From an uncultured Ulvibacter sp. (GTDB lineage: Bacteria; Bacteroidota; Bacteroidia; Flavobacteriales; Flavobacteriaceae): a stretch of 64,000 bases of DNA. The position numbers were made by a program, and so were the translations under genes. The DNA lies in the NCBI GenBank assembly GCA_938041335.1, contig CALIAF010000005.1:25-64024 (forward strand). The letters are read 5' to 3'. The notes under the pieces are model-generated. The model worked only from the letters and a program-made list of their open reading frames with translations, was not told the origin of the DNA and ran no database searches. Below are positions 1 through 64,000 of the stretch, piece after piece. Position 1 is the stretch's first letter, and every line of letters starts with the position of its first letter.

Positions 1-1341
1 TAATGATATTCCATATTTTCGACCTTCTTTGGCAATCCGTTCAAAACTTTGTAAACCTTTCGCTTCTATACTTCCTTTTGGGTCAGCCGGAATATACAAA
101 TGTGCTTCATCACAAAATAAAGCAATTGGATGTCTTTTATCTACCTCCATCCATTGTTGTATTGAAAACACTAATCTACCAATCAAGCCAGTTATTAGGG
201 GCAGTATGTCCGAAGGAACTTCTGAAAAATCAATAATTTTCAATCCTTTTTCATTACCAAAATCAAGGAGATTCTTAACAAGAGAAACAAACCAATCGTA
301 TTGTAATAATTCATCTTCAGAATTAAAAATGAAATTCAATCTTTTATCTGATTGTTTACTCTTTAATCGTTGTATAAATCGAGTTAATTTTCCGTGCAAA
401 GGACCTTGTTTTTCACTTCTTGCACCCGGAACCATTTCTGAGTCTTTTGCTTCAAGATCAGACAATACCATTTTAATGTTGTAGGGGATTGGGCTTTCAA
501 CAGTAAAATTATTTAACACTTCTTGTTGGTCTTCTTCTTCTAGTTTTTCTTTTTTATATTTTATAATTAAATCAAATAAAGCTCTTGATTGATTCGGAGC
601 ATTACTATCACTTCTGTCCAAGAGCATTGATTCAATCTCTTCATAAGATAATAGCCAATAAGGTAAAAACATAACATTTTCATCTGTTGGCATGTCAGAT
701 GGACCTGCAATTTTTAATAGTGTAGTGTTTTTTAATTTTGCTAAAGGCTTATATTCTCCATGTAAATCGAAAACAACACTATTAATGGATTTCAATTTAG
801 TAGCTTTTTCTAGGATGTTCGCAACTGTCCAAGATTTACCTGAACCGGTTCCACCTACAATTACTGCATGCCTTTGAAAGAATTTATTACCATCAAGGTT
901 TGCGTCAGATTCCTCTGCTATAGTATATTTTCCAATTTTAAGGGGATTTTCGCTGTTAGAGGAAATTATATTCATAAAAGCAGAAAGCTCGTTACCTTGA
1001 AGTAAAAAACAATCAGCATTTATACTTGGCACTGTATTTAAAGTACGCTTAAAAACATTTTTATCAGTTCCTGATTTTTCAATCAAAGTACCAACTAAAT
1101 TTATTTTTATTAGGTTTTCTATTATAAAATCGGGCTCAGAACTCTCGTCAATTTTATCGGCAACAGCTTTTCGCATTATTTTAGAAATCAGTCCAATGAT
1201 TTTTTCTCCTGTTTTTGTTGAACGAATTTGTACAATTTGATTTATTTGAACATTATTGAGCAGTTCTTCTCTATCAACTTTTATTGATACATTACCCGTA
1301 TCAACGCTTTGTACTTTTCCAATTAAAAATTCTGTTTCCAT
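1..1341 (-). CDS. herA: HerA-like (DUF87/FtsK-HerA) ATPase, 3' end outside the window; not in the ORF track
   Basis: Manual minus-strand translation from ATG at 1341: METEFLIGKVQSVDTGNVSIKV (HAS-barrel-like start), Walker A RHAVIVGGTGSGKS, Walker B LFCDEAHLY, ERIAKEGRKYG; starts 2 nt after the SIR2 stop. Confidence 0.92.
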   Translation of the reverse strand, partial: METEFLIGKVQSVDTGNVSIKVDREELLNNVQINQIVQIRSTKTGEKIIGLISKIMRKAVADKIDESSEPDFIIENLIKINLVGTLIEKSGTDKNVFKRTLNTVPSINADCFLLQGNELSAFMNIISSNSENPLKIGKYTIAEESDANLDGNKFFQRHAVIVGGTGSGKSWTVANILEKATKLKSINSVVFDLHGEYKPLAKLKNTTLLKIAGPSDMPTDENVMFLPYWLLSYEEIESMLLDRSDSNAPNQSRALFDLIIKYKKEKLEEEDQQEVLNNFTVESPIPYNIKMVLSDLEAKDSEMVPGARSEKQGPLHGKLTRFIQRLKSKQSDKRLNFIFNSEDELLQYDWFVSLVKNLLDFGNEKGLKIIDFSEVPSDILPLITGLIGRLVFSIQQWMEVDKRHPIALFCDEAHLYIPADPKGSIEAKGLQSFERIAKEGRKYGISL

Positions 1342-1343
1342 AA

Positions 1344-2309
1344 TTATAATATTTCCATAAATTCATTCAGTTGCCAAAAATTCCCTTCAATTATTTCTAC
1401 TATTTGTTCAGTTGAGTTATTTTCTTTATAAATTACTCTCGTTTTTCCAATGTCAGCTTCTTCAAACAATATATACTTTTCTGCATTTTTTAATTCTTTA
1501 AAAGTATTTGGAGAAATCTCTTTTGTTATTAGAACAATAGGAATACCTTTTTTAACATTGTTTTCAATTCTTGGGGTTAAATGCTTATCGTTAAAACCAA
1601 AACCTACAACAAGAAAACTTAAGGCATTATTGATTAGAACATCCGACTTTTGTATTAATTCCCTATATGGCAGATTGTAAGTTTCTTCAAATTTGTTTTT
1701 ACTCGGCACAACAATTTGAGGCAATTCAGTTACTGTCTGACTTGAGAAATAGCGAATTTCTCCATTTACATTAAACCAATTTAAGGAGCCGTGAACTTTC
1801 ACAAGGTTTACAATATTTGCGTCTTTAAAATTGGTTTCATTGAAAATTGATAATGTTTTGCCTTCAAAACCATCAGTAAAGTCTATACATTGATGAGCCA
1901 ATAAATGTTCTAATACTCTATCATAATTCGTTGTAACTATGTTGAGAACTCTGGGGTGTGCTTCAATAAATTTTTTAACCATCAATTTGATGCCGTTGAA
2001 ATCATTTGTATCATTGACAATAATTTTTTTTAGAACTAATACATCAGCATTGTTTACCTCATTCCATATCGTCTTTTTTATTTGAGGTAATTTCTCTTGA
2101 TACTTTTCTTTACCCAGCTCATCTTCTAAATTATCATTTGAAATATCAAAATCTTTAATTTCTTTTTTTAAAACCTCATTTAAATCCTGCATACTTGGTA
2201 ATCCAAAAGAAATCGTTGCTCCAGAACCCCAAACGATTAACGGTGGGTTTTTCAAGAAAGCTTGCACAATTTTGAAGATTTTTTCCTGGATATCTTCTTG
2301 TTTCTTCAT
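1344..2309 (-). CDS. SIR2-like (SIR2_2) NADase, effector of a SIR2-HerA defence pair
   Basis: Motifs WGSGATISFGLPSM, IVTTNYD, KVHGSLNW, IVVPSKNK, FLVVGFGFNDKHL. Confidence 0.9.
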   Translation of the reverse strand: MKKQEDIQEKIFKIVQAFLKNPPLIVWGSGATISFGLPSMQDLNEVLKKEIKDFDISNDNLEDELGKEKYQEKLPQIKKTIWNEVNNADVLVLKKIIVNDTNDFNGIKLMVKKFIEAHPRVLNIVTTNYDRVLEHLLAHQCIDFTDGFEGKTLSIFNETNFKDANIVNLVKVHGSLNWFNVNGEIRYFSSQTVTELPQIVVPSKNKFEETYNLPYRELIQKSDVLINNALSFLVVGFGFNDKHLTPRIENNVKKGIPIVLITKEISPNTFKELKNAEKYILFEEADIGKTRVIYKENNSTEQIVEIIEGNFWQLNEFMEIL

Positions 2310-2523
2310 TTTGCAGTTTGTTTTATTTTATCTACTACGCGATTTTCACCCGATTTTATCTAACATAAAACGTCACCTCTTAGGTGCTATGCAAATCCAT
2401 CTTGGTTACCCACCAAATATACCATAACCCCATCCGCTATGGTATAGGTATTTACCCCTATTTTTCAACAATACACAAATATCCCCTCTAACCCCCACTC
2501 CCAAAAATCTCAACAATTTTTAA

Positions 2524-2547
2524 ATTTACTATGCACGCATAGTAAAT
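2524..2547. promoter_or_regulatory. Palindromic operator, probable MarR autoregulatory site
   Basis: ATTTACTATGC-AC-GCATAGTAAAT (perfect 11-bp arms), 6 nt upstream of the -7 box TATCTTTG. Confidence 0.75.
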
Positions 2548-2553
2548 AATCAC

Positions 2554-2561
2554 TATCTTTG
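2554..2561 (+). promoter_or_regulatory. Bacteroidota housekeeping -7 promoter element of the marR-fad operon
   Basis: TATCTTTG matches TAnnTTTG, 22 nt before the marR start. Confidence 0.7.
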
Positions 2562-2583
2562 AATTTCGATTAAAAAGTTTCCC

Positions 2584-3042
2584 TTGAAAGAAAAAACAAT
2601 AGATTATATATTACGTAGCACTTGGATGGCGGTACAGAAAATGTACAATGAAGAAGCCGGCAGAAAAGGCAGTACGATGGCTACTGGTTTTGCACTGGTA
2701 AGTATCGATCCAGAAGAAGGTACGCCTTCTACCGCATTAGGCCCTAAAATGGGGATGGAAGCCACTTCCCTATCGCGTACCCTTAAAAAAATGGAAGAGC
2801 AAGGCTTAATCGTCCGCAAGCCCAACCCTAACGATGGTCGTGGCGTACTCATCCACCTCACGCCTTTTGGTGTGGAGATGCGCGAATTCTCTAAGAGCGT
2901 GGTCTTTAGTTTTGACGAGGCGGTAAAAGAGAACATTTCAGAAGAAGAAATAAGAATATTTAAAAAAGTTGCTGGGCAGATGATGGAGTTGATTAGTGAT
3001 AAGAAGATTTATAAGAATCAGGAATTAGGGATTAGGAACTAG
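2584..3042 (+). CDS. MarR-family transcriptional regulator of the fad operon
   Basis: wHTH motif TSLSRTLKKMEEQGLIVRKPNPNDGRGVLIHLTPFG; TTG start. Confidence 0.92.
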   Translation: MKEKTIDYILRSTWMAVQKMYNEEAGRKGSTMATGFALVSIDPEEGTPSTALGPKMGMEATSLSRTLKKMEEQGLIVRKPNPNDGRGVLIHLTPFGVEMREFSKSVVFSFDEAVKENISEEEIRIFKKVAGQMMELISDKKIYKNQELGIRN

Positions 3043-3047
3043 GGATT
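3020..3047 (+). repeat. Heptamer tract (AGGRAYT)x4 overlapping the marR 3' end
   Basis: AGGAATT AGGGATT AGGAACT AGGGATT; encodes the terminal ELGIRN. Confidence 0.8.
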
Positions 3048-3063
3048 AGTAAAAAGCAGAAAG

Positions 3064-3291
3064 AGATAAAATATTTCCTTCGGAAATAGGCTTGATTGAA
3101 GCACATTTCAGAAGAAAAAAAAATAGCTCAATTAGACGGCACCCTTTAGGGCCGGGGTGAGCACTAATAAAAAGTAGAAAGTATTAAGATAAAATATTTC
3201 CTTCGGAAATAGGCTTGATTGAAGCACATTTCAGAAGAGAAAAAGAATAAAAAATTAAAGTCCAAGTAGACGGCACCCTTTAGGGCCGGGG
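3064..3291. repeat. Tandem duplicated intergenic unit (52-bp and 25-bp identical blocks, each with a hairpin)
   Basis: 3064-3115 = 3187-3238; 3133-3157 = 3267-3291; hairpins TATTTCC-TTC-GGAAATA and CGGCACCCTTTAGGGCCG. Confidence 0.9.
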
Positions 3292-3326
3292 CAAGAAGAA
3301 TATAAAAACAATACATAATTAAGAAT

Positions 3327-5735
3327 ATGTCAAAACGAAGAATTAATAAAGTAGCCGTAATAGGTTCGGGAATTATGGGAAGCGGGATCGCTTGTCATTT
3401 TGCAAACATTGGCGTGGAGGTATTGCTCCTCGATATCATTCCACGTGAATTAAGCGATAAAGAAAAAGCGAAAGGCTTAACCCTAGAAGATAAAGTAGTG
3501 CGCAACCGTATGGTAAACGACGCATTAACGGCTTCTATAAAATCTAAGCCCGCTCCTTTATATAACACCGAGTTTGCAAAACGCATTACTACGGGGAACC
3601 TGACCGATGATATCGCGAAAGTAGGATCTGTAGATTGGATTATCGAGGTGGTCGTAGAGCGTCTTGATATTAAGCAGCAGGTTTTCGAAAACCTAGAAAA
3701 GCACAGAACACCAGGAACCTTGATTACATCAAACACCTCTGGGATTCCTATAAAATTTATGAGCGAAGGGCGTAGTGAAGATTTCCAGAAGCATTTCTGT
3801 GGAACGCACTTCTTTAACCCACCGCGTTATTTAAAATTATTTGAAATCATCCCTGGACCAAAAACAGCTCCTGAGGTTTTAGATTTCTTTAATAGCTATG
3901 GCGAACAGTTTTTAGGTAAGACCACCGTGGTCGCTAAAGACACGCCTGCCTTTATTGGTAACCGTGTTGGGATCTTCTCTATTATGAGTTTATTCCACGC
4001 CGTTAAAGAAATGGGATTAACCGTAGAAGAAGTAGACAAATTATCTGGACCGGTAATCGGTAGGCCTAAGTCGGCCACCTTTCGTACCGTAGATGTGGTA
4101 GGTTTGGATACTTTAGTACACGTAGCCAACGGGATTCGTGAAAACTGCCCGAAAGACGAGCGTGCTTCTTTATTTGAGCTGCCTGCATTCATCAATACGA
4201 TGATGGAGAACAAATGGCTAGGATCTAAAACAGGACAAGGTTTTTATAAGAAGACTAAAAATGCCGAGGGTAAGACCGAAATTCTAGGTCTTGACTTAGA
4301 CACCTTAGAATACAGAGCGGGTAAAAAAGCAAAGTTTGCCACATTAGAATTAACAAAAACCGTTGATAATGTAGCAGACCGCTTCCCTATCCTTGTTAAA
4401 GGAAAAGACAGAGCTGGTGAGTTTTATAGAAAGTCATTCGCTTCTTTATTTGCATACGTAACCAATCGTATTCCTGAAATATCTGACGAGTTGTACAAGA
4501 TTGATGATGCGATGAAAGCTGGTTTTGGTTGGCAACACGGGCCGTTCCAGATTTGGGATGCCATAGGCGTTGAAAAAGGAATCGAAATCATGAAAGCAGA
4601 AGGACTTGAGCCTGACGCTTGGGTGAACGATATGATCGCGAGTGGTGTGACTTCTTTTTACTCAGTAAAAGATGGCGCAACCTATTTCTACGACATTGCT
4701 AAAAAGGAACAAGTTAAAGTACCAGGACAAGATGCCTTTATCATTCTTGATAATGTACGTAAGACCACCGAAGTATTTAAAAACAGTGGTGTATCTGTAC
4801 AAGATTTGGGCGATGGGATCTTAAATGTAGAATTCCGCAGTAAAATGAACTCCATTGGAGGTGATGTGCTTGCAGGAATCAACAAAGCCATTGACTTAGC
4901 AGAAGATAAATATGACGGTTTAGTGATCGGAAACCAAGGCGCTAACTTCTCTGTTGGTGCAAACATAGGAATGATCTTTATGATGGCCGCAGAGCAAGAA
5001 TACGACGAACTAAACGCTGCTGTAAAGTATTTTCAAGATACGGTAATGCGTTTGCGCTACTCTTCTATCCCAACCGTAATGGCTCCTCACGGGATGACCT
5101 TAGGGGGTGGTTGTGAGTTGACATTACACGCAGATCGCGTGGTTGCCGCAGCAGAGAGTTATATAGGTCTGGTAGAATTTGGTGTCGGTGTGATTCCAGG
5201 TGGTGGTGGTTCTAAAGAAATGGCTTTACGTGCCAGTGATATGTTCCAAAAAGGAGATGTAGAGCTCAACGTATTACAAGAGCATTTCTTAACCATAGGT
5301 ATGGCAAAGGTTTCTACCTCTGCGCACGAAGCATACGACCTTGACATTTTAAAGCCAGGAAAAGATATCGTAGTCGTAAATACCAATCGCCAGATTGCAA
5401 CCGCGAAAGCCGTAGCAAGACAAATGGCAGATATGGGCTACACGAAACCAGCACCTAGAAACGATGTGAAAGTATTAGGAAAGCAAGCCCTAGGGATGTT
5501 CTTAGTAGGAACAGACTCCATGAACGCCAGTAAATACATAAGTGAGCACGATCAGAAAATCGCCAACAAACTAGCCTACGTAATGGCCGGTGGGGATTTA
5601 AGTGAACCACAACTGGTAAGCGAGCAATACTTGTTAGACCTAGAGCGCGAAGCATTCTTGAGCTTAACGGGAGAGCGTAAGACCTTGGAGCGACTTCAGC
5701 ATATGATACAGAAGGGGAAACCTTTGCGTAACTAG
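3327..5735 (+). CDS. fadN: 3-hydroxyacyl-CoA dehydrogenase / enoyl-CoA hydratase (FadN-like)
   Basis: GSGIMGSG Rossmann motif, SNTSG, HFFNPP, C-terminal crotonase GGGCE...GLVEFGVGVIPGGGG. Confidence 0.93.
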   Translation: MSKRRINKVAVIGSGIMGSGIACHFANIGVEVLLLDIIPRELSDKEKAKGLTLEDKVVRNRMVNDALTASIKSKPAPLYNTEFAKRITTGNLTDDIAKVGSVDWIIEVVVERLDIKQQVFENLEKHRTPGTLITSNTSGIPIKFMSEGRSEDFQKHFCGTHFFNPPRYLKLFEIIPGPKTAPEVLDFFNSYGEQFLGKTTVVAKDTPAFIGNRVGIFSIMSLFHAVKEMGLTVEEVDKLSGPVIGRPKSATFRTVDVVGLDTLVHVANGIRENCPKDERASLFELPAFINTMMENKWLGSKTGQGFYKKTKNAEGKTEILGLDLDTLEYRAGKKAKFATLELTKTVDNVADRFPILVKGKDRAGEFYRKSFASLFAYVTNRIPEISDELYKIDDAMKAGFGWQHGPFQIWDAIGVEKGIEIMKAEGLEPDAWVNDMIASGVTSFYSVKDGATYFYDIAKKEQVKVPGQDAFIILDNVRKTTEVFKNSGVSVQDLGDGILNVEFRSKMNSIGGDVLAGINKAIDLAEDKYDGLVIGNQGANFSVGANIGMIFMMAAEQEYDELNAAVKYFQDTVMRLRYSSIPTVMAPHGMTLGGGCELTLHADRVVAAAESYIGLVEFGVGVIPGGGGSKEMALRASDMFQKGDVELNVLQEHFLTIGMAKVSTSAHEAYDLDILKPGKDIVVVNTNRQIATAKAVARQMADMGYTKPAPRNDVKVLGKQALGMFLVGTDSMNASKYISEHDQKIANKLAYVMAGGDLSEPQLVSEQYLLDLEREAFLSLTGERKTLERLQHMIQKGKPLRN

Positions 5736-5743
5736 TTGTAGAG

Positions 5744-5793
5744 GACGTAGGACTTTTTTGCTTTACAGCAAAAATGACTTACGATGTACGACT
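5744..5793 (+). repeat. Opening GAC-heptamer tract upstream of the four-helix-bundle gene
   Basis: GACGTAG GAC ... GACTTAC GATGTAC GACT; 5776-5793 is reverse-complementary to 6178-6195 at 16/18 positions. Confidence 0.8.
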
Positions 5794-5813
5794 AAATTTT
5801 TAAGTGAAATAAT

Positions 5814-6179
5814 ATGGGAGCAAGACACAATTTTAGGAAACTGACTATTTGGAAAGAAGGGATAGAAATCGCTAAGGACACCTATGCTAACACCAAGCTT
5901 TTTCCTAAATCTGAAATGTACGGTTTAAGCAGTCAAATGCAACGCTGTGCTGTTTCAATCCCATCAAATATTGCTGAAGGAACATCACGTAATACAGATA
6001 AACACTTCAAACAATTTTTAGAAACCGCTTTAGGTTCTGCTTTCGAATGGGAAACACAATTAATAATTTCTTTTGAAATTGGATACATATCACAAGAAAC
6101 GTTCACACATTTAGAGAATAAAATACAGAGAATTCAAGGTATGATTACGAATTTTATTAATAATCTTCAAATCAAGTAG
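5814..6179 (+). CDS. Four-helix-bundle protein (23S rRNA IVS / bAvd-like family)
   Basis: HNFRKLTIWKEG...FPKSEMYGLSSQMQRCAVSIPSNIAEG...ALGSAFEWETQLIIS. Confidence 0.92.
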   Translation: MGARHNFRKLTIWKEGIEIAKDTYANTKLFPKSEMYGLSSQMQRCAVSIPSNIAEGTSRNTDKHFKQFLETALGSAFEWETQLIISFEIGYISQETFTHLENKIQRIQGMITNFINNLQIK

Positions 6180-6210
6180 TCGTAAATCGTACGTCGTACC
6201 GTCATAAGTC
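6178..6210 (-). repeat. Closing (inverted) GTC-heptamer tract
   Basis: AGTCGTAAATCGTACGTCGTACCGTCATAAGTC is the reverse complement of GACNTAC-type units. Confidence 0.85.
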
Positions 6211-6222
6211 AAAAATAAAATT

Positions 6223-7413
6223 ATGAAAACAGCATATATAGTAAAAGCATACAGAACTGCCGTAGGGAAAGCAGGAAGAGGAGGATTTCGTTTTAAAAGA
6301 GCCGATGAGCTTGCTGCGGAAACGATCCAACATTTAATGAAGGAGCTACCTAATTTAGATCCTAAACGAATTGATGATGTGATTGTGGGTAACGCAATGC
6401 CTGAAGGTTCGCAAGGATTAAACATGGCACGTCTCATCTCTTTAATGGGATTAGAGATTGTGGATGTTCCTGGAGTAACCGTTAACCGTTTCTGTTCTTC
6501 TGGACTAGAAACCATAGGTATGGCCGTAGCAAAAATACAAAGCGGAATGGCAGAGTGTATTCTTGCCGGTGGTGCAGAATCTATGTCTAGTGTACCAATG
6601 ACTGGTTTTAAACCAGAATTGAACTACGATATCGTAAAAGCAGGACACGAAGATTATTACTGGGGTATGGGAAATACCGCAGAAGCCGTAGCAGAACAAT
6701 TTAACGTAACGCGTGAAGAACAAGATCAGTTCGCTTATGAAAGCCATATTAAGGCCTTAGCAGCGATTGATAGTGATCGTTTTCAAGATCAGATTGTTCC
6801 TATTAATGTAGACGAGACGTTTATCAACGCTGCAGGTAAAAAAGAAACGAGAACCTACACGGTAACGAAAGACGAAGGGCCACGTAGAGGTTCTACCGTA
6901 GAAGCATTAGCAAGATTACGTCCTGTATTTGCTGCTAACGGAAGTGTGACTGCGGGTAACTCATCACAAACAAGTGATGGTGCTGCCTTTGTAATGGTGA
7001 TGAGTGAGGATATGGTAAAAGAGTTAAATCTGGAACCTATTGCAAGAATGGTAAGCTATGCGGCTATGGGTGTGGAACCTCGTATAATGGGAATTGGTCC
7101 TGTTGCTGCCGTGCCAAAAGCATTAAAGCAAGGTGGATTAAGCCTTAACGACGTAAAACTGATTGAATTAAACGAAGCCTTTGCTTCGCAGTCTGTTGCC
7201 GTAATTAGAGAGCTAGGCATCAACCAAGAAATCACAAACGTAAATGGAGGAGCGATCGCATTAGGTCACCCACTAGGATGTACAGGAGCAAAACTATCGG
7301 TACAGTTATTTGACGAGATGCGTAAGCGTAACATGCAAGGGCAACACGGAATGGTAACGATGTGTGTAGGTACCGGTCAAGGTGCTGCTGGAGTTTTTGA
7401 GTTCCTTAAATAA
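6223..7413 (+). CDS. fadA: Acetyl-CoA C-acyltransferase (thiolase)
   Basis: NRFCSSG catalytic Cys, NEAFASQ, GHPLGCTGA, MCVGTGQG. Confidence 0.95.
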   Translation: MKTAYIVKAYRTAVGKAGRGGFRFKRADELAAETIQHLMKELPNLDPKRIDDVIVGNAMPEGSQGLNMARLISLMGLEIVDVPGVTVNRFCSSGLETIGMAVAKIQSGMAECILAGGAESMSSVPMTGFKPELNYDIVKAGHEDYYWGMGNTAEAVAEQFNVTREEQDQFAYESHIKALAAIDSDRFQDQIVPINVDETFINAAGKKETRTYTVTKDEGPRRGSTVEALARLRPVFAANGSVTAGNSSQTSDGAAFVMVMSEDMVKELNLEPIARMVSYAAMGVEPRIMGIGPVAAVPKALKQGGLSLNDVKLIELNEAFASQSVAVIRELGINQEITNVNGGAIALGHPLGCTGAKLSVQLFDEMRKRNMQGQHGMVTMCVGTGQGAAGVFEFLK

Positions 7414-7417
7414 AAAG

Positions 7418-7527
7418 GACGACTTACGACGGTAGGACGTACGACATTAGGACATACGACGGTACGACTTACGACAGTAGGACTTAGGACAGTACGACTT
7501 AGGACAGTAGGACTTACGACGTACGAC
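7418..7527 (+). repeat. 110-bp opening GAC tract with alternating 7-mer/8-mer units (15-bp higher-order period)
   Basis: GACTTAC GACGGTAG GACGTAC GACATTAG GACATAC GACGGTAC GACTTAC GACAGTAG GACTTAG GACAGTAC GACTTAG GACAGTAG GACTTAC GACGTAC GAC. Confidence 0.95.
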
Positions 7528-7528
7528 T

Positions 7529-7600
7529 TTTAAACATTAAAAAGGTAAAATTCATAAAATCCAAAGTATGATATCAAAATTTATAAGTACTATTTCATAA
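7529..7600 (+). pseudogene. 3' remnant 1 of a four-helix-bundle gene
   Basis: Translates FKH*KGKIHKIQSMISKFISTIS*, aligning to FTHLENKIQRIQGMITNFINNLQ of 5814-6179. Confidence 0.75.
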
Positions 7601-7615
7601 AACGTCATTTTTTTG

Positions 7616-7661
7616 GTCGTAAGTCGTAAGTCGTTTCGTCGTATGTCGTATATCTTATGTC
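7616..7661 (-). repeat. Closing GTC tract after remnant 1
   Basis: GTCGTAAGTCGTAAGTCGTTTCGTCGTATGTCGTATATCTTATGTC. Confidence 0.9.
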
Positions 7662-7672
7662 ATTGACAATCA

Positions 7673-7783
7673 ATAATAGCTTTTGAAATAGTGTAGATTT
7701 CGGAAAAAACATTTAAACATTTAGAAGATAAAATTCATAAAATCCAAAGTATGATCTCAAAATTTATAAGTACTACTTCATAA
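7673..7783 (+). pseudogene. 3' remnant 2 of a four-helix-bundle gene
   Basis: Translates IIAFEIV*ISEKTFKHLEDKIHKIQSMISKFISTTS*, vs IISFEIGYISQETFTHLENKIQRIQGMITNFINNLQ of 5814-6179. Confidence 0.85.
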
Positions 7784-7799
7784 ATCAGTATCACTTTTG

Positions 7800-7832
7800 G
7801 TCGTAAGTCGTTTGTCGTTTCGTCTTATGTCG
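7800..7832 (-). repeat. Closing GTC tract after remnant 2
   Basis: GTCGTAAGTCGTTTGTCGTTTCGTCTTATGTCG followed by TTGACAAT, as after remnant 1. Confidence 0.85.
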
Positions 7833-7871
7833 TTGACAATTAATAAATACAATTAAAATAGTTAGATAATT

Positions 7872-9686
7872 ATGGACAATACATCCAATATAAGTGACAA
7901 AGACATCCTAAGAGGAGGTCAATTTTTAGTAAAAGAAACCGCTTGCGAAGATATTTTCACACAAGAAGATTTTACAGAAGAGCAAAAGATGATGAAAGAT
8001 GCGGTGATGGAATTTAATGATCGTGAAATCGTAGCACACAGAGATCGCTTTGAAGCTAAAGACTTTGCATTGACTGAAGAGGTAATGCGTAAAGCAGGTG
8101 AACTAGGATTTTTAAGCGTTGCCGTGCCAGAAGACTTGGGCGGACTAGGTATGGGCTTTGTCTCTACGGTATTAACATGTGACTATATCTCAAGTGGTAC
8201 GGGCTCCTTCTCTACTGCTTTTGGAGCACATACAGGAATTGGTACCATGCCAATTACTTTATATGGTAACGAAGAACAGAAACAAAAATACGTTCCTAAA
8301 TTAGCGAGCGGAGAATGGTTTGGTGCGTATTGCTTAACAGAGCCAGGTGCAGGTAGTGATGCCAATAGCGGTAAAACAAAAGCAGAATTAACAGAAGACG
8401 GGAAGCACTATTTGATCAATGGTCAAAAAATGTGGATCTCAAATGCAGGTTTTTGTACGATAATGATCGTATTTGCACGTATTGGAGATGATAAAAACAT
8501 TACCGGTTTTATCGTTGAGAACGATGCGAGTAATGGAATCACGATGGGTGATGAAGAACACAAATTAGGAATTAGAGCTTCTTCTACAAGACAGGTATTC
8601 TTTAACGATACAAAAGTATCTGTGGACAATATGTTAGCCGGTCGTGGTGAAGGATTTAAAATAGCGATGAATGCACTAAACGTAGGTCGTATTAAGTTGG
8701 CCGCAGCATGTTTAGATTCGCAACGTCGTGTGATTTCTGGCGCTGCAACCTATGCAAATGAGCGTATCCAGTTTAAAACGCCTATCGCGAGTTTTGGAGC
8801 GATCAAATTGAAGTTGGCAGAGATGACTGCTTCGGCGTACGCTGGCGAAAGTGCAACCTACAGAGCTGCAAAAAATATTGAAGACCGTATTAATATGCGT
8901 ATTGCTGCTGGTAACACACATCAAGAAGCAGAATTAAAAGGAGTTGAAGAGTATGCCATTGAGTGTTCTATCTTGAAGGTAGCTGTTTCAGAAGACATAC
9001 AAAACTGTGCAGATGAAGGCATCCAGATCTTTGGTGGGATGGGCTTCTCTGAAGACACCCCTATGGAAGCGGCTTGGAGAGATGCACGTATTGCGCGTAT
9101 CTATGAAGGTACCAACGAGATTAACCGTATGCTAGCGGTAGGAATGTTGGTAAAGAAAGCGATGAAAGGTCACGTTGATCTTTTAGGACCTGCACAAGCG
9201 GTTGCGACAGAGCTTACTTCTATCCCTTCTTTTGAAACGCCAGACTTTAGCGAACTTTTTGCTGAAGAAAAGGATATGATTAAGAAGTTGAAAAAAGTAT
9301 TCCTAATGGTGGCAGGTAGTGCAGCACAGAAATATGGAACAGAACTAGAAAAGCACCAACAGACGTTAATGGCTGCTGCAGATATCTTAATCGAGATCTA
9401 TATGGCAGAAAGTGCGATACTTAGAACAGAAAAGAATGCAAAGCGTTCTGGAGAAGATACACAAGAAGTACAGATTGCAATGTCTAAATTATACTTGTAT
9501 CACGCGGTTGATACCGTTTCTATTAAAGCGAAGGAGTCTATTATCTCTTTTGCTGAAGGTGATGAGCAACGTATGATGTTAATGGGACTTAAGCGTTTCA
9601 CAAAGTATCAGAATATGCCTAACATAGGTGCGATGCGTAAAACGATTGCAGAGAAAGTTTCTGCAGAAGGAAAGTATCCTTTCTAA
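7872..9686 (+). CDS. fadE: Acyl-CoA dehydrogenase
   Basis: CLTEPGAGSDA, GQKMWISNAG, QIFGGMGF, RIYEGTNEINR. Confidence 0.95.
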   Translation: MDNTSNISDKDILRGGQFLVKETACEDIFTQEDFTEEQKMMKDAVMEFNDREIVAHRDRFEAKDFALTEEVMRKAGELGFLSVAVPEDLGGLGMGFVSTVLTCDYISSGTGSFSTAFGAHTGIGTMPITLYGNEEQKQKYVPKLASGEWFGAYCLTEPGAGSDANSGKTKAELTEDGKHYLINGQKMWISNAGFCTIMIVFARIGDDKNITGFIVENDASNGITMGDEEHKLGIRASSTRQVFFNDTKVSVDNMLAGRGEGFKIAMNALNVGRIKLAAACLDSQRRVISGAATYANERIQFKTPIASFGAIKLKLAEMTASAYAGESATYRAAKNIEDRINMRIAAGNTHQEAELKGVEEYAIECSILKVAVSEDIQNCADEGIQIFGGMGFSEDTPMEAAWRDARIARIYEGTNEINRMLAVGMLVKKAMKGHVDLLGPAQAVATELTSIPSFETPDFSELFAEEKDMIKKLKKVFLMVAGSAAQKYGTELEKHQQTLMAAADILIEIYMAESAILRTEKNAKRSGEDTQEVQIAMSKLYLYHAVDTVSIKAKESIISFAEGDEQRMMLMGLKRFTKYQNMPNIGAMRKTIAEKVSAEGKYPF

Positions 9687-9704
9687 TCTAATCTACTTAT
9701 AGAT

Positions 9705-9740
9705 AAGCCTCTCCGTTAAAATGAACGGAGAGGCTTTTTT
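9705..9740 (+). terminator. Intrinsic terminator of the fad operon
   Basis: AAGCCTCTCCGTT-aaaatg-AACGGAGAGGCTT plus T tract. Confidence 0.9.
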
Positions 9741-10043
9741 AGTTTATGGCTTTTATGACTTCCATACTATAAAGGTACCATCCTCCTATTCCTGACTTTC
9801 TGCAAATCATAAAATAATTTCATTTTTTTTGAAATTTCTTTCCATTTTATTGACCTCCTGTAAAAAAAGCCCCGAACACCCTTTAAAGACTAGGGTTATG
9901 AATAGTGCACCTATGCCCTACGCTTCTTAATAACTCAATATTGTTGTTAAACTATTGTTAAAATAGTACTATGCGATACAAAGTACTGTAACAAATATGA
10001 TGATTAATAGTCTACTTAGTATAACCTTTAAAAAATATTTATT

Positions 10044-10130
10044 ATGAGAACTTTAAATACAGACCACTTAACAGAAAGAGTAACAACATCACATATCCAT
10101 ATTTGGAATTCAAAAAGACGTTACAGATAA
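10044..10130 (+). CDS. Micro-ORF 1, 28 aa, WNxKRRY family
   Basis: MRTLNTDHLTERVTTSHIHIWNSKRRYR; A-rich start context; paralogy with the next two ORFs. Confidence 0.75.
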   Translation: MRTLNTDHLTERVTTSHIHIWNSKRRYR

Positions 10131-10163
10131 ACTTAATTTTAATCAATCAAAAAACCAATCATT

Positions 10164-10253
10164 ATGAGAAATTCAAAATCAGATCAAATAATAGAGAGAT
10201 CAAATAATTCACATATTCAAATATGGAATTCAAAAAGAAGATACAGAAGCTAA
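10164..10253 (+). CDS. Micro-ORF 2, 29 aa, WNxKRRY family
   Basis: MRNSKSDQIIERSNNSHIQIWNSKRRYRS. Confidence 0.75.
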   Translation: MRNSKSDQIIERSNNSHIQIWNSKRRYRS

Positions 10254-10296
10254 ACTAAGGTTAGCCATTAATTACTAATCATAAAAACAACCCATC

Positions 10297-10383
10297 ATGA
10301 TCACATTAAACAGAAATCACTTTTCGGCAACAACACTATCAAAATCTTTTACTTGGAACCAAAAAAGAAGGTATTCTAACTAA
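10297..10383 (+). CDS. Micro-ORF 3, 28 aa, WNxKRRY family
   Basis: MITLNRNHFSATTLSKSFTWNQKRRYSN. Confidence 0.7.
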   Translation: MITLNRNHFSATTLSKSFTWNQKRRYSN

Positions 10384-10419
10384 GGAGGTTATTTATCAAT
10401 CAATCTTTAATCAAGCGCC

Positions 10420-10536
10420 ATGAAAAGAAAGCAAAACATCAAAATAAGAGAATGGGTAGGTAACGCTGTTCCATCAGTACTACTACGCCCCTTTGAAACG
10501 AGACTAGAAAGTAATTCATTTTTAAGCATCCATTAA
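10420..10536 (+). CDS. Micro-ORF 4, 38 aa, unrelated to ORFs 1-3
   Basis: MKRKQNIKIREWVGNAVPSVLLRPFETRLESNSFLSIH; same ~120-130 nt start spacing; ends just before the palindrome. Confidence 0.45.
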   Translation: MKRKQNIKIREWVGNAVPSVLLRPFETRLESNSFLSIH

Positions 10537-10560
10537 GAATACGCATACTTGGTACCCACC

Positions 10561-10604
10561 AAAGTAAAAGCTGAATGTATCGAGATACATTCAGCTTTTA
10601 CTTT
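10561..10604. terminator. Perfect 21-bp-arm palindrome, probable bidirectional terminator
   Basis: AAAGTAAAAGCTGAATGTATC-GA-GATACATTCAGCTTTTACTTT between convergent transcription units. Confidence 0.7.
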
Positions 10605-10642
10605 TACTTTTACTTTTACTTTTACTTTTATTTTTACTTTTA
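10595..10642. repeat. Hexamer microsatellite (CTTTTA)x8
   Basis: Six perfect CTTTTA units, then TTTTTA and CTTTTA. Confidence 0.95.
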
Positions 10643-10655
10643 TTTTAAACCGGAG

Positions 10656-11069
10656 CTAGGCCTTGGTCATAAGAAAACTATGTTTCTTCACCTTAAACTC
10701 GACGGTCTCATAATGTCCAGCTTGTATTTTTTTAATCTGCGCTTTTGTCACATCAAAACTAATCTGGGCAACGTGGCGTTGTAATGGCTTTGCATAGTCG
10801 CAATCAAATTCTTGAATGGCAGAAGGCAATGAATATGTGCCTTGTTTCCCGCTAAAGATGATGGTAGCCCCTACTTTGCTTTTAAAGCGCTTCGTACTTA
10901 CAAACAAGCCTTCAAAAAAATAATATTCGTTCAACTCTTGAAAACCACCAAACAATAGCATCTCTTCAGAAACACCAAGCTTTTGACCATCCTCCACTTT
11001 CATTTCCTTCTCCACCTCTTCATTGGTCATGAGGTTTGTTTTTTTTGCACCGAAGATTTTTTTAAGCAT
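10656..11069 (-). CDS. Hypothetical protein
   Basis: 137-aa ORF, 8 nt after the upstream gene's stop; no recognised motif. Confidence 0.7.
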   Translation of the reverse strand: MLKKIFGAKKTNLMTNEEVEKEMKVEDGQKLGVSEEMLLFGGFQELNEYYFFEGLFVSTKRFKSKVGATIIFSGKQGTYSLPSAIQEFDCDYAKPLQRHVAQISFDVTKAQIKKIQAGHYETVEFKVKKHSFLMTKA

Positions 11070-11077
11070 AGATGTTT

Positions 11078-12226
11078 TTATTTCTGTAATTTAATAATAG
11101 TTTGATTGCGATCTAAGTTGGTAACAACAGCGATAAATAAACCTTCAGAGAGCGCAGCGGTGTTTATGACCATTTGGCTGTCTGGAAACTTATGGTTTTC
11201 AGATAATACTAATTGCCCCAAGGTAGTATATATTTCTACTTGAATTTCAGTTTCAAGACGATCTAAATATAAAACGAGCTCCTGGTCTATTGGGTTTTTA
11301 GCAGTGATAAAAGACGATTCAGTACTTTCCGAAGTGCCTAACACTTGTGGCAGTACCACGCGCATACCTACTGGTCTATGGTCAGAAACGTTTTGATCAT
11401 ATTCCGTAAAACCACCCGCTAAAAAGGCATCTACTTTAATTGTTTCTACTCCTCCACCATAAGCAAAAAACGGCGTAAAGAGCTCTTTATTAATTAAAAT
11501 ATGATCTAAATGTGAAGGCCAAGATGGGTATGAAAAATGTGCCGATGGCCCCATTGCGATTTCCAAATCTGTAAAAAGGTAATTGTCAGGATCATCCAGA
11601 AAATTCTGAAATACATTATTCTGGGGATCATCAGTTAAATTATCATTTAAGTCCCCTAAAAGCACTGTTGGAACAGTAGATAGCTCTGCATCCATATATG
11701 CTTTTAGTAATAAATTTGCATTGTACCTTCGTGTTTCTTCATCACCACTATCGTCGAGATCAAGATCTCCATCCCCACAACATTTATAGTGATTATTAAT
11801 TAACACCACTTTCTCTTGATAGTAATTTACATCAAGTACCATAGGGAATCTAGGAAAATTGAAGGACTCTGGCGGTGCTAAAAACAACTCGTAGGCGCTG
11901 TTAATACTTATTATGTCAGATTTGTATAAATAAGCAAGTCCTCTGTTATTTGTAGATTGATAATAACCATCATATTCCGCTAGCAAATCTACTAAGTCAT
12001 TAAAATAAAAATAATCATCAACTTCTTGTATAGCAATGATATCTGCATCTATTGCTTCTACGATGGCAACAACATACTGTAATGTGATTTCGTCATTTTT
12101 GGGAAACCACTCTATATTCCAAGTGACAATATCCAGTGTTTCTTCTGTACCAAATTCAATATCTTCTAAGGTCTGCGAGCAGATGGTAGAGAATGGGATG
12201 AGTAAAAAAAGGAGTAAAAACCGCAT
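11078..12226 (-). CDS. Secreted endonuclease/exonuclease/phosphatase-family protein with T9SS C-terminal domain
   Basis: Signal peptide; TWNIEWF, IAIQEV, LGDLND, HLDHILI, SDHRPV; CTD-like tail (NPIDQEL...IYTTLGQLV...IIKLQK). Confidence 0.88.
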   Translation of the reverse strand: MRFLLLFLLIPFSTICSQTLEDIEFGTEETLDIVTWNIEWFPKNDEITLQYVVAIVEAIDADIIAIQEVDDYFYFNDLVDLLAEYDGYYQSTNNRGLAYLYKSDIISINSAYELFLAPPESFNFPRFPMVLDVNYYQEKVVLINNHYKCCGDGDLDLDDSGDEETRRYNANLLLKAYMDAELSTVPTVLLGDLNDNLTDDPQNNVFQNFLDDPDNYLFTDLEIAMGPSAHFSYPSWPSHLDHILINKELFTPFFAYGGGVETIKVDAFLAGGFTEYDQNVSDHRPVGMRVVLPQVLGTSESTESSFITAKNPIDQELVLYLDRLETEIQVEIYTTLGQLVLSENHKFPDSQMVINTAALSEGLFIAVVTNLDRNQTIIKLQK

Positions 12227-12304
12227 AGCTTTACAAAATTAACCATAATTTAGACTACGTGTTATCTTTAAAGGAAATTTAAGATAAATTTAAATTTATA
12301 AGCT

Positions 12305-13861
12305 ATGTATTTTCGTCCGTTTTTAGTCTTTATCCTGTGTTCATTTGCTGTTCAGGCGCAACAAGAAACGGAGATTTATTTTTTTGAATTTTATAAAGTA
12401 CAAGATACTACACCAATTGTAACTTTTAATTTTAAAAATATATCGCAAAATAAAGGGTATGACAGTCAGCCCTCTTTTATTAGTAATTTTGAGATTATTT
12501 ATGCCGGAACTCATAATTCGCAAACCGAGATATTATATCACGATACCTCTCGCGAAATTACTGAACAAATAAATGCTCCTACTTTAGGCGGAGAATACTC
12601 CCCGCAATGGATTCCTAACTCTAAAGAAATTGCTGCCGTACGTCTGGATCCAAATGGTCTACAGCGCTTATACAGTTATAACGTTACAGAGGATGGTTCT
12701 GGCAGTAGTAAAGAACTCCTCGCAGATTATAAAGTTGCCTATTTTACATTTTACGACAACAATAATATTGTCGCTTCTGTTATTGAAGACGACCAATTAA
12801 ATCTTATTAAAGCAAACCTAAGCACTGGTGTAGTAGCTTCTATTACTACAAATACTGGGCGATCTATACACAAAGTACCAGAATCTAAAAACGTAAGCTA
12901 TACAGCGGTTAATGAAGACGGCATACACGAAGTTTATATTATTGACATATTGGGAGATAATCAAAGTTATTACGTCTGTGATTTACCTGTCGGAATCCAA
13001 GATCATTGCTGGCTTAACGCTACCGAGTTACTATTAGGAAGCGGTAGTAAATTATATAAGTATGATCTCTTCGGAAATGGGAAGTGGGAAGAAGTAGCAG
13101 ATCTATCGGATGCTAATATTTCAGAAATAAATAGAATTACGGTAAGTCCTGACAAAAGTAAAATTGCACTCGTGGGCAGTCCCATAAAACCATTGCTTAC
13201 TCCTGGAGTTATTGTAGACGCACATATCGCGCCTTTTAATGAACGAAATCTTCGCGCGTTTTCTGAAGCATTCTCAGAAGATGTTATTGTAAAAAGATTT
13301 CCGGCAGATACCACACAGGTGGGTCGTCAAGCATTATACGATAGCTACCAATCATTTTTTAAGAATAAAGAAAATTTTAATGTTTCGGTAACCAATAGGA
13401 TGATCCATAATGACTGGGTGATTGATGAAGAAAAGGTAATCGTAGATGATAAAACACATCATCAAGCCACACTGTATAATACGCAAGGCGGGTACATTTC
13501 AGAAATGACCTTTCTAGAACGAAAACGTAATAACAATCCGGAGCTTTTGGTAGATAAACAACTAGAGGGATACAATGCACGAGATATAGATGCCTTTATG
13601 GAGCCTTTTGACGAACAAGTTGTTTTTATGGATTATCCATCAACCGTCCTCTTTAAAGGTAAAGATGCCCTTAGAGATAGTTTTAAATCATTTTTTGATG
13701 AGACACCCAATTTAAATGTGACCCTTAAAAACAGAATAGTGAATGGAAACAAAGTTATTGATCAAGAAGTAGTCGTGATGAACACTTCAATTATACATGC
13801 TGTCGCCATTTATGAGGTCGAAAATAATAAAATAATAAAAGTTACTTTTTTACCTAATTAA
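12305..13861 (+). CDS. Secreted TolB-like beta-propeller fused to two NTF2/SnoaL-like domains
   Basis: GYDSQPSF, EYSPQWIP, ITVSPD; two repeats IVDAHIAPFNERNLRAF / LVDKQLEGYNARDIDAF...NRIVNGNKVIDQE. Confidence 0.75.
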   Translation: MYFRPFLVFILCSFAVQAQQETEIYFFEFYKVQDTTPIVTFNFKNISQNKGYDSQPSFISNFEIIYAGTHNSQTEILYHDTSREITEQINAPTLGGEYSPQWIPNSKEIAAVRLDPNGLQRLYSYNVTEDGSGSSKELLADYKVAYFTFYDNNNIVASVIEDDQLNLIKANLSTGVVASITTNTGRSIHKVPESKNVSYTAVNEDGIHEVYIIDILGDNQSYYVCDLPVGIQDHCWLNATELLLGSGSKLYKYDLFGNGKWEEVADLSDANISEINRITVSPDKSKIALVGSPIKPLLTPGVIVDAHIAPFNERNLRAFSEAFSEDVIVKRFPADTTQVGRQALYDSYQSFFKNKENFNVSVTNRMIHNDWVIDEEKVIVDDKTHHQATLYNTQGGYISEMTFLERKRNNNPELLVDKQLEGYNARDIDAFMEPFDEQVVFMDYPSTVLFKGKDALRDSFKSFFDETPNLNVTLKNRIVNGNKVIDQEVVVMNTSIIHAVAIYEVENNKIIKVTFLPN

Positions 13862-13911
13862 CCCATAAGCAACCTATTCTTTTTACGTAATTTTATCCAA
13901 AACCATTAGCT

Positions 13912-15243
13912 ATGAAATACTTCCTGTTTTTCTTTATAACTGCGGCATCCACAATATGCACGGCACAAACAGACCAGAGAATTTACGATATTATAGAAGC
14001 CGTTTCTACAGAACGCATAGAAGCAGATATAACCACTTTAGCTGGGTTTGGAACGCGTAACACGTTTAGTGATACCATTAGTGACACACGAGGTATAGGT
14101 GCTGCTAGACGTTGGATTAAGAACGAATTTGATGATATCTCCTCTAAATGCTATGGTTGTATGGATGTCTTTTACCAAAAAGATTTAGTGCTTGCAGAAG
14201 GCAATCAGAGAGTTCCTATGGATACCTGGGTGGTCAATGTGGTTGCCATACAGAAAAGTAGAACGGGTTCTAATCGCTACATTATAATGAGTGGTGATAT
14301 AGATTCTCGCAATAGCGATGGCAGCAATTATACAAAAGACGCCCCTGGCGCAAATGATAATGCTAGTGGTATGGCGGGTGCCATAGAAGCAGCCAGAGTG
14401 TTAACGCAATATCAATTTGATGCAAACATTGTCTACTTAGGATTGAGCGGCGAAGAACAAGGGCTTTTTGGTGGTGCAGGTTTTGCAGCCTATGCAAAAG
14501 AAAAAGGTTGGGATATTATTGGGGTACTTAATAATGATATGATCGGAAATATTAAAGGCGTGGATGGCGTGATAAGCAATGTAGATTTCAGGATTTTTAG
14601 TGAGCCGGTTCCTCCTACAGAAACAGAGCGTGAGCGTAAAATGCGTCGTTTTTATGGTGGCGAAGTAGATGGGATTTCTCGTCAACTAGCCCGCTATGTC
14701 CATAAAACCACAAAGACCTATATGCCAGAGATGAACCCAATGATGATTTATCGCTTAGACCGTTTTGGGCGAGGTGGGCACCACCGTCCTTTCAATGATT
14801 TAGGTTTTGCAGGTATTCGAATTATGGAAGCGCACGAGAACTACACGCAACAGCATCAAGATATTCGTACAGAAGATGGGATTGAGTATGGTGATAAACT
14901 TAAGTTTGTAGATTTTGACTATGCAAAAAAGTTAACAGCTGTAAATGCAATAACGATGGCAAGTTTGGGCTTTGCACCTTTACAACCGGCAGAAGTATCC
15001 ATAGGTGGGATTGTAGCACCCTCTGCAAAATTTAAATGGACAAAGAGCAAGAATGCAGTAGGGTATAAAATATACTGGAGAGATACTACAAGTCCTACTT
15101 GGGATCACAGTCGCTATGTGGGTGATGTGTCTGAATTTACTTTAGACGGTATCGTGATTGATAATTTTTTCTTCGGTATCGCAGCAGTGGGTAAAGATGG
15201 GCACGAGAGTGTGGTTGTGTTTCCGAATGCTGTTTTTAGGTAA
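13912..15243 (+). CDS. M28-family metallopeptidase with C-terminal FN3-like domain
   Basis: DIDSR, GANDNASG, EEQGLFG, NNDMIG, DRFGRGGHHRPF. Confidence 0.88.
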   Translation: MKYFLFFFITAASTICTAQTDQRIYDIIEAVSTERIEADITTLAGFGTRNTFSDTISDTRGIGAARRWIKNEFDDISSKCYGCMDVFYQKDLVLAEGNQRVPMDTWVVNVVAIQKSRTGSNRYIIMSGDIDSRNSDGSNYTKDAPGANDNASGMAGAIEAARVLTQYQFDANIVYLGLSGEEQGLFGGAGFAAYAKEKGWDIIGVLNNDMIGNIKGVDGVISNVDFRIFSEPVPPTETERERKMRRFYGGEVDGISRQLARYVHKTTKTYMPEMNPMMIYRLDRFGRGGHHRPFNDLGFAGIRIMEAHENYTQQHQDIRTEDGIEYGDKLKFVDFDYAKKLTAVNAITMASLGFAPLQPAEVSIGGIVAPSAKFKWTKSKNAVGYKIYWRDTTSPTWDHSRYVGDVSEFTLDGIVIDNFFFGIAAVGKDGHESVVVFPNAVFR

Positions 15244-15299
15244 TCGTATTTTTGCACCTAATTGCCAGTAATAAAATCTAAAAACAAAACCCAAATCAT

Positions 15300-16598
15300 A
15301 TGAGTAAGTATTTAATAGCTTCATTTTTAATGATTTTGTTGACTTGTAGTTGCAACAAAACCGATAATGAGAATACTGATGATGGAGCTGCAACATTAGA
15401 TTCGCCTAATATTATTTTGATCATCGCTGACGATTTAGGCAAGGATGCTATCTCTGGTTTTACAGAAGGAACTGTTAAGCCAAATACAAGCAACATAAAT
15501 GCGATAAGAACCGCTGGTCTTTCCTTTAATAATTTATGGGTTTACCCTACTTGTTCTCCTACTCGATCTTCTATAATTACGGGTAAATATGGTTATAGTA
15601 CTGGTGTAAAATGGGCAGGCGACGCTTTGTCCACCTCAGAAAATATTTTACAAAATTATATAAATACGCAAACCAATAACAAATATGCTACAGCTGTTAT
15701 AGGCAAATGGCACTTATCTGGAGCTGGAAATACTACATTTAACCCAGAAACATTGGGAATCAATTATTATGCTGGGGTATTATCTGGCGCTAGTGATTAT
15801 TATGATTGGGTGCTTAGAGAAGATGGCTCAAGTGTAACCCAAAATAATTATATAACAGAAAAATTTACTGATATGTCTATTGAATGGATTGACGCACAGG
15901 ATAAACCATTTTTTTTATGGCTAGCATATACTGCACCGCATACACCTTTTCATACCCCTCCATCAGAGATGCATTCACAAGGGAATTTACCTGAGTATAG
16001 TAAAGGTATGGATCCAGAACCCTATTATATGGCCGCAATTGAAGCCATGGATTTTCAAATAGGTAGACTTTTAAGTAGTATTCCAGATGATGAACTAGAA
16101 AACACAACAATTATTTTTATTGGGGATAATGGCTCTCCAAATCAAGTGGCACAATTTCCATATAGTAATGCAACTGCAAAAGGAACATTATATCAAGGTG
16201 GAATTAATACGCCTATGTTTATTTCTGGACCTAGTGTTTCTAGAACAGGAAGTGATAGTAATCTTATTTCTGGAACCGACTTGTTTGCCACGATATCAGA
16301 GTTATCCGGTGTTACTGTGCCTGAAATTAATGATAGTAAAAGTTTTAAGTCACTCTTAACATCAACGGATACCATACGTGAATTCCAATATTCCGAAATG
16401 AATGATGGAGAAAATGATTTATGGAGCATAAGAAATAACCAGTTCAAATTAATAGTTAATAATACTGGAGATGCAGAAATGTATGATTTAGAAATTGATC
16501 CTTATGAAAATATAAACTTGCTCAATACCACATTAACAAATGTGCAATTACAGGCGAAAAACGAATTAGAAATTGAACTTTCTGAAATACGTAATTAA
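15300..16598 (+). CDS. Sulfatase-like hydrolase, lipoprotein
   Basis: PNIILIIADDLG, CSPTR (CxPxR formylglycine motif), IGKWHL, APHTPFH, GDNG. Confidence 0.92.
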   Translation: MSKYLIASFLMILLTCSCNKTDNENTDDGAATLDSPNIILIIADDLGKDAISGFTEGTVKPNTSNINAIRTAGLSFNNLWVYPTCSPTRSSIITGKYGYSTGVKWAGDALSTSENILQNYINTQTNNKYATAVIGKWHLSGAGNTTFNPETLGINYYAGVLSGASDYYDWVLREDGSSVTQNNYITEKFTDMSIEWIDAQDKPFFLWLAYTAPHTPFHTPPSEMHSQGNLPEYSKGMDPEPYYMAAIEAMDFQIGRLLSSIPDDELENTTIIFIGDNGSPNQVAQFPYSNATAKGTLYQGGINTPMFISGPSVSRTGSDSNLISGTDLFATISELSGVTVPEINDSKSFKSLLTSTDTIREFQYSEMNDGENDLWSIRNNQFKLIVNNTGDAEMYDLEIDPYENINLLNTTLTNVQLQAKNELEIELSEIRN

Positions 16599-16685
16599 AA
16601 CTTGACTGAGATGATAAAAAATTACAGTGAGGTTTATTAACTTTGAGTTTTTAATTACATATTCATTCCACAATACAAATACTAA

Positions 16686-18317
16686 ATGAGGCACTACATT
16701 TTATCAATTATCACCATTTTATCAAGTATCGCAATTGTAGCCCAAGAAGATTTCACTAAAGAGGATGAACTAAGAGGCACCATCACAGAAGATCGTGCTT
16801 GGTGGGATGTGCAACATTATGATTTAAAGGTAGAAGTGTTCCCAGAATCTAAAACAATTGAAGGATCAAACACCATAACCTACAAGGTATTAGCATCAAA
16901 TAAAATGATGCGCCTTGATCTTCAAGCTCCCATGCAGATTAAGAAGATTACTCAAAACGGAAAAAAACTAAAGTTTAATACCAAAGGGGACTTTCACTAC
17001 ATCAAATTTAAAAAAGCGGCCAAGGTAGACTCAGAACAATCAATCACCATAGAATTTAAAGGAGCACCTAAAGAGGCTGTAAATGCACCTTGGGATGGTG
17101 GTTTTTCTTGGAAAAAAGACGAAAACGGAACCGATTTTATAGCAAATGCAAATCAAGGCATTGGCGCTAGTGTTTGGTGGCCACTTAAAGACCATCCTGC
17201 AGACGAGCCTGACAATGGGGTAGACTTAGCGATCACTGTTCCTGCTCATTTAATGGGCGTAGGTAATGGAAGGCTTATTTCTGAAGTAGATAATGGAGAC
17301 ACAAAGACCTTTAACTGGAAAGTAACACAACCCATTAACAGTTATGGAGTGAATGTCAATGTGGGTGATTATGTGCAATTTGGATACAAACACGAAGGAC
17401 TCAATGGATTACTTGATGTGGATTACTATGTGTTGTCATACAACTTAGAGAAAGCAAAAGAACAGTTTAAGCAAGTACCAATGATGCTTAATGCATTTGA
17501 ATACTGGTTTGGCCCCTACCCTTTTTATGAAGACAGTTTTAAACTCGTTGAAGTACCTTATTTAGGGATGGAGCACCAGAGTAGTGTTACCTACGGAAAT
17601 GGCTATCAAAATGGCTATCTGGGCAAAGACTTATCAGGTTCTGGTTGGGGATATCGTTTTGATTTTATCATTATTCACGAAGCAGGTCACGAATGGTTTG
17701 CCAATAGCATTACCAATCAGGATGTCGCAGATATGTGGATTCACGAAGGCTTTACTGCGTATTCAGAAAACTTATACTTGGACTATAATTTTAGTACTGC
17801 TGCAGCCAGCGAATATGTAATAGGTACGCGAAGAATAATAAATAACGATCGCCCTATTATTGGTACCTACGGGATGGATAACGAAGGGAGTAGCGACATG
17901 TATTATAAAGGAGCAAATATTATACATACGTTGCGCCAACTTGTAGAAGATGATAGAAAATGGAGAGATATATTAAGAGCCCTAAATAAAGCGTTTTACC
18001 ATAAAAATGTAACCACAAAGCAGGTAGAAGATTTTTTAAGTGAACAAACAGGAATTGATCTTACCGAATTCTGGGAACAGTATTTACGCACAACTCTGGT
18101 GCCTAAACTAGAGTACAAACAAACATCATTTAATGAAATGGAGTTTAGATATGTAGATATTATAGAAGGGTTTGATATGCCTGTTATTGCGATCATTAAT
18201 GGAAAAGACCAATGGATTTACCCTAAAGCCGAGTGGCAATCTTTTGAAAATACTGGCGATATTAAATCACTCGTGATCAAAGAAGATTTTTACATCAATA
18301 GTGAAAAGGTTAAATAA
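16686..18317 (+). CDS. M1-family aminopeptidase
   Basis: GMEHQS, HEAGHEW...WIHEG, MYYKGA. Confidence 0.92.
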   Translation: MRHYILSIITILSSIAIVAQEDFTKEDELRGTITEDRAWWDVQHYDLKVEVFPESKTIEGSNTITYKVLASNKMMRLDLQAPMQIKKITQNGKKLKFNTKGDFHYIKFKKAAKVDSEQSITIEFKGAPKEAVNAPWDGGFSWKKDENGTDFIANANQGIGASVWWPLKDHPADEPDNGVDLAITVPAHLMGVGNGRLISEVDNGDTKTFNWKVTQPINSYGVNVNVGDYVQFGYKHEGLNGLLDVDYYVLSYNLEKAKEQFKQVPMMLNAFEYWFGPYPFYEDSFKLVEVPYLGMEHQSSVTYGNGYQNGYLGKDLSGSGWGYRFDFIIIHEAGHEWFANSITNQDVADMWIHEGFTAYSENLYLDYNFSTAAASEYVIGTRRIINNDRPIIGTYGMDNEGSSDMYYKGANIIHTLRQLVEDDRKWRDILRALNKAFYHKNVTTKQVEDFLSEQTGIDLTEFWEQYLRTTLVPKLEYKQTSFNEMEFRYVDIIEGFDMPVIAIINGKDQWIYPKAEWQSFENTGDIKSLVIKEDFYINSEKVK

Positions 18318-18331
18318 CACCATCATATAAT

Positions 18332-18910
18332 TTGCCAGAAACCCGCCCAGAACTATACTTTCCGCGTGACGTAGAATTCTACGATTGGCTACTTGCCAAC
18401 CATAATCAATATTCTAAGGGTGTATATATTATCCTGTATAAAGTAGAAAACCCTGAGACGAGTATGCGCTGGGAAGAAGCCGTAAAAGTAGCCATATGTT
18501 TTGGATGGATAGACAGCACGGTAAAAAGCCTTGGTAACGGAAAACGCAAGCAACTCTTTACCCCACGTAACTTAAAAAGCACCTGGAGCGCTCTAAATAA
18601 AACCTATGTAATCTCTTTAGAAGCGGAAGGCCTCATCCAAGAACCAGGATGGAAACTTATTAATCACGCTAAAAAAACGGGCACCTGGACGGTGATGGAC
18701 GGGCCAGAAAAAAGAATCATCCCTCCTACTTTACAAGATGCTTTTGATAAAAGCCCTACAGCGTTTGCGTTCTATAAAAACCTAACTCCTGGCTATCAAA
18801 AAAGCCATTTACGATGGTTGGCTACTGCAAAGACACAACCTACTATAATAAAGCGCGTTGCAGAAATTATTAGAATGTGTGAGGAGAAAATAAAATCTAG
18901 AGGCTGGTAA
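18332..18910 (+). CDS. YdeI/OmpD-associated family protein
   Basis: EEAVKVAICFGWIDS, FTPRNLKSTWSALNK, C-terminal OmdA-like region. Confidence 0.85.
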   Translation: MPETRPELYFPRDVEFYDWLLANHNQYSKGVYIILYKVENPETSMRWEEAVKVAICFGWIDSTVKSLGNGKRKQLFTPRNLKSTWSALNKTYVISLEAEGLIQEPGWKLINHAKKTGTWTVMDGPEKRIIPPTLQDAFDKSPTAFAFYKNLTPGYQKSHLRWLATAKTQPTIIKRVAEIIRMCEEKIKSRGW

Positions 18911-18914
18911 AACT

Positions 18915-18947
18915 AAAATGAGACCCACAACTTGTAGGTCCCATTTT
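18915..18947. terminator. Bidirectional terminator
   Basis: AAAATGAGACCCACAA-c-TTGTAGGTCCCATTTT between convergent genes. Confidence 0.7.
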
Positions 18948-18974
18948 ATTAATTACGCTCTTCATTATGACTCA

Positions 18975-19541
18975 CTATAACTTTCCATACTCAATATCAC
19001 CTAGTAACTTTAGCTTTGGCGATCCATCAATAAATAAAACATAGTCTCTTGTTGTGGCAACACCATGTGTATAGGGTTCTTTTTCTTTATCAGACATTCC
19101 TGATAAATCTAAGATCATAAGCTTTTCCCATTTCATATCATCCATACTTACACTATCAATGGTATATACAATGGCATCTAGTCCTTGAAATGGAAGGATT
19201 CTTCGATTGCTCATGGAAACAAAAACCATGTTTTTATTTACTTTAAGATTGAAGGTGTCACCAGCAATATTTATTGCAAATGTCGCATCACTGCCTATAA
19301 ATTCTCCCACAAAACCAACGGTTGTTATGGTTTTTGGCACCTCTTTTTTGGTCACTACTTTTGTTTTTTCTGGCGGAGCTACATATACAGGAGTAGGTTT
19401 AACGACTACGGCCTTTTCTTTCTTTTCTTCCTTTACCCTTTTTGCATATTGTCTGGCCTCCTTTTTGGTTAATTCTCTTTGGGCATTCATTTCTGTGATA
19501 CCTAGAGCTAAAAATGCAAGTAGTATGATATAAATTTTCAT
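18975..19541 (-). CDS. Secreted hypothetical protein
   Basis: Signal peptide, Lys/Glu-rich N-terminus, 188 aa. Confidence 0.7.
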   Translation of the reverse strand: MKIYIILLAFLALGITEMNAQRELTKKEARQYAKRVKEEKKEKAVVVKPTPVYVAPPEKTKVVTKKEVPKTITTVGFVGEFIGSDATFAINIAGDTFNLKVNKNMVFVSMSNRRILPFQGLDAIVYTIDSVSMDDMKWEKLMILDLSGMSDKEKEPYTHGVATTRDYVLFIDGSPKLKLLGDIEYGKL

Positions 19542-19554
19542 AATTTATTGGCTT

Positions 19555-20493
19555 TTAAAATTCGTATTCAAATAACGTTTTTGTTCCTTTTTCACCTATG
19601 CCATCTACGGATCCTAGGTTATTCCCGTAGGTATCATAACGCGTCACATTATGGATAGCGACTTCTTCTGTTCCGTCATCTTCTACTGATGAGATTTTCT
19701 CGTCTGTTAACTCTCCGTATTCATTATAACTATACTCTGTTTTATGGATTCCTAGGCTAGAACCTTCTACGACAGCAAGTTTTAGACCCAGTTCATTGTA
19801 AATAAATTCTTCAGATCGTGTAGGATTACCTGCTTCATTATATCGCATTTTTATTTTAACTTTATTATCCTCAAACTCTTGAGTGAAATGATATTGTAAT
19901 AAATCTACGGTGCCATCCAGATATTTTTCCCATTTTTTTTCAACTAGAATATTTCCGTTAAGGTCATACTCATATTCAATCGCACGAGAAAAATCTTCCT
20001 TCATATCTGCAGTAAATACTTTTTCTTCTATAAGATCTCCATGCTCATTATAAGTAAATTGACTGGTACTTCCTTGCCCATTATCTCGTTTCCAACTTTC
20101 TTTAGTTTTTTGGTTTTTCGCATTGTATTCATAACTATAATAAGTAATGTTTCCGTCATCATTCTCTATTGATGACACTATATTTCCTTGTGGCGAAATG
20201 GTATTTGTAGTTGTACCTACTTCTCTTCCAGAGCCATAGTAATCAAATTCTTTAATTGATATAATTTTACCATTTTCATCATAGTAAGTTTCAGATACTA
20301 TATAAGGAAATGCATCCCTATCTGGAACCATTAATTCTCTCATTACTTTTATAGGAGGAGATGTTGGTCTTTTCTTAAGAGTAACTACTTGATCTTCTGT
20401 AGCATTAGTTGTATCCTGAGATTTAGAGTCTTTACACACTAATAATAAAAAAACGAGTGTTATACTAAATAGTAATTTGCTTTGATTATACAT
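19555..20493 (-). CDS. Exported YD-like repeat protein
   Basis: Repeated Y-x-Y-[DN]-x-x-G-[NDE] units (YYDENGK, YNEHGDL, YDLNGNI, YNEYGEL, YDTYGNN). Confidence 0.7.
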   Translation of the reverse strand: MYNQSKLLFSITLVFLLLVCKDSKSQDTTNATEDQVVTLKKRPTSPPIKVMRELMVPDRDAFPYIVSETYYDENGKIISIKEFDYYGSGREVGTTTNTISPQGNIVSSIENDDGNITYYSYEYNAKNQKTKESWKRDNGQGSTSQFTYNEHGDLIEEKVFTADMKEDFSRAIEYEYDLNGNILVEKKWEKYLDGTVDLLQYHFTQEFEDNKVKIKMRYNEAGNPTRSEEFIYNELGLKLAVVEGSSLGIHKTEYSYNEYGELTDEKISSVEDDGTEEVAIHNVTRYDTYGNNLGSVDGIGEKGTKTLFEYEF

Positions 20494-20712
20494 AGCTACA
20501 TTATTTGTTAATTTAAATTATATACACTGTAAATTTATTAGAAAACCTATTTCAAATCTATAAGGCAATTGCCCCATATTGCTTTTAGTCAATATACTAT
20601 GAAAATGAAATCGTGAAGAATAGAATAAATTTTACAGAAGTATTTAAGCTAATTGTCCTACTCCTCAAAAACCCATATCTTTAAGTTCTATAATTTATAC
20701 CAAATAATAAAA

Positions 20713-23700
20713 ATGAAAAAACTATTCACTCTTGTATTTCTAATAGCGACAACTATATCCTTTGCACAAAAAGATAAAGATGATACGAAATGGGACGTCA
20801 ACAATCCAGGCAAAGATTTTAACTATAAAACACATCGTTTTACCACCACAGAAGGTACTTGGATGAACCTAGATGTTAGCCCAAATGGACAAACCATCGT
20901 GTTTGATATGTTAGGTGACATTTATACAATGTCTATTTCTGGTGGTAAAGCCACCGCAATTAGAACAGGGATCGCTTTTGAAGTTCAACCTCGTTTTAGC
21001 CCAGACGGTAAACACATTTCATTTACCAGTGATGCAGGAGGAGGAGATAATATTTGGGTAATGAATAGCAATGGTAGCGATGCAAAGCAAATTACTAAAG
21101 AGAGCTTTAGGTTGCTAAACAATGCCGTATGGATGCCAGATAGTAATTATTTAATAGCCAGAAAACATTTTACAAGTGGCCGCAGTCTAGGTGCAGGCGA
21201 GTTATGGCAATATCATATTACTGGTGGTAGCGGTATTCAATTAACTGAGCGCAAAAACGACCAGCAGGATTTAGGAGAACCATTTATTTCTAGCGATGGT
21301 AAGTATGTATACTACTCAGAAGATATGTATCAAGGAGGTTTTTTTCAATACAACAAAGACCCAAACAGCCAGATTTACGTGATAAAAAGATATGAGTTTG
21401 AAACTGGCAAAACAAAAACAATTACAGGAGGACCAGGAGGTGCAGCGCGTCCTACCTTATCACCAGATGGTAAAACACTAGCGTTTATTAAGCGTGTACG
21501 GGAGAAGACCGTATTATACATTCATAATTTAGAAACTGGAGAAGAGTTTCCTGTCTATGATGCGCTAAACAAAGACCAGCAAGAGGCTTGGGCCATTTTT
21601 GGAGTCTACCCTAACTTTGATTGGATGCCTAATAATGAAGATATTATTATCTGGAGTGGCGGAACATTTCAAAAAATCAATGTGCAGAGCTTGGCAGTAA
21701 CTAATATAAAATTTGAAGCAAATGTCAAGATTGACTTGGCACAAACAGTCAAGACAAACACGCCCATTGAACGTAGTGAGTTCACATCTAAAGTAATTCG
21801 TGATGCCATCACAACACCAGACGGAAAAACAGTAATCTTTAATGCATTAGGAAAACTATACAAGAAGTCATTACCTAATGGAACCCCTGTTAGATTGACC
21901 ACAGGAACAGATTTTGAGTACGAACCTAGCTTATCTCCTAGCGGAAATGAAATTATTTACGTCACTTGGAATGACCTTGAAAAAGGGGCCATTTATAAGT
22001 TAAATATAAACGGCGGCACACCCCTTAAAATTTCAGAAGAGAAAGGAATTTACAGAACACCAAGCTATTCTAACGATGGTAGAAATATCGTTTTTAGAAA
22101 AGAAAATGGGAACAGCGATCAAGGTAATTCGCACACTAAAAATGCTGGTATTTATACGATGACCGTGCAAGGTGCTAATGAGAAAAAACTAGACACTGGT
22201 GGCGAGTACCCAAGATATAGTGCAGATGACAGTCGTATATTTTTAAAAACGGGAGGCACTTACTTCGGAAATTTGACAAAAAAATTAATCTCGGTCAACT
22301 TAAATGGAAATGACCAACGCGAGCATGTGATCTCAAAATATGCAAATCATATTGTACCGAGCCCAGATAATAAATGGGTGGCGTTCTCAAACTTACACAA
22401 AGTATATATTGCACCTATGCCCCAAAATGGAAAACCATTAACCATTGATGGCAAAAGTAATAGTGTACCTGTACAACAGATTGCTAAAGATGCCGGTGTA
22501 AATATTCACTGGTCCCCTAATAGCAATAAAGTGATGTGGACTTTAGGTGATGAATATTTTAGTAATACCCTTCAAGAGAAATTTAGTTTTGTAACTGGTG
22601 GAGCGGCTACTCCTTCTGAAATGCCAACAAGCGGTATAAAAGTAAATTTGAAAGCTCCTGTAGACAACCCTACAGGTAAAATCGCTTTCACTAATGCCCG
22701 AATCATTACCATGAACGGCAATGAGGTAATAGAAGATGGAAACATTATCATAGAAGGAAATAAAATTGTAGCCATTGGTCCTGCAGCGACTACGCCAGTG
22801 CCAAGTAATGCTAAAATGTATGGAATGCTTGGCAAAACCATTATGCCTGGTATGGTAGATAGCCACGCCCACATTGGTGCTTTTAGAAGCGGATTGCCTG
22901 CACAGCAAAATTGGCAGTTTCTGGCTAACCTTGCTTTTGGGGTAACCACAGCACACGACCCTTCTGCAAATACAGAAACCGTTTTTACCCTAAGTGAATT
23001 ACAGAAAAATGGACAATTAACTGGGCCTCGACTCTTCTCTACAGGCTTTATATTATATGGAGCAGACGGTGACTTTAAGGCCGTAATTAACAATCTAGAT
23101 GATGCACGTAGTAGTATTAGACGTACAAAGGCCTTTGGAGCAAAGAGTGTTAAAAGTTATAATCAACCGCGTCGTGAGCAACGCCAGCAAGTATTACAGG
23201 CTGCTCGAGAACAAGGTATTAATGTAGTGCCAGAAGGTGGCTCTACGTTTTTCCATAATATTACAATGGTCATAGACGGTCACACTGGTGTTGAGCATAA
23301 TATACCAGTAGCACCAGTGTATAAAGATGTGCTAGAAATCTGGGGTAAAAGCGGTACTGGCTATACGCCTACCCTTATTGTTAACTATGGTGGTCTAAAC
23401 GGAGAGTTCTTTTACTACCAGCGTGATAATGTTTGGGAAAACGAAAAGTTATTAAAATACAGTCCTAGGGCTATTATTGATAGTCGCTCAAGACATAGAA
23501 TGATGGTACCACAAAAAGAATATGAAAACGGACATATTTTAGTGTCAAAAACTGCAAAAGACTTAAGTGAAGCTGGCGTAAAAGTAAATATGGGAGCACA
23601 TGGCCAAATACAAGGTATTGGTGCACATTGGGAAACGTGGATGATTGCAGCTGGAGGTATAGGAAACCACGAAGCCTTAAAAGCAGCTACTATTAACGGT

Positions 23701-23982
23701 GCAAACTATATAGGAGCTGGTCAAGATATAGGGAGTTTAGAAGTAGGTAAACTGGCAGATTTATTGGTCTTAGATAAAAACCCACTGGATGATATTGAAA
23801 ATACACAGTACATTAAATTTGTCATGCAAAATGGACGTTTATACGATCCAGAAACAATGAATGAGATCGGCAATTCGCCAAAAGAACGAGCGCCTTTTTA
23901 CTGGGAAGTAAACGGGTACAATCAAGCCTTTGAGTGGCACGAAGAGAGCGGAAGTTTTATTCACGGTAATTGTAGGCATTAA
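20713..23982 (+). CDS. Amidohydrolase-family protein with N-terminal PD40/tricorn-like propellers (start moved from 20653 to the ATG at 20713)
   Basis: DVSPNG/FSPDG/LSPDG repeats; IMPGMVDSHAH; KSYNQP; GSLEVGKLADLLVL. Confidence 0.88.
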   Translation: MKKLFTLVFLIATTISFAQKDKDDTKWDVNNPGKDFNYKTHRFTTTEGTWMNLDVSPNGQTIVFDMLGDIYTMSISGGKATAIRTGIAFEVQPRFSPDGKHISFTSDAGGGDNIWVMNSNGSDAKQITKESFRLLNNAVWMPDSNYLIARKHFTSGRSLGAGELWQYHITGGSGIQLTERKNDQQDLGEPFISSDGKYVYYSEDMYQGGFFQYNKDPNSQIYVIKRYEFETGKTKTITGGPGGAARPTLSPDGKTLAFIKRVREKTVLYIHNLETGEEFPVYDALNKDQQEAWAIFGVYPNFDWMPNNEDIIIWSGGTFQKINVQSLAVTNIKFEANVKIDLAQTVKTNTPIERSEFTSKVIRDAITTPDGKTVIFNALGKLYKKSLPNGTPVRLTTGTDFEYEPSLSPSGNEIIYVTWNDLEKGAIYKLNINGGTPLKISEEKGIYRTPSYSNDGRNIVFRKENGNSDQGNSHTKNAGIYTMTVQGANEKKLDTGGEYPRYSADDSRIFLKTGGTYFGNLTKKLISVNLNGNDQREHVISKYANHIVPSPDNKWVAFSNLHKVYIAPMPQNGKPLTIDGKSNSVPVQQIAKDAGVNIHWSPNSNKVMWTLGDEYFSNTLQEKFSFVTGGAATPSEMPTSGIKVNLKAPVDNPTGKIAFTNARIITMNGNEVIEDGNIIIEGNKIVAIGPAATTPVPSNAKMYGMLGKTIMPGMVDSHAHIGAFRSGLPAQQNWQFLANLAFGVTTAHDPSANTETVFTLSELQKNGQLTGPRLFSTGFILYGADGDFKAVINNLDDARSSIRRTKAFGAKSVKSYNQPRREQRQQVLQAAREQGINVVPEGGSTFFHNITMVIDGHTGVEHNIPVAPVYKDVLEIWGKSGTGYTPTLIVNYGGLNGEFFYYQRDNVWENEKLLKYSPRAIIDSRSRHRMMVPQKEYENGHILVSKTAKDLSEAGVKVNMGAHGQIQGIGAHWETWMIAAGGIGNHEALKAATINGANYIGAGQDIGSLEVGKLADLLVLDKNPLDDIENTQYIKFVMQNGRLYDPETMNEIGNSPKERAPFYWEVNGYNQAFEWHEESGSFIHGNCRH

Positions 23983-24293
23983 TGAACCTTCGTCCCTACA
24001 CTCAATTCTATACATCGATATTCCCATTTGTTGCGGCGTTCGCATTAGTAGGCATTATAGCCTTTGGTGTGGCTTATGGGTTTCTTTTCTTTTTAACCAT
24101 AGGTTTGGGCTTTGGGTTTATAGGTTTTAATACCTTCTATAAAGAGCAATGGTATACGTATCAAAACCTAGGCATCACAAAATGGAAATTATTTAAAACT
24201 TCCTTTATCTATAATCTTATAATAGGCCTGCCCGTGTTTCTAATTCTGTTTCTTTTAATCTCATTTATACTTGGCGACTTTAGTCTTACATAA
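23982..24293 (+). CDS. Small membrane protein
   Basis: Hydrophobic 103-aa ORF coupled to the upstream stop (TAATG) and overlapping the ABC ATPase gene. Confidence 0.7.
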   Translation: MNLRPYTQFYTSIFPFVAAFALVGIIAFGVAYGFLFFLTIGLGFGFIGFNTFYKEQWYTYQNLGITKWKLFKTSFIYNLIIGLPVFLILFLLISFILGDFSLT

Positions 24294-24933
24294 CATATCT
24301 AAAAGCTTCGAGAATAAGCCCGTATTGAAAGAGGTTACTTTTTCATTAGAAACAGAAGAAATCTTGGGGTTATTTGGACGCAACGGTTCAGGTAAATCTA
24401 CATTGCTTAAAATTCTCTTCGGAAATGTGAAAGCCGATAGTATCAGAGCAGAAATAAATAACCAACCGCTTCCTATTTCAGAAGTAATACCAAAACGGTT
24501 GATTGGATATTTACCACAACATCCGTTTTTACCAAAGCAAACAAAAGTACGGGATGTGATTATTATGTATCATCCCAATGAAAAGGAACAAGATGCCGTT
24601 TTTTATGATTCGCATATCGCCACAATGACGCATAAACGAACGAGTGATTTATCCTTAGGGGAGCTAAAATATTTCGAAGTGGTACTACTTAGTCAGCTCT
24701 CCCACCCATTTTTAATGCTCGACGAACCTTTCTCCATGCTAGAACCATTACACAAAGAGAAACTAAAAGAAAGGCTACTAGAGATCAAAAAAACAAAAGG
24801 AATCATCATCACAGACCATTATTATAACGATGTGCTTGAGATCGCTACAAAAAGTATGGTAATAAAGGATGGTGTTGGGTTTCAAGTTAACTCGATAGAA
24901 GACTTAAAAGAATTTGAATACTTAAGAAATTAA
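24271..24933 (+). CDS. ABC transporter ATP-binding protein
   Basis: GRNGSGKST, LSLGE, MLDEPF, ITDH. Confidence 0.9.
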   Translation: MATLVLHNISKSFENKPVLKEVTFSLETEEILGLFGRNGSGKSTLLKILFGNVKADSIRAEINNQPLPISEVIPKRLIGYLPQHPFLPKQTKVRDVIIMYHPNEKEQDAVFYDSHIATMTHKRTSDLSLGELKYFEVVLLSQLSHPFLMLDEPFSMLEPLHKEKLKERLLEIKKTKGIIITDHYYNDVLEIATKSMVIKDGVGFQVNSIEDLKEFEYLRN

Positions 24934-24938
24934 AAAAA

Positions 24939-25394
24939 ATGTATCAATTAGCTCAACTCAACTTAGCAGACGCTATTGCAGATATGGAAAGCCCTATTAT
25001 GGCCGGTTTTGTGAATGCTACAGATCGTATCAATGCATTAGCGGCAGGTAGCCCGGGCTATGTTTGGAGTTTAGAAAGCCGTCCAGACGATGAAAAAGAA
25101 GATCGAGTTGCCATTTTTGGCAAGGAAAGCTTATTAGTAAATATGACCGTTTGGGAAGATCGGGAGGCATTATTTGACTTTGTCTATAATACGATGCATA
25201 AGGACATAATGATCCGAAAAAAAGAATGGTTTAAAAAGATGCCAAAAATGCATATGGTACTCTGGTTTGTTCCTGTAGGTCATTATCCCACAATTACAGA
25301 AGGGAAAGAAAAATTAGATTATTTAAGAAAAAATGGAGAATCACCCTTGGCATTCAGCTTTAAAAGTAAGTTTTCACCGAAAGACGTACTATAA
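24939..25394 (+). CDS. DUF3291-family protein
   Basis: YQLAQLNLA, NALAAGSPGYVW, NMTVWEDREALFDFVY, VLWFVPVGHYPT. Confidence 0.8.
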   Translation: MYQLAQLNLADAIADMESPIMAGFVNATDRINALAAGSPGYVWSLESRPDDEKEDRVAIFGKESLLVNMTVWEDREALFDFVYNTMHKDIMIRKKEWFKKMPKMHMVLWFVPVGHYPTITEGKEKLDYLRKNGESPLAFSFKSKFSPKDVL

Positions 25395-25469
25395 TATCTC
25401 GGACTATAGCCAACCTAAGTTAAGATTTTGTATATTTAAAACATTATAATAAACTTTAAAATTAAAACA

Positions 25470-25847
25470 ATGGTTAGAGCAAAATATGCAAGCGTACTAG
25501 AGCTTGGAGAAAAATTAAGTATTCAAAATGGGGACGTTAAAGAAGAAAATGGCGTACTTCATGTAACGGGTACTGCTGGTACTCCACACGAGAAAAATCT
25601 TTTATGGGATGCAATTAAAGCTGCTGGTGGTGAAAACCCTGCAGATATTATGGCAGACATTAGTGTAGCAGATGAATCTGTTTTTGCACGTCACACTGTA
25701 GCCAGTGGAGAGTCTTTAAGTAAGATAGCAAAACATTACTATAAAGATCCAATGAAATACAATGCAATTTTTCAAGCAAACACTGATCAATTAAAAAGTG
25801 CAGATGTGATACATCCTGGACAAGAGTTAGTGATTCCTAATTTGTAG
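25470..25847 (+). CDS. LysM peptidoglycan-binding protein (BON-like + LysM)
   Basis: HTVASGESLSKIAKHYY...IFQAN...IHPGQELVIP. Confidence 0.9.
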   Translation: MVRAKYASVLELGEKLSIQNGDVKEENGVLHVTGTAGTPHEKNLLWDAIKAAGGENPADIMADISVADESVFARHTVASGESLSKIAKHYYKDPMKYNAIFQANTDQLKSADVIHPGQELVIPNL

Positions 25848-25866
25848 TCCCTAATTTAAGAAAATG

Positions 25867-25891
25867 AAAAAGCCGCAATTTGCGGCTTTTT
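25867..25891. terminator. Bidirectional intrinsic terminator
   Basis: AAAAAGCCGCA-att-TGCGGCTTTTT. Confidence 0.9.
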
Positions 25892-25921
25892 TTTTGTTTT
25901 AAACGTATTCTTTAACCTATG

Positions 25922-28450
25922 TTATTGAATTAAAAGCCCCTTTATAACCGCTTCCTTTCCTTCAGAAATTTTAACAAAATAAAATCCGCTCGCAACATCA
26001 TCAATTGCAATTTCTAAGGTGTCAGCAGCTTCTAGCACACCTTTATACAGGATCTTAATCTCTCGTCCTTGTGTATCTATTAATGAAACTTTTCCTTCAG
26101 CATTAAAATTATGCTTAATGTGTATTTGCGTACTTGCAGGATTAGGATAGAGTAAAATGTCAGGTGTTAAGAATGAAGCATCGTTTGCAGTACCAAGTGT
26201 AATTAATGTACTTACATCATAACTAAACATAGACCTACCATATGTACCTGCATATAAAGTCGCTGTGGGTTCATGTAGCTTTAAATCTGCAGTAATTGTT
26301 ATTGGTAAATTTGCCCCTAATATTTCCCAAGAAAGCCCATCATCGATTGAATTCCATACGTTAAGATCTGTGGCTAAAAAAAGTACTTCTTCAGCGCTAT
26401 TTATTATAATATCATTAGCTGGTACACTAGGCAGGTTTCCCGAAATATCACTCCAATTTTGTCCACCATTCTCTGTTTTAAAAACATGCGGCGTATAATC
26501 AAGGGTTTGAAAACCTGATAAGGTAACGTAAGCTACTAAATCATCTGTTGGCGAAATAGCGATAGAAGTTATATACCTGTCGGGTAAATTATTTGTGACA
26601 TTACTCCAAGTAGCACCGCCATCTAAAGTAACATTTACATTCCCATCATCACTACCGGTATATATCACCTCTAGATTATTATAAGAAGGTGCAATAGCTG
26701 TAAGCGTTCCATAAGACAAGGCACCACTAGGATGCTGACCATCTGTTAAATCTGGGCTAATAGGCGTCCAAGTTTCTGCAAAATCTGAGATGTATAAACG
26801 GTTGGTTCCAAAAAATACTTTGCTATGATCAAATGGAGAAATGATTTTTGGCGAATTCCAATTATTTCTATCGTTTGAATCAATCCCATCAGTTGCCAAG
26901 TCAAAAGTTGCTCCCCCATCAATAGAGCGCCCTATTCTTCCAAATTGTGACTCAACATAAATAAAGTTATTGTCTATTGGATCAACGCTCACATGAAAAC
27001 CATCGCCTCCCCAAATGGAATTCCAATCTAATATACCAGCATCTATAGTTCTAATCGTGTTATTATCTTGCGTACCACCGTATAATCTTTCCGGTTGTTG
27101 AAAATCAACTTCTATATTATAAAATTGGGTTATTGGTAAGTTTGTGAATTTATTCCATGTTTCTCCAGCATCATTTGAGGCGTAAACGCCACCATCATTA
27201 CCAGCCAAAATAAAATTTGGATCATTAGTAGAAAACTCCATAGCGTGATGATCCACGTGCATTCCGTTTACTTCTTCCCAAGCTGCACCACCATCTCCGC
27301 TTTTATATAAGCGTTGTCCTAAAACATAGATCTCATTATCAGTATTAGGATTCACTCTTATATTCCCAAAATACCATCCAAAACTCGAATCTATATCTTG
27401 CAATTCTTCTAGAACAACTAAGTTCCAGTTTTCACCATTATCAATAGATTTATAAATGCCATTAAATTGGTTTGTAATTTCATTAGTAGTAAATCGAGCA
27501 TATACAGTAGCGGGAGTTGATGCAGATACGGCTAGGCCAATTCTACCAGTCTGTTCATCCGGTTCTGGAAGACCCTGAGAAGCCCCCAATGCTGTCCATG
27601 TATCTCCTCCGTCTATAGATCTATGTACAACAGATGTTATACCGCCATAATCACGTTGCCAAGGTTCACGTGTGCGCTCCCACATAGCAGCATGAAGAAT
27701 GTTGGGATTGGTTGGGTTCATTACTATATCTATAGCCGCGGTTCCTTCACCTATAAATAATACGTGTTCCCAATTTGTGCCACCATCTGTGGTTCTATAA
27801 ATTCCACGCGCTTCATTTGTACCATATAAAATTCCAGTTGCTGCAGCAAACACTCGATTTTCATTGGTAGGATCGACAACAATACGGCCTATGTGACCAC
27901 TTTCAGGTAATCCAACATGTATCCATGAATCACCACCATTAGCTGATCGATACACTCCATCTCCAAAAAAAGTACCAGAATAAGCGTCTCCATTCGCTTC
28001 GCCTGTCCCTGCGTATATAACTTGCGAATTTGAAGGTGCAATTGCAATATTCCCAATGGAAGGACGTCCTATATCATCAAATATAGCAGTCCAGTTTAAA
28101 CCATGATCTGTTGTTTTAAAAATACCTCCTACACTTGTTCCAATAAAGAACGTTGCATCGTCTGATGGATCTATTGCAAGATCTGTAATACGACCTCCTG
28201 TATTAAAAGGACCTACCTGTGACCATGAGCCGCCTTGTTCTTGTGACCGTAATGCCTTTGATGAGCGGACTTTCACTATCCCTTTACGTATGGCGTTTTG
28301 ATTTATTATATTATCTGGATAAGCACGCTGACTGTACATATATTCGGATGGCGCCTCATTTTTTCCTGAAACTTCTGTTATTTTTTGTTTGTCAATGCAA
28401 GAATGAAACAACAAACAAAAACATCCTAAAAAAGCTATATAATTTCTCAT
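25922..28450 (-). CDS. VPS10/BNR (Asp-box) beta-propeller protein with T9SS C-terminal domain
   Basis: Repeated S/T-x-D-x-G-x-x-W boxes; tail LYPNPAST...DTQGREI...SGFYFVKI. Confidence 0.88.
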   Translation of the reverse strand: MRNYIAFLGCFCLLFHSCIDKQKITEVSGKNEAPSEYMYSQRAYPDNIINQNAIRKGIVKVRSSKALRSQEQGGSWSQVGPFNTGGRITDLAIDPSDDATFFIGTSVGGIFKTTDHGLNWTAIFDDIGRPSIGNIAIAPSNSQVIYAGTGEANGDAYSGTFFGDGVYRSANGGDSWIHVGLPESGHIGRIVVDPTNENRVFAAATGILYGTNEARGIYRTTDGGTNWEHVLFIGEGTAAIDIVMNPTNPNILHAAMWERTREPWQRDYGGITSVVHRSIDGGDTWTALGASQGLPEPDEQTGRIGLAVSASTPATVYARFTTNEITNQFNGIYKSIDNGENWNLVVLEELQDIDSSFGWYFGNIRVNPNTDNEIYVLGQRLYKSGDGGAAWEEVNGMHVDHHAMEFSTNDPNFILAGNDGGVYASNDAGETWNKFTNLPITQFYNIEVDFQQPERLYGGTQDNNTIRTIDAGILDWNSIWGGDGFHVSVDPIDNNFIYVESQFGRIGRSIDGGATFDLATDGIDSNDRNNWNSPKIISPFDHSKVFFGTNRLYISDFAETWTPISPDLTDGQHPSGALSYGTLTAIAPSYNNLEVIYTGSDDGNVNVTLDGGATWSNVTNNLPDRYITSIAISPTDDLVAYVTLSGFQTLDYTPHVFKTENGGQNWSDISGNLPSVPANDIIINSAEEVLFLATDLNVWNSIDDGLSWEILGANLPITITADLKLHEPTATLYAGTYGRSMFSYDVSTLITLGTANDASFLTPDILLYPNPASTQIHIKHNFNAEGKVSLIDTQGREIKILYKGVLEAADTLEIAIDDVASGFYFVKISEGKEAVIKGLLIQ

Positions 28451-28485
28451 ACCTCGAAATTTAAATATTTAAATTAACGTATTTA

Positions 28486-29949
28486 CTAGAGCCCACTAAT
28501 ATAACCTCCATACACATCTTTAAAACGCATACCATCTGTAAGGTTATATTTACTCAACTTTTTCATCTCCACTAAAGCCCACAAAATAAACTCTTTGAAG
28601 AAAGGGATATCATTGTATGGCACTTCTTGTGCATACTTATGGATTAAATCATCTAAGGGTTCTATTCTGTCTAACTGCAATTGATACTCGTTATCATCTA
28701 GGGTATCTAAAAGCTCAAAACTACTTTGCTCAAAAAACCAAGCTACTATTTCTTGATATGGATCGTGATCGTCTGCTTTTTGTAATTTTTCAATCTTAGG
28801 AAAATAATTTAAAAACTCCGTTTTAATAGCATCAGCCACCAATTGCTTTGCCACCTCATTTGCGCCTTCTTGCTCTCCTTCATATACCAACTCTACTTTA
28901 CCGGTTATGGCAGGTATTACCCCTAAAAAATCACTTACTCGCACACTGGTTTCTATATTACCATTAAGTAAACCTCTGCGTTCTGCCGTACTCAAAAGAT
29001 TTTGGAAAGCTGTGATACTTAAACGAGCACTTACACCGCTCTTAGCATCTACAAATTCGCTGTTTCTTGCCTCAAAACTAATTTGTTCTAAGATGTTTTT
29101 TGCCAGCTCTGGCACATACACATTGGATTTTTCTTTTGCGGCAGCAGCTGTTTCTTGTTGTGTTATTGTTCTAGCAATCTCTAAAGTTTCTGGATAATGC
29201 GTTAATATTTGAGACCCTATTCTATCTTTTAGTGGTGTTACAATGCTTCCTCTGTTCGTATAGTCCTCAGGATTGGCAGTAAACACAAACTGTATATCTA
29301 AAGGCAATCTCAATGCAAACCCTCTAATTTGAACATCTCCTTCTTGCAAAATATTAAATAGGGCTACTTGTATTCTTGCTTGTAAATCTGGAAGTTCATT
29401 AATCACAAAAATACATCGATGAGCTCGAGGGATCATCCCAAAATGAATCACGCGATCATCTGCATAACTCAATTTTAAATTCGCGGCTTTAATAGGATCA
29501 ACATCCCCTATTAAATCTGCAACCGTTACATCTGGTGTTGCTAGTTTCTCAGCAAAACGATAGTCTCGATGCAACCAACTTATTGGTGTATCATCTCCCT
29601 TTTCTTCAAGCAGGTTTTGAGCATATCTTGAGATAGGTTTTAAGGGGTCATCATTGATTTCGCTACCCGCTACAACTGGAATATACTCATCCAATAATGT
29701 AATCATTTGTCGTGCAAGCCTTGTCTTTGCTTGCCCTCTCAAGCCTAGAAGATTGATATTATGTTTAGACAAAATAGCGCGCTCTAGTTCAGGTATCACG
29801 GTATGTTCATACCCGTGAATCCCTTCAAAGACCGTTTCTTTTTTCATCATCTTTTGCAACAAATTACGTCGCAATTCTTCTTTTACTGTCTTGTATTCGT
29901 AACCGGCTTTTTTAAGTGCGCCGAATGTTTTTATGTTTTTTATATCCAT
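28486..29949 (-). CDS. AAA+ ATPase (Mg-chelatase-like / sigma54-interaction-like), partner of the VWA protein
   Basis: GLRGQAKT variant Walker A, INELPDL, FTANPEDYTNRG, DRIGSQI. Confidence 0.85.
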   Translation of the reverse strand: MDIKNIKTFGALKKAGYEYKTVKEELRRNLLQKMMKKETVFEGIHGYEHTVIPELERAILSKHNINLLGLRGQAKTRLARQMITLLDEYIPVVAGSEINDDPLKPISRYAQNLLEEKGDDTPISWLHRDYRFAEKLATPDVTVADLIGDVDPIKAANLKLSYADDRVIHFGMIPRAHRCIFVINELPDLQARIQVALFNILQEGDVQIRGFALRLPLDIQFVFTANPEDYTNRGSIVTPLKDRIGSQILTHYPETLEIARTITQQETAAAAKEKSNVYVPELAKNILEQISFEARNSEFVDAKSGVSARLSITAFQNLLSTAERRGLLNGNIETSVRVSDFLGVIPAITGKVELVYEGEQEGANEVAKQLVADAIKTEFLNYFPKIEKLQKADDHDPYQEIVAWFFEQSSFELLDTLDDNEYQLQLDRIEPLDDLIHKYAQEVPYNDIPFFKEFILWALVEMKKLSKYNLTDGMRFKDVYGGYISGL

Positions 29950-29963
29950 AGTTTTATTTTTTT

Positions 29964-30106
29964 AGAAGCAAGAGGAAAGACGGTTCCTGCGGAACTGAAA
30001 GAGGAAAGATTAAATGTAAAAAATCTTCTAATTCTTCTTATCTAATTCTTCATCAATTCTTTCTTCTTTCAATAAGCCAAGGGAAAGGTCTTTACTTCTT
30101 ACTTCT
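29964..30106 (-). repeat. GAAAGA-family self-complementary element, copy 1
   Basis: Purine arm 29964-30009 with hairpin GTTCC-TGC-GGAAC; pyrimidine arm 30057-30106. Confidence 0.85.
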
Positions 30107-30109
30107 CAT

Positions 30110-30466
30110 TTATTGTAATGTTTTCTGAAATCCGGCCGTCATTCTTTGCCATTCTTCTATTTGACATTCTAACTCTTGTAATTCTTTAATGGTAATATAA
30201 TTTTTATGTTGTGCAATTAATAATTGCATGTTTAATTCATAAGATGACCCCATAGCAATATCTATAAAATGAATAAAAGATTTTTCACTTCTAGCAGAGC
30301 CTTCTGCTATATTACTGGGTATAGAAACGGAACACCTACTAATTTGGGATGTAAGACTATATTGCTCTTTACTAGGGAAATTTTCTATTTTATCTGAAAC
30401 GACAAAAGCAATATTTAAAGCTTTTTGCCAAATTTTTAAATTTCTGAAATTGTGTTTTTTATTCAT
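30110..30466 (-). CDS. Four-helix-bundle protein (23S rRNA IVS / bAvd-like family), second copy
   Basis: HNFRNLKIWQKA...FPSKEQYSLTSQISRCSVSIPSNIAEG...AMGSSYEL. Confidence 0.92.
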   Translation of the reverse strand: MNKKHNFRNLKIWQKALNIAFVVSDKIENFPSKEQYSLTSQISRCSVSIPSNIAEGSARSEKSFIHFIDIAMGSSYELNMQLLIAQHKNYITIKELQELECQIEEWQRMTAGFQKTLQ

Positions 30467-30479
30467 AATTACTGTTTTT

Positions 30480-30639
30480 AGAAGAAAGAAGAAAGACCGT
30501 CCGCCCAGGCGGACTGAAAGAGGAAAGACTTAACTACTCCCAACTTATTGCTTATTCTAAAATCAATCTTTAATCAATATTATCCATTCTGTCTTTCTTC
30601 TTTCAATGAGCGAAGCGAATGGTCTTTCCTCTTACTTCT
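30480..30639 (-). repeat. GAAAGA-family self-complementary element, copy 2
   Basis: Arms 30480-30529 and 30591-30639; hairpin GTCCGCC-CA-GGCGGAC; insert GAGCGAAGCGAATG. Confidence 0.9.
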
Positions 30640-30646
30640 CCATTTT

Positions 30647-31813
30647 TCACCTCAATTTCCGTTTCCTATTATTCTCATAATCGGTAAATATCATCTCTCC
30701 TAATCCTTGCAAGCCTGTATAAAAGGCTTTCCCTTGATTTGCTTCTGTAAACGCATCTACAAACTGCTGTAAGTAGGGGTCACTGGCAATCATAAAGGTT
30801 GTAATTGGAATATGTAACTTTCTAGCCTGAGCTGCCATCATATAACACTTGTTTACAATGTGCTCATCTAAGCCATTACTGTTTTTATAATATCGCCCAT
30901 CTGGCAAACGCAAGCAACTTGGCTTTCCATCTGTGATCATAAAAATCTGTTTGTTGGTATTTCGCTTTCTGCGAAGCATATCCATTGCCAGTTGCAACCC
31001 TGCTACTGTATTTGTGTGATACGGTCCTACATTAAGATACGGCAAATCTTTAATTTTAATAGGCCAGGCATCATTCCCGAAAACTAAAATATCTAGTGTA
31101 TCTTTTGGGTATCGTGTTGTGATTAACTCTGCTAGTGCCATTGCCACTTTCTTGGCTGGTGTGATTCTATCTTCTCCGTAAAGTATCATGGAGTGACTAA
31201 TATCAATCATCAACACCGTGCTCATTTGCGATTTATGCATCGACTCTTCAACCACCAGATCATTTTCTGTTAACTTAAAATCCCCTATTCCATTATTGAT
31301 TTGGGCATTTTTTATACTCTCAGTCATCGAGATTTGATCTAGGGCATCGCCAAATTGATACTTTCTAAAATCACCAGATTGCTCGTCACCACTACCCATA
31401 TATTTTGTTTTGTGATTGCCTTGACCGCTTCTTTTGATCTTTCCAAATATTTGCTCTAAGGCACGTTTCCGGAGGGCTCGCTCTAGTTTTTCTGTGATAG
31501 AAATCCCGCCTTTCCCATCTCCTTTATTCCCACCTTTTCCATCTGGCTTAAACTCCTCTCTTATGTAACCACGGTCTTTTAATTCTTGAATAAAATCGTC
31601 AATGGTATAGTCTTCTGTGGTTATTTCATATTCTTGATCTAACTGTCTCAACCAATCTATGGCTTCATCAAAGTCACCAGAGGTGTGCGTGATTAACTCT
31701 TGAAAAACTTCAAAAAGACGATCAAAAATGGATTTCTCCTTTGGGGTATGTTTGGTAAAAATAAAACCCGATTTAAAGTCTGGGTTAAGGCTATTATTTT
31801 TGTCTTTCGTCAT
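30647..31813 (-). CDS. VWA-domain protein
   Basis: MIDAS-like DISHSM, HTNTVAGL, FMITDGKPS. Confidence 0.88.
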   Translation of the reverse strand: MTKDKNNSLNPDFKSGFIFTKHTPKEKSIFDRLFEVFQELITHTSGDFDEAIDWLRQLDQEYEITTEDYTIDDFIQELKDRGYIREEFKPDGKGGNKGDGKGGISITEKLERALRKRALEQIFGKIKRSGQGNHKTKYMGSGDEQSGDFRKYQFGDALDQISMTESIKNAQINNGIGDFKLTENDLVVEESMHKSQMSTVLMIDISHSMILYGEDRITPAKKVAMALAELITTRYPKDTLDILVFGNDAWPIKIKDLPYLNVGPYHTNTVAGLQLAMDMLRRKRNTNKQIFMITDGKPSCLRLPDGRYYKNSNGLDEHIVNKCYMMAAQARKLHIPITTFMIASDPYLQQFVDAFTEANQGKAFYTGLQGLGEMIFTDYENNRKRKLR

Positions 31814-31935
31814 TTGATAAAATTACTACAATTTAAAGTTTAACATCCCTAAGATATTGTTAAACAAATATGGGTTTATTAATTCTCTTCGGAAATAGTA
31901 AAACCATTCTAAATAAGTCTACAAATTTTTAAAAA

Positions 31936-31984
31936 TTCTTTCTTCTTTCAACAACCGAAGCGAATGGTCTTTCTTCTTTCTTCT
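31936..31984 (-). repeat. GAAAGA-family half element (opening arm only)
   Basis: TTCTTTCTTCTTTCAACAACCGAAGCGAATGGTCTTTCTTCTTTCTTCT, near-identical to 30591-30639. Confidence 0.85.
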
Positions 31985-32070
31985 ATTTTGTAGCAGCTTC
32001 TCCAAATTTTATGATACGTACTGCCGAAGTTTTTTTATCTTTAAGCTTTAATCAACCAAGCCAATTTCCG

Positions 32071-35000
32071 ATGAAAAATATATTGCTCTTGCTATGCCTT
32101 AGCCTATTTACAACCACTCAATCTCAAGAATTAACCAATTCAATACTTAATGAAATGACGCCCAGAAACATAGGCCCAGGGGGTATGTCTGGTCGTGTAA
32201 CTTCTATTGATGTGGTTACTGATAATCCAGACATTATGTATGTGGGTACTGCTTCTGGTGGATTATGGAAATCTACGAGCGGTGGGATTAAATGGGACCC
32301 AATTTTTGATAACGAATTGACAGCATCTATAGGTGCCGTCGCCATCACACAATCTAATCCATCTGTGATTTGGGTGGGAACTGGAGAAGGAAACCCGCGT
32401 AACAGTCTCAATGGTGGTTATGGTGTTTATAAATCGCTTGATGGTGGTAAAAACTGGATGGCCATGGGACTTGAAAAAACGAGACACATTCATAAAATAC
32501 TCATTGATCCTACTGATCCAGACACCGTCTATATAGGCGCAATTGGTTCTCCTTGGGGTGATCACGAAGAACGAGGGCTTTATAAAACAACAGATGGCGG
32601 AAAGTCCTGGAACAAGATTCTGTACCAAAACAAAACAACAGGAGTAGCAGATATGGTAATGGACCCTACCAACCCTAATAAACTGCTTGTGGCGATGTGG
32701 GATCATAAACGGGACCCTTGGTTTTTTAGAAGTGGTGGCGAAGGCTCTGGACTATTTATTACTCACGATGGCGGTGATACTTGGGAAGAACGAACAGAAA
32801 AAGAAGGATTACCTAAAGGTGATTTGGGGCGAATCGGGCTTTCTATTGCACCTAACAAGCCAAATATCATTTATGCTTTAGTAGAAGCCAAAAAGAATGC
32901 TTTATATAAATCTGAAGATGGTGGCTTTAACTGGAAAAAAATCAATGACAAGAGTGATATTGGTAACCGACCTTTTTATTACAGTGACATTTTTGTAGAT
33001 CCAGAAAACGAGAATCGAGTGTTTTCTGTATTTACATATGTAAATGTTTCTGAAGATGGAGGGAAAAACTTTAAGCAGTTAATGGGCGCATATGGTGTAG
33101 ATAACGGTGTACACCCCGATCATCACGCTTGGTGGATTCACCCAACAGATGGGAGTTTTATGATCGACGGTAACGACGGCGGACTCAATATTACGTACGA
33201 TGGAGGAAAAACATGGCGCTTTATTGGCAACCTACCCGTGGCTCAATTTTACCATATTAATGTAGACAATGAATATCCGTACAATGTGTATGGCGGAATG
33301 CAAGATAACGGCAGCTGGAGAGGTCCCGCTTATGTTTGGAAAGCGCAAGGAATACGGAATAGCTACTGGCAGGAAATAAGTTTTGGTGATGGTTTTGATG
33401 TGGTTCCAGATCAAGATGACAGCCGGTATGGTTGGAGTATGAGTCAGCAGGGCTCTGTGAGCCGCTATGACTGGCAAACGGGTAATAACTATACCATAAA
33501 ACCCACGCATCCAGATGCAGATGTGAAGCTTAGATTTAACTGGAATAGCGCGATTAACATTGATCCATTTGATACGAGTACGATTTATTTTGGTAGTCAG
33601 TTTGTTCACAAATCTGTAGATAAAGGGTTGACCTGGACGGTCATCTCGCCAGACTTGAGTACTAATGATCCAGAAAAACAAAAGCAAAGCGAAAGCGGTG
33701 GCCTTACTATGGATGCCACAGGAGCAGAGAATCACACCACAATTTTAGTGATTGAGCCTTCGCCCGTGGAGAAAGATGTTCTTTATGCCGGAACAGATGA
33801 TGGTCGTGTACACGTTACTCAAAATGGTGGAGCCTCTTGGGAAGAAATCTCTAGACTCCCTAGTTTACCTCCTGGAAGTTGGATCACGCAGATTAAAGCT
33901 AGTCAAACAAAAAAAGGAGCAGCGCTATTGGTAGCAAATGACTATAGGCGATATAACTACAGTCCTTATGCCTATAGAACAGATGACTACGGTAGATCTT
34001 GGCGACGCATTGTAAATGAAAAAGATACCGAGAGTTACACCTTGTGTATTGTAGAAGATCCGGTAGAAAACAACTTGATGTTCTTGGGTACAGACGATGG
34101 TTTATATTACTCTATCAACGCCGGATTTACTTGGGATAAATACACCAATGGATTCCCTACGGTACCGGTAAAGGATTTAGTGATTCATCCAAGAGAACAC
34201 GATTTAGTCATTGGTACTTTTGGTAGAGCGGCTTGGGTATTAGATGACATCAGACCCTTACGCGCCATTGCAAAAAACAAATCAGTACTCAATGAAAGCT
34301 TAAAAGTGTTTGATCCTCCCACCGCTTACCAAGCCGCTTATCAACAACCTACGGGGAGCCGTTTTGGGGGAGATGCTTTATACAATGGTGAGAACAGGTC
34401 TGGAGGTGCGCAAATTAGTTATCTGTATAATGCACCTGCGAGTGCTTCGGAAATGCCAAAAACCGAAGACACAGAAGAGGATGAAAAAGAAGATAAGACA
34501 ATTAAAACGAAGGGACCTTCAAAAGATTCTATTTACATGAAAATTTATGATGGTGATCGATTAATTAGAAGTTTAAAACGAAAAGTCCCTGACAGTTCTG
34601 GTATTTACAAATGGACTTGGAGAATGAGAGAAGCTGGCGTTGACAGACCTTCTCGTACTATCAGAAAACGAAGCCGCGAACCAGGAGGCACATCAGTAAA
34701 GCCAGGAAACTATCGTGTAGAAATGGAAAATAATGGAACTACGACTGCTACAATGATTACTGTAGAAAGCGATCCTAGAATTGACGTTCCACAAAAAGCG
34801 ATTAATGAAAGTTATAACGCATCTAAACAAATAGAGCAAATGACACAAACTGCCGCAGATGCCGTAAAGCAATTAGTAGAAAGTAAAACGGCTTCGGAAA
34901 CGTTCAGCAAAAAATTAAAAGAGAACGATAAAGAGAAATATAAAGACGAACTAAAAGAAGTCAAAGACATCAACAAGAAAATTGACAAATTAATTGCTCT

Positions 35001-35277
35001 TTATATTGGCACAGTAGATAAGCGACAAGGGATAACAAGAAATCCGGAAGTTACAGTAATGAATCGCATAGGAAGTGCCAGTTGGTATTCTGGGACTCGA
35101 CCAAACGGACTCACACAAACGGAGCGTACTTTAATTGAGCACGCAACAAAGGAGCTGAATGATGCGCTCACTAAAACAAATGAATTTTTTAATACAGACT
35201 GGCAAGCATATACGGCAAAAATGAAGGCCATATCAGTGCCTACTTTTAAAGAAACAAAGACTTTTAAACTCAAATAA
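32071..35277 (+). CDS. VPS10/BNR-repeat secreted protein (start moved from 32011 to the ATG at 32071)
   Basis: RNIGPGGMSGRV, many T/S-x-D-G-G-x-x-W boxes, C-terminal coiled coil. Confidence 0.88.
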   Translation: MKNILLLLCLSLFTTTQSQELTNSILNEMTPRNIGPGGMSGRVTSIDVVTDNPDIMYVGTASGGLWKSTSGGIKWDPIFDNELTASIGAVAITQSNPSVIWVGTGEGNPRNSLNGGYGVYKSLDGGKNWMAMGLEKTRHIHKILIDPTDPDTVYIGAIGSPWGDHEERGLYKTTDGGKSWNKILYQNKTTGVADMVMDPTNPNKLLVAMWDHKRDPWFFRSGGEGSGLFITHDGGDTWEERTEKEGLPKGDLGRIGLSIAPNKPNIIYALVEAKKNALYKSEDGGFNWKKINDKSDIGNRPFYYSDIFVDPENENRVFSVFTYVNVSEDGGKNFKQLMGAYGVDNGVHPDHHAWWIHPTDGSFMIDGNDGGLNITYDGGKTWRFIGNLPVAQFYHINVDNEYPYNVYGGMQDNGSWRGPAYVWKAQGIRNSYWQEISFGDGFDVVPDQDDSRYGWSMSQQGSVSRYDWQTGNNYTIKPTHPDADVKLRFNWNSAINIDPFDTSTIYFGSQFVHKSVDKGLTWTVISPDLSTNDPEKQKQSESGGLTMDATGAENHTTILVIEPSPVEKDVLYAGTDDGRVHVTQNGGASWEEISRLPSLPPGSWITQIKASQTKKGAALLVANDYRRYNYSPYAYRTDDYGRSWRRIVNEKDTESYTLCIVEDPVENNLMFLGTDDGLYYSINAGFTWDKYTNGFPTVPVKDLVIHPREHDLVIGTFGRAAWVLDDIRPLRAIAKNKSVLNESLKVFDPPTAYQAAYQQPTGSRFGGDALYNGENRSGGAQISYLYNAPASASEMPKTEDTEEDEKEDKTIKTKGPSKDSIYMKIYDGDRLIRSLKRKVPDSSGIYKWTWRMREAGVDRPSRTIRKRSREPGGTSVKPGNYRVEMENNGTTTATMITVESDPRIDVPQKAINESYNASKQIEQMTQTAADAVKQLVESKTASETFSKKLKENDKEKYKDELKEVKDINKKIDKLIALYIGTVDKRQGITRNPEVTVMNRIGSASWYSGTRPNGLTQTERTLIEHATKELNDALTKTNEFFNTDWQAYTAKMKAISVPTFKETKTFKLK

Positions 35278-35292
35278 CCAAATATATTAATT

Positions 35293-37239
35293 ATGAAAAA
35301 TTTACTAATCATCACAGGATGTGCTTTACTCCTATTGGCGTGTAAAGACAATGCCAAAGAATACAGCACCGCAAAAACGGAAGTAGCAAACTATACCATT
35401 GAGCAATTTATGGATAATGAGAGTGCCTTTGCTAATGGCTACTCGTCAGACAAGAGTAAAATTTTGATGACCAGTAATCGCTCAGGGATTTTTAATATGT
35501 ACACCACAAGTGGAACCGGTGGCGAAGTAATGCCTATTACAAAAAGTGACAGCGCCTCTATTTATGGAATATCGTATTTCCCAGAAGATGATCGTATTCT
35601 TTTTAGAATGGATGGAAATGGCGATGAAATTTTCAAAATTTTTATGAAAGATGGAGAAACAATTAAAGCATTGACACCTGTCGAGAAAGTACGCGCTTTA
35701 TTTCAAGGATGGTCTAAAGATGGAAAACAGTTTTCTTACGCAAGTAATGAAAGAGACCCAAGGTATATGGATCAATACGAAATGGACATTGCTACTTTGA
35801 CTTCAAAAATGGTATATCAAGCAGAAGAAGGAATTGATTTTGCAGGAATGACAGAAGACAAAAAACACATTGCCTTGTTAAGCCCAATAAACACTAATGA
35901 TTCTGACTTGTACGTTCTAAATACTGAGACTGGAATCAAAACAAAAGTGAATGACAATGTGAGCGGAAATAGCCCTCAAGATTTTTCACCAGATGGTAAG
36001 TCTATGTATTATACTACTGATGATGGTGGCGAGTTTAGCTATGTAATGAAATATAATATCGCAGAAGGGACTAAAGAAAGGGTGATTGAAAGGGATTGGG
36101 ATATCAATGGGTATAGCTTTTCAGAAAATGGTAAATATCAAACTACTTTTATAAATGAAGATGCAAAAAACAGTATAGAAATCACAGAAGTTGCTACAGA
36201 AACAGCTTTGGACTTACCTTCTGTAGATGGTAAAGAGATTACAGGCGTTACATTCTCTCGCGATGAAGAATCAGTTTTATTGCGAATAGGAGGGTCTAAC
36301 ACCCCATCAGATTCGTATTCGTATAATTTAAAAACTAAAGCGTTATCTAGACTTACTGAAAATCTAAACGACGAGATTATGCAAGATGATCTTGTATCAG
36401 CTAAAGTAATTAGATATCGTTCTTTTGATGGTGTAGAAATTCCTGCAATCTATTACCAACCTATTCAGGCAACAGCAGATAACCCTGTCCCAGCACTAGT
36501 TTGGGTTCACGGAGGACCAGGTGGTCAGTCTAGACAAGGTTTTAATAGTACGATCCAGTATTTAGTAAATCACGGATATGCAGTACTAGCAGTGAATAAT
36601 AGAGGAAGTAGCGGCTATGGTAAGACCTTCTATAAAATGGATGACCAAAACCACGGAGACAAAGATTTAAAAGATTGTATTGCTGGTAAAGATTGGTTGG
36701 CTGGGCAAGAGGTTATTGATGGTGATAAAATTGGAATTATCGGTGGCTCTTATGGAGGTTATATGACTATGGCTGCACTAACCTATGCTCCAGAAGAATT
36801 TAATGTGGGTGTAAATATTTTTGGTGTAACCAACTGGATGCGTACCTTAAAAAATATTCCGCCATGGTGGGAATCTTTTAAAGACGCATTATATACTGAG
36901 ATGGGTGATCCAAATACAGAAGATAGTATTCGTTTAAAGCAACAGTCTCCCCTATTTCATACAGAAAATGTAACAAAGCCATTAATGGTTTTACAAGGTG
37001 CAAAAGACCCAAGAGTATTACAAATAGAAAGTGATGAGATCGTTGCAGGTGTGCGTAAAAATGGAGTTCCTGTAGAATACGTTTTGTTTGAAGACGAAGG
37101 CCATGGTTTTGTAAAGAAAGAAAATAGAATTGAAGCCTATGGAAAAATCAAAGAGTTTCTAGACCTCTATTTAAAAGGTAGTGCAGAAGTAATGAATGAT
37201 GGAGAGCAACAAAAACCAATTAAGATAGACACGCATTAG
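35293..37239 (+). CDS. S9-family prolyl oligopeptidase / acylaminoacyl peptidase, lipoprotein
   Basis: VHGGPGG, GGSYGG nucleophile, DPRV, DEGHGF. Confidence 0.92.
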   Translation: MKNLLIITGCALLLLACKDNAKEYSTAKTEVANYTIEQFMDNESAFANGYSSDKSKILMTSNRSGIFNMYTTSGTGGEVMPITKSDSASIYGISYFPEDDRILFRMDGNGDEIFKIFMKDGETIKALTPVEKVRALFQGWSKDGKQFSYASNERDPRYMDQYEMDIATLTSKMVYQAEEGIDFAGMTEDKKHIALLSPINTNDSDLYVLNTETGIKTKVNDNVSGNSPQDFSPDGKSMYYTTDDGGEFSYVMKYNIAEGTKERVIERDWDINGYSFSENGKYQTTFINEDAKNSIEITEVATETALDLPSVDGKEITGVTFSRDEESVLLRIGGSNTPSDSYSYNLKTKALSRLTENLNDEIMQDDLVSAKVIRYRSFDGVEIPAIYYQPIQATADNPVPALVWVHGGPGGQSRQGFNSTIQYLVNHGYAVLAVNNRGSSGYGKTFYKMDDQNHGDKDLKDCIAGKDWLAGQEVIDGDKIGIIGGSYGGYMTMAALTYAPEEFNVGVNIFGVTNWMRTLKNIPPWWESFKDALYTEMGDPNTEDSIRLKQQSPLFHTENVTKPLMVLQGAKDPRVLQIESDEIVAGVRKNGVPVEYVLFEDEGHGFVKKENRIEAYGKIKEFLDLYLKGSAEVMNDGEQQKPIKIDTH

Positions 37240-37251
37240 TGTTGCGTAATG

Positions 37252-37279
37252 AGTAGTAAGTAGTAAGTAGTAAGTAGTA
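37252..37279 (+). repeat. Heptamer tract (AGTAGTA)x4
   Basis: Perfect tandem between the S9 peptidase stop and the next start. Confidence 0.9.
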
Positions 37280-37294
37280 AAAATAAAAAAATAA

Positions 37295-38032
37295 ATGAAA
37301 AAAATATGTTTCGCCCTTTTATTGGGGTTAATAGCGAATGCCGCACACGGTCAAATAAACGTTCCAGAAACTGGAGAAGATAAGTTAGGCAGTTGGGTTA
37401 TGTTTTTTGGAAATGCTCGCTTTACCGAGCGCTTTAGTATCAGTCCTGAAATCCAGTACAGAACCTACGAAGTGGGGTCCAATTTTAACCAACTCTTAAT
37501 AAGAAATGGTTTTAATTGGCATATAAATGATAAAGCTACTGCAACATTAGGTTATGGATATATAGCTACCGATGGCACTTTTGAAGAACCTAATGGTGAA
37601 GAAAACACCACAGAACATAGATTCTATGGACAGTTTGCGCTCAAAAACGCTGTTGGAAAAATTAAGTTTTCACATCGTTATAGACTTGAACAACGATTTA
37701 TCAATAGCCCTACTAGTGGTAACGACACCCAATATAGAGCACGTTATTTATTAAGACTCACCTACCCTATTAATGAGACCTGGTATGTAAGCGCCTATGA
37801 CGAAGTTTTTATCAACCTACAAGAACCCATCTTTAGTCAAAATAGATTGTATACTTCGGTGGGTTATAAATGGTCTAAAAACCTAAGATCTGAATTTGGG
37901 TATTTAAAAAACCATTTTACTGGGATTAATTATGATCGTTTACAGTTAGGTTTTTGGTATTCCTTAGACTTAAGAAACGAAACGTCAGACAACAACAAAG
38001 CAAATTTTGAACAAGGAAAAAGAATGTTTTAA
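37295..38032 (+). CDS. DUF2490-like outer-membrane beta-barrel protein
   Basis: LGSW, EIQYR, EHRFYGQ, HRYRLEQRF, RARY, DEVFINL, QNRLY. Confidence 0.8.
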   Translation: MKKICFALLLGLIANAAHGQINVPETGEDKLGSWVMFFGNARFTERFSISPEIQYRTYEVGSNFNQLLIRNGFNWHINDKATATLGYGYIATDGTFEEPNGEENTTEHRFYGQFALKNAVGKIKFSHRYRLEQRFINSPTSGNDTQYRARYLLRLTYPINETWYVSAYDEVFINLQEPIFSQNRLYTSVGYKWSKNLRSEFGYLKNHFTGINYDRLQLGFWYSLDLRNETSDNNKANFEQGKRMF

Positions 38033-38069
38033 TTCTTGATTGAATAGCTTCTAAAAACACAAAATCTTA

Positions 38070-39287
38070 ATGAAATCATCAAAAATCACATTTACCAACG
38101 CCCAAGGCAAATTACTTTCTGGTCGTCTTGATCTTCCTTTAGAACAAGAACCACACAACTTTGCCATCTTTGCACACTGTTTTACGTGTACTAAAGATTT
38201 TAGTGCGGTCCGTAATGTAAGTAAGGCATTAGCCAGTGAAGGTTTTGGCGTACTCCGTTTCGATTTTACGGGTTTGGGGGATAGTGATGGTGATTTTGCC
38301 GACACCAACTTTTCTAGTAATGTGGCAGATTTGGTACAAGCCGCACACTATCTAAAAAAAGAATATAAAGCCCCTTCCCTACTCGTTGGGCATTCCTTAG
38401 GTGGAGCAGCAGCTATTTTTGCTGCTTCGGAAATACCAAGCATTCAAGCTTTGGCTACTATTGGAGCACCAAGCAATCCCGTGCATGTTAAAAAGCAATT
38501 TGGATCACAAGCACAGGCCATCGAAAATAATGGCGTTGGAAAAGTGGTTTTAGCAGGTAGAGATTTCACCTTCAAGAAACAATTTTTTGATGACCTTGAA
38601 GAACAATCCTGTGAAGCGGCCGCTTCAAGATTAGAAGGCAAAGCGTTGCTCATATTGCACTCTCCTCAAGATGCCACAGTATCTATTAAAAATGCAGAAG
38701 AAATTTACCACGCCGCAATGCACCCAAAGAGCTTTGTGACACTCGATGGAAGTGAACACCTTCTCATTGATAAAAAAAATGCGGCTTATGTAGGTAAAGT
38801 GATATCGGGATGGGCGGCACGCTATATTAATGTGCCAGAACAAGAAATTATAAAGACAACACATAATGTTGTAGCCAGTCTAGATGCAGAGGATGGCTTC
38901 ACTACCTTGATGAAAATGGGAACACATTACAGCAAAGCTGATGAACCTTTGCGAGTAGGTGGTAATGATTTTGGACCTACTCCATATGAGCTTTTAGCGG
39001 GTAGCTTATCTGCTTGTACAGCTATGACCATACAGATGTATGCTAAACGTAAAGAATGGCTCATAGAAAATGTAGAGGTGCATACCAGCTATACAAGAGA
39101 CTATGCGCAGGACTGTGCAGACTGCGAGAACAGCGAAGCAAATAAGATTGATACATTTACGAGAGAGATAAAATTTACTGGAAATCTAGATGAAAAACAA
39201 TTAAAACGTCTGCTTCAAATTGCAGATAAGTGTCCGGTGCATAAAACACTGCATAATGAGACACAGGTGATTACAAAGTTGATTTAA
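38070..39287 (+). CDS. Bifunctional alpha/beta-hydrolase / OsmC-family protein
   Basis: FAHCFTC, RFDFTGLG, GHSLGG; OsmC PYELL...ACTAMT...ADKCPVHKTL. Confidence 0.9.
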   Translation: MKSSKITFTNAQGKLLSGRLDLPLEQEPHNFAIFAHCFTCTKDFSAVRNVSKALASEGFGVLRFDFTGLGDSDGDFADTNFSSNVADLVQAAHYLKKEYKAPSLLVGHSLGGAAAIFAASEIPSIQALATIGAPSNPVHVKKQFGSQAQAIENNGVGKVVLAGRDFTFKKQFFDDLEEQSCEAAASRLEGKALLILHSPQDATVSIKNAEEIYHAAMHPKSFVTLDGSEHLLIDKKNAAYVGKVISGWAARYINVPEQEIIKTTHNVVASLDAEDGFTTLMKMGTHYSKADEPLRVGGNDFGPTPYELLAGSLSACTAMTIQMYAKRKEWLIENVEVHTSYTRDYAQDCADCENSEANKIDTFTREIKFTGNLDEKQLKRLLQIADKCPVHKTLHNETQVITKLI

Positions 39288-39388
39288 TCACGTTTAGCAG
39301 TCCCTCAATTTAAAGAATTATTCAATTTGTTGTGAGGGCTATTTAAATCACGTACTTTTAAATGAATCTAATATTAAATACCAATAAA

Positions 39389-39976
39389 ATGAAAAATATA
39401 GCAATGATGGCACTAATGGTGCTTGCTTTAGCGAGTTGTAAAGATGAAAAAAAAGGAGGAAATGATCCAGATAACCCAAGAACTATTGGTGTGAGTGAAT
39501 CTGACTCTAACAATACTTCATCTATGAAAAAGATGACCATTCAGCTTGAGGCCAAAAGTGGCGGTAAGGCAACAGGTGTTGTGAATATTACAGAAAAAGA
39601 TGGAAACGTTGTTTTTGAAGCAAAGCTAAAAGGTCTAACTCCAGGTATGCACGCTATCCATTTACATGAGAAAGCAGATTGTAGTAGTGATGATGGAAAA
39701 TCATCTGGAGGTCACTGGAACCCAACATTTGCTGCTCACGGAAAATGGGGTGCTCCAGAAGGCTATCACAAAGGAGATATAGGAAACTTTAAAGTAGACA
39801 AAGAAGGTACAGGAAGTGTAACCATGATCACTGATGAATGGTGTGTAGGTTGCGGTGATGAAAAGAAAGATATTCTAGGAAAAGCAATCGTTGTTCACCA
39901 AGGAGAAGATGACCTTACGTCTCAACCATCTGGTGCAGCTGGTGCTAGAATGAGTTGTGGGGGTATTATTAAATAG
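39389..39976 (+). CDS. sodC: Cu/Zn superoxide dismutase, lipoprotein (start moved to 39389)
   Basis: Metal ligands intact: HAIHLHE, GGHWNP, AHG, HKGDIGN, VVHQ, GARMSCG; lipobox LASC. Confidence 0.9.
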   Translation: MKNIAMMALMVLALASCKDEKKGGNDPDNPRTIGVSESDSNNTSSMKKMTIQLEAKSGGKATGVVNITEKDGNVVFEAKLKGLTPGMHAIHLHEKADCSSDDGKSSGGHWNPTFAAHGKWGAPEGYHKGDIGNFKVDKEGTGSVTMITDEWCVGCGDEKKDILGKAIVVHQGEDDLTSQPSGAAGARMSCGGIIK

Positions 39977-39998
39977 TATTTTTTATTACTACATATAG

Positions 39999-40033
39999 AA
40001 GCCGATATTGATGTTAATCAGTATCGGCTTTTT
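39999..40033. terminator. Intrinsic terminator after sodC
   Basis: AAGCCGATATTG...CAGTATCGGCTT plus T tract. Confidence 0.8.
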
Positions 40034-40186
40034 ATATTGTACACTGCGGTGTTTCTTTTTAGAGGTGCGGGGAACACTTAATTTATGTTTCACTTTTTGG
40101 TACACATTATAATAGGCAAATATGATACCAAAAAAAGCGAGCTCATACAAAAGTATAAGCTCGCTTTTATTATAAGACTGTTATTG

Positions 40187-43100
40187 TTACTTTTTGATTA
40201 CTTGTTTGACAAGTGTATTATTACCAGCCACAATCTTAATAAAGTAAAAGCCATCTGCAAGATCTGCAATATTAAAGTCAGTAATTTCTGTAATAGAAGG
40301 AATTACATTTTTAATCATTCTTCCATTTACGTCAATAACTTGAATAGCTGTTAATGCAACATCACCATTGTATGTTAACTTAATATTTCCGAAGGTAGGA
40401 TTAGGAACAAGTGAAATACTTGAATCTAACACTTCATCTTCTACTCCTAAGACTGCATCTAGTTCAAACTCGCAAGAGCTGGTATTACCTGAACCATCTG
40501 TAACGGTTAATGTTACCGTATAATTACCTGCAGAAAGAGTACTCCCAATAGCAGGTGACTGTGTTATTGTAAATGAACAGTTATCTGAGGCTACAGCATC
40601 TGTTGTAAAATCTGGCATCTCAAATTCACCTCCTGTTTGAGTAATCACCATATCATCTGGGCACGTAATAGTAGGTGCTTCTTCTTCTCCAGTTACTATA
40701 GCTGGTATACGTTGCGCCAAACACCCCTGAAAACCGAGTTGCATATCTGTATTATAGGTACCATAATCAGAAGCTAAGCAATCTGAGGACCAGTTTGAGG
40801 CACTGTCATTTTCGCTTACTCTTCTATAAGAAGTACTACATACATCCGTAAAATCTGCTCCTGCCCCTGTCCATTCAATATCTGAGGCATCTATTGGAAC
40901 CCCATCAACAGTAATATCGAGGGTAGCTATTTCATTTGACGCTGCATTCCAGAAAACAGATTCTACTACATTATCATCTGTGTCAAGAATAATAATCCAT
41001 CCATTACCACCGTCTCCCCACCAGATATTTTCTCCCCAATAATTAGGGCTTCCTTGCACATCATCGAAAAAGACTACACTGTTTTCTGCCATAAACCCTA
41101 ACTCTTGAACCACACTATTCGTTGTATTAAAATTAGTATAAGGCTCATCGCTTAATACAATCTTATAACCAGAATAATCCTTTGCCGCGCCAATGTTGGT
41201 TATTTCAAAGACATCTGGAAACTGGATACTTATTTCTGTAACTTTTAATTCACTAGTCGTGAATAAAGGTCCTTCTTGGGCATATACCGTGGTATTTTGT
41301 GTTGGAGTAAATGTATAATCAGTTCCAGAAGCTAAAAAGTTACCTCCTTCTTGAGCGTCATACCAATTGATTACATTATCTGCATCATTTAGCGTTGCGG
41401 TTACCGTTACCTCTTCGTTTAAACATGCTAATAACGCATCTGTTGTTGTAGGAGGATTTGGAGCAAAGAATACCTCTATATTATCAAAGGCTGTAGACGC
41501 TATTGAACACTCTCCATCTTGAACTTGGTATACAATTGTATGTACTCCAGGACCCGCTGCATTTGGATCAAAAGTGTATGAATACCCGTCACCATTATCT
41601 GTTACACCTGGACCACTATAAACTCCACCAAATGGCATTCCGCCAGTTGCATTTGTTATTACAGGAACACTTTGACATAGGTCTGCTGGTGCTGAAAAGT
41701 TTGCAAGGTTAGATGGGGTGTCAAAAGCTTCTGTTCCATCACCTCTGCTCGCAGAGCTTCCTTGAATTGCGCTAAAGCCTAAACCTCTTTTTGCAAAAGC
41801 ATCCCAAATAATACATTCGTTTGCACCGCCATAAATAGCAACATCTGCTGCGAGTATCGCATCTCTACCATCTACAAATCCTGGTGCACAAGGTTGAAGC
41901 TTCATACCTTCCATAACTAATAACATCGCTTGTATATTACCTGCATCAAGGTTTACATCTCCTGTTACTGTCATAAAATCATCACTAAAGCCGTGTACGC
42001 CTATCATATTCCAGGTCATTTCCCATAACATCGTTGCCCATACAGATCCTACTCCGTGAGGTACACTCTCTGTCATTATATCATCGTAAGTATGTGGATT
42101 AACACTAAGATCTGTACTATAAGGAAAAGATCTAATACCGTTACCAAGTGGACCTTGTCCAAAAAGATAGGTCCCAACTGCTCTTGCGTCTTCTGGCATA
42201 TCACTCTGTTTCATGGTAAGCATGATTCCAAAATAATCGCTCCATCCTTCACCCATCTGTTCATTACCAGATAAACAACCTGCAGCTGCTGCACCTCCAG
42301 TTAGACGATTAGAAATACCGTGTCCATACTCGTGTGTAATAACTAGTGCATCATAATCTCCATCCTTATCATTACACGTGTACATTTGCATCGTTGGATT
42401 CCCGCCATCTGGTGGAGTTCCAAAATTTGCATTACACTCACCAGAGTTGTCTTGAGCCTCACCATTTACACTATCGCTGCCTAGACCTCCACCTCCATAA
42501 TTATTTTCTTGAAAGTTTCCAGATTTAGGATCAAAACCATATTGATAAGTCACATCATGAATGATATTATTCCAGTAAAATAAATTTGTAATTGCTGCAT
42601 CTTCAGATTGGTCGCCCACGCTATAATTAATATTAAAAGGAAAACCAGTAAAATCTAATGTGGCACCACCTTCCGGTTGATAACCTGGATTATCTCCGTC
42701 TTCATAAGCATTCACATTATTACCACGAGTAGTAGTAAACTCTGCTCCATTAGCGCCATCAGTATCATGCCAACCGAAAGGAGAAGCATCATCATCTGCT
42801 ACCAAGGTTTCAATTGTTCTTGAACCAAAATATGGACTTTCTAATGGGATGGCAAACACTTCATAACACTCAGAACATCCTTGCTCATTATTTAATGAAA
42901 CTGGAGTATTAGCAAGGTCTATTAAATTTCGGTTAAAATCTAATACTTCTTCATGATCGTGGTCATGTTCTAAATTACATTGAGACATCCAATCGAATTT
43001 AGAAATCACTTCTCCTGTGATTGCGCTTACCTTTATATTATACCAATGCTTTTGAGCTTTTTCTTGAATGGCAATATCCCAGACCAATTCAATACCATCT

Positions 43101-43594
43101 TCAACCTTAAAATAAGCAAGAGACACTGGAATGTCACTCAATGAAATGCCACCATCAGAAAAAACATATGCTTCTCTTTGGTTTTCTTTACTGATCTGAA
43201 CTAAGTCGCTAGTCATTCTGTACTGCTCAGAAAGTGCAGCTTTTTCGATGGCATTTTTTGCAGAAATAGCAGGACTACTATTTTTTGCTAGGGTCTTAAC
43301 ACTAGCAATAAATTTTAAATCATTAGCAAAAACGGTTTTATTTTGCAGATGCAACCCAGACTCCGTTCCTACTACTGGAATATCATTAACCGTCTGTCTA
43401 TAATAGATATGATGTATCCCGCTTAACGTACTTACATGTTCACTAGTTATCTCAAACGTAGTGTCATCTGAGGATAAACTACCTCCCTCTCTATTTTGAA
43501 GCATAAATTTTTCTAGCTCTTGTTTTGCATTTTGTGCTTGTAACCCAAATACACAACACATCATTAAAAGACCAAGTACATATAATTTTTTCAT
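40187..43594 (-). CDS. M36 (fungalysin) metalloprotease with FTP/PepSY propeptide, Ig-like/HYR domains and T9SS C-terminal domain
   Basis: THEYGHGISNRL, MGEGWSD, VHGVG-like PHGVGSVW, EGMKLQPC; tail VPNPT...DVNGRMI...DGFYFIKI. Confidence 0.92.
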   Translation of the reverse strand: MKKLYVLGLLMMCCVFGLQAQNAKQELEKFMLQNREGGSLSSDDTTFEITSEHVSTLSGIHHIYYRQTVNDIPVVGTESGLHLQNKTVFANDLKFIASVKTLAKNSSPAISAKNAIEKAALSEQYRMTSDLVQISKENQREAYVFSDGGISLSDIPVSLAYFKVEDGIELVWDIAIQEKAQKHWYNIKVSAITGEVISKFDWMSQCNLEHDHDHEEVLDFNRNLIDLANTPVSLNNEQGCSECYEVFAIPLESPYFGSRTIETLVADDDASPFGWHDTDGANGAEFTTTRGNNVNAYEDGDNPGYQPEGGATLDFTGFPFNINYSVGDQSEDAAITNLFYWNNIIHDVTYQYGFDPKSGNFQENNYGGGGLGSDSVNGEAQDNSGECNANFGTPPDGGNPTMQMYTCNDKDGDYDALVITHEYGHGISNRLTGGAAAAGCLSGNEQMGEGWSDYFGIMLTMKQSDMPEDARAVGTYLFGQGPLGNGIRSFPYSTDLSVNPHTYDDIMTESVPHGVGSVWATMLWEMTWNMIGVHGFSDDFMTVTGDVNLDAGNIQAMLLVMEGMKLQPCAPGFVDGRDAILAADVAIYGGANECIIWDAFAKRGLGFSAIQGSSASRGDGTEAFDTPSNLANFSAPADLCQSVPVITNATGGMPFGGVYSGPGVTDNGDGYSYTFDPNAAGPGVHTIVYQVQDGECSIASTAFDNIEVFFAPNPPTTTDALLACLNEEVTVTATLNDADNVINWYDAQEGGNFLASGTDYTFTPTQNTTVYAQEGPLFTTSELKVTEISIQFPDVFEITNIGAAKDYSGYKIVLSDEPYTNFNTTNSVVQELGFMAENSVVFFDDVQGSPNYWGENIWWGDGGNGWIIILDTDDNVVESVFWNAASNEIATLDITVDGVPIDASDIEWTGAGADFTDVCSTSYRRVSENDSASNWSSDCLASDYGTYNTDMQLGFQGCLAQRIPAIVTGEEEAPTITCPDDMVITQTGGEFEMPDFTTDAVASDNCSFTITQSPAIGSTLSAGNYTVTLTVTDGSGNTSSCEFELDAVLGVEDEVLDSSISLVPNPTFGNIKLTYNGDVALTAIQVIDVNGRMIKNVIPSITEITDFNIADLADGFYFIKIVAGNNTLVKQVIKK

Positions 43595-43765
43595 AAATAT
43601 ATTTTTTCTAAAAATAGGAATTCTCTTCCTTTTAAGAACCCTTTAAGTATCTATTTAACATTTTATTAAATTCATATTTTTTATATCATAAGGTTAATAA
43701 ATTGTTTGTTTTAAATAGAATATTTATACTTTTCTATTCCTTATATTTATAAAAAATATTTTAGA

Positions 43766-44299
43766 ATGAAACAACCCGATGATCTAATCCAATCTATGCA
43801 AGAAGGAGATGAAAGTTCATTTAGTAAGTTATATGATATGTATAATGAAGCTATTTATGGTATTATTTATAGTATCGTACTAGATCGAGCCATTGCACAA
43901 GAAGTGATGCAAGATGTTTTTATAAAAATCTGGAACAAAAGAGATTCATATAACATTAATAAAGGGCGTTTTTTTACTTGGATTTTAAATATTGCCCGAA
44001 ATGCAAGTATTGATCAAATACGATCCAAATCTTTTAAAAATGAAAGAAAAAACCTTTCCACCAGTAATTTCGTAGATATTTTAAAGACAAGCGATTCGCT
44101 TAACAGTAGAATGGATGCTCTAGGTATAAAAAAGTTTATTGATAAGTTGAAACCTACCTGTGTGAGTATTATTGATTTATTGTTTTTTAAAGGATTTACT
44201 CAAGCAGATGCGGCAAAAGAACTTGATATTCCGCTAGGGACTTTAAAAACAAGAAATAGAAGCTGTTTAAATGAATTAAGAACATTAGTCTTAGATTAA
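43766..44299 (+). CDS. ECF sigma factor (SigK-like)
   Basis: AQEVMQDVFIKIW, FFTWILNIARNASID, DIPLGTLKTR. Confidence 0.93.
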   Translation: MKQPDDLIQSMQEGDESSFSKLYDMYNEAIYGIIYSIVLDRAIAQEVMQDVFIKIWNKRDSYNINKGRFFTWILNIARNASIDQIRSKSFKNERKNLSTSNFVDILKTSDSLNSRMDALGIKKFIDKLKPTCVSIIDLLFFKGFTQADAAKELDIPLGTLKTRNRSCLNELRTLVLD

Positions 44300-44300
44300 T

Positions 44301-45089
44301 ATGGAAGAACTTATCACATCTGGAAAACTAGAACTGTTTGTAACAGGTTCGCTTCCTTTAGAAGAAAGGGATGCCGTAACCGCCATGATAAAAAAGCACC
44401 CAGAAGTGCGGCGTGAAGTTGAAAAAATAGAGCAAACACTGCTTACTTTAGGGGCAACAGTTGCTCCACCTATCACCGCTCAAATTTGGACAACTATTTT
44501 AAAAGGCATTGACGGCGTCAAATACTTACCAAAAGAGCAAGGTACTAACTGGACCGCTATCACCGGATGGGCTGCAGCAGTGGCTTGTATGATAGGCTTA
44601 TTCTGGTCATTGAATGAAAAGAATTCAATTCAAAATGATTTTGATATAGTAAACACAAAAAATGTAGTTTTAACTGAAGAGAAAACAAATGCAAATACAG
44701 CTCTAAAAGAAACAACTGTTTTCTTAGAAATACTTAAAGACAAAGATTATAAATCTATTGCACTTCCGGGTAATCAAGCGGTATCACCGGATGCCTTTGC
44801 AACCGTTTATTTTAATGCCAAAGAAGGTGTAGCTGTTATTGATGCTTCTGGTTTACCCATACCTCCAGCAGATAAAGAATACCAAGTATGGTCATTAATT
44901 ATGGATCCATTAACACCGAGTAGTATGGGACTATTTAATAAAAATACAGCAATATCATCTGAGAATCAAGTGTATAAATTTGAAAACTTGCCCGAGACAC
45001 AAGCCTTTGGTATTACCTTAGAACCAAAAGGAGGAAGTGAATCTCCTAACTTAGCTCAATTATACACCTTAGGGGCAGTAGCTCCATAA
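44301..45089 (+). CDS. Anti-sigma factor (RskA-like)
   Basis: LELFVTGSL, one TM segment, LPIPPADKEYQVW, AFGITLEPKGGSESP. Confidence 0.88.
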   Translation: MEELITSGKLELFVTGSLPLEERDAVTAMIKKHPEVRREVEKIEQTLLTLGATVAPPITAQIWTTILKGIDGVKYLPKEQGTNWTAITGWAAAVACMIGLFWSLNEKNSIQNDFDIVNTKNVVLTEEKTNANTALKETTVFLEILKDKDYKSIALPGNQAVSPDAFATVYFNAKEGVAVIDASGLPIPPADKEYQVWSLIMDPLTPSSMGLFNKNTAISSENQVYKFENLPETQAFGITLEPKGGSESPNLAQLYTLGAVAP

Positions 45090-45104
45090 CACTAGGAATA
45101 TTCT

Positions 45105-45142
45105 AAAAAAAATCATCTCGTTTAAACGAGATGATTTTTTTT
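45105..45142. terminator. Perfect 38-bp palindrome, bidirectional terminator
   Basis: AAAAAAAATCATCTCGTTT/AAACGAGATGATTTTTTTT. Confidence 0.88.
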
Positions 45143-45313
45143 GCTAAACAATTGGAATCACAATCAATTAGTACCTCATTACTCCTTATGCATGTAATGC
45201 TCAATTTTACAAACATGTTAAAAGCCCCACAATAAATTGCAGGACACAACTAACAAAAAAACTTTGAAAAACTGGTCGTAGTAAATGATATTACCACTAC
45301 CCGATCAATTATA

Positions 45314-45342
45314 TATACGTGGTATTCTTCGTTTAGGTTTTA
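45314..45342 (-). promoter_or_regulatory. ECF-type promoter motif 2 (points into the 45143-45310 intergenic region)
   Basis: Minus strand TAAAACC-N16-CGTATA, same motif and spacing as 48192-48220. Confidence 0.55.
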
Positions 45343-46635
45343 TAAATCCTGCACTTTTAGTGTTAATATAGGACCTATTTCAAACGAAGCACCCTCAAGT
45401 TCTTCTTTTATCTGACTCACTTTTTCTTCTAGTCCATTGGCTTTATAAACATATGCCGCATGTATAAGTGCCATAGGCTCTTCTGTTTTCTCTGCTATAT
45501 AAGTTTCTATCGTTGTTAGCGCTTCTTTATGTAAACCACTTTTTAATTGCGCTAATGCCAATAAATGATAAGTCTCTGGAGTAGCTCTATTTAAAACTTC
45601 TTGCTTAGCAATGGCCAATGCTTTGTCTGGATTGGTATCTGCATAAAATTCAATGAAATATGCAGTATACATTAGGCCATAATCCGGATTCATTGCAGCG
45701 GCTTCAAACAAGCTTAGGTTCTTATGCATTGCAGCTTCATTACCATCAAATTCTGCTATTTCGGCTTTAAGTAAATAATAATCCGGAACTTTATGTGATT
45801 GTAATAATTTGTCTAAAATTCTATTTGCCTCTACAGTATCGTTTTCATAGGCATAGGCAATCCAGGCAATGCTCTTTTTAGCGTAGGCATTATCTGGCTG
45901 TAGCGCTAGTGTTTTTAAATACATATGGTAGGCATCTTCAATACGACCTGCATGACCATAAAAATCACCAAGATTGGTATAGGTCCATACTTTTAATGGT
46001 TTTAAACCTCCTGACTCTGCAATAACTAAAGCTTGTTCTAAATATTTAATAGCAGCATCCAAATCTCCACGGTAATCACTCCATTTTGCAAGACGTATTA
46101 AATAGTGATAATCTTTGGTATTCTTTACGCGCTCTAACTTCTCAAAAGCTTTGTCGTATAATCCCGTCTCCATATAGGCATCAAATAGTTGCAATGCCGT
46201 ATCTCTTTTGTTATTAGGACCAGCATAAGTACCTTCTAAAAGCTGTTGTGCTTCTTTAAAACGGTGCTGCGAGATGTAATTTTGAGCTAAACTTCGAGCA
46301 TATCCATTTTTATTTGTTGCCGAAATATGATAGGCTTTCTTATATAGGGCTTCTGCATTTTTTAAATATGACACATCACCTGTTGCCGTGAACAATGCTG
46401 CATAAGACCCAGCTAATGGCCCCAAATCGCCTACACCACTACTGTCTGGCGCTAATCGCTTTAGCCAGAATTCATTATTCTTTTTGGCGCTTAAATAGCT
46501 TTCTTTATCACGCTCTAAATAGGCGTTATAGTCTTCACTATTTAAAATAGTCACATGTTTTTCTTCAATTGAATCACAGGAGAAACACATAACACTAAGA
46601 AGAGATAATAAGATCAACTGATTTATCATTTTCAT
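45340..46635 (-). CDS. TPR-repeat lipoprotein of the DUF4331 cluster
   Basis: Lipobox FSC; TPR-like helices (YTNLGDFYGHAG...AYHMYLKTLALQPDNAYA). Confidence 0.82.
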   Translation of the reverse strand: MKMINQLILLSLLSVMCFSCDSIEEKHVTILNSEDYNAYLERDKESYLSAKKNNEFWLKRLAPDSSGVGDLGPLAGSYAALFTATGDVSYLKNAEALYKKAYHISATNKNGYARSLAQNYISQHRFKEAQQLLEGTYAGPNNKRDTALQLFDAYMETGLYDKAFEKLERVKNTKDYHYLIRLAKWSDYRGDLDAAIKYLEQALVIAESGGLKPLKVWTYTNLGDFYGHAGRIEDAYHMYLKTLALQPDNAYAKKSIAWIAYAYENDTVEANRILDKLLQSHKVPDYYLLKAEIAEFDGNEAAMHKNLSLFEAAAMNPDYGLMYTAYFIEFYADTNPDKALAIAKQEVLNRATPETYHLLALAQLKSGLHKEALTTIETYIAEKTEEPMALIHAAYVYKANGLEEKVSQIKEELEGASFEIGPILTLKVQDL

Positions 46636-46653
46636 ACACTTAGTTTTAAAACA

Positions 46654-46683
46654 AAGAAAAGAGCAATCTCTTGCTCTTTTCTT
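46654..46683 (-). terminator. Intra-operon stem-loop between the DUF4331 and TPR genes
   Basis: AAGAAAAGAGCAA-tctc-TTGCTCTTTTCTT. Confidence 0.65.
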
Positions 46684-46702
46684 CTGTAAATTAATTGTTT
46701 TA

Positions 46703-47410
46703 CTAGTTATTAGGAGTCTCTAAATATGGGAATCCTCCTACTACTCTATCTCCAAAATCAACCCCATCTGAAGTTAATTGAGGGGTATCTGGCATACCGT
46801 CACCATCAGTATCTGATCCATCAAAACGTGTTCCTGTAGTCCCACCAAACATTAAGGTAAGTGAAATATCAATCACATCGTCATTAATTGTTCTACCAGT
46901 TAAAGCATTCACACCATCAAAATAGGTGGTTGTTCCATTTGGTGCAACCTGTAAGGCATCTGTATTTGCCAATACAAAAGCAAAAGTAGGTGCATCAAGA
47001 CCTAAAATGTTTGTCTCATAATCTAAATCTGCTGGATCAATACCTAGTGAGGCAGCATATACATCATGATAGAACTCTAGTCTATCATCAAATTTTTGAG
47101 CAAAACTCGCTCGGTCTGCGTGCAGTGCCAAGTTAAAGTCATTTTTATCGCCATCGTTATCATTAAAAACGGTGTTTATACCCGGACGTCCCATAGCATC
47201 TTCTTGTGTATAATCACCAGAAAAATCTATTGCCGTTGCACAAGGTTCGCAGGCGGTACCACCACAGTCAACTCCTTCTTCGTCACCATTCTGTACCCCA
47301 TCATCGCAGGTTACTTGTATTATTACGTTATCGTCATCGTTACCACAAGCTACAAAAGTTAATGCAGCACAGATAGTAAGTATATATATTGGAAAATTAT
47401 ATGTTTTCAT
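46703..47410 (-). CDS. DUF4331-like lipoprotein with Cys-rich insert (start moved to 47410)
   Basis: Lipobox VAC; CDDGVQNGDEEGVDCGGTACEPC; QEDAMGRPGINT; GRTINDDVIDISL; FPYL. Confidence 0.8.
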   Translation of the reverse strand: MKTYNFPIYILTICAALTFVACGNDDDNVIIQVTCDDGVQNGDEEGVDCGGTACEPCATAIDFSGDYTQEDAMGRPGINTVFNDNDGDKNDFNLALHADRASFAQKFDDRLEFYHDVYAASLGIDPADLDYETNILGLDAPTFAFVLANTDALQVAPNGTTTYFDGVNALTGRTINDDVIDISLTLMFGGTTGTRFDGSDTDGDGMPDTPQLTSDGVDFGDRVVGGFPYLETPNN

Positions 47411-47436
47411 AGTATCTAATTTAATGTTGTTATTAA

Positions 47437-48156
47437 TTACTGCTTTCTTTTTGTAGTTACCCAAACGTTATATGCATCTGGTAATGCTCCTTCTGGAAAC
47501 AAACCGGCTGCCACAGCAACGTGCGTTGGTGCTGGACCTAACATTGCGTTTGGTACCTCAACACTTACGGCTAATACATTTAAGTCTTCAAAGAAATCTG
47601 AAGCTTCTCCTGGAGGTAAAAATCCTTCTGGAGCTACTGCACCAGAAATTACCGCATTAAATCTATTAAAGTCAAAGAAAAAACCATCTCTTCTTGGTCC
47701 TGCAAAAATTGACATTCCGTCTTCAGTAGTTACCTGTAAATCATCAGATGTAGAAATACGTACACTTCGCATTGGTCCAGATGTTTCTATTTGTCCAGTA
47801 ATACCAACAGCAGTTGGGACAACAGGTCCAAAAACATACATAGAATCTCCTCTTTTAACAGCTTGTATTACTAAGTCTTCCACAAAATCGCCATCATTAT
47901 CAATATTAAATTGAATCACAACATCTTCATCAAACTCAGCATTAGTGGTAACGTCTCCTGGCGTTAATGGTCCTTGAACAGTTGCAATTAAAACGGTATT
48001 ATTGGGATTGTCTCCCTCAAAAGCGTATAAATCTGCAATATCAGAAGAAGTTGATGCTACACCTGGTGCATCAATGTGATCTGCTGAAGTAAGGAAAAAT
48101 GCTGCCGAAGCTAAAAGCACTCCACCTACTACCCCAAATAATTTCATTTTTTTCAT
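47437..48156 (-). CDS. DUF4331-family protein
   Basis: SADHIDAP, DIADLYAF, FAGPRRDGFFFD, NVLAVSVEVP. Confidence 0.85.
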   Translation of the reverse strand: MKKMKLFGVVGGVLLASAAFFLTSADHIDAPGVASTSSDIADLYAFEGDNPNNTVLIATVQGPLTPGDVTTNAEFDEDVVIQFNIDNDGDFVEDLVIQAVKRGDSMYVFGPVVPTAVGITGQIETSGPMRSVRISTSDDLQVTTEDGMSIFAGPRRDGFFFDFNRFNAVISGAVAPEGFLPPGEASDFFEDLNVLAVSVEVPNAMLGPAPTHVAVAAGLFPEGALPDAYNVWVTTKRKQ

Positions 48157-48191
48157 AGTTATGGTTTAAATTAATATTAAGTTATATCTTA

Positions 48192-48220
48192 GTTACGTTA
48201 AATTTGCAATAATGGTTTTA
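48192..48220 (-). promoter_or_regulatory. ECF-type promoter of the DUF4331 operon
   Basis: Minus strand TAAAACC-N16-CGTAAC (AAC/CGT ECF-like cores), 35 nt upstream of the start codon. Confidence 0.65.
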
Positions 48221-48285
48221 TACAAGACGATAATAATCTGTTAATGTATCTTTACTAACGTTTTTTTTGCTAAATCTTATTTAAA

Positions 48286-49494
48286 ATGGCCATAAATCCT
48301 GCAAGTTCTGGTTGGATCAACAAATATATAAGTTTATTACCTATTCCGTTTCATGAAATGCAACCTCTTCATCAAAAGGAGGTATATAATGTATTAGTTA
48401 AAACGGGTTTCTTTTATGGTGTGTCTAGTGAAATTGCGCTGATCCCACAATTTGATAATAGTATATTTAGTATAGATGATTATACAAAAGTCAACTTGTT
48501 TACGGCTTTACTACTCACCTATAAAAGTCAGTATCCAGATGCTCAAATAGAAGAGGCACTCAAAGCCATCGAGAAATTTTACTCGTCTATTGATAAAGGA
48601 AGAAAAGGAATACTTTCGCTTATTAATTTTTCTAAAGATACCGTATCAAACCTTGAGGCGATGCTTTCTGCGAGGCTTCAAGAATCAAACCCAATTATCA
48701 AGAAAGGATCTTCTTCTTTTTTCACATTAGTGGTGTTAAGCATAGATATTATAGCTTTTTACGGGTATTTAATAAGACCTAGAAATAACATAAAAACATA
48801 TGCTCAACTAGAATTTATCTATAATCGAGTTAGCTATCTTGCCTTAGATGCAAAGTTTAACAAGACCAAACATGATTTAAATATGTTGGCTTTATTTAAA
48901 GAAACTTTTTCTGTTAATCCATCTAACGATTTTATTATCAAGAAAGATTATTTTGAGTTGCCGCGTCCTATTCAAGAAAATGAACTGCTTAAAAACCAAC
49001 TAATCAACCTTTGTTTACTCGCTATTCACGATGACAAGGAGATTGACAGTTCAGAATTAGCTTTTCTAAGTTTATTAGCAAAAGAGCTAGGTGTTCAAGA
49101 ACTGGATGTTTCAGAAAATATAAATGATCTTTATAGCTTTAAAGATTCTTATGGGAAAAAAATTCGCTTGTTCTCCAATGAAAATCCAGTAAAACACTTC
49201 TATAAAGAGACCTCACGTGCGGTAAAAGTGCTTATCTTAAAAAATGCAGATCGCATAGTAAAAGAACTCGTTGAGAGTAAAGAACTGGTCCAACTCATGG
49301 GGCAATCTACTTTACGGGATTTAGATGATGATGAAAAGAAAAAAGTGAAAGAACAATTGCTTGATATCTGCAAAACGATTCCTTCACTTACTATATTTAT
49401 TATCCCTGGTGGTTCTCTACTCTTGCCACTACTCATAAAATTGATCCCGCAATTACTCCCTTCTGCGTTTAATGAAAATAGAATTGAGGACTAA
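48286..49494 (+). CDS. LETM1-related protein
   Basis: MAINPASSGWI start; C-terminal ELVESKELVQL...QLLDICKTIPSLTIFIIPGGSLLLPLL. Confidence 0.8.
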   Translation: MAINPASSGWINKYISLLPIPFHEMQPLHQKEVYNVLVKTGFFYGVSSEIALIPQFDNSIFSIDDYTKVNLFTALLLTYKSQYPDAQIEEALKAIEKFYSSIDKGRKGILSLINFSKDTVSNLEAMLSARLQESNPIIKKGSSSFFTLVVLSIDIIAFYGYLIRPRNNIKTYAQLEFIYNRVSYLALDAKFNKTKHDLNMLALFKETFSVNPSNDFIIKKDYFELPRPIQENELLKNQLINLCLLAIHDDKEIDSSELAFLSLLAKELGVQELDVSENINDLYSFKDSYGKKIRLFSNENPVKHFYKETSRAVKVLILKNADRIVKELVESKELVQLMGQSTLRDLDDDEKKKVKEQLLDICKTIPSLTIFIIPGGSLLLPLLIKLIPQLLPSAFNENRIED

Positions 49495-49505
49495 TTTAAT
49501 TTTAA

Positions 49506-50261
49506 TTACTCTAACCAAAGCTTAAAGTCTTTCACCTTTTCCCTTGCGACAATTACTGGTTGTTCTTTAAAGGAGTTCAATTTTAATTCTAATCTAGAGT
49601 TGGTATAAGAAATAATGTCTTTAATAGCGTTCACGTTAATATAGAACTTACGACTTATTCTAAAAAAAACTTCTGGAGAAATCTCTCCCTCTAGCTGCTC
49701 AAGTGTGGTATCCAATAAATAATTTCTACCATCAACTGTATGTGCATACGTCCCTTTATTTTCTGAATAGAAACACTCAATCTCATCAACTGGTATCATT
49801 TTAATATGCTGCCCAATCTTAGTGGTAAAGCGCTTTTTATATTCTCGCTCTACAGGATTAGTCAGTAATTTTTTTATGTCCTCAAAATCTATTTCCAGCT
49901 TTTGTTTTTTGGGGCTAAACTCTCGATACTTCTCCACTGCTTTTTCTAGATCATCTTCATCTATTGGTTTTAATAAATAATCAATGCTGTTTAATTTAAA
50001 AGCTTGCAATGCATATTCGTCAAAGGCCGTTGTAAAAATAATGGCGCTGCGAACATCTATCGTTTCAAAAATCTCAAAGGAAAGCCCGTCGCTTAATTGT
50101 ATATCTAAAAAGATGAGATCTGGTTGTTCGTTTTGAGAAAACCACGCTATCGATTCTTCTACGCTATGCAGTTGCTCGTTAACAGTTACATCAAGCCGTT
50201 CTAGCATACGCTGCAATCTTCTTGCAGAGGGTCTTTCATCTTCTATTATTATTACATTCAT
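49506..50261 (-). CDS. LytTR-family response regulator
   Basis: IIEDE, FLDIQL, FTTAFDEYA, DYLLKP; LytTR FFRISRKFYIN. Confidence 0.95.
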   Translation of the reverse strand: MNVIIIEDERPSARRLQRMLERLDVTVNEQLHSVEESIAWFSQNEQPDLIFLDIQLSDGLSFEIFETIDVRSAIIFTTAFDEYALQAFKLNSIDYLLKPIDEDDLEKAVEKYREFSPKKQKLEIDFEDIKKLLTNPVEREYKKRFTTKIGQHIKMIPVDEIECFYSENKGTYAHTVDGRNYLLDTTLEQLEGEISPEVFFRISRKFYINVNAIKDIISYTNSRLELKLNSFKEQPVIVAREKVKDFKLWLE

Positions 50262-50281
50262 AGGTTTCTTAATCTGAAATT

Positions 50282-50599
50282 TTAATACTTGAAATTATTG
50301 TCATCATGCTCCATTAGCTCTTTCATCTTACGCTCTTCCCATCGCTTCACAAAACCGAATGATGGCACAAACACTGCTAATCCGTGAATGGACAATCCTA
50401 TTCCCCAGAATACTGGTGTCGAAAGATACTTCCAAAAACCATATCCCTGGCCTTCGCTAAAATCAGTAAAAAAATTAGAGTTTGCGGCTAGAATAAACAC
50501 ATTTACTAGTATAAATACTGATAAATGAGAGTAAAAACCTTTAATCTTTTTTATTCTCTTACGGGCTTTAACCACTCTAATGTCTTCTATATCTTCCAT
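50282..50599 (-). CDS. 2TM-domain protein
   Basis: ARKRIKKIKGFYSHL, WGIGLSIHG, WEERKMKELM. Confidence 0.85.
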   Translation of the reverse strand: MEDIEDIRVVKARKRIKKIKGFYSHLSVFILVNVFILAANSNFFTDFSEGQGYGFWKYLSTPVFWGIGLSIHGLAVFVPSFGFVKRWEERKMKELMEHDDNNFKY

Positions 50600-50602
50600 A
50601 AT

Positions 50603-50908
50603 TTATCTATTAAAATTAGATTTATTTTCTTCATCCATTAATTCTTTCATCTTACGCTCTTCCCAGTCTTTACCAAAAAAGGGATTCCAATCAAAGGCTT
50701 TAGCCGCTTGAAAAATAAGTCCTATTCCCCAACCAAAAGCGGCCCATAAAAACCAAGGGTGTCTCCATTCATTAATGTAATAATTAAGTCCTCCCAAAAG
50801 AGAAATAAACACTACATAGCTCATTAAGCTCGTGTAAAATTTCTTCATTTCTTTTACACGGTCCTTTGCTTTGTAATACGCATCGTCTTTTCTAATAGGT
50901 TCCATCAT
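50603..50908 (-). CDS. 2TM-domain protein
   Basis: AKDRVKEMKKFYTSL, WGIGL, GKDWEERKMKELM. Confidence 0.85.
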   Translation of the reverse strand: MMEPIRKDDAYYKAKDRVKEMKKFYTSLMSYVVFISLLGGLNYYINEWRHPWFLWAAFGWGIGLIFQAAKAFDWNPFFGKDWEERKMKELMDEENKSNFNR

Positions 50909-50931
50909 TTGTTTTTTATTGGTTTATACTA

Positions 50932-51002
50932 TAAAGATACCCAAGGTTTACGTGACTTTAAATTACTTAGTGCTCAACTGTTGAATACGATAGACCAAAT
51001 GT
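50932..51002 (-). promoter_or_regulatory. LytTR-type tandem boxes plus -7 element (2TM-2TM-lytTR unit)
   Basis: Minus strand ACATTTGGT...ACAGTTGAG at 21-bp period; -7 TATCTTTA at 50932-50939. Confidence 0.75.
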
Positions 51003-52336
51003 TAATCTTCTTTATCCAGCATTTCTTTAATCTTTCTATCTTCCCAATCTTTACCAAAAAAGGGGTTCCAATTAAAAGTCTCTGCCGCATGACCAGCAAC
51101 TCCAAACCCCCAACCACCTATTGGGAATATCGCCCAAGGAAAACCAGCATTAGATTGATAGTTTAACCAAATAAAAATAGGTACAAACAAAAGATATATT
51201 GCAAAGTGAACATAAAACCCTTTCATTTTATCCACCTGATCCTTTGCATTCTCATATCGTTTTTCGCTGATGTATGTATCCTGGGTTTTCATAACTTTTA
51301 TGTTTTGTGTGATTATAGGTATGGAAATTTTAAATAGGTCCTGGCTATGTTCAATCTGTACTATTTCCGAAGTTAATATAGCATACCGTTGCTTTATATT
51401 ACGTAGCCCAACTCCACTGCTCTCTTTTAAAGTTTGCTTGACCTGTACGTTATTAGTCACCGTTAGTGTGCCTTCATTTTCTGTGATAGTGATGTATAAT
51501 TTTTTTGAAGGGGTTACTTGATTGTGCTTTACTGCATTCTCTAATAACAATTGCAAGGCTAAGGGCACCACCTTGCCCTCAGGATTCATCAATTTTTCTG
51601 GAGTTGTAAAAACAATACTATCTTCAAAACGCATTTTTAAAAGTGACATATATAAATGTGCAAACTTGATTTCTTCTTCTATGGTTACAAGTTCTTTGTT
51701 TTTCTGTTCTAAAACATATCTATATACCTTTGATAATGCAGTGGTAAATCGTGTTGCTGCTTCTGGGTTTTCTTCTATTAGACTGGTTAATACATTAAGG
51801 CTATTAAATAAAAAATGAGGATCTAACTGGTTTTTTAAGGCATCAAACTGGGCAGAAGCTACGCCCGCTATTATTTTTTGCTCCTTTACACGATTGTCTT
51901 GCTTACTTTTATAATAGTATAAGAAATAGAATATCGTGCTTATTATAACCGAAATCGTGAATCCAATGGTGTAATAAGCTAATGATTCTCGTGTAATAAA
52001 ATCGGTATAGCTCCTATCATACACTACAACCGCAGTAAACAGTCGTATTAAAAACATAGTACTCAAAGTTGCTATAATACCTAAGGCGATACCTTTTATT
52101 AAATTTTTAAATTTAAATAAAGCAGGGCCGTATGTTCTCATCATATAGTTTATAACCAAGTCATTTGCCAGGTATAAGAGGACAGAATAGACTTGATTAT
52201 AGATAAATTGTTCTAGAAGTGCATCATCTAGAGAAAAGCTATAGCCGTTTACAAAATACTGATAGATCCCTAAAAAAAGGAATATTACAATACCTATTAA
52301 GAATGCTTGTACTATTTTGCCTAAATATTGTTTCAT
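51002..52336 (-). CDS. LytS-like sensor histidine kinase with C-terminal 2TM domain
   Basis: LKNQLDPHFLFNSLN, LLLENAVKHN, SGVGLRNI; terminal 2TM WNPFFGKDWEDRKIKE. Confidence 0.92.
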   Translation of the reverse strand: MKQYLGKIVQAFLIGIVIFLFLGIYQYFVNGYSFSLDDALLEQFIYNQVYSVLLYLANDLVINYMMRTYGPALFKFKNLIKGIALGIIATLSTMFLIRLFTAVVVYDRSYTDFITRESLAYYTIGFTISVIISTIFYFLYYYKSKQDNRVKEQKIIAGVASAQFDALKNQLDPHFLFNSLNVLTSLIEENPEAATRFTTALSKVYRYVLEQKNKELVTIEEEIKFAHLYMSLLKMRFEDSIVFTTPEKLMNPEGKVVPLALQLLLENAVKHNQVTPSKKLYITITENEGTLTVTNNVQVKQTLKESSGVGLRNIKQRYAILTSEIVQIEHSQDLFKISIPIITQNIKVMKTQDTYISEKRYENAKDQVDKMKGFYVHFAIYLLFVPIFIWLNYQSNAGFPWAIFPIGGWGFGVAGHAAETFNWNPFFGKDWEDRKIKEMLDKED

Positions 52337-52965
52337 TATTCTTTACAATTGGTGTCTATAAACTCTTGTGCTCTATCGCTGCTAAATTTAGGAAAGAACG
52401 CTCCTTCCGGTTCAAAATTCTGCGATAATTCTATCGCTTTTTGCACATCTGCACAAAAAGGTTGCATAGGCTTCCCAAAATATTTTGCAGTTCCTGCATC
52501 CCATTGTGCTTTTCCAAAAATAACAATTGGATTTTCTGGGGCTAAAGCTAAGGCCTCATTATATATTGTAGTTACTTTACCAGCATATTTCATCCCGTAT
52601 GTCATACCATCAAAAGTAATCCAAGCGGTATAATATTGTCCTTCTAGGACTTTTATATAAGGATTATCTTCTTCTGTTAAACTCTTTGCCTGATTTAAAA
52701 AATCTAGCGCTTTATCCAGTTGTGCTTTTAGCACTGCTGGATCTTTCTCTCCAAAACTCTTTATTACATTAACCTGAGATGTATAATATACTGGAATCCA
52801 GTTGTCTTTTTCTGCCGTAGCGATACGTTCAAAAAGATTAGATGCTTCTCCCATTTTATTTTCTCCCCAAAGATCAAAGGCTTTTTTCATTCCAACTTCA
52901 TACTGTGACTGGGCACTAGCACTTATTGTAAAAAATGCCATACATAAATATAAAAGTGTTTTCAT
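52336..52965 (-). CDS. Secreted TPR-like hypothetical protein
   Basis: Signal peptide, helical repeats; stop/start overlap with the kinase gene. Confidence 0.75.
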   Translation of the reverse strand: MKTLLYLCMAFFTISASAQSQYEVGMKKAFDLWGENKMGEASNLFERIATAEKDNWIPVYYTSQVNVIKSFGEKDPAVLKAQLDKALDFLNQAKSLTEEDNPYIKVLEGQYYTAWITFDGMTYGMKYAGKVTTIYNEALALAPENPIVIFGKAQWDAGTAKYFGKPMQPFCADVQKAIELSQNFEPEGAFFPKFSSDRAQEFIDTNCKE

Positions 52966-53001
52966 AATTCTTATGGTATTAGTAGCTTTTTAGAGGCTAA
53001 T

Positions 53002-53460
53002 TTAGTTATTCATTTTTAAGTTGAAATTTAATGGCTCGTTTTTAAGTGTAAATTTTGCATCTGCCCATTCTGGTGGACCAAACTTTCCTGAGGCATAATT
53101 AGAATGTACGTAATCTTCTTTTGGGAACATGCCTAAAATCATATCGAGTTCTTGATTTTCATTCTCATCATGAAAAGCAGAAACAGCATACTCGCCTGCA
53201 GGAACATCATAAAAAATTACGGTTGCCGTATTATTTGAAATTGATTGAATAGATCCTATTTCAGGTTCTCCCAGAAAATTGTCCTCACTATTGTAAAGCG
53301 CGACCATTAATTTCCCATCATTCGAGTCTAGATTTGTAATAGTTACGGTAATCGATGATTGTGCTGTAAGCATCACCCCTGTAAAAAGTAAAGTTAAATA
53401 AGTAAGTACAGTTTGCATAATATGTTTGGTTTTAATGTTGGTACAAAGATGGAATAACAA
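53002..53460 (-). CDS. DUF2141-family protein (likely start 53420, MQTVL)
   Basis: GKLMVALY, VPAGEYAVSAFHDENEN, FGPPEWADAKF. Confidence 0.85.
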   Translation of the reverse strand: MLFHLCTNIKTKHIMQTVLTYLTLLFTGVMLTAQSSITVTITNLDSNDGKLMVALYNSEDNFLGEPEIGSIQSISNNTATVIFYDVPAGEYAVSAFHDENENQELDMILGMFPKEDYVHSNYASGKFGPPEWADAKFTLKNEPLNFNLKMNN

Positions 53461-53514
53461 GGTTCATTTTTAAAAACTATCCTACCCAACTGTCATTTTC
53501 TAGTACTGAAATGT
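53444..53514 (-). promoter_or_regulatory. LytTR-type tandem boxes plus -7 element (DUF2141-TPR-kinase unit)
   Basis: Minus strand ACATTTCAG...ACAGTTGGG at 21-bp period; -7 CATCTTTG at 53444-53451. Confidence 0.78.
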
Positions 53515-53636
53515 CAAAATTATTTGCGATTTCTGGTTTCTGGCTTAGGACTGCTGTTTGTATTCAATTCAATTTTCGTTTCCAAGCGCTAACTATCCAC
53601 TAAACACTATTTACTAGATACTTAATACCCACTTTT

Positions 53637-55814
53637 TTAAAGCTTATCTAACTGATTATCACTCCCATCTTCACTGATAGTAATAAACAGCCCAATAAAG
53701 AAAAACTGATCTGCCGCTGGACGCAATGTTCTCCTATCAAAATTACCCAAGGGATTGGGAGTATCCGCATACTGGTACCCATTTACATTTTTGAAATTTG
53801 TAATATTATTTACAGAAGCGTAAAGTATGGTTTGCTCAGATAATAAATACGCCCAGTTGACGCTCAAATTATTGTACCCTTTAGTTTTCTGACTTAAAAA
53901 TCCGTCAAGATTGGGATCTGTATAACTACGTCCACTCCCGTATTGATAACTAAAGCCAACTTGGCTTTTCCAGTCTTCTATCCAGTATTTACCTACTACA
54001 GAAAAATTGTGTGTGTTAGCAAAATTAGGCGTTGCTGCTATAGGATAGTTTAAATATTCCCTTTCGCTATCTAAGTATGAATAGCTTACCCAGTAATCTG
54101 TATTTTTAATGGTGCTGTTGTCTCTAAAAAACAAATCAAGTCCTTGTGCATATCCTTTACCATCTGTGCCATAAGCACTATCAAAAGAAGCCATAGGGTC
54201 TGTAAAAGTAACTAGGTTAGTATATTCTTTTCTGAAAATTTCCGCACGGAAAATTCGGTCATTTGCCGTGTACTGGTAATTGGCAATAAAGTGTTGGGAC
54301 TTAGCTGCATGTAGATCTTCTGTATATTTTAAATAAGCACTTTGCGGTTGTTGATAAAAGTCTCCATAGGCAACCGATAACTGGCTATTCTTACCTGTTT
54401 TATAGGCTAATGAGATTCTTGGTGCTACCGTAGCCTCTTTAAAAAGATCACTATAACTACCTCTTAGCCCTAGTTTTACAGCAAATTTTCTGCTAAACAC
54501 ATAATCTGCTTCTGTAAATAACGCCGTGATATTATTATCGTATCCTATTTTTCCACTTGCAAAAGGAGTATCAAAGCGTTCATCAAAATCTGTCATAAAT
54601 TGTTCTGCTCCAAAGCTCCACTTAAATTTACTATTAAAGCTCTTGTGCACTTTGGCTTTTACATGAATTGATTTCTCGTCTGTATGAATAGCAGCCGTAT
54701 CAAAATCTGTTTTGTTATTGGTGTAGGTATAACTCCCACCAGTAAGCAACTTCCATTTATTCCCCAATGGAGCTTGATAACTTAGATTTGCGTAGAAGTT
54801 ATTATTTTTTAGTCCAAAAAGAATACCGTCTTCAACATTAATATCTTCTAGGGTTAATTTAAAATTAGTCGTGTCAAAAGCGGCATATGCTTTTAAGAGT
54901 CCATCTCCTATTTTGTGTCTATAGACCGTTTCTCCAGAAAGCACCTCAAAAGGTTTTTCCCATTCATTACGGTCTGGCAATAATGCTACATATGGAGCAA
55001 GATTAATATAGGAACCATTTACGCTTAAAGAAGAATTATCCCATTTTTGTGTGTTACCCAAAGCACCACCCACAGTCATAATTCCAATTTCTGTTTTTTC
55101 TTGATCCGGCTCGTCTATCGTATTTAATAGTAATACAGATGACAAAGCTTCTCCATACTCTGCGCTATAACCACCTGTGCTAAATGTAATCCCATCAAAC
55201 AAAAATGGACTATACCTTCCTCTAGTAGGTGTGTTTGCCGTTGTGGGTGTGTAAGGGCTAAATACTCTTAAACCATCAATAAAAATCTGTGTCTCATTAG
55301 CATCACCCCCGCGTACAAAGAGCCTTCCATCTTCTGCCACCGTGGTTGTACCTGGTAATGTTTGCAGTGCTCCTACAAAGTCACCCAATGCACTTGCCGT
55401 AGTCACTACATCTAACGGTTTTAACACAGAAACCTTACTATTATCACTTGCCTCAAACGATCCGGCAGATATGACCACCGTGTCTAGTGAGTTTACATCT
55501 TCAATTAGAACCACCTTATAATTGGTAAAAGTGGTCACCTCTTGTGTAATTTTAAAGGTTTCAAAAGAGACAAAACTCACCACCAATGTTTGTTGTCCAG
55601 TTTCATTAGTTGTAAAACTAAACGTACCATCTAATTGAGACGTTGCACCGTCATATGTGCCATCAAGATAAACGTTTGCACCAAGTATGGGCGTTCCGTT
55701 CTTTTCTGTGATGGTACCAGATATGTTTGTTTGAGCTTGCGCAAAAATGCTGAAGAAACAGCATAAGAAGACAAGTATTGAAAATTTCCGAAGAGATTGG
55801 ATGGCAAGAGTCAT
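53637..55814 (-). CDS. TonB-dependent receptor with CarboxypepD_reg-like N-terminus
   Basis: ISGTITEKNGTPILGANV, GATSQLDGTFS, plug LPGT...FVRGG...IFIDGL. Confidence 0.9.
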   Translation of the reverse strand: MTLAIQSLRKFSILVFLCCFFSIFAQAQTNISGTITEKNGTPILGANVYLDGTYDGATSQLDGTFSFTTNETGQQTLVVSFVSFETFKITQEVTTFTNYKVVLIEDVNSLDTVVISAGSFEASDNSKVSVLKPLDVVTTASALGDFVGALQTLPGTTTVAEDGRLFVRGGDANETQIFIDGLRVFSPYTPTTANTPTRGRYSPFLFDGITFSTGGYSAEYGEALSSVLLLNTIDEPDQEKTEIGIMTVGGALGNTQKWDNSSLSVNGSYINLAPYVALLPDRNEWEKPFEVLSGETVYRHKIGDGLLKAYAAFDTTNFKLTLEDINVEDGILFGLKNNNFYANLSYQAPLGNKWKLLTGGSYTYTNNKTDFDTAAIHTDEKSIHVKAKVHKSFNSKFKWSFGAEQFMTDFDERFDTPFASGKIGYDNNITALFTEADYVFSRKFAVKLGLRGSYSDLFKEATVAPRISLAYKTGKNSQLSVAYGDFYQQPQSAYLKYTEDLHAAKSQHFIANYQYTANDRIFRAEIFRKEYTNLVTFTDPMASFDSAYGTDGKGYAQGLDLFFRDNSTIKNTDYWVSYSYLDSEREYLNYPIAATPNFANTHNFSVVGKYWIEDWKSQVGFSYQYGSGRSYTDPNLDGFLSQKTKGYNNLSVNWAYLLSEQTILYASVNNITNFKNVNGYQYADTPNPLGNFDRRTLRPAADQFFFIGLFITISEDGSDNQLDKL

Positions 55815-55838
55815 AGTGATTGGTTTTAAAATCTACTA

Positions 55839-55909
55839 CAAATTTGAGCAAAGAACATATTAGAAATAAATAAAATACTCCCAACTGTAGAAAACAGATA
55901 CCGAAGTGT
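55839..55909 (-). promoter_or_regulatory. LytTR-type tandem boxes plus -7 element (TonB receptor)
   Basis: Minus strand ACACTTCGG...ACAGTTGGG at 21-bp period; -7 CAAATTTG at 55839-55846. Confidence 0.78.
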
Positions 55910-55984
55910 CAGTATTTAATTTGACCCTTTGTTTTTGGGTCTTAAAATGATAAAAGGTATCTTCACTTTATTAAGTTATGGGGT

Positions 55985-56578
55985 ATGACTATTTCAGAAA
56001 AAATAGAAGCAATTATTGAAAAACACCCAAAATGGAAAACAGAACTCTATAAAATTCGAGCCGTTTTGCAAGAAAGCGAACTCGAAGAAGCCATAAAGTG
56101 GGGAGCTCCTGCATATTTGTTAGGAACGAAGATCGTAATAGGCTTTATGGGTTTTAAAAACCATTGCGGTATTTGGTTTCATCAAGGCGTATTTTTAAAA
56201 GATAAAGACAAGGTATTGACTAATGCGCAAGAAGGCAAAACAAAAGCCATGCGTATGTGGAAGTTTTATAAAGGAGACACTGTTGACATCGCCTTGTTAA
56301 GAGAATATATGAATGAATCAATAGCAAATACAATTGCCGGTAAAGAGGTTAAACCGGGGCTAAGATTGATTGCTGCACCTCCATTAATCGTACAAGTGTT
56401 ACATACCAATAATGCCCTTAACGATGCTTTTATGGCTTTATCACAAGGCAAGCAGAACGACTATAATGAGTACATTGCAACTGCAAAGCAAGAGAAGACA
56501 AAACAAAGTAGATTGGAAAAAATTATCCCAATGATTATGGCTGGAAAAGGACTACACGATAAATACAAAAACTGTTAA
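55985..56578 (+). CDS. YdeI/OmpD-associated family protein (DUF1801 + OmdA)
   Basis: EEAIKWGAPAY, FKNHCGIWFHQG, LSQGKQNDYNEYIATAKQEKTKQSR. Confidence 0.88.
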   Translation: MTISEKIEAIIEKHPKWKTELYKIRAVLQESELEEAIKWGAPAYLLGTKIVIGFMGFKNHCGIWFHQGVFLKDKDKVLTNAQEGKTKAMRMWKFYKGDTVDIALLREYMNESIANTIAGKEVKPGLRLIAAPPLIVQVLHTNNALNDAFMALSQGKQNDYNEYIATAKQEKTKQSRLEKIIPMIMAGKGLHDKYKNC

Positions 56579-57693
56579 TGGCAAAAGCACTCCGTTTTAA
56601 AAGTTATACTAAAAGACAATTCTGGTTTTATACCAAACGCGCATTATGGGTGCTATTTGCTTGGACCCTGATTGCCGTAGTGCTTTTCTATTTTGAGTAT
56701 TACACGCTAATAAGTGAAAATGCCTTAACCTCTCAATACGACTTTGAGCAAGCATTTACTGCAAATTTAATTATGGCAGTATCTGCAGGGCTTATAGGTG
56801 GTATAGTTACGGTAAACCTCATGGAAAGATGGCTTCGGAAATATGCTTTCTGGAAGGCACTTACTTTAATTATAGTTACCTATATCGTTGCAGCACTTAT
56901 AGTAAGCAGTATTGCGGGGCTTTATTATTACAGTGAGCAGGATGGCTTACCCTTAACACATCCAGATGTTTTAGCCGAATTTGACGGCTTTTTTAAAGAA
57001 TGGATCTTTATAAAAAACTTTATTATCTGGCTTTTCATTGTTATAGGCACCCTAATCGTATTTATGATTAACAATAAGTTTGGTCCAGGTGTATTTCCAG
57101 ATTACCTAATGGGCCGCTATTTTCATCCTAAACGTGAGAAACGTATTTTCATGTTTGTCGATATCAAGGACGCCACTACCATTGCCGAAAATCTTGGAGA
57201 AGAAAAATACTTCAATTTTTTAAAAGATTTTTTTAGAGATATCGCACCAGCCATTGTCATCACTAAAGGAGAGGTGTATCAATATGTAGGTGATGAAGTT
57301 GTAATTTCATGGAAAATGAAAAATGGACTTAAAAAAGGTAACGTGCTGCATTGTTACTATAGTATGCTTAAAATAATTAATCAAAAAGCTTCTCGATATC
57401 AAAGTAAATATGGTCTTGTACCTGAGTTTAAAGTAGGTATTCATTTTGGCCCAATTATGGTGGGTGAACTAGGAGAAATTAAAAGAGAGATCGTATTTTC
57501 TGGAGATGTTTTAAACACGGCTGCTAGAATTAGTGCCAAATGTAATGATCTAGGAGTTTCGATTTTAGCCTCAAAAGAGTTTGCAAACATCACAACAGAA
57601 CTACCTAAATATGTAAAAGTAATTGATGTAGGTGAAGAAAACCTTAAGGGAAAAGCAGAAGATGTGGCACTTGTCACCTATAAAAAAATATAA
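56578..57693 (+). CDS. Membrane-bound class III adenylate/guanylate cyclase-domain protein
   Basis: Four TM segments; FMFVDIKDAT, YQYVGDEV, GIHFG, FSGDVLNTAARI. Confidence 0.9.
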   Translation: MAKALRFKSYTKRQFWFYTKRALWVLFAWTLIAVVLFYFEYYTLISENALTSQYDFEQAFTANLIMAVSAGLIGGIVTVNLMERWLRKYAFWKALTLIIVTYIVAALIVSSIAGLYYYSEQDGLPLTHPDVLAEFDGFFKEWIFIKNFIIWLFIVIGTLIVFMINNKFGPGVFPDYLMGRYFHPKREKRIFMFVDIKDATTIAENLGEEKYFNFLKDFFRDIAPAIVITKGEVYQYVGDEVVISWKMKNGLKKGNVLHCYYSMLKIINQKASRYQSKYGLVPEFKVGIHFGPIMVGELGEIKREIVFSGDVLNTAARISAKCNDLGVSILASKEFANITTELPKYVKVIDVGEENLKGKAEDVALVTYKKI

Positions 57694-57712
57694 ACTTAAA
57701 ACAGCTATCAAT

Positions 57713-58072
57713 ATGAAAACAGATGCGTACACAAAAGTCATTCTAACTGTTATTGCGGTTTGCTTAACGCTAAACGTGGTTCAAAATTTAGATATTATTC
57801 CTACTGCCCAAGCAGCTAATACTAGTTTGGAAACTCCAGAAGTAGAATACCATTTAGTCCCTGTAACACCTAACCAAGTGATGGACGTGCGCATTGTAGA
57901 TATAAACACCTCAGACGAGATGAACATAAATATTAAAAGTGTAGACACCTATGATGAGTTTAAAGTAAACCTAAAAAGTATAGATACCACTGACGAACTT
58001 GATATCAATATTGATGAAGTAGGCGGCTCTTGGGTTTCTAGTGGAGGACCAATAAAAGTGAAAGTGGAGTAA
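57713..58072 (+). CDS. Hypothetical exported protein with 13-residue repeats (start moved from 57632)
   Basis: MKTDAYTKVILTVIAVCL; VRIVDINTSDEMN/INIKSVDTYDEFK/VNLKSIDTTDELD. Confidence 0.75.
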   Translation: MKTDAYTKVILTVIAVCLTLNVVQNLDIIPTAQAANTSLETPEVEYHLVPVTPNQVMDVRIVDINTSDEMNINIKSVDTYDEFKVNLKSIDTTDELDINIDEVGGSWVSSGGPIKVKVE

Positions 58073-58073
58073 A

Positions 58074-58210
58074 AAAAGACCGCTTCGCTGAAAGATAAAA
58101 GACCAATCGCTTCGCTCTTTGAAATAAGAAAGACTTGAATCAACTTTTATTTAGACAAAAAGTCATTCTTCTTTCAGTGCGCCTTGGCGCACGGTCTTTG
58201 TTCTTTGTTC
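58074..58210 (+). repeat. GAAAGA-family self-complementary element, copy 3
   Basis: AAAGACCAATCGCTTCGCTCTTTGAAATAAGAAAGAC ... GTCATTCTTCTTTCAGTGCGCCTTGGCGCACGGTCTTTG, starting right after a stop codon. Confidence 0.88.
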
Positions 58211-58227
58211 AAATATTATAAAATAAA

Positions 58228-58261
58228 AAAACCGCGTTCTACAAAAGCAGCACGCGGTTTT
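58228..58261 (-). terminator. Terminator after ndk
   Basis: AAAACCGCGT...ACGCGGTTTT. Confidence 0.75.
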
Positions 58262-58279
58262 AAATGTTATAAAATGTTC

Positions 58280-58699
58280 TTAGAACATCTCTCTACCAGA
58301 AAAATGGAAAGCTCCTTCTATCGCAGCGTTTTCATCGCTATCACTACCGTGTACTGCATTTTCACCTATAGAGGCAGCATATAACTTACGGATAGTTCCT
58401 TCTGCAGCGTCTGCTGGATTAGTTGCACCAATTAAGGTACGGAAATCCTCAACAGCATTATCTTTTTCTAAGATAGCAGCTACAATAGGACCTCTTGTCA
58501 TATACTCAACTAGCTCTCCAAAAAATGGACGCTCGTTGTGCACTGCATAAAATGCTTGTGCATCTGCAGTAGTCATTTGCGTTTCTTTTAAAGCTACGAT
58601 TCTAAAACCGGCAGCGTTTATTTTTTCTAAAATGGCACCAATGTGTCCTTTCTCAACACTATCTGGCTTTAACATAGTAAACGTTCTATCTGTTCTCAT
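58280..58699 (-). CDS. ndk: Nucleoside-diphosphate kinase
   Basis: [32 protein letters not shown]. Confidence 0.97.
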
Positions 58700-58809
58700 A
58701 AGAGTAATTTTAAATTTTTTGCAAAAATAAGCCTTTATGTTAGATATGCAAAAAGGTGAGCATTTTTGTTCAACTCAGCGTGATGTAAACATATACGTAC
58801 AAACCCGTA

Positions 58810-58830
58810 TTAACATTTTCTTAACATTTT
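58810..58830 (+). promoter_or_regulatory. 11-bp-period direct repeat upstream of the T9SS/RHS locus
   Basis: TTAACATTTT-C-TTAACATTTT. Confidence 0.5.
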
Positions 58831-58873
58831 TATCTGTTTATCTCTCCTAAATTTCAGGTTAAATAAACACTAT

Positions 58874-60439
58874 ATGAAGATTAGTACTTAACTCCTCGCA
58901 ATCCTCTTTTCAATCTCTTTACAAGCCCAAGATGTACTTTGGGAAAAATCATATGGCGGCATTCACGCCGAAAGGCTCTCTGACGTAATCCCAACTGCAG
59001 ATTTTGGTTTTATTTTGGCAGGAAGTTCTATTTCTGACAAGAATGGGAACAAACAAGACAAATCTTTTGGAGGTTTTGACTATTGGATTTGGAAAATGAA
59101 TGAAACAGGCGGACTTGAATGGCAGAAAAGTCTTGGCGGAAACAAATCTGATTTTTTAAGCAAAGTAATTGGAACTAGCGATGGTGGTTTTTTGCTTGCA
59201 GGAACAAGTAGCTCTGACAAAAACGAAATTAAAAAAGAAGCTAATCAAGGTAATGCAGACTTTTGGGTACTTAAACTAAATGCGGACGGCTCAGAACAAT
59301 GGCAAACTACTTTAGGTGGTTTTGCCAGTGATGAACTCATTACTGCAATTCAATTACCAGATGGTGGATTTCTGCTCGCTGGTAATTCTTCTTCAGGAAA
59401 ATCTGGCACAAAGACAGAAGTCAATTTTGGCAATAAAGACATCTGGTTAATAAGACTAAATTCTTCTGGACAGACAGAATGGGAAAAATCCTATGGAGGT
59501 CATTATGTAGACCAAGTGCAATCGGTTGCTGCAATTGATGATGAGCTCTATATACTAGGATATAGTAACTCTCCAGAAAACGGCAATAAATCAACACAAG
59601 CTCTTGGTATGGGTGACTACTGGCTTATTAAAACAGATAAGGACGGTAATACTATTTGGCAAAAAGCCTTTGGTGGCGAGGGAGATGATCATCCATACAC
59701 TATGATTGTGTTAGCAGATGAGCATTTATTGATAGGTGGTGTTTCTACAACCAATTATAGTGACACCAAAAAAGTTTCTAATGATAAAGGTACCGATATT
59801 TGGATATTTAAAACAACCACAAATGGGGATATTCTATGGGAAGAAACCTATAACATAGGAAAATATGATATGATTGCTAATCTCTCTGAGAATGAAGACG
59901 GCACTATACTCATAGGTGCTTATGCAAAAAGTGAAAAGGCTGGCGTAAAGGCAAGCGATAAAAAAGGCGTCAATGATTATGTGGCTATCAAGATTGAAGC
60001 TGAAGGAAAAAAGAAGTGGCAGAAAGAAATAGGAAGTAATGGCGACGATATTCTTACAAAGTTAATACGAACCAGAGATGGTGGTTATGTTTTAGCAGGG
60101 ACCAGTAAGGGTGCGATTTCTAGGGAACGAAATACCCAACAAGGACAAGATGACTTTTGGGTGGTAAAACTACTAGACGAAGATAATGACGATAATGATG
60201 GTGTCCCGATGTTAGAGGCTATCCCGAACCCTACAGACAGATTTACCAATGTAATTATCAATACAGACTTTGAAGAAGCCGAAGCTATTCTTTACGATAT
60301 AAGCGGTAGAGAATTACAGCGCCTTGAAGTAAATGGACGGACTGTTCCAGTTGATTTACGAAACTTGCCCATGGGTGTCTATCTCGTTCAAATACTAGCG
60401 GACGAAGAAACGTATTCCGTTAAGATATTGAAAAAATAA
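58874..60439 (+). pseudogene. T9SS type-A-sorted beta-propeller repeat protein with an in-frame TAA in its signal peptide (track ORF 59015-60439 is the downstream part)
   Basis: ATG AAG ATT AGT ACT TAA CTC CTC GCA... gives MKIST*LLAILFSISLQAQDVLWEKSYGG, in frame with 59015; W-x-K-x-[LFY]-G-G repeats; CTD IPNPT...YDISGREL...GVYLVQI. Confidence 0.78.
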
Positions 60440-60470
60440 GCAACTCACATTTTCCTTAAAAATATAATTT

Positions 60471-63400
60471 ATGTTAAAGCATATAAGACTGACCTTACCC
60501 CTTTTATTTTTGTTTTCTTTCCTGTATGGGCAGAACCCAAATCAGCATAATGTAGAATTACCCACGATAATACCGCCATCGCCTACGGTTGCAAATCTTA
60601 TGCAATTTGAAGAGGTTCCAATTAATAACTATACAGGTCAGCCTAATATTGGACTACCACTTTATAGCACAAACATTGATTCGAAAATGGGTCTAAATTT
60701 ATCACTTGCCTATAATACTCAGGGGATAAAAATAAATAGTCGATCAGGTTGGACAGGAACTGGATGGAGTCTAATGGCAGGTGGAACTGTATCTCGAACA
60801 GTACGCGGATTGCCAGATGATAAAATGAATAACGTTATGGGAACGGGTGTTGGAGTATTTCATAACGACGCTTTTTGGAACTATGAAAATTTATCAAATT
60901 ATGATAAGTACGAGTTTGCATATCGATCAAATGGAGCATTAGATCATACTTATGACCACGAGCTAGATTTATATCAATTTAATGCTATGGGCGTCTCTGG
61001 TCGATTTGTGGTTGTAAAAGAAGGTGGCGTTTTAATTCCTAAACTTTTATCAAAAGACGCCAATTATAAAATTGAGTTAAATTATGGTACTCCTCAAAAT
61101 CCTTATGAATTAGTAGATTTTACAATTACAGATACAAACGGCTACGAATATGTTTTTTCTGAACAGGAAAAAATACAGAACACACCATTTTCAGGTGTTA
61201 AAAGACAGGGAGAAGTTGGGGAAGTCAACGCAAGCGGTACTGCTTTAGAAACGACCATAACAAATGCTTGGCATTTAAAAAGAATTTACAATCCAAATAA
61301 CATACAAATTGCGCTTTTTCACTATCAAAACAGTGCAGAAACCTATATTTCTTCAGTGCAGAAAACTTCTGCTAGACCAGCTAACCAGCTCTCTTCGTGG
61401 CATAGTATACTAGAAATAGATTATAATCGAAGTGTATTAACTCCAAGACTTACGGTTAATTATCAATCCTCCTCTGGTGTAACAAAAAAAATACAAAAAA
61501 TTGAATTACTAAATAAAACAAAAATTCATTTCGAATTTCATAGCACTAAAGTCAATCCTGAAACTAATGGTAAAGTTTTGCAGTATATTAGAATTGAAGA
61601 CAGACATGAACAAGAGTTTAAAAAGTTTGAATTTATTTATTTTGAAGATTCTCGTTTATGGCTAGATCAAGTAATAGAAACCGCTGGTTCGGGATCTTTA
61701 TCTCATCTATTGACTTACAACGATCGTGACAATCTTCCTGCGTTTGATGAAGAACAAGATGATTGGGGCTATTTTATGGGATCAAATACACAACTTTGTG
61801 GGTTATCTGAACCAGATCCAAGTGTAGTAACAACAGGATTATTAGAATCGATTACATATCCAACTGGCGGAACAAAAGAATTTACTTTTGAACCACATAG
61901 AGTAACGTATCAAGGAGGCGCTATGCTGACCGACGATGAGTATCGACTCATGAATCCAGACAACTGGATTGTGCAACAAAGTAACGGGACATTTGATGCC
62001 AGCACAGATAACAGTGTAGGCAATCCAAATGCTCCGTCAGAAACCTTTACAATTGCGCAAGCACAAGATATTGCATTTCAATATACAATTATCGACCCTA
62101 ACAATGAAGCAGATAATAGTTGGATTGATTTAACTGGGCCAGGTAATTTTAGCCATTCAATACAATTGGATAGACCTGAAGGGTATATTACTCTAGAACC
62201 TGGAAATTACGAGTATAAATTTAGAACATTAACTACAGCAGCAACGTTAACTGTTTCCATATGTTTCGGATACAAAGATTTCGAGCCTACAATTAAAAAG
62301 TTTGTTTACGGCGGTGGGGTTAGAATTAAAGAAATTAAGTTTAATGATGGAATTAACGAAGCGCGTTCCTTTGATTATAGTTATGATGAAGACACTAATG
62401 GTACCATTTCTTCTGGAGCAATTGATGGAGTTTTGACTGGCAATAAAAACCAATATAACAAAATGTTTAATGGTTTTTTATTAGTTTCAAATTGTCCAGT
62501 AGACCCATACTTAGAAAACATTCTCTTTACCCATACATCCAGATCAAATAAAGCAGAACTCACAAGCGGTCAATATGTAGGCTATAAAAAAGTAAAAATT
62601 TCTGAAAGTAATAATGGTTACACTGAAGTTGTCTATACATCCGCTCAAGATTTTTATAGTAACTCGGATGTTTTTACTTATCCCTTTGCTCCCGCAGAAG
62701 ACATCGAATATAAAAGAGGTCTTTTGTTAACCCAACAAACTTTTGATAATGCAAATAGAATTGTTAAAGAAATCTCCAATTTAAATAACAACAATCCAGA
62801 TTATACGTTTATTTCAGATCCTATTGCAGCGTCATATCGTGTATATAGTTCAAACTGTGAATGGGCTCAATTTTATCAAACCTATCAGAATTATTTCAAC
62901 AAAAACAATTCATTGTCACTAAATAAATGTCTAGGTTTAGGTGGTTGCACAGTTGATTGTTTTTTAGAAGGTTACGATAATTGTGGAGCTGCGCCATATA
63001 TATTACAGTCAAATGATGTAAAATCAACTTGGGCAAAACTTAATGGCACTACCACCAAAGACTATTTCTATAATGGCAATACGCAACAAGTAATTGAAAC
63101 TAAAAAAACGTTTACTTACAATGATGAAAATTTTCAAGTTGCTGAAGAAAACCTTTATCTAGATGGATTGAATGGTGACCATTATAAATATGAATATTTT
63201 TATCCTGTAGGAAATACTATACCCTCAAATTATACTGGGTATGCTTATTCAATCACTGGTTTAATCGATAGCAACAAATTAAACGAAGTGCTAGTAAATA
63301 CCATCTCAAAAAATGGAGTGCAACTTTCAGAAAAACATATTAATTACATCGAGTATGCAACGGGACAGTTTTTGCCGTATCAAGTTATAATTGCAAAAGG

Positions 63401-64000
63401 TACTCAACCATTAGAAACTAGATTAACTTTTAACAGATATACTGTCTTAGACAACATTGAAGAGTATGAGAACAGTGCAGGAGATCCTACAACAATTCTG
63501 TGGGGTTACCACGGCACCCTATCAGTCGTAAAACTAGATAACATTAGTTATAATTCAATTCCATCAAGTCATAGAAGTGTAATTGTAAACGGCTCTAGCA
63601 ACTTAGGAGTGACAGATTTGCAAATAGCTAATAGAATTGAAAATCTAAGAAAACACGCCTCTATGGAAGACGCCATGCTCACTGGCCTCTCTTATAAACC
63701 AATTGTTGGAGCAACGACTTCCACCGACGCTAAAGGCAACACCCAATTTTTTGACTACGACCCTTTTGGTAGATTACAAAACATTAAAAACGAACAAGGA
63801 CATCTTGTACAACAAAATCAATATCAGTACACCGATGGTACCAATGAAAACTATGTAAAATCTACAGCCTTTAAAGTGGCAACATCTAATGGCTTTACTA
63901 ATCCTGATGACAGAATTAACAACGTTACTTTTCTTGACGGGCTTGGAAGACCCATTCAACAAGTAGCAGAACGACAAAGTGGTACTGGTGGTGACCTAAT
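60471..64000 (+). CDS. Large YD-repeat protein apparently fused to a DUF6443/RHS N-terminal region; runs off the window; not in the ORF track
   Basis: Signal peptide; IIPPSPT, GWSLMAGGTVSRTVRGLPDD, ITYPTGG, YGGGVRIKEI, YDPFGRL, then ENYVK...FLDGLGRPIQQV. Frame checked at the start, several internal segments and the end, not codon by codon. Confidence 0.82.
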   Translation, partial: MLKHIRLTLPLLFLFSFLYGQNPNQHNVELPTIIPPSPTVANLMQFEEVPINNYTGQPNIGLPLYSTNIDSKMGLNLSLAYNTQGIKINSRSGWTGTGWSLMAGGTVSRTVRGLPDDKMNNVMGTGVGVFHNDAFWNYENLSNYDKYEFAYRSNGALDHTYDHELDLYQFNAMGVSGRFVVVKEGGVLIPKLLSKDANYKIELNYGTPQNPYELVDFTITDTNGYEYVFSEQEKIQNTPFSGVKRQGEVGEVNASGTALETTITNAWHLKRIYNPNNIQIALFHYQNSAETYISSVQKTSARPANQLSSWHSILEIDYNRSVLTPRLTVNYQSSSGVTKKIQKIELLNKTKIHFEFHSTKVNPETNGKVLQYIRIEDRHEQEFKKFEFIYFEDSRLWLDQVIETAGSGSLSHLLTYNDRDNLPAFDEEQDDWGYFMGSNTQLCGLSEPDPSVVTTGLLESITYPTGGTKEFTFEPHRVTYQGGAMLTDDEYRLMNPDNWIVQQSNGTFDASTDNSVGNPNAPSETFTIAQAQDIAFQYTIIDPNNEADNSWIDLTGPGNFSHSIQLDRPEGYITLEPGNYEYKFRTLTTAATLTVSICFGYKDFEPTIKKFVYGGGVRIKEIKFNDGINEARSFDYSYDEDTNGTISSGAIDGVLTGNKNQYNKMFNGFLLVSNCPVDPYLENILFTHTSRSNKAELTSGQYVGYKKVKISESNNGYTEVVYTSAQDFYSNSDVFTYPFAPAEDIEYKRGLLLTQQTFDNANRIVKEISNLNNNNPDYTFISDPIAASYRVYSSNCEWAQFYQTYQNYFNKNNSLSLNKCLGLGGCTVDCFLEGYDNCGAAPYILQSNDVKSTWAKLNGTTTKDYFYNGNTQQVIETKKTFTYNDENFQVAEENLYLDGLNGDHYKYEYFYPVGNTIPSNYTGYAYSITGLIDSNKLNEVLVNTISKNGVQLSEKHINYIEYATGQFLPYQVIIAKGTQPLETRLTFNRYTVLDNIEEYENSAGDPTTILWGYHGTLSVVKLDNISYNSIPSSHRSVIVNGSSNLGVTDLQIANRIENLRKHASMEDAMLTGLSYKPIVGATTSTDAKGNTQFFDYDPFGRLQNIKNEQGHLVQQNQYQYTDGTNENYVKSTAFKVATSNGFTNPDDRINNVTFLDGLGRPIQQVAERQSGTGGDL

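Follow-up and report, generated by a model that had tools for sequence, protein, structure and literature searches.

ORF-bearing intervening sequences (IVS) interrupt the 23S rRNA of Leptospira, Coxiella, Xanthomonas, Brucella, and alphaproteobacteria. The solved relatives of the four-helix-bundle protein associated with them are pentameric, Avd-like nucleic-acid binders. To our knowledge, heptamer arms have not been reported for the Avd genes of diversity-generating retroelements (DGRs). In the Coxiella IVS, tandem GACAGAT heptamers lie ahead of the S23p ORF, and the 5' cut made by RNase III coincides with the first repeat (PMC4990558). The domain encoded by rRNA-IVS ORFs was still termed functionally uncharacterized in 2024 (PMC11270868). 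Heptamer repeats are also known from intergenic DNA: the STRR of cyanobacteria, TAACTGA from Beggiatoaceae, Cyanobacteria, and Bacteroidetes (PMC4679880), and GGGAATC/GGGGAYT from Xanthomonas and Nostoc (PMC4692102). S23p or four-helix-bundle genes have no occurrence in either PMC4679880 or PMC4692102.

The window analyzed here, a 64,000-nt stretch of DNA from an uncultured Ulvibacter sp., carries a four-helix-bundle gene between fadN and fadA and, as a preliminary description of this DNA had stated, in the same orientation as both. Together with two flanking arms, the gene forms a cassette that fits precisely into the space from the stop codon of the upstream cistron to the A-rich leader of the downstream one:

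3327..5735, plus strand: upstream host gene, a FadN-like 3-hydroxyacyl-CoA dehydrogenase/enoyl-CoA hydratase of 802 aa ending in GKPLRN before the stop codon (Pfam 3HCDH_N, 3HCDH, ECH_1)
5743..5796, plus strand: opening (5') arm, period-7 and purine-rich, split by a small local hairpin (~5746-5783, pair I2), seen in the sequence and in inverted pairs I1, I4, I7, and I12 with the closing arm
5814..6179, plus strand: four-helix-bundle / 23S-rRNA-IVS-protein gene, 121 aa, with the motif R44xxxS48xxxN52xxE55 (PF05635, TIGR02436, and PDB 2GSC matches)
6178..6213, plus strand: closing (3') arm AGTCGTA AATCGTA CGTCGTA CCGTCATA AGTCAAA, the reverse complement of the opening arm, overlapping the stop codon of the gene
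6214..6222, plus strand: short A-rich leader ahead of the thiolase start codon, with an equal A-rich spacer 3' of the closing arm in related cassettes
6223..7413, plus strand: downstream host gene, a thiolase (FadA-like; Thiolase_N, Thiolase_C)

Profile searches identified the product of the central ORF as a member of Pfam PF05635 23S_rRNA_IVP (E 3.2e-38, 130.6 bits against a cut-off of 33.8) and of NCBIfam TIGR02436 'four helix bundle protein' (E 3e-36, 123.8 bits, cut-off 24), and sequence comparison matched its residues 5-118 to PDB 2GSC chain A (XCC0516; E 1.8e-20), which bears out the IVS/Avd-like identity proposed earlier. The bAvd-like Pfam family PF22296 also matches many relatives as well as a second gene in the window. 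The protein contains the conserved family motif G..R...S...N..E, given in a passage of PMC3936711 that quotes Lin 2006 and Zhang 2013, and R44, S48, N52, and E55 are invariant in an alignment of 23 family sequences. Because dN/dS among homologues is ~0.09, indicative of strong purifying selection, we take the protein to be functional. Pfam, NCBIfam, and PADLOC profiles detected no recombinase or nuclease domain in it, and neither of the two four-helix-bundle proteins of the window matched any PADLOC anti-phage defense model. A HEPN-like Rx4H reading of R59..H64 was dropped, since R59 lies outside the invariant and near-invariant columns and a literature search gave no link to HEPN.

Rfam returned no rRNA and no other family across the window, the cassette being blank at gathering and E-value thresholds alike, and no reverse-transcriptase or transposase domain was present in the window ORFs scanned (most of those of at least 90 aa), in keeping with what had been noted before. 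The cassette does not need a neighboring transposase or reverse transcriptase. Scans for terminator-like sites and for sigma-70 promoters gave nothing above shuffle expectation at the cassette, the models of the latter tool excluding Bacteroidota promoters.

The opening arm comprises the units GGACGTA GGACTTT (5743-5756) and GACTTAC GATGTAC GACTAAA (5776-5796), and the closing arm begins within the TAG stop codon (6177-6179). GACTTACGATGTACGACT (5776-5793) and the reverse complement of AGTCGTAAATCGTACGTC (6178-6195) agree at 16 of 18 positions, exactly where the preliminary description had placed these tracts, and a repeat search extends the complementarity to 19 nt at 89% (inverted pair I1). 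Both tracts are short and degenerate, yet genuinely period-7. Arms so short and imperfect, which TRF at score 30 does not call at 5743-5796 or 6178-6213, might be suspected of being complementary by chance, as part of AT-rich intergenic DNA of low complexity next to an ordinary small gene. However, their local reverse-complement alignment scores 28, against 22 for the 99th percentile of shuffled downstream flanks, so that the pairing exceeds chance. The same holds at most homologues and in other phyla, and with the array enrichment described below it refutes this reading, to which we attach virtually no probability.

The design recurs widely. Own flanks were scored by local reverse-complement alignment and called significant above the 99th percentile of shuffles; this measure superseded whole-flank RNAduplex energies, which discriminated poorly, and shared 6-mer counts, which were noisy. 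Significant inverted own flanks were found at 67% of 98 homologue loci, compared with 19% when flanks of different loci are paired and 12% when the orientation is direct, so that the anticipated enrichment around homologues is present; these loci are not phylogenetically independent, and copies at fad junctions are over-represented among them because the survey was seeded with the 121-aa protein. Of 294 period-7/8 arrays, 150 have a four-helix-bundle gene no more than 150 nt away, a neighborhood that makes up 6.8% of the sequence, whereas the figure for other periods is 32 of 450. This amounts to a ~7.5-fold enrichment, which likewise speaks against chance, and period 7 predominates (112 of 125 arrays). 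The arms run from purine to pyrimidine relative to the ORF in 61 of 66 cassettes, and in most homologous cassettes the closing arm starts 0-3 nt past the stop codon.

Among loci of other phyla, taken from a plasmid collection, inverted period-7 arms reach clear significance at 10 of 17, and a further 3 carry short closing arms of two units; the genera named for loci with arms are Nostoc, Calothrix, Geminocystis, Stanieria, Anabaena, Picosynechococcus, and Riemerella. One of the 10, Azospirillum L171, is a genuine 23S rRNA IVS with the heptamer arms GAGGACG/CGTCCTC. The cassette design also occurs at cas6/cas4, cas10/cmr3, nrdB/nrdA, parA/parB, and MoxR/VWA junctions. Exceptions are a Pseudanabaena gene with direct rather than inverted arrays, and the Nostoc 7120 copy, the HK-01 copy, and one Calothrix PCC 7716 copy, which have no inverted arms. 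In cyanobacteria, three or more cassettes run antisense to the adjacent genes, and their arms are retained. No tblastn match to the four-helix-bundle protein was found in a phage collection. The succession of opening tract, four-helix-bundle gene, and closing tract is thus confirmed as a real, recurrent unit in Flavobacteriaceae and in other phyla.

The window itself holds a decayed copy of the cassette at 7417-7834, in the gap between the thiolase and acyl-CoA dehydrogenase genes, and a second intact cassette at 29959-30647 on the minus strand:

7417..7529, plus strand: opening array of the decayed cassette, ~15 units (N)NTA[CG]GAC (TRF period 15/30, score 141-162; 14 clustered TASGAC hexamers; inverted pairs I1-I3 with 7616-7650)
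7529..7600, plus strand: pseudogene remnant 1, the C-terminal ~23 codons of a four-helix-bundle gene (frame translation ..FKH, stop, KGKIHKIQSMISKFISTIS, stop; direct repeat D2 with 7709-7784, 92%)
7611..7661, plus strand: closing array 1, GTCGTAA-type units (TRF period 7)
7667..7783, plus strand: pseudogene remnant 2, four-helix-bundle residues ~82-120 with an in-frame stop (tblastn)
7795..7834, plus strand: closing array 2, GTCGTAA / GTCGTTT units (TRF period 7; direct repeat D3, 92% to closing array 1)
29959..30114, minus strand: second copy of the hairpin at 30475..30647, downstream of the second intact gene (direct repeats D1-D4, 78-90% to the upstream copy; inverted pairs I4, I5)
30110..30466, minus strand: second intact four-helix-bundle gene, 118 aa, flanked by a MoxR-like AAA ATPase gene on one side and a VWA gene on the other, all three on the minus strand (PF05635 E 2.8e-31)
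30475..30647, minus strand: complete hairpin upstream of the second gene, with purine arm GAGAAGTAAGAGGAAAGACC..GAAAGAAGAAAGAC and pyrimidine arm GTCTTTCCTCTTTCA..GTCTTTCTTCTTTCTTC (inverted pairs I2, I8 (14/14), I9)

Remnant 2 is 70-76% identical to residues 82-114 of its best-matching proteins (L038, L034, and others; tblastn, E ~1e-13). The two intact gene products share 42% identity (BLASTP), and each intact cassette has its own array type.

Comparison of 80 relatives with a thiolase 81-92% identical to that of the window revealed a trimodal length distribution at both fad gaps, which are empty (3-7 nt), hold a solo hairpin (56-224 nt), or hold a full cassette (405-649 nt). In 46 of the 80 the junction is empty or near-empty (≤50 nt), with just 3-7 nt in 37 of these. 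At an empty fadN-fadA site, 3-7 nt separate the stop codon of the FadN-like gene from the thiolase ATG; empty sites of this kind are what the preliminary description had suggested looking for. Identity of the cassette protein is uncoupled from that of the thiolase (Spearman 0.05 at gap 1 and 0.16 at gap 2), falling to 38% where the thiolases are at least 95% identical. Between Aequorivita sinensis and A. xiaoshiensis, the flanks are 93-100% identical to within ~12 nt of the junction and the cassettes are unrelated. At either junction, array type follows the clade of the protein and not the insertion site (44/51 versus 0/47; Fisher p = 8e-21). Filled and empty junctions revealed no discernible target-site duplication, and the source metagenomes contained no same-strain empty allele or excision product at ≥97% identity; a cassette-skipping signal at 88% identity was rejected as same-strain excision, since it stems from co-occurring relatives. 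In solo hairpins, the 5' half is the more purine-rich in 19 of 37, so that they point both with and against host transcription. The AAAAGCY unit of flavobacterial solo hairpins is alike in Pseudanabaena.

These junction comparisons show arrays and gene traveling as one unit, which operon junctions acquire, lose, and exchange without regard to host phylogeny, and, again by comparison of sequences, show the cassette breaking down to pseudogene remnants and to hairpins without the gene. Presence/absence polymorphism at orthologous sites and a phylogeny uncoupled from that of the host are what is generally expected of mobile elements, and the cassette is evidently mobile and self-contained. The earlier proposal of a transposase-free cassette entering operon gaps agrees with its presence or absence among close relatives and its exchange for other lineages.

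The same patchiness might reflect repeated loss of a domesticated host module, its hairpin and protein being retained for a benefit to the operon such as intercistronic mRNA processing or stabilization, or regulation of fatty-acid degradation. Such a module would be consistent with the occupation of identical fad junctions in many Flavobacteriaceae genera, with the strong purifying selection on the gene, and with its co-orientation and apparent co-transcription with the operon. We nevertheless consider it improbable in view of the many empty junctions, the unrelated cassette lineages at a single junction, the equal design at cas, nrd, par, and MoxR/VWA junctions and inside 23S rRNA, and the pseudogene decay seen, for example, in the second gap of the window.

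At the RNA level, folding of 5730-6225 (z = -2.28) joins the opening to the closing arm in the MFE and the centroid structure alike; arms paired in this way could loop out the ORF on the mRNA. In contrast, mismatches in the arm alignments do not favor G:U on the sense RNA (84 G:U versus 121 A:C), which counts against selection acting specifically on a sense-strand RNA stem; the proposed pairing agrees with the folds and finds no backing in the wobble test. A 4.26-kb metatranscriptome contig with a related cassette (L097) runs unbroken through fadN, hairpin, fadA, cassette, and fadE. Such uninterrupted passage of RNA-derived contigs through the arms means either that some transcripts, at least, stay unprocessed or that DNA contamination produced the signal. 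No reads matching the L097 cassette were found in 2026 raw-read runs of 'organism A', nor did any RNA run contain the window or L153.

The wobble counts would also fit heptamer arrays that worked in DNA, as terminal or sub-terminal repeats or as a hairpin or cruciform recognized for insertion and excision by an oligomer of the four-helix-bundle protein or by a host enzyme; the RNA stem would then be incidental and the gene-less hairpins non-autonomous, MITE-like derivatives. The two orientations of the solo hairpins, the arms kept in antisense cassettes, the sharp breakpoints in near-identical backgrounds, and the co-variation of array type with protein clade, expected of a cognate pair of protein and ends, all favor a DNA-level element of this kind. 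Yet the 121-aa protein has no known or detected catalytic domain and target-site duplications are not seen. Moreover, the arms work in RNA, through excision by RNase III, in the sole relative studied experimentally (PMC4990558), and the purine-then-pyrimidine polarity relative to the ORF is more readily explained at the transcript level. We regard a DNA-level element as rather unlikely.

The explanation that we favor, and hold to be likely though far from assured, is a selfish, IVS-type four-helix-bundle cassette that resides in the gaps of protein-coding operons and is kin to the ORF-bearing 23S rRNA IVS. Its unit consists of an opening, purine-rich 7-nt array, a promoterless PF05635 gene, and a reverse-complementary closing array, and would be transcribed by read-through from the host operon. 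In the transcript, the arrays would pair into a long stem to be cut by RNase III, on the model of the Coxiella IVS; by this analogy, the arms probably form an RNase III-processed stem. Insertion would be nearly harmless, since the cut would free the cassette mRNA and the cistrons on either side would stay functional. The protein would serve the element itself, most plausibly as a binder of the heptamer arrays.

A wider proposal, which we offer with considerable doubt, is that PF05635 proteins are the dedicated factor of widespread transposase-less cassettes with inverted heptamer-array ends. These cassettes might be the common origin of ORF-bearing rRNA IVS, of 'cas-associated' 23S_rRNA_IVP genes, and of many intergenic heptamer repeats (STRR, TAACTGA, GGGAATC). 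They might spread by an unconventional route, for example as an RNase III-released, protein-bound RNA with a reverse transcriptase acting in trans, an echo of Avd in DGRs, or with a DNA hairpin as the intermediate. One explanation may cover four puzzles: the purpose of rRNA-IVS ORFs, the over-representation of heptamers in intergenic DNA of cyanobacteria, Xanthomonas, Beggiatoaceae, and Bacteroidetes, the presence of 23S_rRNA_IVP genes in cas operons, and the role of Avd relatives outside DGRs. If the element is selfish and made harmless by transcript excision, it would bring an intron-like strategy, in a bacterial and protein-coding form, to ordinary operons, and would also be a mobility system without a recognizable recombinase. 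Annotators and context-based predictors of function should regard four-helix-bundle cassette genes as inserted DNA and should not assume a functional partnership with the adjacent genes.

In full-text searches of the literature, no paper turned up that describes the gene and its inverted heptamers as a unit or places such a unit in operon gaps. Several known systems resemble the cassette in part. Like integron gene cassettes with their attC sites, it combines a promoterless ORF, in its own case presumably expressed by read-through, with an imperfect inverted repeat conserved in structure and not in sequence; however, it has no integrase or attI, its arms bracket the ORF whereas attC follows it, and it enters many different operon junctions. 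MITEs and REPINs (REP with RAYT) are likewise intergenic hairpin repeats, with more gene-less than gene-bearing copies and presence or absence between strains, but the cassette has no RAYT or other transposase, and its arms are degenerate tandem heptamers of lineage-specific sequence instead of a conserved palindrome. The intergenic heptamer repeats (STRR, TAACTGA, GGGAATC/GGGGAYT) share with it period-7 arrays in intergenic or intra-operon gaps, a copy number that varies between close relatives, and occurrence in phyla rich in PF05635 genes; the arrays of PMC4679880 and PMC4692102 are mainly direct, whereas those of the cassette are inverted pairs around a gene. Avd has a homologous four-helix-bundle fold. 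Unlike in DGRs, no reverse transcriptase is found among the ORFs scanned in the 64-kb window, and the four-helix-bundle protein has no phage match by tblastn.

The closest likeness is to the 23S rRNA IVS. The two differ in that the cassette of the window lies between protein-coding cistrons and the IVS in helix 45 or 25 of 23S rRNA, that the cassette ORF evolves at a dN/dS of ~0.09 whereas that of Coxiella is in decay and unlikely to be translated, and that RNase III excision has been demonstrated for the Coxiella IVS, the operon cassette being known here from its sequence. They share the protein family (PF05635 / S23p), an ORF enclosed by inverted flanks that can form a long stem, flanks made of tandem heptamers (Coxiella GACAGAT, PMC4990558; Azospirillum GAGGACG/CGTCCTC), sense orientation relative to the host transcript, a sporadic distribution, and the lack of a transposase. 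With the heptamers of Azospirillum and Coxiella, the IVS analogy is stronger than when it was first drawn. The accompanying statement that no system of this type had been characterized is fair for a cassette of operon gaps, but that cassette is best described as a variant of the known IVS element.

The cassette at the fadN-fadA junction comprises a four-helix-bundle gene flanked by an opening array of period 7 and an inverted closing array (the arms). It and the related features of the window are as follows.

3327..5735, plus strand: FadN-like dehydrogenase/hydratase, 802 aa, 5' neighbour of the cassette gene
5743-5756 and 5776-5796, plus strand: opening tract, period 7, by direct reading (GGACGTA GGACTTT; GACTTAC GATGTAC GACTAAA)
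5814..6179, plus strand: four-helix-bundle ORF, 121 aa; Pfam PF05635 '23S rRNA-intervening sequence protein', E 3.2e-38
6178-6213, plus strand: closing tract, period 7, by direct reading, beginning within the stop codon (AGTCGTA AATCGTA CGTCGTA CCGTCATA AGTCAAA)
6223..7413, plus strand: thiolase, 3' neighbour of the cassette gene
7414-7871, plus strand: decayed cassette in the thiolase to acyl-CoA dehydrogenase gap; 15-unit opening array, then two C-terminal pseudogene remnants
7872..9686, plus strand: acyl-CoA dehydrogenase, next gene after the thiolase
29959-30647, minus strand: second intact cassette; MoxR-like AAA ATPase gene at 28486..29949 on one side, VWA gene at 30647..31813 on the other
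30110..30466, minus strand: second intact four-helix-bundle gene; PF05635, E 2.8e-31; 42% identical to the first

Profile matches agree with the preliminary description in placing the gene between the fadN-like and thiolase genes, all co-oriented on the plus strand. The 121-aa ORF also matches the NCBIfam profile TIGR02436 ('four helix bundle protein'), and its product matches XCC0516 (PDB 2GSC), a solved, pentameric four-helix-bundle protein, with an E value of 1.8e-20. All 22 homologues aligned with the window protein share its family motif R..S...N..E without variation, and purifying selection on the cassette protein is strong (median dN/dS 0.086, 165 pairs). The two 18-mers previously picked out as arms were correctly positioned and are complementary at 16/18 positions; a repeat search lengthens the match to 19 nt (89%). 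The arms could pair on the RNA as proposed: they do so in the predicted MFE fold of a 496-nt RNA and again in its centroid fold (z = -2.28). Likewise borne out was the absence of rRNA, found nowhere within the 64-kb window, and of reverse transcriptase (RT) or transposase domains, of which the scanned ORFs (most ORFs of at least 90 aa) contain none.

This architecture recurs in a survey seeded by the window protein, covering 80 genome loci from many Flavobacteriaceae genera with homologues 58-87% identical: nearly all loci display a period-7 tract upstream and its reverse complement downstream. The array unit varies by lineage (GACGTAA/TTACGTC, TAGAATC/GATTCTA, AAGAGAA/TTCTCTT, TGAGACT/AGTCTCA). 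Inverted heptamer flanks are enriched around these homologues: in counts of phylogenetically non-independent loci, the inverted alignment of a gene's own flanks exceeded the 99th percentile of shuffles for 67% of 98 genes, compared with 19% for cross-locus flanks and 12% in direct orientation. Of 294 period-7/8 arrays, 150 lie beside four-helix-bundle genes, a zone making up 6.8% of the sequence; other periods show no such concentration (32/450). Counts are 112 for period 7 and 13 for period 8, the usual array has 3-5 units, and 61 of 66 cassettes combine a purine-rich opening arm with a pyrimidine-rich closing arm.

We compared gap sizes in 80 metagenomic fad loci with thiolases 81-92% identical to that of the window. 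The fadN-fadA gap (gap 1) is empty in 37 of the 80 loci (3-7 nt, 'TAA GAAA ATG'), so that vacant sites do exist among relatives; about 20 loci have gene-less inserts of 66-132 nt, and 14 have cassettes of 427-505 nt. The fadA-fadE gap (gap 2) falls into classes of 5-33, 56-224 and 405-649 nt. Gene-less inserts are mostly hairpins (median z -2.1; z < -2 in 21/37). Support for the earlier interpretation is partial: with the recurrent inverted arms, these empty, hairpin and cassette classes uphold the proposal of a cassette that forms a unit and enters operon gaps, whereas RNA excision and binding of the protein to its own repeats are putative. Some relatives have a different, G+C-rich insert type at these junctions (loci L089, L099, L155 and L163 at gap 1; L091, L114 and L125 at gap 2), consisting of two short hairpins, e.g. 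CCCCTAAAGGGAGG ... CTCCCTCTCCTTTGGAGAGGG, with an AT-rich spacer between them. This type suggests that hairpin elements in general can land at the fad junctions.

Spearman coefficients between thiolase and cassette-protein identity are 0.05 at gap 1 (72 loci) and 0.16 at gap 2 (41 loci); cassette-protein identity is as low as 38% at thiolase identities of at least 95% and as high as 90% at 70-80%. Judged from these identities, cassette history is uncoupled from host history. Two comparisons capture cassette turnover directly, one between Aequorivita species and one between contigs. The cassettes of Aequorivita sinensis and A. xiaoshiensis differ, being TGAGACT-type in one species and GACNTAA-type in the other, and their flanks have 93-100% identity up to about 12 nt from the junction on both sides. 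Between L039 and L006, loci of two Aequorivita species with different cassettes, the last 3-4 fadN codons are synonymously recoded (CTT AGA AAT TAG versus TTG CGT AAT TAA) and the first fadA codons differ (MKTAY versus MKQRTAY); the exchanged segment therefore extends a few codons into both genes. In a contig pair with 98.6% identical thiolase genes, gap 2 holds a cassette in one and an unrelated 69-nt hairpin in the other. Junction comparisons revealed no target-site duplication and the source metagenomes no same-strain empty allele. Spread between close strains could conceivably proceed via homologous recombination that brings in donor alleles. Among proteins with at least 66% identity to that of the window, 44 of 51 have GAC/GTC-type arrays on both sides, against 0 of 47 more distant ones, and both classes are present at both fad junctions; array type tracks protein clade rather than insertion site.

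Within the decayed cassette (7414-7871), each four-helix-bundle remnant has its own GTCGTAA-type closing array, and the segment of gene remnant, closing array and TTGACAAT(C/T)AATAA is tandemly duplicated, the copies lying about 183 nt apart. Such a layout suggests how a full cassette could decay into gene-less hairpins. The second intact cassette displays a variant layout, in which a whole hairpin of about 150 nt, composed of AAGAGGA/AAGAAGA-type units, is duplicated so that a copy stands on each side of the ORF instead of a single arm.

Other repeats were noted in the window. Four period-7 units (GGAATTA GGGATTA GGAACTA GGGATTA; 3013-3049) form the 3' end of a MarR-family ORF (2584..3042), with no complementary closing tract downstream; the MarR-fadN gap of relatives also contains period-7 arrays (at ~460-540 of several loci). 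Upstream of the fadN-like gene, at 3050-3290, an element of about 125 nt is present in two tandem copies, each with hairpins ATTTCCTTCGGAAAT and GGCACCCTTTAGGGCCGGGG; it has no Rfam match and could represent either a regulatory RNA or a further family of repeats. A lone period-7 array, (GTAGTAA)x4 at 37250-37280, immediately 3' of an S9 peptidase stop codon and before a DUF2490 gene, has stops in all three frames and no inverted partner. The segment 10560-10647 consists of a perfect hairpin (GCTGAATGTATCGAGATACATTCAGC) and, after it, (CTTTTA)x9; the sole Rfam match, to a miRNA family, is below threshold and was rejected as spurious. A SIR2-like protein (1344-2309, minus strand; PADLOC defence SIR2 model, E 1.3e-156) is encoded just upstream of the MarR-fad region, and at 46703-48156 (minus strand) the overlapping ORFs 47437..48156 and 46703..47464 match consecutive parts of DUF4331 and may represent a frameshifted or split gene.

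A tblastn search against a plasmid collection yielded 29 records, 17 of which were examined. Clearly significant inverted period-7 arms were found at 10 of these 17 loci (Picosynechococcus borderline).

Nostoc edaphicum: (TAGGGAG)x8 / (TCCCTAC)x5, inverted, significant
Nostoc sp. C052: GGGAACA/TGTTCCC, inverted, significant
Nostoc sp. ATCC 53789 (pNsp_c): GGGAAAA/CCCTTTT, inverted, significant
Calothrix brevissima: TAGGGTG/CACCCTA, inverted, significant
Geminocystis: AAAAGGG/CCCTTTT, inverted, significant
Stanieria, Anabaena sp. 90, Riemerella: inverted period-7 arms, significant
Picosynechococcus: inverted period-7 arms, borderline
Azospirillum lipoferum replicon: GAGGACG/CGTCCTC heptamers, inverted, significant, inside 23S rRNA sequence

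The Azospirillum locus, being embedded in 23S rRNA sequence, is therefore a genuine 23S rRNA intervening sequence (IVS). In Aulosira laxa, Nostoc sp. ATCC 53789 pNsp_a and Nostoc punctiforme, the opening array has 4-5 units and the closing arm two only. Exceptions are 4 of the 17: the Nostoc 7120, HK-01 and Calothrix PCC 7716 copies, without inverted arms, and a Pseudanabaena galeata plasmid (L167), in which the gene lies between cas6 and cas4 amid long direct, not inverted, arrays (17 AAAAGCT units upstream, about 9 AAAAGCC downstream). The AAAAGCY unit is common to L167 and the flavobacterial gene-less hairpins L093 and L109. The four-helix-bundle genes of L167 and of the plasmids L177 (Anabaena sp. 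90) and L179 (Picosynechococcus) occupy cas6-cas4 or cas10-cmr3 gaps. For PF05635 genes in cas loci, a functional link has been raised as a possibility (PMC3936711); our analysis suggests that these genes are instead insertions into operon gaps, with cas6-cas4 and cas10-cmr3 as examples. In the Coxiella burnetii IVS, 3-4 tandem GACAGAT heptamers, similar to the window unit GACNTAC, precede the S23p ORF in strain-variable number, and RNase III makes its 5' cut where the first repeat begins (PMC4990558).

The loci compared here demonstrate the anatomy, generality, mobility as a unit and decay products of the cassette. By homology with IVSs, the cassette would be transcribed by read-through, its arrays would pair within the transcript, and RNase III cleavage would release the cassette RNA and leave the neighbouring cistrons intact. 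Consistent with this scheme, cassettes fit tightly against the preceding stop codon and the A-rich leader that follows, no terminators were found in them, and a 4.26-kb metatranscriptome contig spans fadN, a hairpin, fadA, a cassette and fadE. This contig bears no sign of processing, however, and a sense-strand wobble test, with 84 G:U versus 121 A:C mismatches and hence no G:U excess, does not favour an RNA-level role. Equally unsupportive are the antisense placement of some cassettes in cyanobacteria, relative to the flanking genes, and the lack of an orientation preference among solo (gene-less) hairpins (19/37). Action of the arms at the DNA level therefore stays a serious rival. The two roles are compatible and not mutually exclusive.

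Among known entities, the ORF-bearing 23S rRNA IVS comes nearest to the window locus, sharing its protein family and heptamer-stem design; the window locus lacks the residence in rRNA that defines an IVS. It is not a diversity-generating retroelement, because the window scan (most ORFs of at least 90 aa) found no RT. We likewise rejected an integron cassette, and any IS element or MITE that has a known transposase. Two accounts of heptamer repeats in intergenic DNA, one on Beggiatoaceae, Cyanobacteria and Bacteroidetes (PMC4679880) and the other on Xanthomonas and Nostoc (PMC4692102), describe the repeats as unexplained and leave this gene family unmentioned, and a 2024 survey still termed the PF05635-family domain functionally uncharacterised (PMC11270868). 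A full-text literature search found no description of the gene-plus-inverted-heptamer unit, an earlier account in subscription journals being possible. We file the locus as an IVS-type element in mRNA operons; such an operon cassette ties together several unexplained observations and renders them experimentally testable.

Follow-up and report, generated by a model that had tools for sequence, protein, structure and literature searches.

The window, the whole 64,000-nucleotide stretch of DNA that was analysed, derives from a marine member of the Flavobacteriaceae, and its thiolase shares 92% identity with the Patiriisocius marinus enzyme. The thiolase gene belongs to a fatty-acid oxidation operon in which the spacer between the fadB-like gene and fadA (spacer 1) carries an intact four-helix-bundle gene, while the 458-nt spacer between fadA and acd (spacer 2) holds a repetitive region with a G+C content of 26-35% and two decayed fragments of such a gene. 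The features of the operon and of both spacers, together with a related element located elsewhere in the window, are the following.

2584-3042: marR, fatty-acid oxidation operon
3327-5735: fadB-like gene, fatty-acid oxidation operon
5736-6222, forward strand: intact sister cassette in the fadB-fadA spacer, with GAC units at 5743-5753 and 5775-5791, the gene at 5814-6179 and a GTC tract at 6180-6211
5814-6179: four-helix-bundle gene of 121 aa, between the fadB-like gene and fadA
6223-7413: thiolase gene fadA, stop codon at 7411-7413
7418-7527, forward strand: opening GAC tract, 110 nt, about 7 units of 15 nt (GACNTASGACNNTAS)
7529-7600, forward strand: remnant 1, covering the final ~24 codons of a four-helix-bundle gene; internal stop TAA, own terminal stop at 7598-7600
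7616-7661, forward strand: closing GTC tract 1, 7-nt units of the GTCGTAA type, pairing with the GAC tract (inverted repeats I1 and I2)
7655-7680, forward strand: junction of GTC tract 1 with codon ~77 of the gene, CTTATG being common to the tract unit and the coding sequence
7662-7783, forward strand: remnant 2, spanning codons ~78-119 of a four-helix-bundle gene of spacer 2; internal stop TAG, terminal stop at 7781-7783
7799-7832, forward strand: closing GTC tract 2, which copies tract 1 except for 13 missing nt
7833-7869, forward strand: partial third period of the repeat (TTGACAATTAATAA...TAGAT), its end lying 2 nt upstream of the acd ATG
7872-9686: acyl-CoA dehydrogenase gene acd, start ATG at 7872
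29960-30640, reverse strand: second intact cassette, with the gene at 30110-30466 between GA-rich and CT-rich tracts in a hairpin-gene-hairpin arrangement (inverted repeat I8), located between a VWA-domain and an AAA-ATPase gene

The original prediction had described the fadA-acd spacer as a GAC tract followed by a first remnant, a GTC tract, a second remnant and a second GTC tract, and all of these elements were located within a few bases of where it had placed them. The internal stop that it had noted in each remnant is present in both translations, which read FKH*KGKIHKIQSMISKFISTIS* for remnant 1 and, from position 7673, IIAFEIV*ISEKTFKHLEDKIHKIQSMISKFISTTS* for remnant 2, the homology of the latter in fact beginning near 7662-7667. 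Both remnants also lack the 5' part of the gene and retain its 3' end together with the closing tract, as had been stated. With only the last ~24 and ~42 codons kept, each interrupted by a stop, neither can encode a four-helix protein; judged from their sequence the two remnants are pseudogene fragments, and the region would no longer be protein-coding. The opening tract was resolved by Tandem Repeats Finder into 7.3 copies of a 15-nt period or 3.7 copies of a 30-nt period (87% match), and TASGAC-N1/2-TASGAC patterns match it 9 and 6 times against 0 expected from 100 shuffles. It is about three times longer than the opening tract of the intact orthologue, which measures 37 nt in loci L081 and L084 of the survey described below. 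Contigs from two public marine metagenome runs of one study match the window from 6963 to 8000 with zero differences, so the layout of the spacer is not an artefact of one assembly. Two metagenome scans, one using a degenerate pattern of the remnant and the other a pattern of the GTC tract, returned 0 matches each. Sigma-70-like TTGACA-18-AATAGT matches at the third period and at 7663 do not exceed chance. The sequence TTGACAATNAATAA, which follows each of the two GTC tracts and gives rise to the sigma-70-like match, was considered as an insertion target motif and set aside, since it is absent from other cassettes.

The similarity of the remnants to four-helix-bundle genes was scored by local alignment at the nucleotide level, with 300 dinucleotide-preserving shuffles as the control. 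Remnant 2 is 74% identical to the intact gene of the window (z = 20) and 83% identical to the orthologous intact gene of L084 (z = 37), and for remnant 1 the corresponding values are 77% over 39 nt (z = 5) and 81% (z = 15). The original prediction was to be dropped if such alignments did not rise above shuffled AT-rich controls; with z-scores from 5 to 37 they clearly do. A tblastn search of the whole window with the intact protein, which it had proposed as a check, recovers both fragments, remnant 2 at E = 4e-8 and remnant 1 at E = 0.006. Since both are homologous to the PF05635/TIGR02436 gene, most clearly in the comparison with L084, the view that they are fossils of the four-helix-bundle cassette class holds. 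The remnants resemble each other (93%, 68/73) more than either resembles the intact gene of the window (74% and 77%), an observation from which descent from another paralog had been proposed.

This parent lineage was found by comparing the remnants with 120 close homologues of the intact window gene. The nearest to remnant 2 is P0052, with 91% protein identity over 33 aa (P0052 residues 84-116), compared to 62% for the window's own intact gene, and remnant 1 is 82% identical to P0052 residues 97-118. P0052 is encoded in four metagenome contigs of uncultured relatives (L081-L084), exactly between fadA and acd, where its gene is flanked by GGACATACGATAAAACGACTTACAACATAAGACAGAC upstream and TCGTACGTCACACGTCGTGAAGTCGTAAAGCG downstream, tracts that in L081/L084 are of the GAC/GTC type. 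Its nearest relatives P0061, P0044 and P0053 are all fadA-acd spacer genes too. Given the 91% identity to P0052 and a blastn alignment between L084 and the window that runs unbroken from remnant 2 through the tract into acd, remnant 2 is the positional orthologue of the 3' end of the resident spacer-2 gene. The other paralog postulated as the source is thus the lineage residing in the fadA-acd spacer, and by sequence comparison the region is the fossil of a cassette from this other paralogous lineage. Remnant 2 is 83% identical to the L081 gene, yet the flanking genes of these two lineages are only about 75% identical, a difference that has to be read with the shortness of the remnant stretch in mind and that could reflect later acquisition rather than strict vertical descent.

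The likeness between the two remnants extends beyond their coding parts. Positions 7531-7672 align with 7690-7852 at 88% over 121 columns (z = 43), and this alignment covers coding sequence, stop codon, spacer and GTC tract. The stretch 7531-7869 forms a tandem array of ~1.9 copies with a period of ~171-183 nt, situated behind a single GAC tract. Within it, the GTC tract is fused to codon ~77 of the gene (…TCTTATGTC[A/G]TTGACAAT[C/T]AATAA…) twice, at 7655 and at 7826, the junction sequence of 7655-7680 being seen again at 7826-7846. The motif CTTATG at this junction occurs both in the tract units and in codons 76-77 of the intact orthologue, which suggests a microhomology-mediated event. As the copies share the non-coding spacer, the tract and the junction and stand behind one GAC tract, they point to one cassette that was truncated and locally duplicated, and the two remnants are most likely not separate insertions; the repeated insertion put forward in the original prediction is for these reasons not upheld. 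The 44 nt that precede the acd start (7826-7869) make up the third, partial period and share 82% identity with 7655-7710 (z = 12). A model of only two events, one duplication and one deletion, by itself leaves this third period unexplained.

The intact gene of spacer 1 (5814-6179) is a full-length match to two family profiles, PF05635 (E = 3e-38; "23S rRNA-intervening sequence protein") and TIGR02436 (E = 3e-36; "four helix bundle protein"), and its product matches the pentameric protein XCC0516 (PDB 2gsc) at E = 2e-20. Relative to its counterpart in the close relative L085 the gene has a dN/dS of 0.04, with a dS of 0.48 next to 0.50 for the adjacent fadA, values that show strong purifying selection. 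In a small hairpin of the spacer-1 tract, pairing is preserved relative to L085 by a compensatory change. In a neighbour-joining tree, spacer-1 genes and spacer-2 genes constitute separate clades; the spacer-1 genes of the window and of L085 fall inside the spacer-2 clade, near L081, L086, L090 and L091, and their GAC/GTC tracts are of this type too. The gene of the second intact cassette, at 30110-30466, likewise belongs to PF05635 (E = 3e-31). Neither of the two intact proteins was matched by the PADLOC defence models.

In order to place the fossil among its relatives, the same operon was compared in 80 species-representative genomes and 15 further loci. The spacer lengths are trimodal, at ~3-30 nt (empty), ~65-190 nt and ~380-530 nt (full cassette), and full cassettes are distributed patchily, in spacer 1 and/or spacer 2, over many genera. 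Most of the 31 cassettes consist of a tract, a gene and a complementary tract, the exceptions being L044 and L091 spacer 1, and layouts of the order GAC-GTC-gene-GTC occur in L086 and L091. A period of 7 gives the best autocorrelation in 47/64 flanks, and the upstream tract is the more purine-rich in 26/32 cassettes, with a modest mean difference (0.60 vs 0.49 purine). Tract type tends to match between both spacers of one genome (L002, L003). Mid-sized spacers (~60-200 nt) are mostly gene-less low-complexity hairpins, 32 of 54 having a fold z below -2. The fadA-acd spacer harbors an intact gene in L081-L093, a GAC/GTC-like hairpin only in L005, and in many genera it is empty (10-30 nt). In L094 and L095, spacer 1 carries a gene of the same type as in the window, and spacer 2 a pseudogene or short stub; the L094 pseudogene is a full-length copy with a single nonsense codon (TAT to TAA, codon 77). 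The interior of the upstream hairpin of L095 was tried as another 3' remnant and did not reach significance (z <= 2.6). Decayed copies in the operon take several further forms: spacer 1 of L056 has a full-length copy with a lone nonsense codon, L058 a frameshift, L062 an internal deletion of 23 codons with both ends kept, L065 a gene whose first 9 codons are joined directly to the C-terminal end, and L063 another 3'-only remnant. Such mixed modes of decay indicate ordinary mutation and deletion and argue against RNA-templated 5' truncation. The nearest genomes, L001 and L003 (83-86% nucleotide identity in fadA and acd), have very different spacer contents and lack a GAC/GTC cassette, so that loss or replacement must be invoked there. 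An RNA-seq assembly of a Tenacibaculum ~98% identical to L013 (Tenacibaculum discolor DSM 18842) carries 456 nt in spacer 2, in place of the 130-nt hairpin of L013. At the level of the family, these sequence comparisons indicate that cassettes are indeed inserted, replaced and lost by decay in these spacers.

The tracts that remain in the window can still pair. The fossil spacer is predicted to fold at -112.7 kcal/mol (z = -4.7), with the GAC tract engaging GTC tract 2 in a helix of 31 bp (7441-7475:7800-7833) and GTC tract 1 in one of 36 bp (7481-7526:7617-7661); the two predicted helices are nested, and the length of the GAC tract roughly equals that of both GTC tracts combined. Across the 31 cassettes, flanks pair with their own partner at a mean of -19.3 kcal/mol and with that of another cassette at -13.2, and in a covariation test on this basis the own pair was the best in only 4/31; as tract types are common within gene clades, the result reads as co-inheritance of tract and gene and not as clean covariation. 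When the same 31 cassettes were tested for selection on the sense strand, the antisense flank pairing was slightly better (23/31, p = 0.003), with G:U counts of 155 vs 78 and a strand difference inflated by the atypical layouts of L044 and of L091 spacer 1. The test lends no support to pairing specific to the sense RNA, and it is not read as evidence of an antisense RNA either. In RNA-seq data of a related Tenacibaculum, single contigs run uninterrupted from fadB through the cassette into fadA, which shows that such cassettes are transcribed together with the operon. A comparison with Rfam 15 yielded no family, rRNA included, at gathering score in the window and none at E <= 5 in 5600-8000. 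From these data, the fossil spacer is probably transcribed with the operon, and by the folding model its RNA can form a nested imperfect duplex of ~67 bp; by likeness to the ORF-bearing intervening sequences (IVS) of 23S rRNA, this predicted duplex would be a substrate of RNase III.

Taken together, the region 7418-7869 is best explained as the remains of one stem-enclosed four-helix-bundle cassette, a resident of the fadA-acd spacer that was shortened at its 5' end and copied in tandem where it stood, a reading to which we assign a probability of about 0.8. The original cassette would have comprised an opening GAC tract, a PF05635 gene of 119-121 codons and a closing GTC tract, and was probably the long-term resident of this spacer in this branch of the Flavobacteriaceae. 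In the window copy, codons 1 to ~77 are lost, the 3' part and the closing tract are present as the ~1.9-copy tandem array, and the opening tract is enlarged by duplication of its 15/30-nt unit. The most economical account of the gene tree is that a spacer-2-type cassette was copied into spacer 1. With a strongly constrained, intact gene of the same clade settled in spacer 1, the spacer-2 copy is seen as redundant, and it may then have decayed, independently in different lineages. The decay could have proceeded by microhomology or slippage events, which the repeats and hairpin-forming DNA would favor.

Several other explanations have to be weighed against this reading. Chance similarity in AT-rich DNA, or an assembly artefact caused by repeats, might be suspected from the low G+C content and repetitiveness of the region, but it is practically negligible in view of the shuffle z-scores of 15-43, the tblastn value of 4e-8 and the metagenome contigs from two runs that are identical to the window. 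The original prediction had also considered insertion of the same cassette class on two independent occasions, each 5'-truncated and possibly made through an RNA intermediate. The retention of the 3' end and closing tract in both fragments would fit this proposal, as would the turnover of cassette content between close genomes and the homology of the protein family to Avd of diversity-generating retroelements (DGRs). The comparison of truncations across relatives, which had been suggested to decide the matter, lends it one point of support, in that L063 has one more 3'-only remnant; otherwise it returned the point stops, frameshift and internal deletions listed above, which speak against both the proposal and RNA-templated insertion in particular. 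Fragments inserted on an RNA template would be separate copies that differ at the 5' end and agree at the 3' end, with a reverse transcriptase as their source, whereas the remnants are tandem duplicates with a shared junction, arranged head to tail after a single opening tract and followed by a third, incomplete period. Moreover, no reverse transcriptase was found among the operon genes or in 10 other large ORFs of the window that were scanned, and the Avd model scores 26.8 against a cut-off of 80. Independent insertion is for these reasons very improbable.

A nested insertion near codon 77, followed by deletion of the outer 5' part between direct GAC tracts and by a further deletion of the inner 5' part, would account for the nested pairing of the 110-nt GAC tract with both GTC tracts and for its length, as deletion between two GAC tracts would leave a tract about as long as both GTC tracts combined, and the GAC-GTC-gene-GTC layouts of L086 and L091 offer a precedent. 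However, it requires three events, leaves the identical sequence after both GTC tracts (TTGACAATNAATAA...), a motif that does not follow the tracts of other cassettes, unexplained, and would have both copies stem from one very recent source, given the 93% identity of the remnants; we regard it likewise as very improbable. The remaining alternative holds that the hairpin itself is selected as an element for processing or stabilising the mRNA between fadA and acd, so that it outlasts the gene and is more than a fossil. The stems of the window are still pairable, spacers of 60-200 nt in this operon are mostly gene-less hairpins, many of them with significant folds, and the compensatory change in the small spacer-1 hairpin points in the same direction. 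Yet many genera do without any spacer element, which makes it dispensable, the flanks carry no sense-strand G:U signature, and the several hairpin families may be unrelated mobile hairpins. A selected hairpin is thus the alternative to be taken most seriously, even if we consider it rather unlikely.

The cassette whose truncation and duplication in place is proposed here resembles several known systems in part. The PF05635 family is very large, with 7868 relatives at E < 1e-10 from the homologue search with the intact gene alone. It was already known some 30 years ago, and recent surveys still describe its function as uncharacterised. Closest in architecture are the ORF-bearing 23S rRNA IVS (S23p / 23S_rRNA_IVP) of Coxiella burnetii and Leptospira. 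The Coxiella burnetii IVS measures 428-444 nt, contains the S23p ORF within a 28-bp stem of terminal inverted repeats and is excised by RNase III (PMC4990558). The operon cassettes likewise are sporadically distributed units of 430-490 nt with a PF05635 ORF in a long stem, and the terminal inverted repeats that form such a stem around the ORF are present (I1, I2 and I8; predicted folds). In both kinds of element, the stem can outlast a decaying ORF (PMC4990558 for the IVS). The cassettes differ in residing between protein-coding genes of an mRNA operon and not in the rRNA (helix 25/45), in having stems composed of 7-nt units in tandem, and in the strong purifying selection on their intact genes, whereas the ORF of Coxiella is reported to be degenerating. 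No description of an operon-spacer form of such an IVS-like cassette was found in the literature searched.

The family is homologous to Avd, the accessory protein of DGRs (PMC10053308), and the cassette protein shares its four-helix-bundle fold family, with weak matches to PF22296 (bAvd) and NF033474. The NF033474 match, however, amounts to 26.8 bits against a cut-off of 80, and the cassette genes stand alone in housekeeping operons; the cassettes would on the basis of this score and of the scanned neighbours (fadB, fadA and acd; VWA and AAA ATPase) not count as DGR components. REP/BIME or MITE-like repeats are comparable as hairpin-forming inverted repeats between co-directional genes, and gene-less forms of the cassettes are common, but many cassettes enclose a conserved protein gene and their arms are variable low-complexity tracts of 7-nt repeats instead of a fixed sequence. 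No transposase was identified for the cassettes, and no target-site duplication is evident by eye. Finally, TAACTGA heptamers occur as direct repeats in spacers of Beggiatoaceae, Cyanobacteria and some Bacteroidetes (PMC4679880) and share with the cassettes the tandem 7-nt units just upstream of start codons. Their unit is different, they are direct repeats only, whereas each cassette tract has a complementary partner, and no link to a four-helix-bundle gene has been reported for them (PMC4679880). The fossil itself is a case of ordinary decay, and the class of element from which it derives is an under-described variant of the IVS architecture.

We tentatively propose, as a doubtful extension of these results, that four-helix-bundle genes enclosed by heptad tracts represent an undescribed IVS-like class in the mRNA operon spacers of Flavobacteriaceae, which would be copied between neighbouring spacers and swapped between close strains, leaving gene-less hairpins, and whose pentameric, Avd-like protein may target the tracts of its own cassette, with a role in RNA processing, autoregulation or mobility. 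If so, the fossils in the fadA-acd spacer would record one turnover event of this class. The locus displays the IVS architecture, an ORF inside a long stem, outside of rRNA, and the ~90 loci of the same operon provide a natural series of intact, nonsense-carrying, truncated and duplicated, hairpin-only and empty states in which constraint on the intact copies equals that on the adjacent thiolase gene. In cultivable Tenacibaculum, Winogradskyella and Maribacter, cleavage of the stem (e.g., by RNase III), binding of the protein to its heptad tracts and movement of cassettes between spacers become testable. For genome annotation, the cassettes account for odd repeat-rich spacers and short PF05635 fragments in the operons of Flavobacteriaceae.

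A second four-helix-bundle (PF05635) cassette lies in the window:

29960-30640, - strand: intact cassette no. 2, with its gene at 30110-30466

It is situated between a VWA-domain gene on one side and an AAA-ATPase gene on the other, and it has a hairpin-gene-hairpin layout in which the outer arms at 29964-29986 and 30617-30639 show 87% complementarity, while its tracts belong to a different family (GAGAAGTAAGAGGAAAGAC / GTCTTTCCTCTT).

Within the operon, the GAC tract of the fadB-fadA gap (spacer 1) contains a small A/T-rich hairpin at 5753-5775, which is also found at 521-543 in L085, a close relative with a same-clade gene in this spacer. Compensatory changes preserve its pairing, TTTTTGC...GCAAAAA versus TTTTTACC...GGTAAAAA. 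A similar mini-hairpin is placed between GAC units in L095, a locus with the same gene type in spacer 1.

The content of these spacers also varies among relatives. In Tenacibaculum discolor DSM 18842 (L013) the fadA-acd gap (spacer 2) holds a 130-nt hairpin without a gene (5183-5312), whereas RNA contigs of a related Tenacibaculum strain (runs X14/X16) carry there 456 nt with other tract ends (…AGTAAGATTAAAGAGCATAGAGA / CTATTTTCTCTTTTCTTAAAAC…). Backbone identity between the two is about 98%, and the difference in this spacer is a recent cassette swap. In L091, spacer 1 (611-1651) contains a 140-aa ORF without a Pfam match, followed by a four-helix-bundle gene; TGTATAT / ATATACA repeat tracts bracket the two, and one of these tracts consists of about 120 nt of ACAATATACATTATACAAC repeats. 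Maribacter-like genomes carry in the same operon spacers a very stable hairpin family of about 135 nt (CCCCTAACCCCCAAAGGGGGAAC ... GTTCCCCCTTTGGGGGTTAGGGG; fold energy down to -73 kcal/mol) that looks like a separate MITE-like element:

L026: 3857-3997
L053: 3864-3997
L067: both spacers
L068: spacer 2

Other repeats lie at the end of marR and in the spacer before fadB. The marR-fadB spacer (3043-3326) comprises two direct copies of a unit of about 125 nt, each with small hairpins (aaatatttccttcggaaatagg; gacggcaccctttagggccgggg). A period-7 tract, GAATTAG x5 (3015-3049), for which no complementary partner was seen nearby, overlaps the final codons and stop of the marR ORF, whose reading frame appears to run into the repeat.

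Further features of the window:

1344-2309, - strand: SIR2-like domain protein (PF13289), just upstream of the operon
about 10045-10385, + strand: three small ORFs in tandem, about 28-30 codons each
10561-10604: 21-bp perfect hairpin

SIR2-like domains are common among defence systems. The three tandem ORFs share a conserved C-terminal motif, W-N-(S/Q)-K-R-R-Y, and could represent a small-peptide or precursor-peptide family. The perfect hairpin continues straight into CTTTTA x9 (10595-10647).

Follow-up and report, generated by a model that had tools for sequence, protein, structure and literature searches.

Tandem arrays of conserved cationic microproteins behind an ECF-type promoter in Flavobacteriaceae

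INTRODUCTION

The precursors of darobactin and dynobactin (DarA, DynA), like those of streptide, the WGK and "RRR" ryptide peptides, and the triceptides, are short and carry a Trp-Asn or W/K/R/Y-rich motif near the C terminus. In darobactin, streptide, the ryptides, and the triceptides, the cross-linked residues are W, K, R, and Y. Darobactin-like precursors can occur in multiple copies, and they adjoin a radical-SAM/SPASM enzyme, usually with a transporter or protease. The ribosomal microproteins bL38 (Bacteroidia), bS22 and bL37 (mycobacteria), and Thx are tiny, highly basic, disordered, and overlooked by annotation, and type I toxins such as ldr, ibs, and hok, as well as leader-peptide attenuators, are encoded by very short intergenic ORFs that are missed in the same way. 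At 5.6 kDa, bL38 establishes that tiny basic proteins exist in Flavobacteria (PMC11851116).

The accepted signature of an ECF promoter in flavobacteria is a CGT/GTC -10 box, for which motif SM6 of F. psychrophilum, with its CGT -10 box, provides a precedent (PMC9723704). Among the ECF sigma factors of the GFO_1088/PG0214 family, only PG0214, the SigCH of P. gingivalis, has been studied; reports place cdhR, hmuYR, and hemin acquisition under restriction within its control, and no micro-ORF targets have been reported for it (PMC5607195, PMC13403362).

Here, we describe an array of three micro-ORFs that resembles each of these systems in part. An initial annotation of the DNA had noted three tandem paralogous micro-ORFs with a conserved W-N-x-K-R-R-Y C terminus, proposed them as a candidate undescribed peptide family, and considered RiPP precursors akin to darobactin, as well as ribosome-stalling or regulatory peptides. 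It suggested that homologues be sought across genomes, that dN/dS be determined, and that neighboring genes be inspected for radical SAM enzymes, P450s, and transporters.

RESULTS

Three tandem micro-ORFs with a nonrandom C-terminal motif

The whole 64-kb stretch of DNA that was analyzed is referred to as the window. All three micro-ORFs are present in it at the positions first described, with matching translations (Table 1), and the spacing of their starts, 120 and 133 nt, is as reported. The synonymous variation noted among copies 1 to 3 is also there: the second Arg is written CGT, AGA, and AGG, the Asn AAT, AAT, and AAC, and the Tyr TAC, TAC, and TAT. Motif TGGAAYNNNAARMGNMGNTAY was found three times in the window, compared to 0.07 expected, and its tandem form twice, compared to 0 in 100 shuffles. 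The WNxKRRY pattern of the window is not a product of chance.

The three copies are not equivalent. Comparison of cassettes indicates that micro-ORF 2 is an additional copy that two of three loci with orthologous cassettes, L008 and L012, do not have; relative to micro-ORF 1, it has a dN of 0.24 and a dS of 0.51. Micro-ORF 3 represents a subtype, SKSFTWNxKRR[YF], with orthologues at L012 (MITLNRNQLAGIKITSKSFTWNSKRRFTN) as well as at L008 and L035. It has one codon deleted compared to the rest of the family, so that its Trp is residue 20 instead of 21. This deletion had gone unremarked in the initial annotation, as had a divergent tail ORF, a strong terminator, and a conserved promoter at 9945-10024. 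The cassette as a whole occupies a 970-nt gap between an acyl-CoA dehydrogenase gene and a minus-strand gene at 10656-11069.

Table 1. Positions of the micro-ORF array of the window and of its predicted signals and flanking genes
Feature	Position	Strand	Remarks
Acyl-CoA dehydrogenase gene	7872-9686		Own terminator at 9705-9736
Block A	9945-9969	+	Direct repeats TGTTAAA (9945-9951) and TGTTAAAA (9956-9963), 11 nt apart
TAGTAC	9964-9969	+	After the block A repeats
Block B, extended -35 region ATACAAAGTACTGTAACAAA	9976-9995	+	-35 core GTAAC at 9988-9992
-10 element AGTCTA	10009-10014	+	16 nt past GTAAC; GTC core at 10010-10012
AGTATAA conserved block	10018-10024	+	Predicted transcription start region; from promoter alignment
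Micro-ORF 1, 28 aa, MRTLNTDHLTERVTTSHIHIWNSKRRYR	10044-10130	+	3.5 kDa, net charge +4; orthologues at L008, L012, L035
Spacer motif ATCAATCAA	10142-10150	+	~14 nt before micro-ORF 2 start
Micro-ORF 2, 29 aa, MRNSKSDQIIERSNNSHIQIWNSKRRYRS	10164-10253	+	Net charge +5; translated from the window
Micro-ORF 3, 28 aa, MITLNRNHFSATTLSKSFTWNQKRRYSN	10297-10383	+	Distinct subtype with its own orthologues
Spacer motif ATCAATCAA, second copy	10395-10403	+	~16 nt before tail ORF
Tail micro-ORF, 38 aa, MKRKQNIKIREWVGNAVPSVLLRPFETRLESNSFLSIH	10420-10536	+	Orthologues of the window form at L008, L035
Intrinsic terminator	10561-10604	+	21-bp perfect hairpin, then T-rich; ends operon
Next gene beyond operon	10656-11069	-	

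A family spread through Flavobacteriaceae and nearly invisible in protein databases

One genome per prokaryotic species was scanned for two WNxKRRY motifs 106 to 136 nt apart. Tandem arrays were found at at least 106 Flavobacteriaceae loci, with 2 to 9 copies each, mostly spaced 119 to 136 nt apart, and certain genomes have two or more such arrays. Among the matches listed, 116 of 120 loci come from Flavobacteriaceae or other Flavobacteriales, including the genera Aquimarina, Psychroserpens, Winogradskyella, Hyunsoonleella, Cellulophaga, Arenibacter, Aequorivita, and Sediminicola; the four outside Flavobacteriales lack the ORF structure. Cultivable carriers include Cellulophaga tyrosinoxydans and Winogradskyella sp. 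PG-2, as well as Aquimarina and Psychroserpens. The 28-aa family consensus is MRTLNxNQ[IL]Txxxxx[ST]Kxx.WNxKRRYR*. No arrays were found in 2.9 million viral contigs, and a phage origin was rejected on that basis.

Neither the peptides nor the tail ORF matched an entry in Pfam or NCBIfam (NCBIfam at E≤10), PDB chain sequences searched with a family profile yielded 0 matches at E≤10, and exact sequence strings specific to the family had no match in the text of 8.3 million papers. A profile search of 5.8 billion proteins, using an alignment headed by a 42-aa over-called family member, returned 32 sequences, and 72 came from 1.84 billion cluster representatives searched exhaustively with HMMER. 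Bar three low-complexity matches, the HMMER sequences are 27 to 84 aa long and carry the motif at the C terminus or a few residues from it. Database sequences longer than 28 to 33 aa are over-calls, several of which start with MHSTVTK, the translated promoter; no larger protein carrying WNxKRRY as a domain was found in these protein searches. In public protein sets, the family is present only as a few "hypothetical" calls. The proposal of an undescribed peptide family stands with respect to Pfam, NCBIfam, PDB sequences, and the literature searched. None of the described families and systems that we tested accommodates it, which does not in itself imply a new mechanism.

The micro-ORFs are conserved as proteins

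In 290 of 327 motif matches, an ATG lies exactly 60 nt 5' of the Trp codon with no intervening stop, and in these same 290 matches a stop codon follows 1 to 2 codons past RRY. Codon switching is evident at positions that the search pattern left free. Thus, Arg28 is written AGA, AGG, CGA, or CGC, Thr3 uses all four ACN codons, and position 16, Ser or Thr, uses ACN, TCN, and AGT; all six Arg codons occur across the family. Tyr27 is TAC in 139 cases and TAT in 119, and the stop codon TAA in 215 and TAG in 41. Codon-position entropy is higher at third positions (1.29) than at first (1.02) or second (1.00) positions. For 692 pairs at 75 to 97% nucleotide identity, the NG86 (Nei-Gojobori) dN/dS is 0.23, and shifted frames contain stop codons in nearly all of these pairs, bearing out the protein-level conservation that had been proposed from the three copies of the window.

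Within arrays, pN/pS is 0.27 for the N terminus, 0.45 for the middle, and 0.12 for the C terminus. It does not exceed 0.63 in any region of the peptide, indicating purifying selection throughout and no hypervariable core. Because within-array pS is already 0.34, the paralogues must be old and maintained. These patterns show that the micro-ORFs are under purifying selection as proteins.

One could still ask whether the region is a tandem RNA or DNA repeat, or a set of chance ORFs, given that gene callers do not accept ORFs of this length and that copies 1 and 2 share 76% nucleotide identity. The dN/dS, the stops in shifted frames, the excess entropy at third positions, and the use of all six Arg codons all speak against such a noncoding region, as does the conservation of the family in many genera with synonymous sites saturated. 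Folding of the window mRNA was no better than that of shuffles (z = +0.16), and a search of 9600-10800 against Rfam gave only terminator-like noise, with no match in the ORF region. We regard a noncoding origin as barely credible; the substitution pattern already effectively refutes it.

Peptides from 98 diverse members have net charges of +4 to +8 (median, +6), a GRAVY of -1.47, and a pI of ~11.4. Hydrophobic runs do not exceed 4 residues, Cys occurs in 4 of the 98, and GG in none. For the window, the calculated masses without modification are about 3523, 3605, and 3403 Da for micro-ORFs 1 to 3 and 4495 Da for the tail peptide, less the initiator Met if it is removed. AlphaFold gave a single low-confidence helix (pLDDT 64), which is uninformative.

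Predicted operon organization

The leaders before the ORFs are A-rich and unstructured. Spacers between ORFs are likewise A-rich, with A at -3, and 95 of 177 contain an exact ATCAATCA ~20 nt 5' of the start codon. Among the matches listed, a tail ORF of 22 to 49 aa with the N terminus M[KR][TA][LI]..I lies behind the micro-ORFs in 98 of 107 arrays. Its forms are lineage specific; many end in W.G.KRYAH or NRYAY, and this C terminus looks like a distant relative of WNxKRRYR. A terminator-like hairpin within 220 nt was found for 85 of 107 arrays, compared to 48 of 248 control windows (19%).

Synteny with the window is seen at the loci L008, L012, and L035 (Aequorivita, Patiriisocius, and relatives), where the acyl-CoA dehydrogenase gene again lies upstream of the cassette and the subtypes come in the same order as in the window. 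At L008 and L035, the terminator hairpin occupies the same place, with compensatory changes in the stem. The best explanation for positions 9945-10604 would be a single self-contained operon, running from promoter to terminator. A cassette of this form is conserved at more than 100 Flavobacteriaceae loci in changing neighborhoods.

A near-invariant promoter with ECF features

A consensus of ~100 bp precedes the arrays: TGTTAAAAnTTGTTAAAATAnTAC-N7-ATACATAGTACTGTAACAAA-N12-GTCGTCTA-N3-AGTATAA, followed by ~25 A-rich nt and the ATG. Across 102 aligned array promoters, block B is near invariant, block A, which is present at L008, L012, and L035, is conserved at 70 to 99%, and the AGTATAA block is conserved as well. 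Among the matches listed, GTAAC-N16-[CA]GTCT precedes 102 of 106 arrays, and the spacer between the -35 and -10 elements is exactly 16 nt in 96 of the 97 array promoters measured. The form GTAAC-N16-MGTC occurs only once in the 64-kb window. Most genera have CGTCTA as the -10 element, and the clade of the window has AGTCTA; the AGTC variant also precedes genes of the sigma-198 family, described below. The array promoters thus have the AAC in the -35 element and the CGT/GTC in the -10 element, 16 to 17 nt apart, that characterize ECF promoters. This shared ECF-type promoter, which the initial annotation overlooked, is the most informative feature of the locus.

Block A is possibly an activator or UP-like site. 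Transcription would start in AGTATAA, giving an A-rich 5' UTR of ~20 to 25 nt. Among sequencing runs, no RNA run containing the window organism was found, the matching DNA runs show the same strain only, and the Aequorivita relative gave just runs of unknown type. Other types of promoter were considered and rejected. The upstream palindromes are not an SOS box, as the LexA-like motifs of Bacteroidetes, GGA-N5-TCC and CTAA-N5-TTAG, differ (PMC8565304). A candidate for the housekeeping Bacteroidetes promoter TAnnTTTG falls in a variable segment and is not conserved, and RNA-guided transcription by dCas12f-sigmaE has guide-specific targets upstream of susCD and two-component loci.

The promoter core precedes ECF sigma genes

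As an unbiased promoter scan, metagenome contigs were searched with GTACTGTAAC-N16-CGTC. Most matches were chance occurrences in unrelated sequence, and 21 were arrays. About 20 others were full promoters before other genes, encoding micro-ORFs and signal-peptide or transmembrane proteins. The micro-ORFs include other basic types (...SNFRNSKRIRWSEYRHYGH, ...NSKRAQWAQYRNFNR, and ...KRVQWGNYRRYSL), and some of the signal-peptide or transmembrane proteins driven by the full promoter are very acidic repeat proteins (L139, L175, and L222).

In the same scan, the promoter core lay directly 5' of two ECF sigma genes (L198 and L228), and a single-pass membrane protein is encoded after each of them. 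The L228 sigma matches NF058625 (GFO_1088 family ECF-type sigma factor, sigma_PG0214) with 178.7 bits, above the cutoff of 130, and the L198 sigma scores just under that cutoff; GFO_1088 is a Gramella forsetii locus tag. Three independent homologues of the L198 sigma (sigma-198) have GTAAC-N16-AGTCTTAC 21 to 24 nt 5' of the ATG. For the L228 sigma (sigma-228), 11 of 11 over-called homologues start with ...VTF-x4-RH..., which is GTAACTTT...CGTCAT in translation. The promoter before sigma genes of the GFO_1088/PG0214 family was seen in Bacteroidota other than the array-bearing genomes. Upstream repeats of the block A type are absent from the sigma-gene promoters, and block A may be the site of a different or additional regulator.

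The presence of the core before sigma genes of its own presumptive family fits the autoregulation typical of ECF factors. Because the core is common to ECF sigma genes, other micro-ORFs, and secreted proteins, the arrays are likely members of an ECF regulon, and we infer with fair support that this is the regulon of the flavobacterial GFO_1088/PG0214 (SigCH) sigma. Within the annotated gene subset, the sole sigma factor identified in the window is a SigK-like ECF factor whose gene lacks this promoter, and it was rejected as the cognate factor.

No constant genomic partner

Nearest genes were scanned with Pfam at 97 upstream and 93 downstream loci. There is no universal neighbor; the best gene cluster, at 36 of 107 loci among the matches listed, represents one syntenic block. 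A RadD-like helicase (23 loci), ExbD (24 of 93 downstream loci), and a methyltransferase (10 loci) were rejected as functional partners, reflecting lineage synteny and not being universal. At 53 of 94 loci, the first gene downstream is encoded by the opposite strand.

No Radical_SAM, P450, YcaO, LANC/Lan, ATP-grasp, C39 peptidase, or ABC exporter gene was found in the nearest genes at the 97 upstream and 93 downstream loci, and no protease was linked to the arrays in ~100 loci. A CxxxCxxC motif was found in one ORF across all loci, and no CxxxCxxC ORF of 200 aa or more is present in the 64-kb window. The window itself has no modifying enzyme near the array, just as first described.

DISCUSSION

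We think that the locus as a whole is best explained as an ECF-driven operon of unmodified cationic microproteins, although we put this at somewhat less than an even chance. The ECF-type promoter, GTAAC-N16-AGTCTA with its upstream repeats, would drive an A-rich, unstructured polycistronic mRNA. From this mRNA, three cationic, nonhydrophobic microproteins of 28/29 aa, each with a C-terminal W-N-x-K-R-R-[YF], and the 38-aa tail microprotein would be translated, with transcription ending at the intrinsic terminator. If a GFO_1088/PG0214 (SigCH) ECF sigma reads the promoter, the peptides would be made in response to a stress or nutrient signal. We imagine that they might then work as disordered polycations in the cytoplasm without being modified, with the aromatic/arginine C terminus docking on a polyanionic partner such as RNA, the ribosome, DNA, or an acidic protein, and that diverged copies may be kept for dosage or as partner variants.

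The more specific proposal, that these are unmodified disordered polycations made upon an ECF signal and binding polyanions via W-N-x-K-R-R-Y, is a tentative one, possible but short of probable. An unmodified polycation is the simplest reading because no enzyme or exporter is linked to the arrays. The idea of polyanion binding comes from composition only, the AlphaFold helix being of low confidence and solved structures providing no match.

The peptides might instead be orphan precursors that mature into a modified peptide or a cofactor, with MRTLNxNQ[IL]T as the leader, WNxKRRYR as the core, and the enzymes encoded elsewhere. Tandem short ORFs with a conserved N terminus and an invariant aromatic/basic C terminus would suit such a role, W, K, R, and Y are residues targeted by radical-SAM cross-linking enzymes, and the tail ORFs have a W..KRY-type C terminus. 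However, the enzyme, peptidase, and exporter families sought at the 97 upstream and 93 downstream loci were not found there, the CxxxCxxC motif was confined to one ORF, and no precursor family in NCBIfam or Pfam matched; the peptides have no conserved Cys, no GG cleavage motif, and no hypervariable core, pN/pS being at most 0.63 everywhere. To our knowledge, there is no precedent for a RiPP family whose enzymes are unlinked throughout ~100 genomes. We therefore consider such precursors unlikely. The darobactin analogy first drawn for this locus is not supported, and context does not favor the RiPP reading in general, because ~100 loci are without a linked radical-SAM enzyme, transporter, or protease. 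A bolder version, in which the arrays would encode precursors of a novel type of natural-product peptide or cofactor, the core cross-linked by never-linked enzymes and production in marine Flavobacteriaceae wired to a nutrient or stress signal through a SigCH-type ECF factor, seems to us improbable; if it were true, the large Aquimarina arrays would amount to a peptide library. Export offers another route for unmodified cationic peptides, which could act outside the cell or at the envelope as antimicrobials, as signals, or as partners of acidic secreted proteins. ECF regulons are usually directed to the envelope, the same full promoter drives signal-peptide or transmembrane proteins, some of them very acidic (L139, L175, and L222), and a charge of +4 to +8, together with the presence of Trp and Tyr, is like that of short cationic peptides. 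Yet the array peptides have no export signal, whether a signal peptide or a hydrophobic or amphipathic segment, and no exporter is linked to them. The ExbD gene found downstream at 24 of 93 loci might also be cited for export, but it is not independent evidence, because it belongs to one conserved syntenic block. On balance, we have little expectation that the peptides work outside the cell.

It is also conceivable that translation itself is the function, with arrest or regulatory peptides controlling mRNA fate or translation of the tail ORF, or titrating ribosomes under stress. Arg-rich nascent chains slow ribosomes, a 28-aa chain would lie wholly in the exit tunnel at termination, conservation peaks over the 8 codons that precede the stop, and the distance from Trp to stop is fixed in nearly all copies. 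The N terminus, however, is also under purifying selection (pN/pS, 0.24 to 0.27), and the maintenance of several diverged copies, each with its own orthologues, is hard to explain for a pure cis sensor. Nor is there a consistent downstream gene to regulate. Since the unit has its own terminator and an opposite-strand gene comes next at 53 of 94 loci, the ribosome-stalling or cis-regulatory option raised in the initial annotation is very unlikely.

For the favored reading, as for the family in general, the practical interest lies in what the arrays make accessible. Microproteins of less than 30 aa escape most gene callers, and here a family conserved in many genera of marine Flavobacteriaceae, a group of ecological importance, with several diverged copies per locus, is in part represented in databases by artifacts that translate the promoter itself. 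That promoter is among the most conserved that we have encountered in Flavobacteriaceae. What is new here is the ECF-type promoter, the operon layout in which a tail ORF and a terminator come after the copies, and a connection with the GFO_1088/PG0214 sigma family and with other basic micro-ORFs. Together, these provide a previously undescribed small-protein family whose aromatic/arginine motif is invariant, a wider group of related basic micro-ORFs that share the promoter, and a defined promoter for mapping the barely studied GFO_1088/PG0214 (SigCH) regulon outside Porphyromonas.

How, then, does this family compare with the systems described before? The multiple copies and the short, motif-bearing peptides resemble darobactin-like precursors in general form. 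The darobactin core is of the W-N-W-x-K-x-F type, accompanied by DarE and DarBCD, whereas the array core is W-N-x-K-R-R-Y, without the second Trp. Darobactin-like precursors adjoin their radical-SAM/SPASM enzyme and usually a transporter or protease, and the arrays are without these in ~100 loci; the colocalized modifying enzyme that marks RiPP clusters in general was found at none of the 97 upstream and 93 downstream loci. The Flavobacteriaceae host, the WNxKRRYR motif, and the dedicated ECF-type promoter further set the arrays apart. Other peptide classes fit no better. GG-leader bacteriocins of the TIGR04149 type would be expected to show GG, seen in 0 of 98 peptides, and a C39 or ABC neighbor, of which there was none; for lanthipeptides, sactipeptides, and thiopeptides, Cys would be expected, and it is found, unconserved, in 4 of 98 diverse members.

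Type I toxins are hydrophobic membrane peptides paired with antisense RNAs, whereas the array peptides are hydrophilic (GRAVY, -1.47), with a longest hydrophobic run of 4 residues, and on the coding strand, the one examined, no conserved antisense element was noticed. Leader peptides precede the genes that they control, but the array unit terminates without a downstream target: a terminator was found for 85 of 107 arrays, and an opposite-strand gene for 53 of 94. A structured RNA is not indicated either, with no relevant Rfam match and a folding z of +0.16. The ribosomal microproteins bL38, bS22, bL37, and Thx are likewise tiny and highly basic, but the array peptides match no PDB chain at E≤10; the ribosomal microproteins are single copy and lie in ribosomal-protein operons, whereas the arrays are multicopy with a stress-type promoter. 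The likeness to the GFO_1088/PG0214 (SigCH) regulon lies in the promoter. The core GTAAC-N16-(C/A)GTC is common to the sigma genes and the arrays, and the array promoters differ from those of the sigma genes in having additional upstream repeats.

The array promoter and the genes behind it

The ECF-type array promoter lies upstream of other micro-ORF types as well (L133, L179, L196, and L221; L167 and L211; L176, L195, and L087; L193; L230; mostly metagenome contigs matching this promoter). Their C-termini are again basic and aromatic, different from WNxKRRY yet related to it (KRAQWAQYRNFNR, KRIRWSEYRHYGH, GWRTDRLFNIKIE, and KRVQWGNYRRYSL). The shared promoter and these related C-termini suggest that the micro-ORF superfamily extends beyond WNxKRRY. 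In Psychroserpens jangbogonensis (L007, 4142-5702), nine micro-ORFs form three near-identical blocks of three, each about 579 nt; the set is a whole array triplicated by a recent segmental event.

Four contigs carry the full promoter in front of longer proteins instead (see the table). These have a signal or transmembrane segment at the N-terminus and contain strongly acidic repeats of the form E[IV]ELGFDT..YLPENFN..KG; no NCBIfam match was found for them. It is possible that they are co-regulated partners of the basic peptides. Within the window, the SigK-like sigma factor and its anti-sigma partner do not carry the array promoter. For the endonuclease/exonuclease/phosphatase-family protein, a match to the type IX secretion C-terminal sorting domain was weak and sub-threshold (24.1 bits versus a cut-off of 27).

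Features located in the window and on promoter-bearing contigs
Feature	Sequence	Coordinates	Remarks
Acidic-repeat proteins, 149-199 aa	L139	234-794	behind full array promoter
	L175	9580-10143	behind full array promoter
	L222	149-745	behind full array promoter
	L129	574-1020	behind full array promoter
Spacer motif (TC)ATCAATCAA	window	10142-10150; 10395-10403	upstream of micro-ORF starts
AAGGAGG, Shine-Dalgarno-like	window	10382-10388	at ORF3 stop, 31 nt upstream of tail-ORF start
(CTTTTA)x8 microsatellite	window	10595-10642	begins within 3' arm of operon terminator hairpin
Endonuclease/exonuclease/phosphatase-family protein	window	11078-12226	minus strand
Cu/Zn superoxide dismutase gene	window	39362-39976	
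ECF sigma factor (SigK-like) and RskA-type anti-sigma partner	window	43766-45089	

Signals and repeats around the micro-ORFs

In the window and in the spacers of the scanned loci (L001-L120), (TC)ATCAATCAA recurs about 14-20 nt 5' of micro-ORF start codons, and the exact ATCAATCA is present in 95 of the 177 inter-ORF spacers of these arrays. This motif may enhance translation, mark a processing site, or serve as the site of a regulator. AAGGAGG was not conserved in the orthologous cassettes (L008, L012, and L035) and is probably a chance occurrence, because Bacteroidia ribosomes reportedly ignore Shine-Dalgarno sequences (PMC9976891). The microsatellite was not found in L008 or L035; in the read comparison, many unrelated metagenome contigs were drawn to this repeat.

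Of a different kind is the MHSTVT... N-terminus of public "hypothetical proteins" and sigma factors (P0012, P0025, P0027, P0221, and others), which is the translation of the conserved array promoter CATAGTACTGTAAC. These entries are systematic gene-caller over-extensions, which incidentally preserve the promoter sequence in public protein sets.
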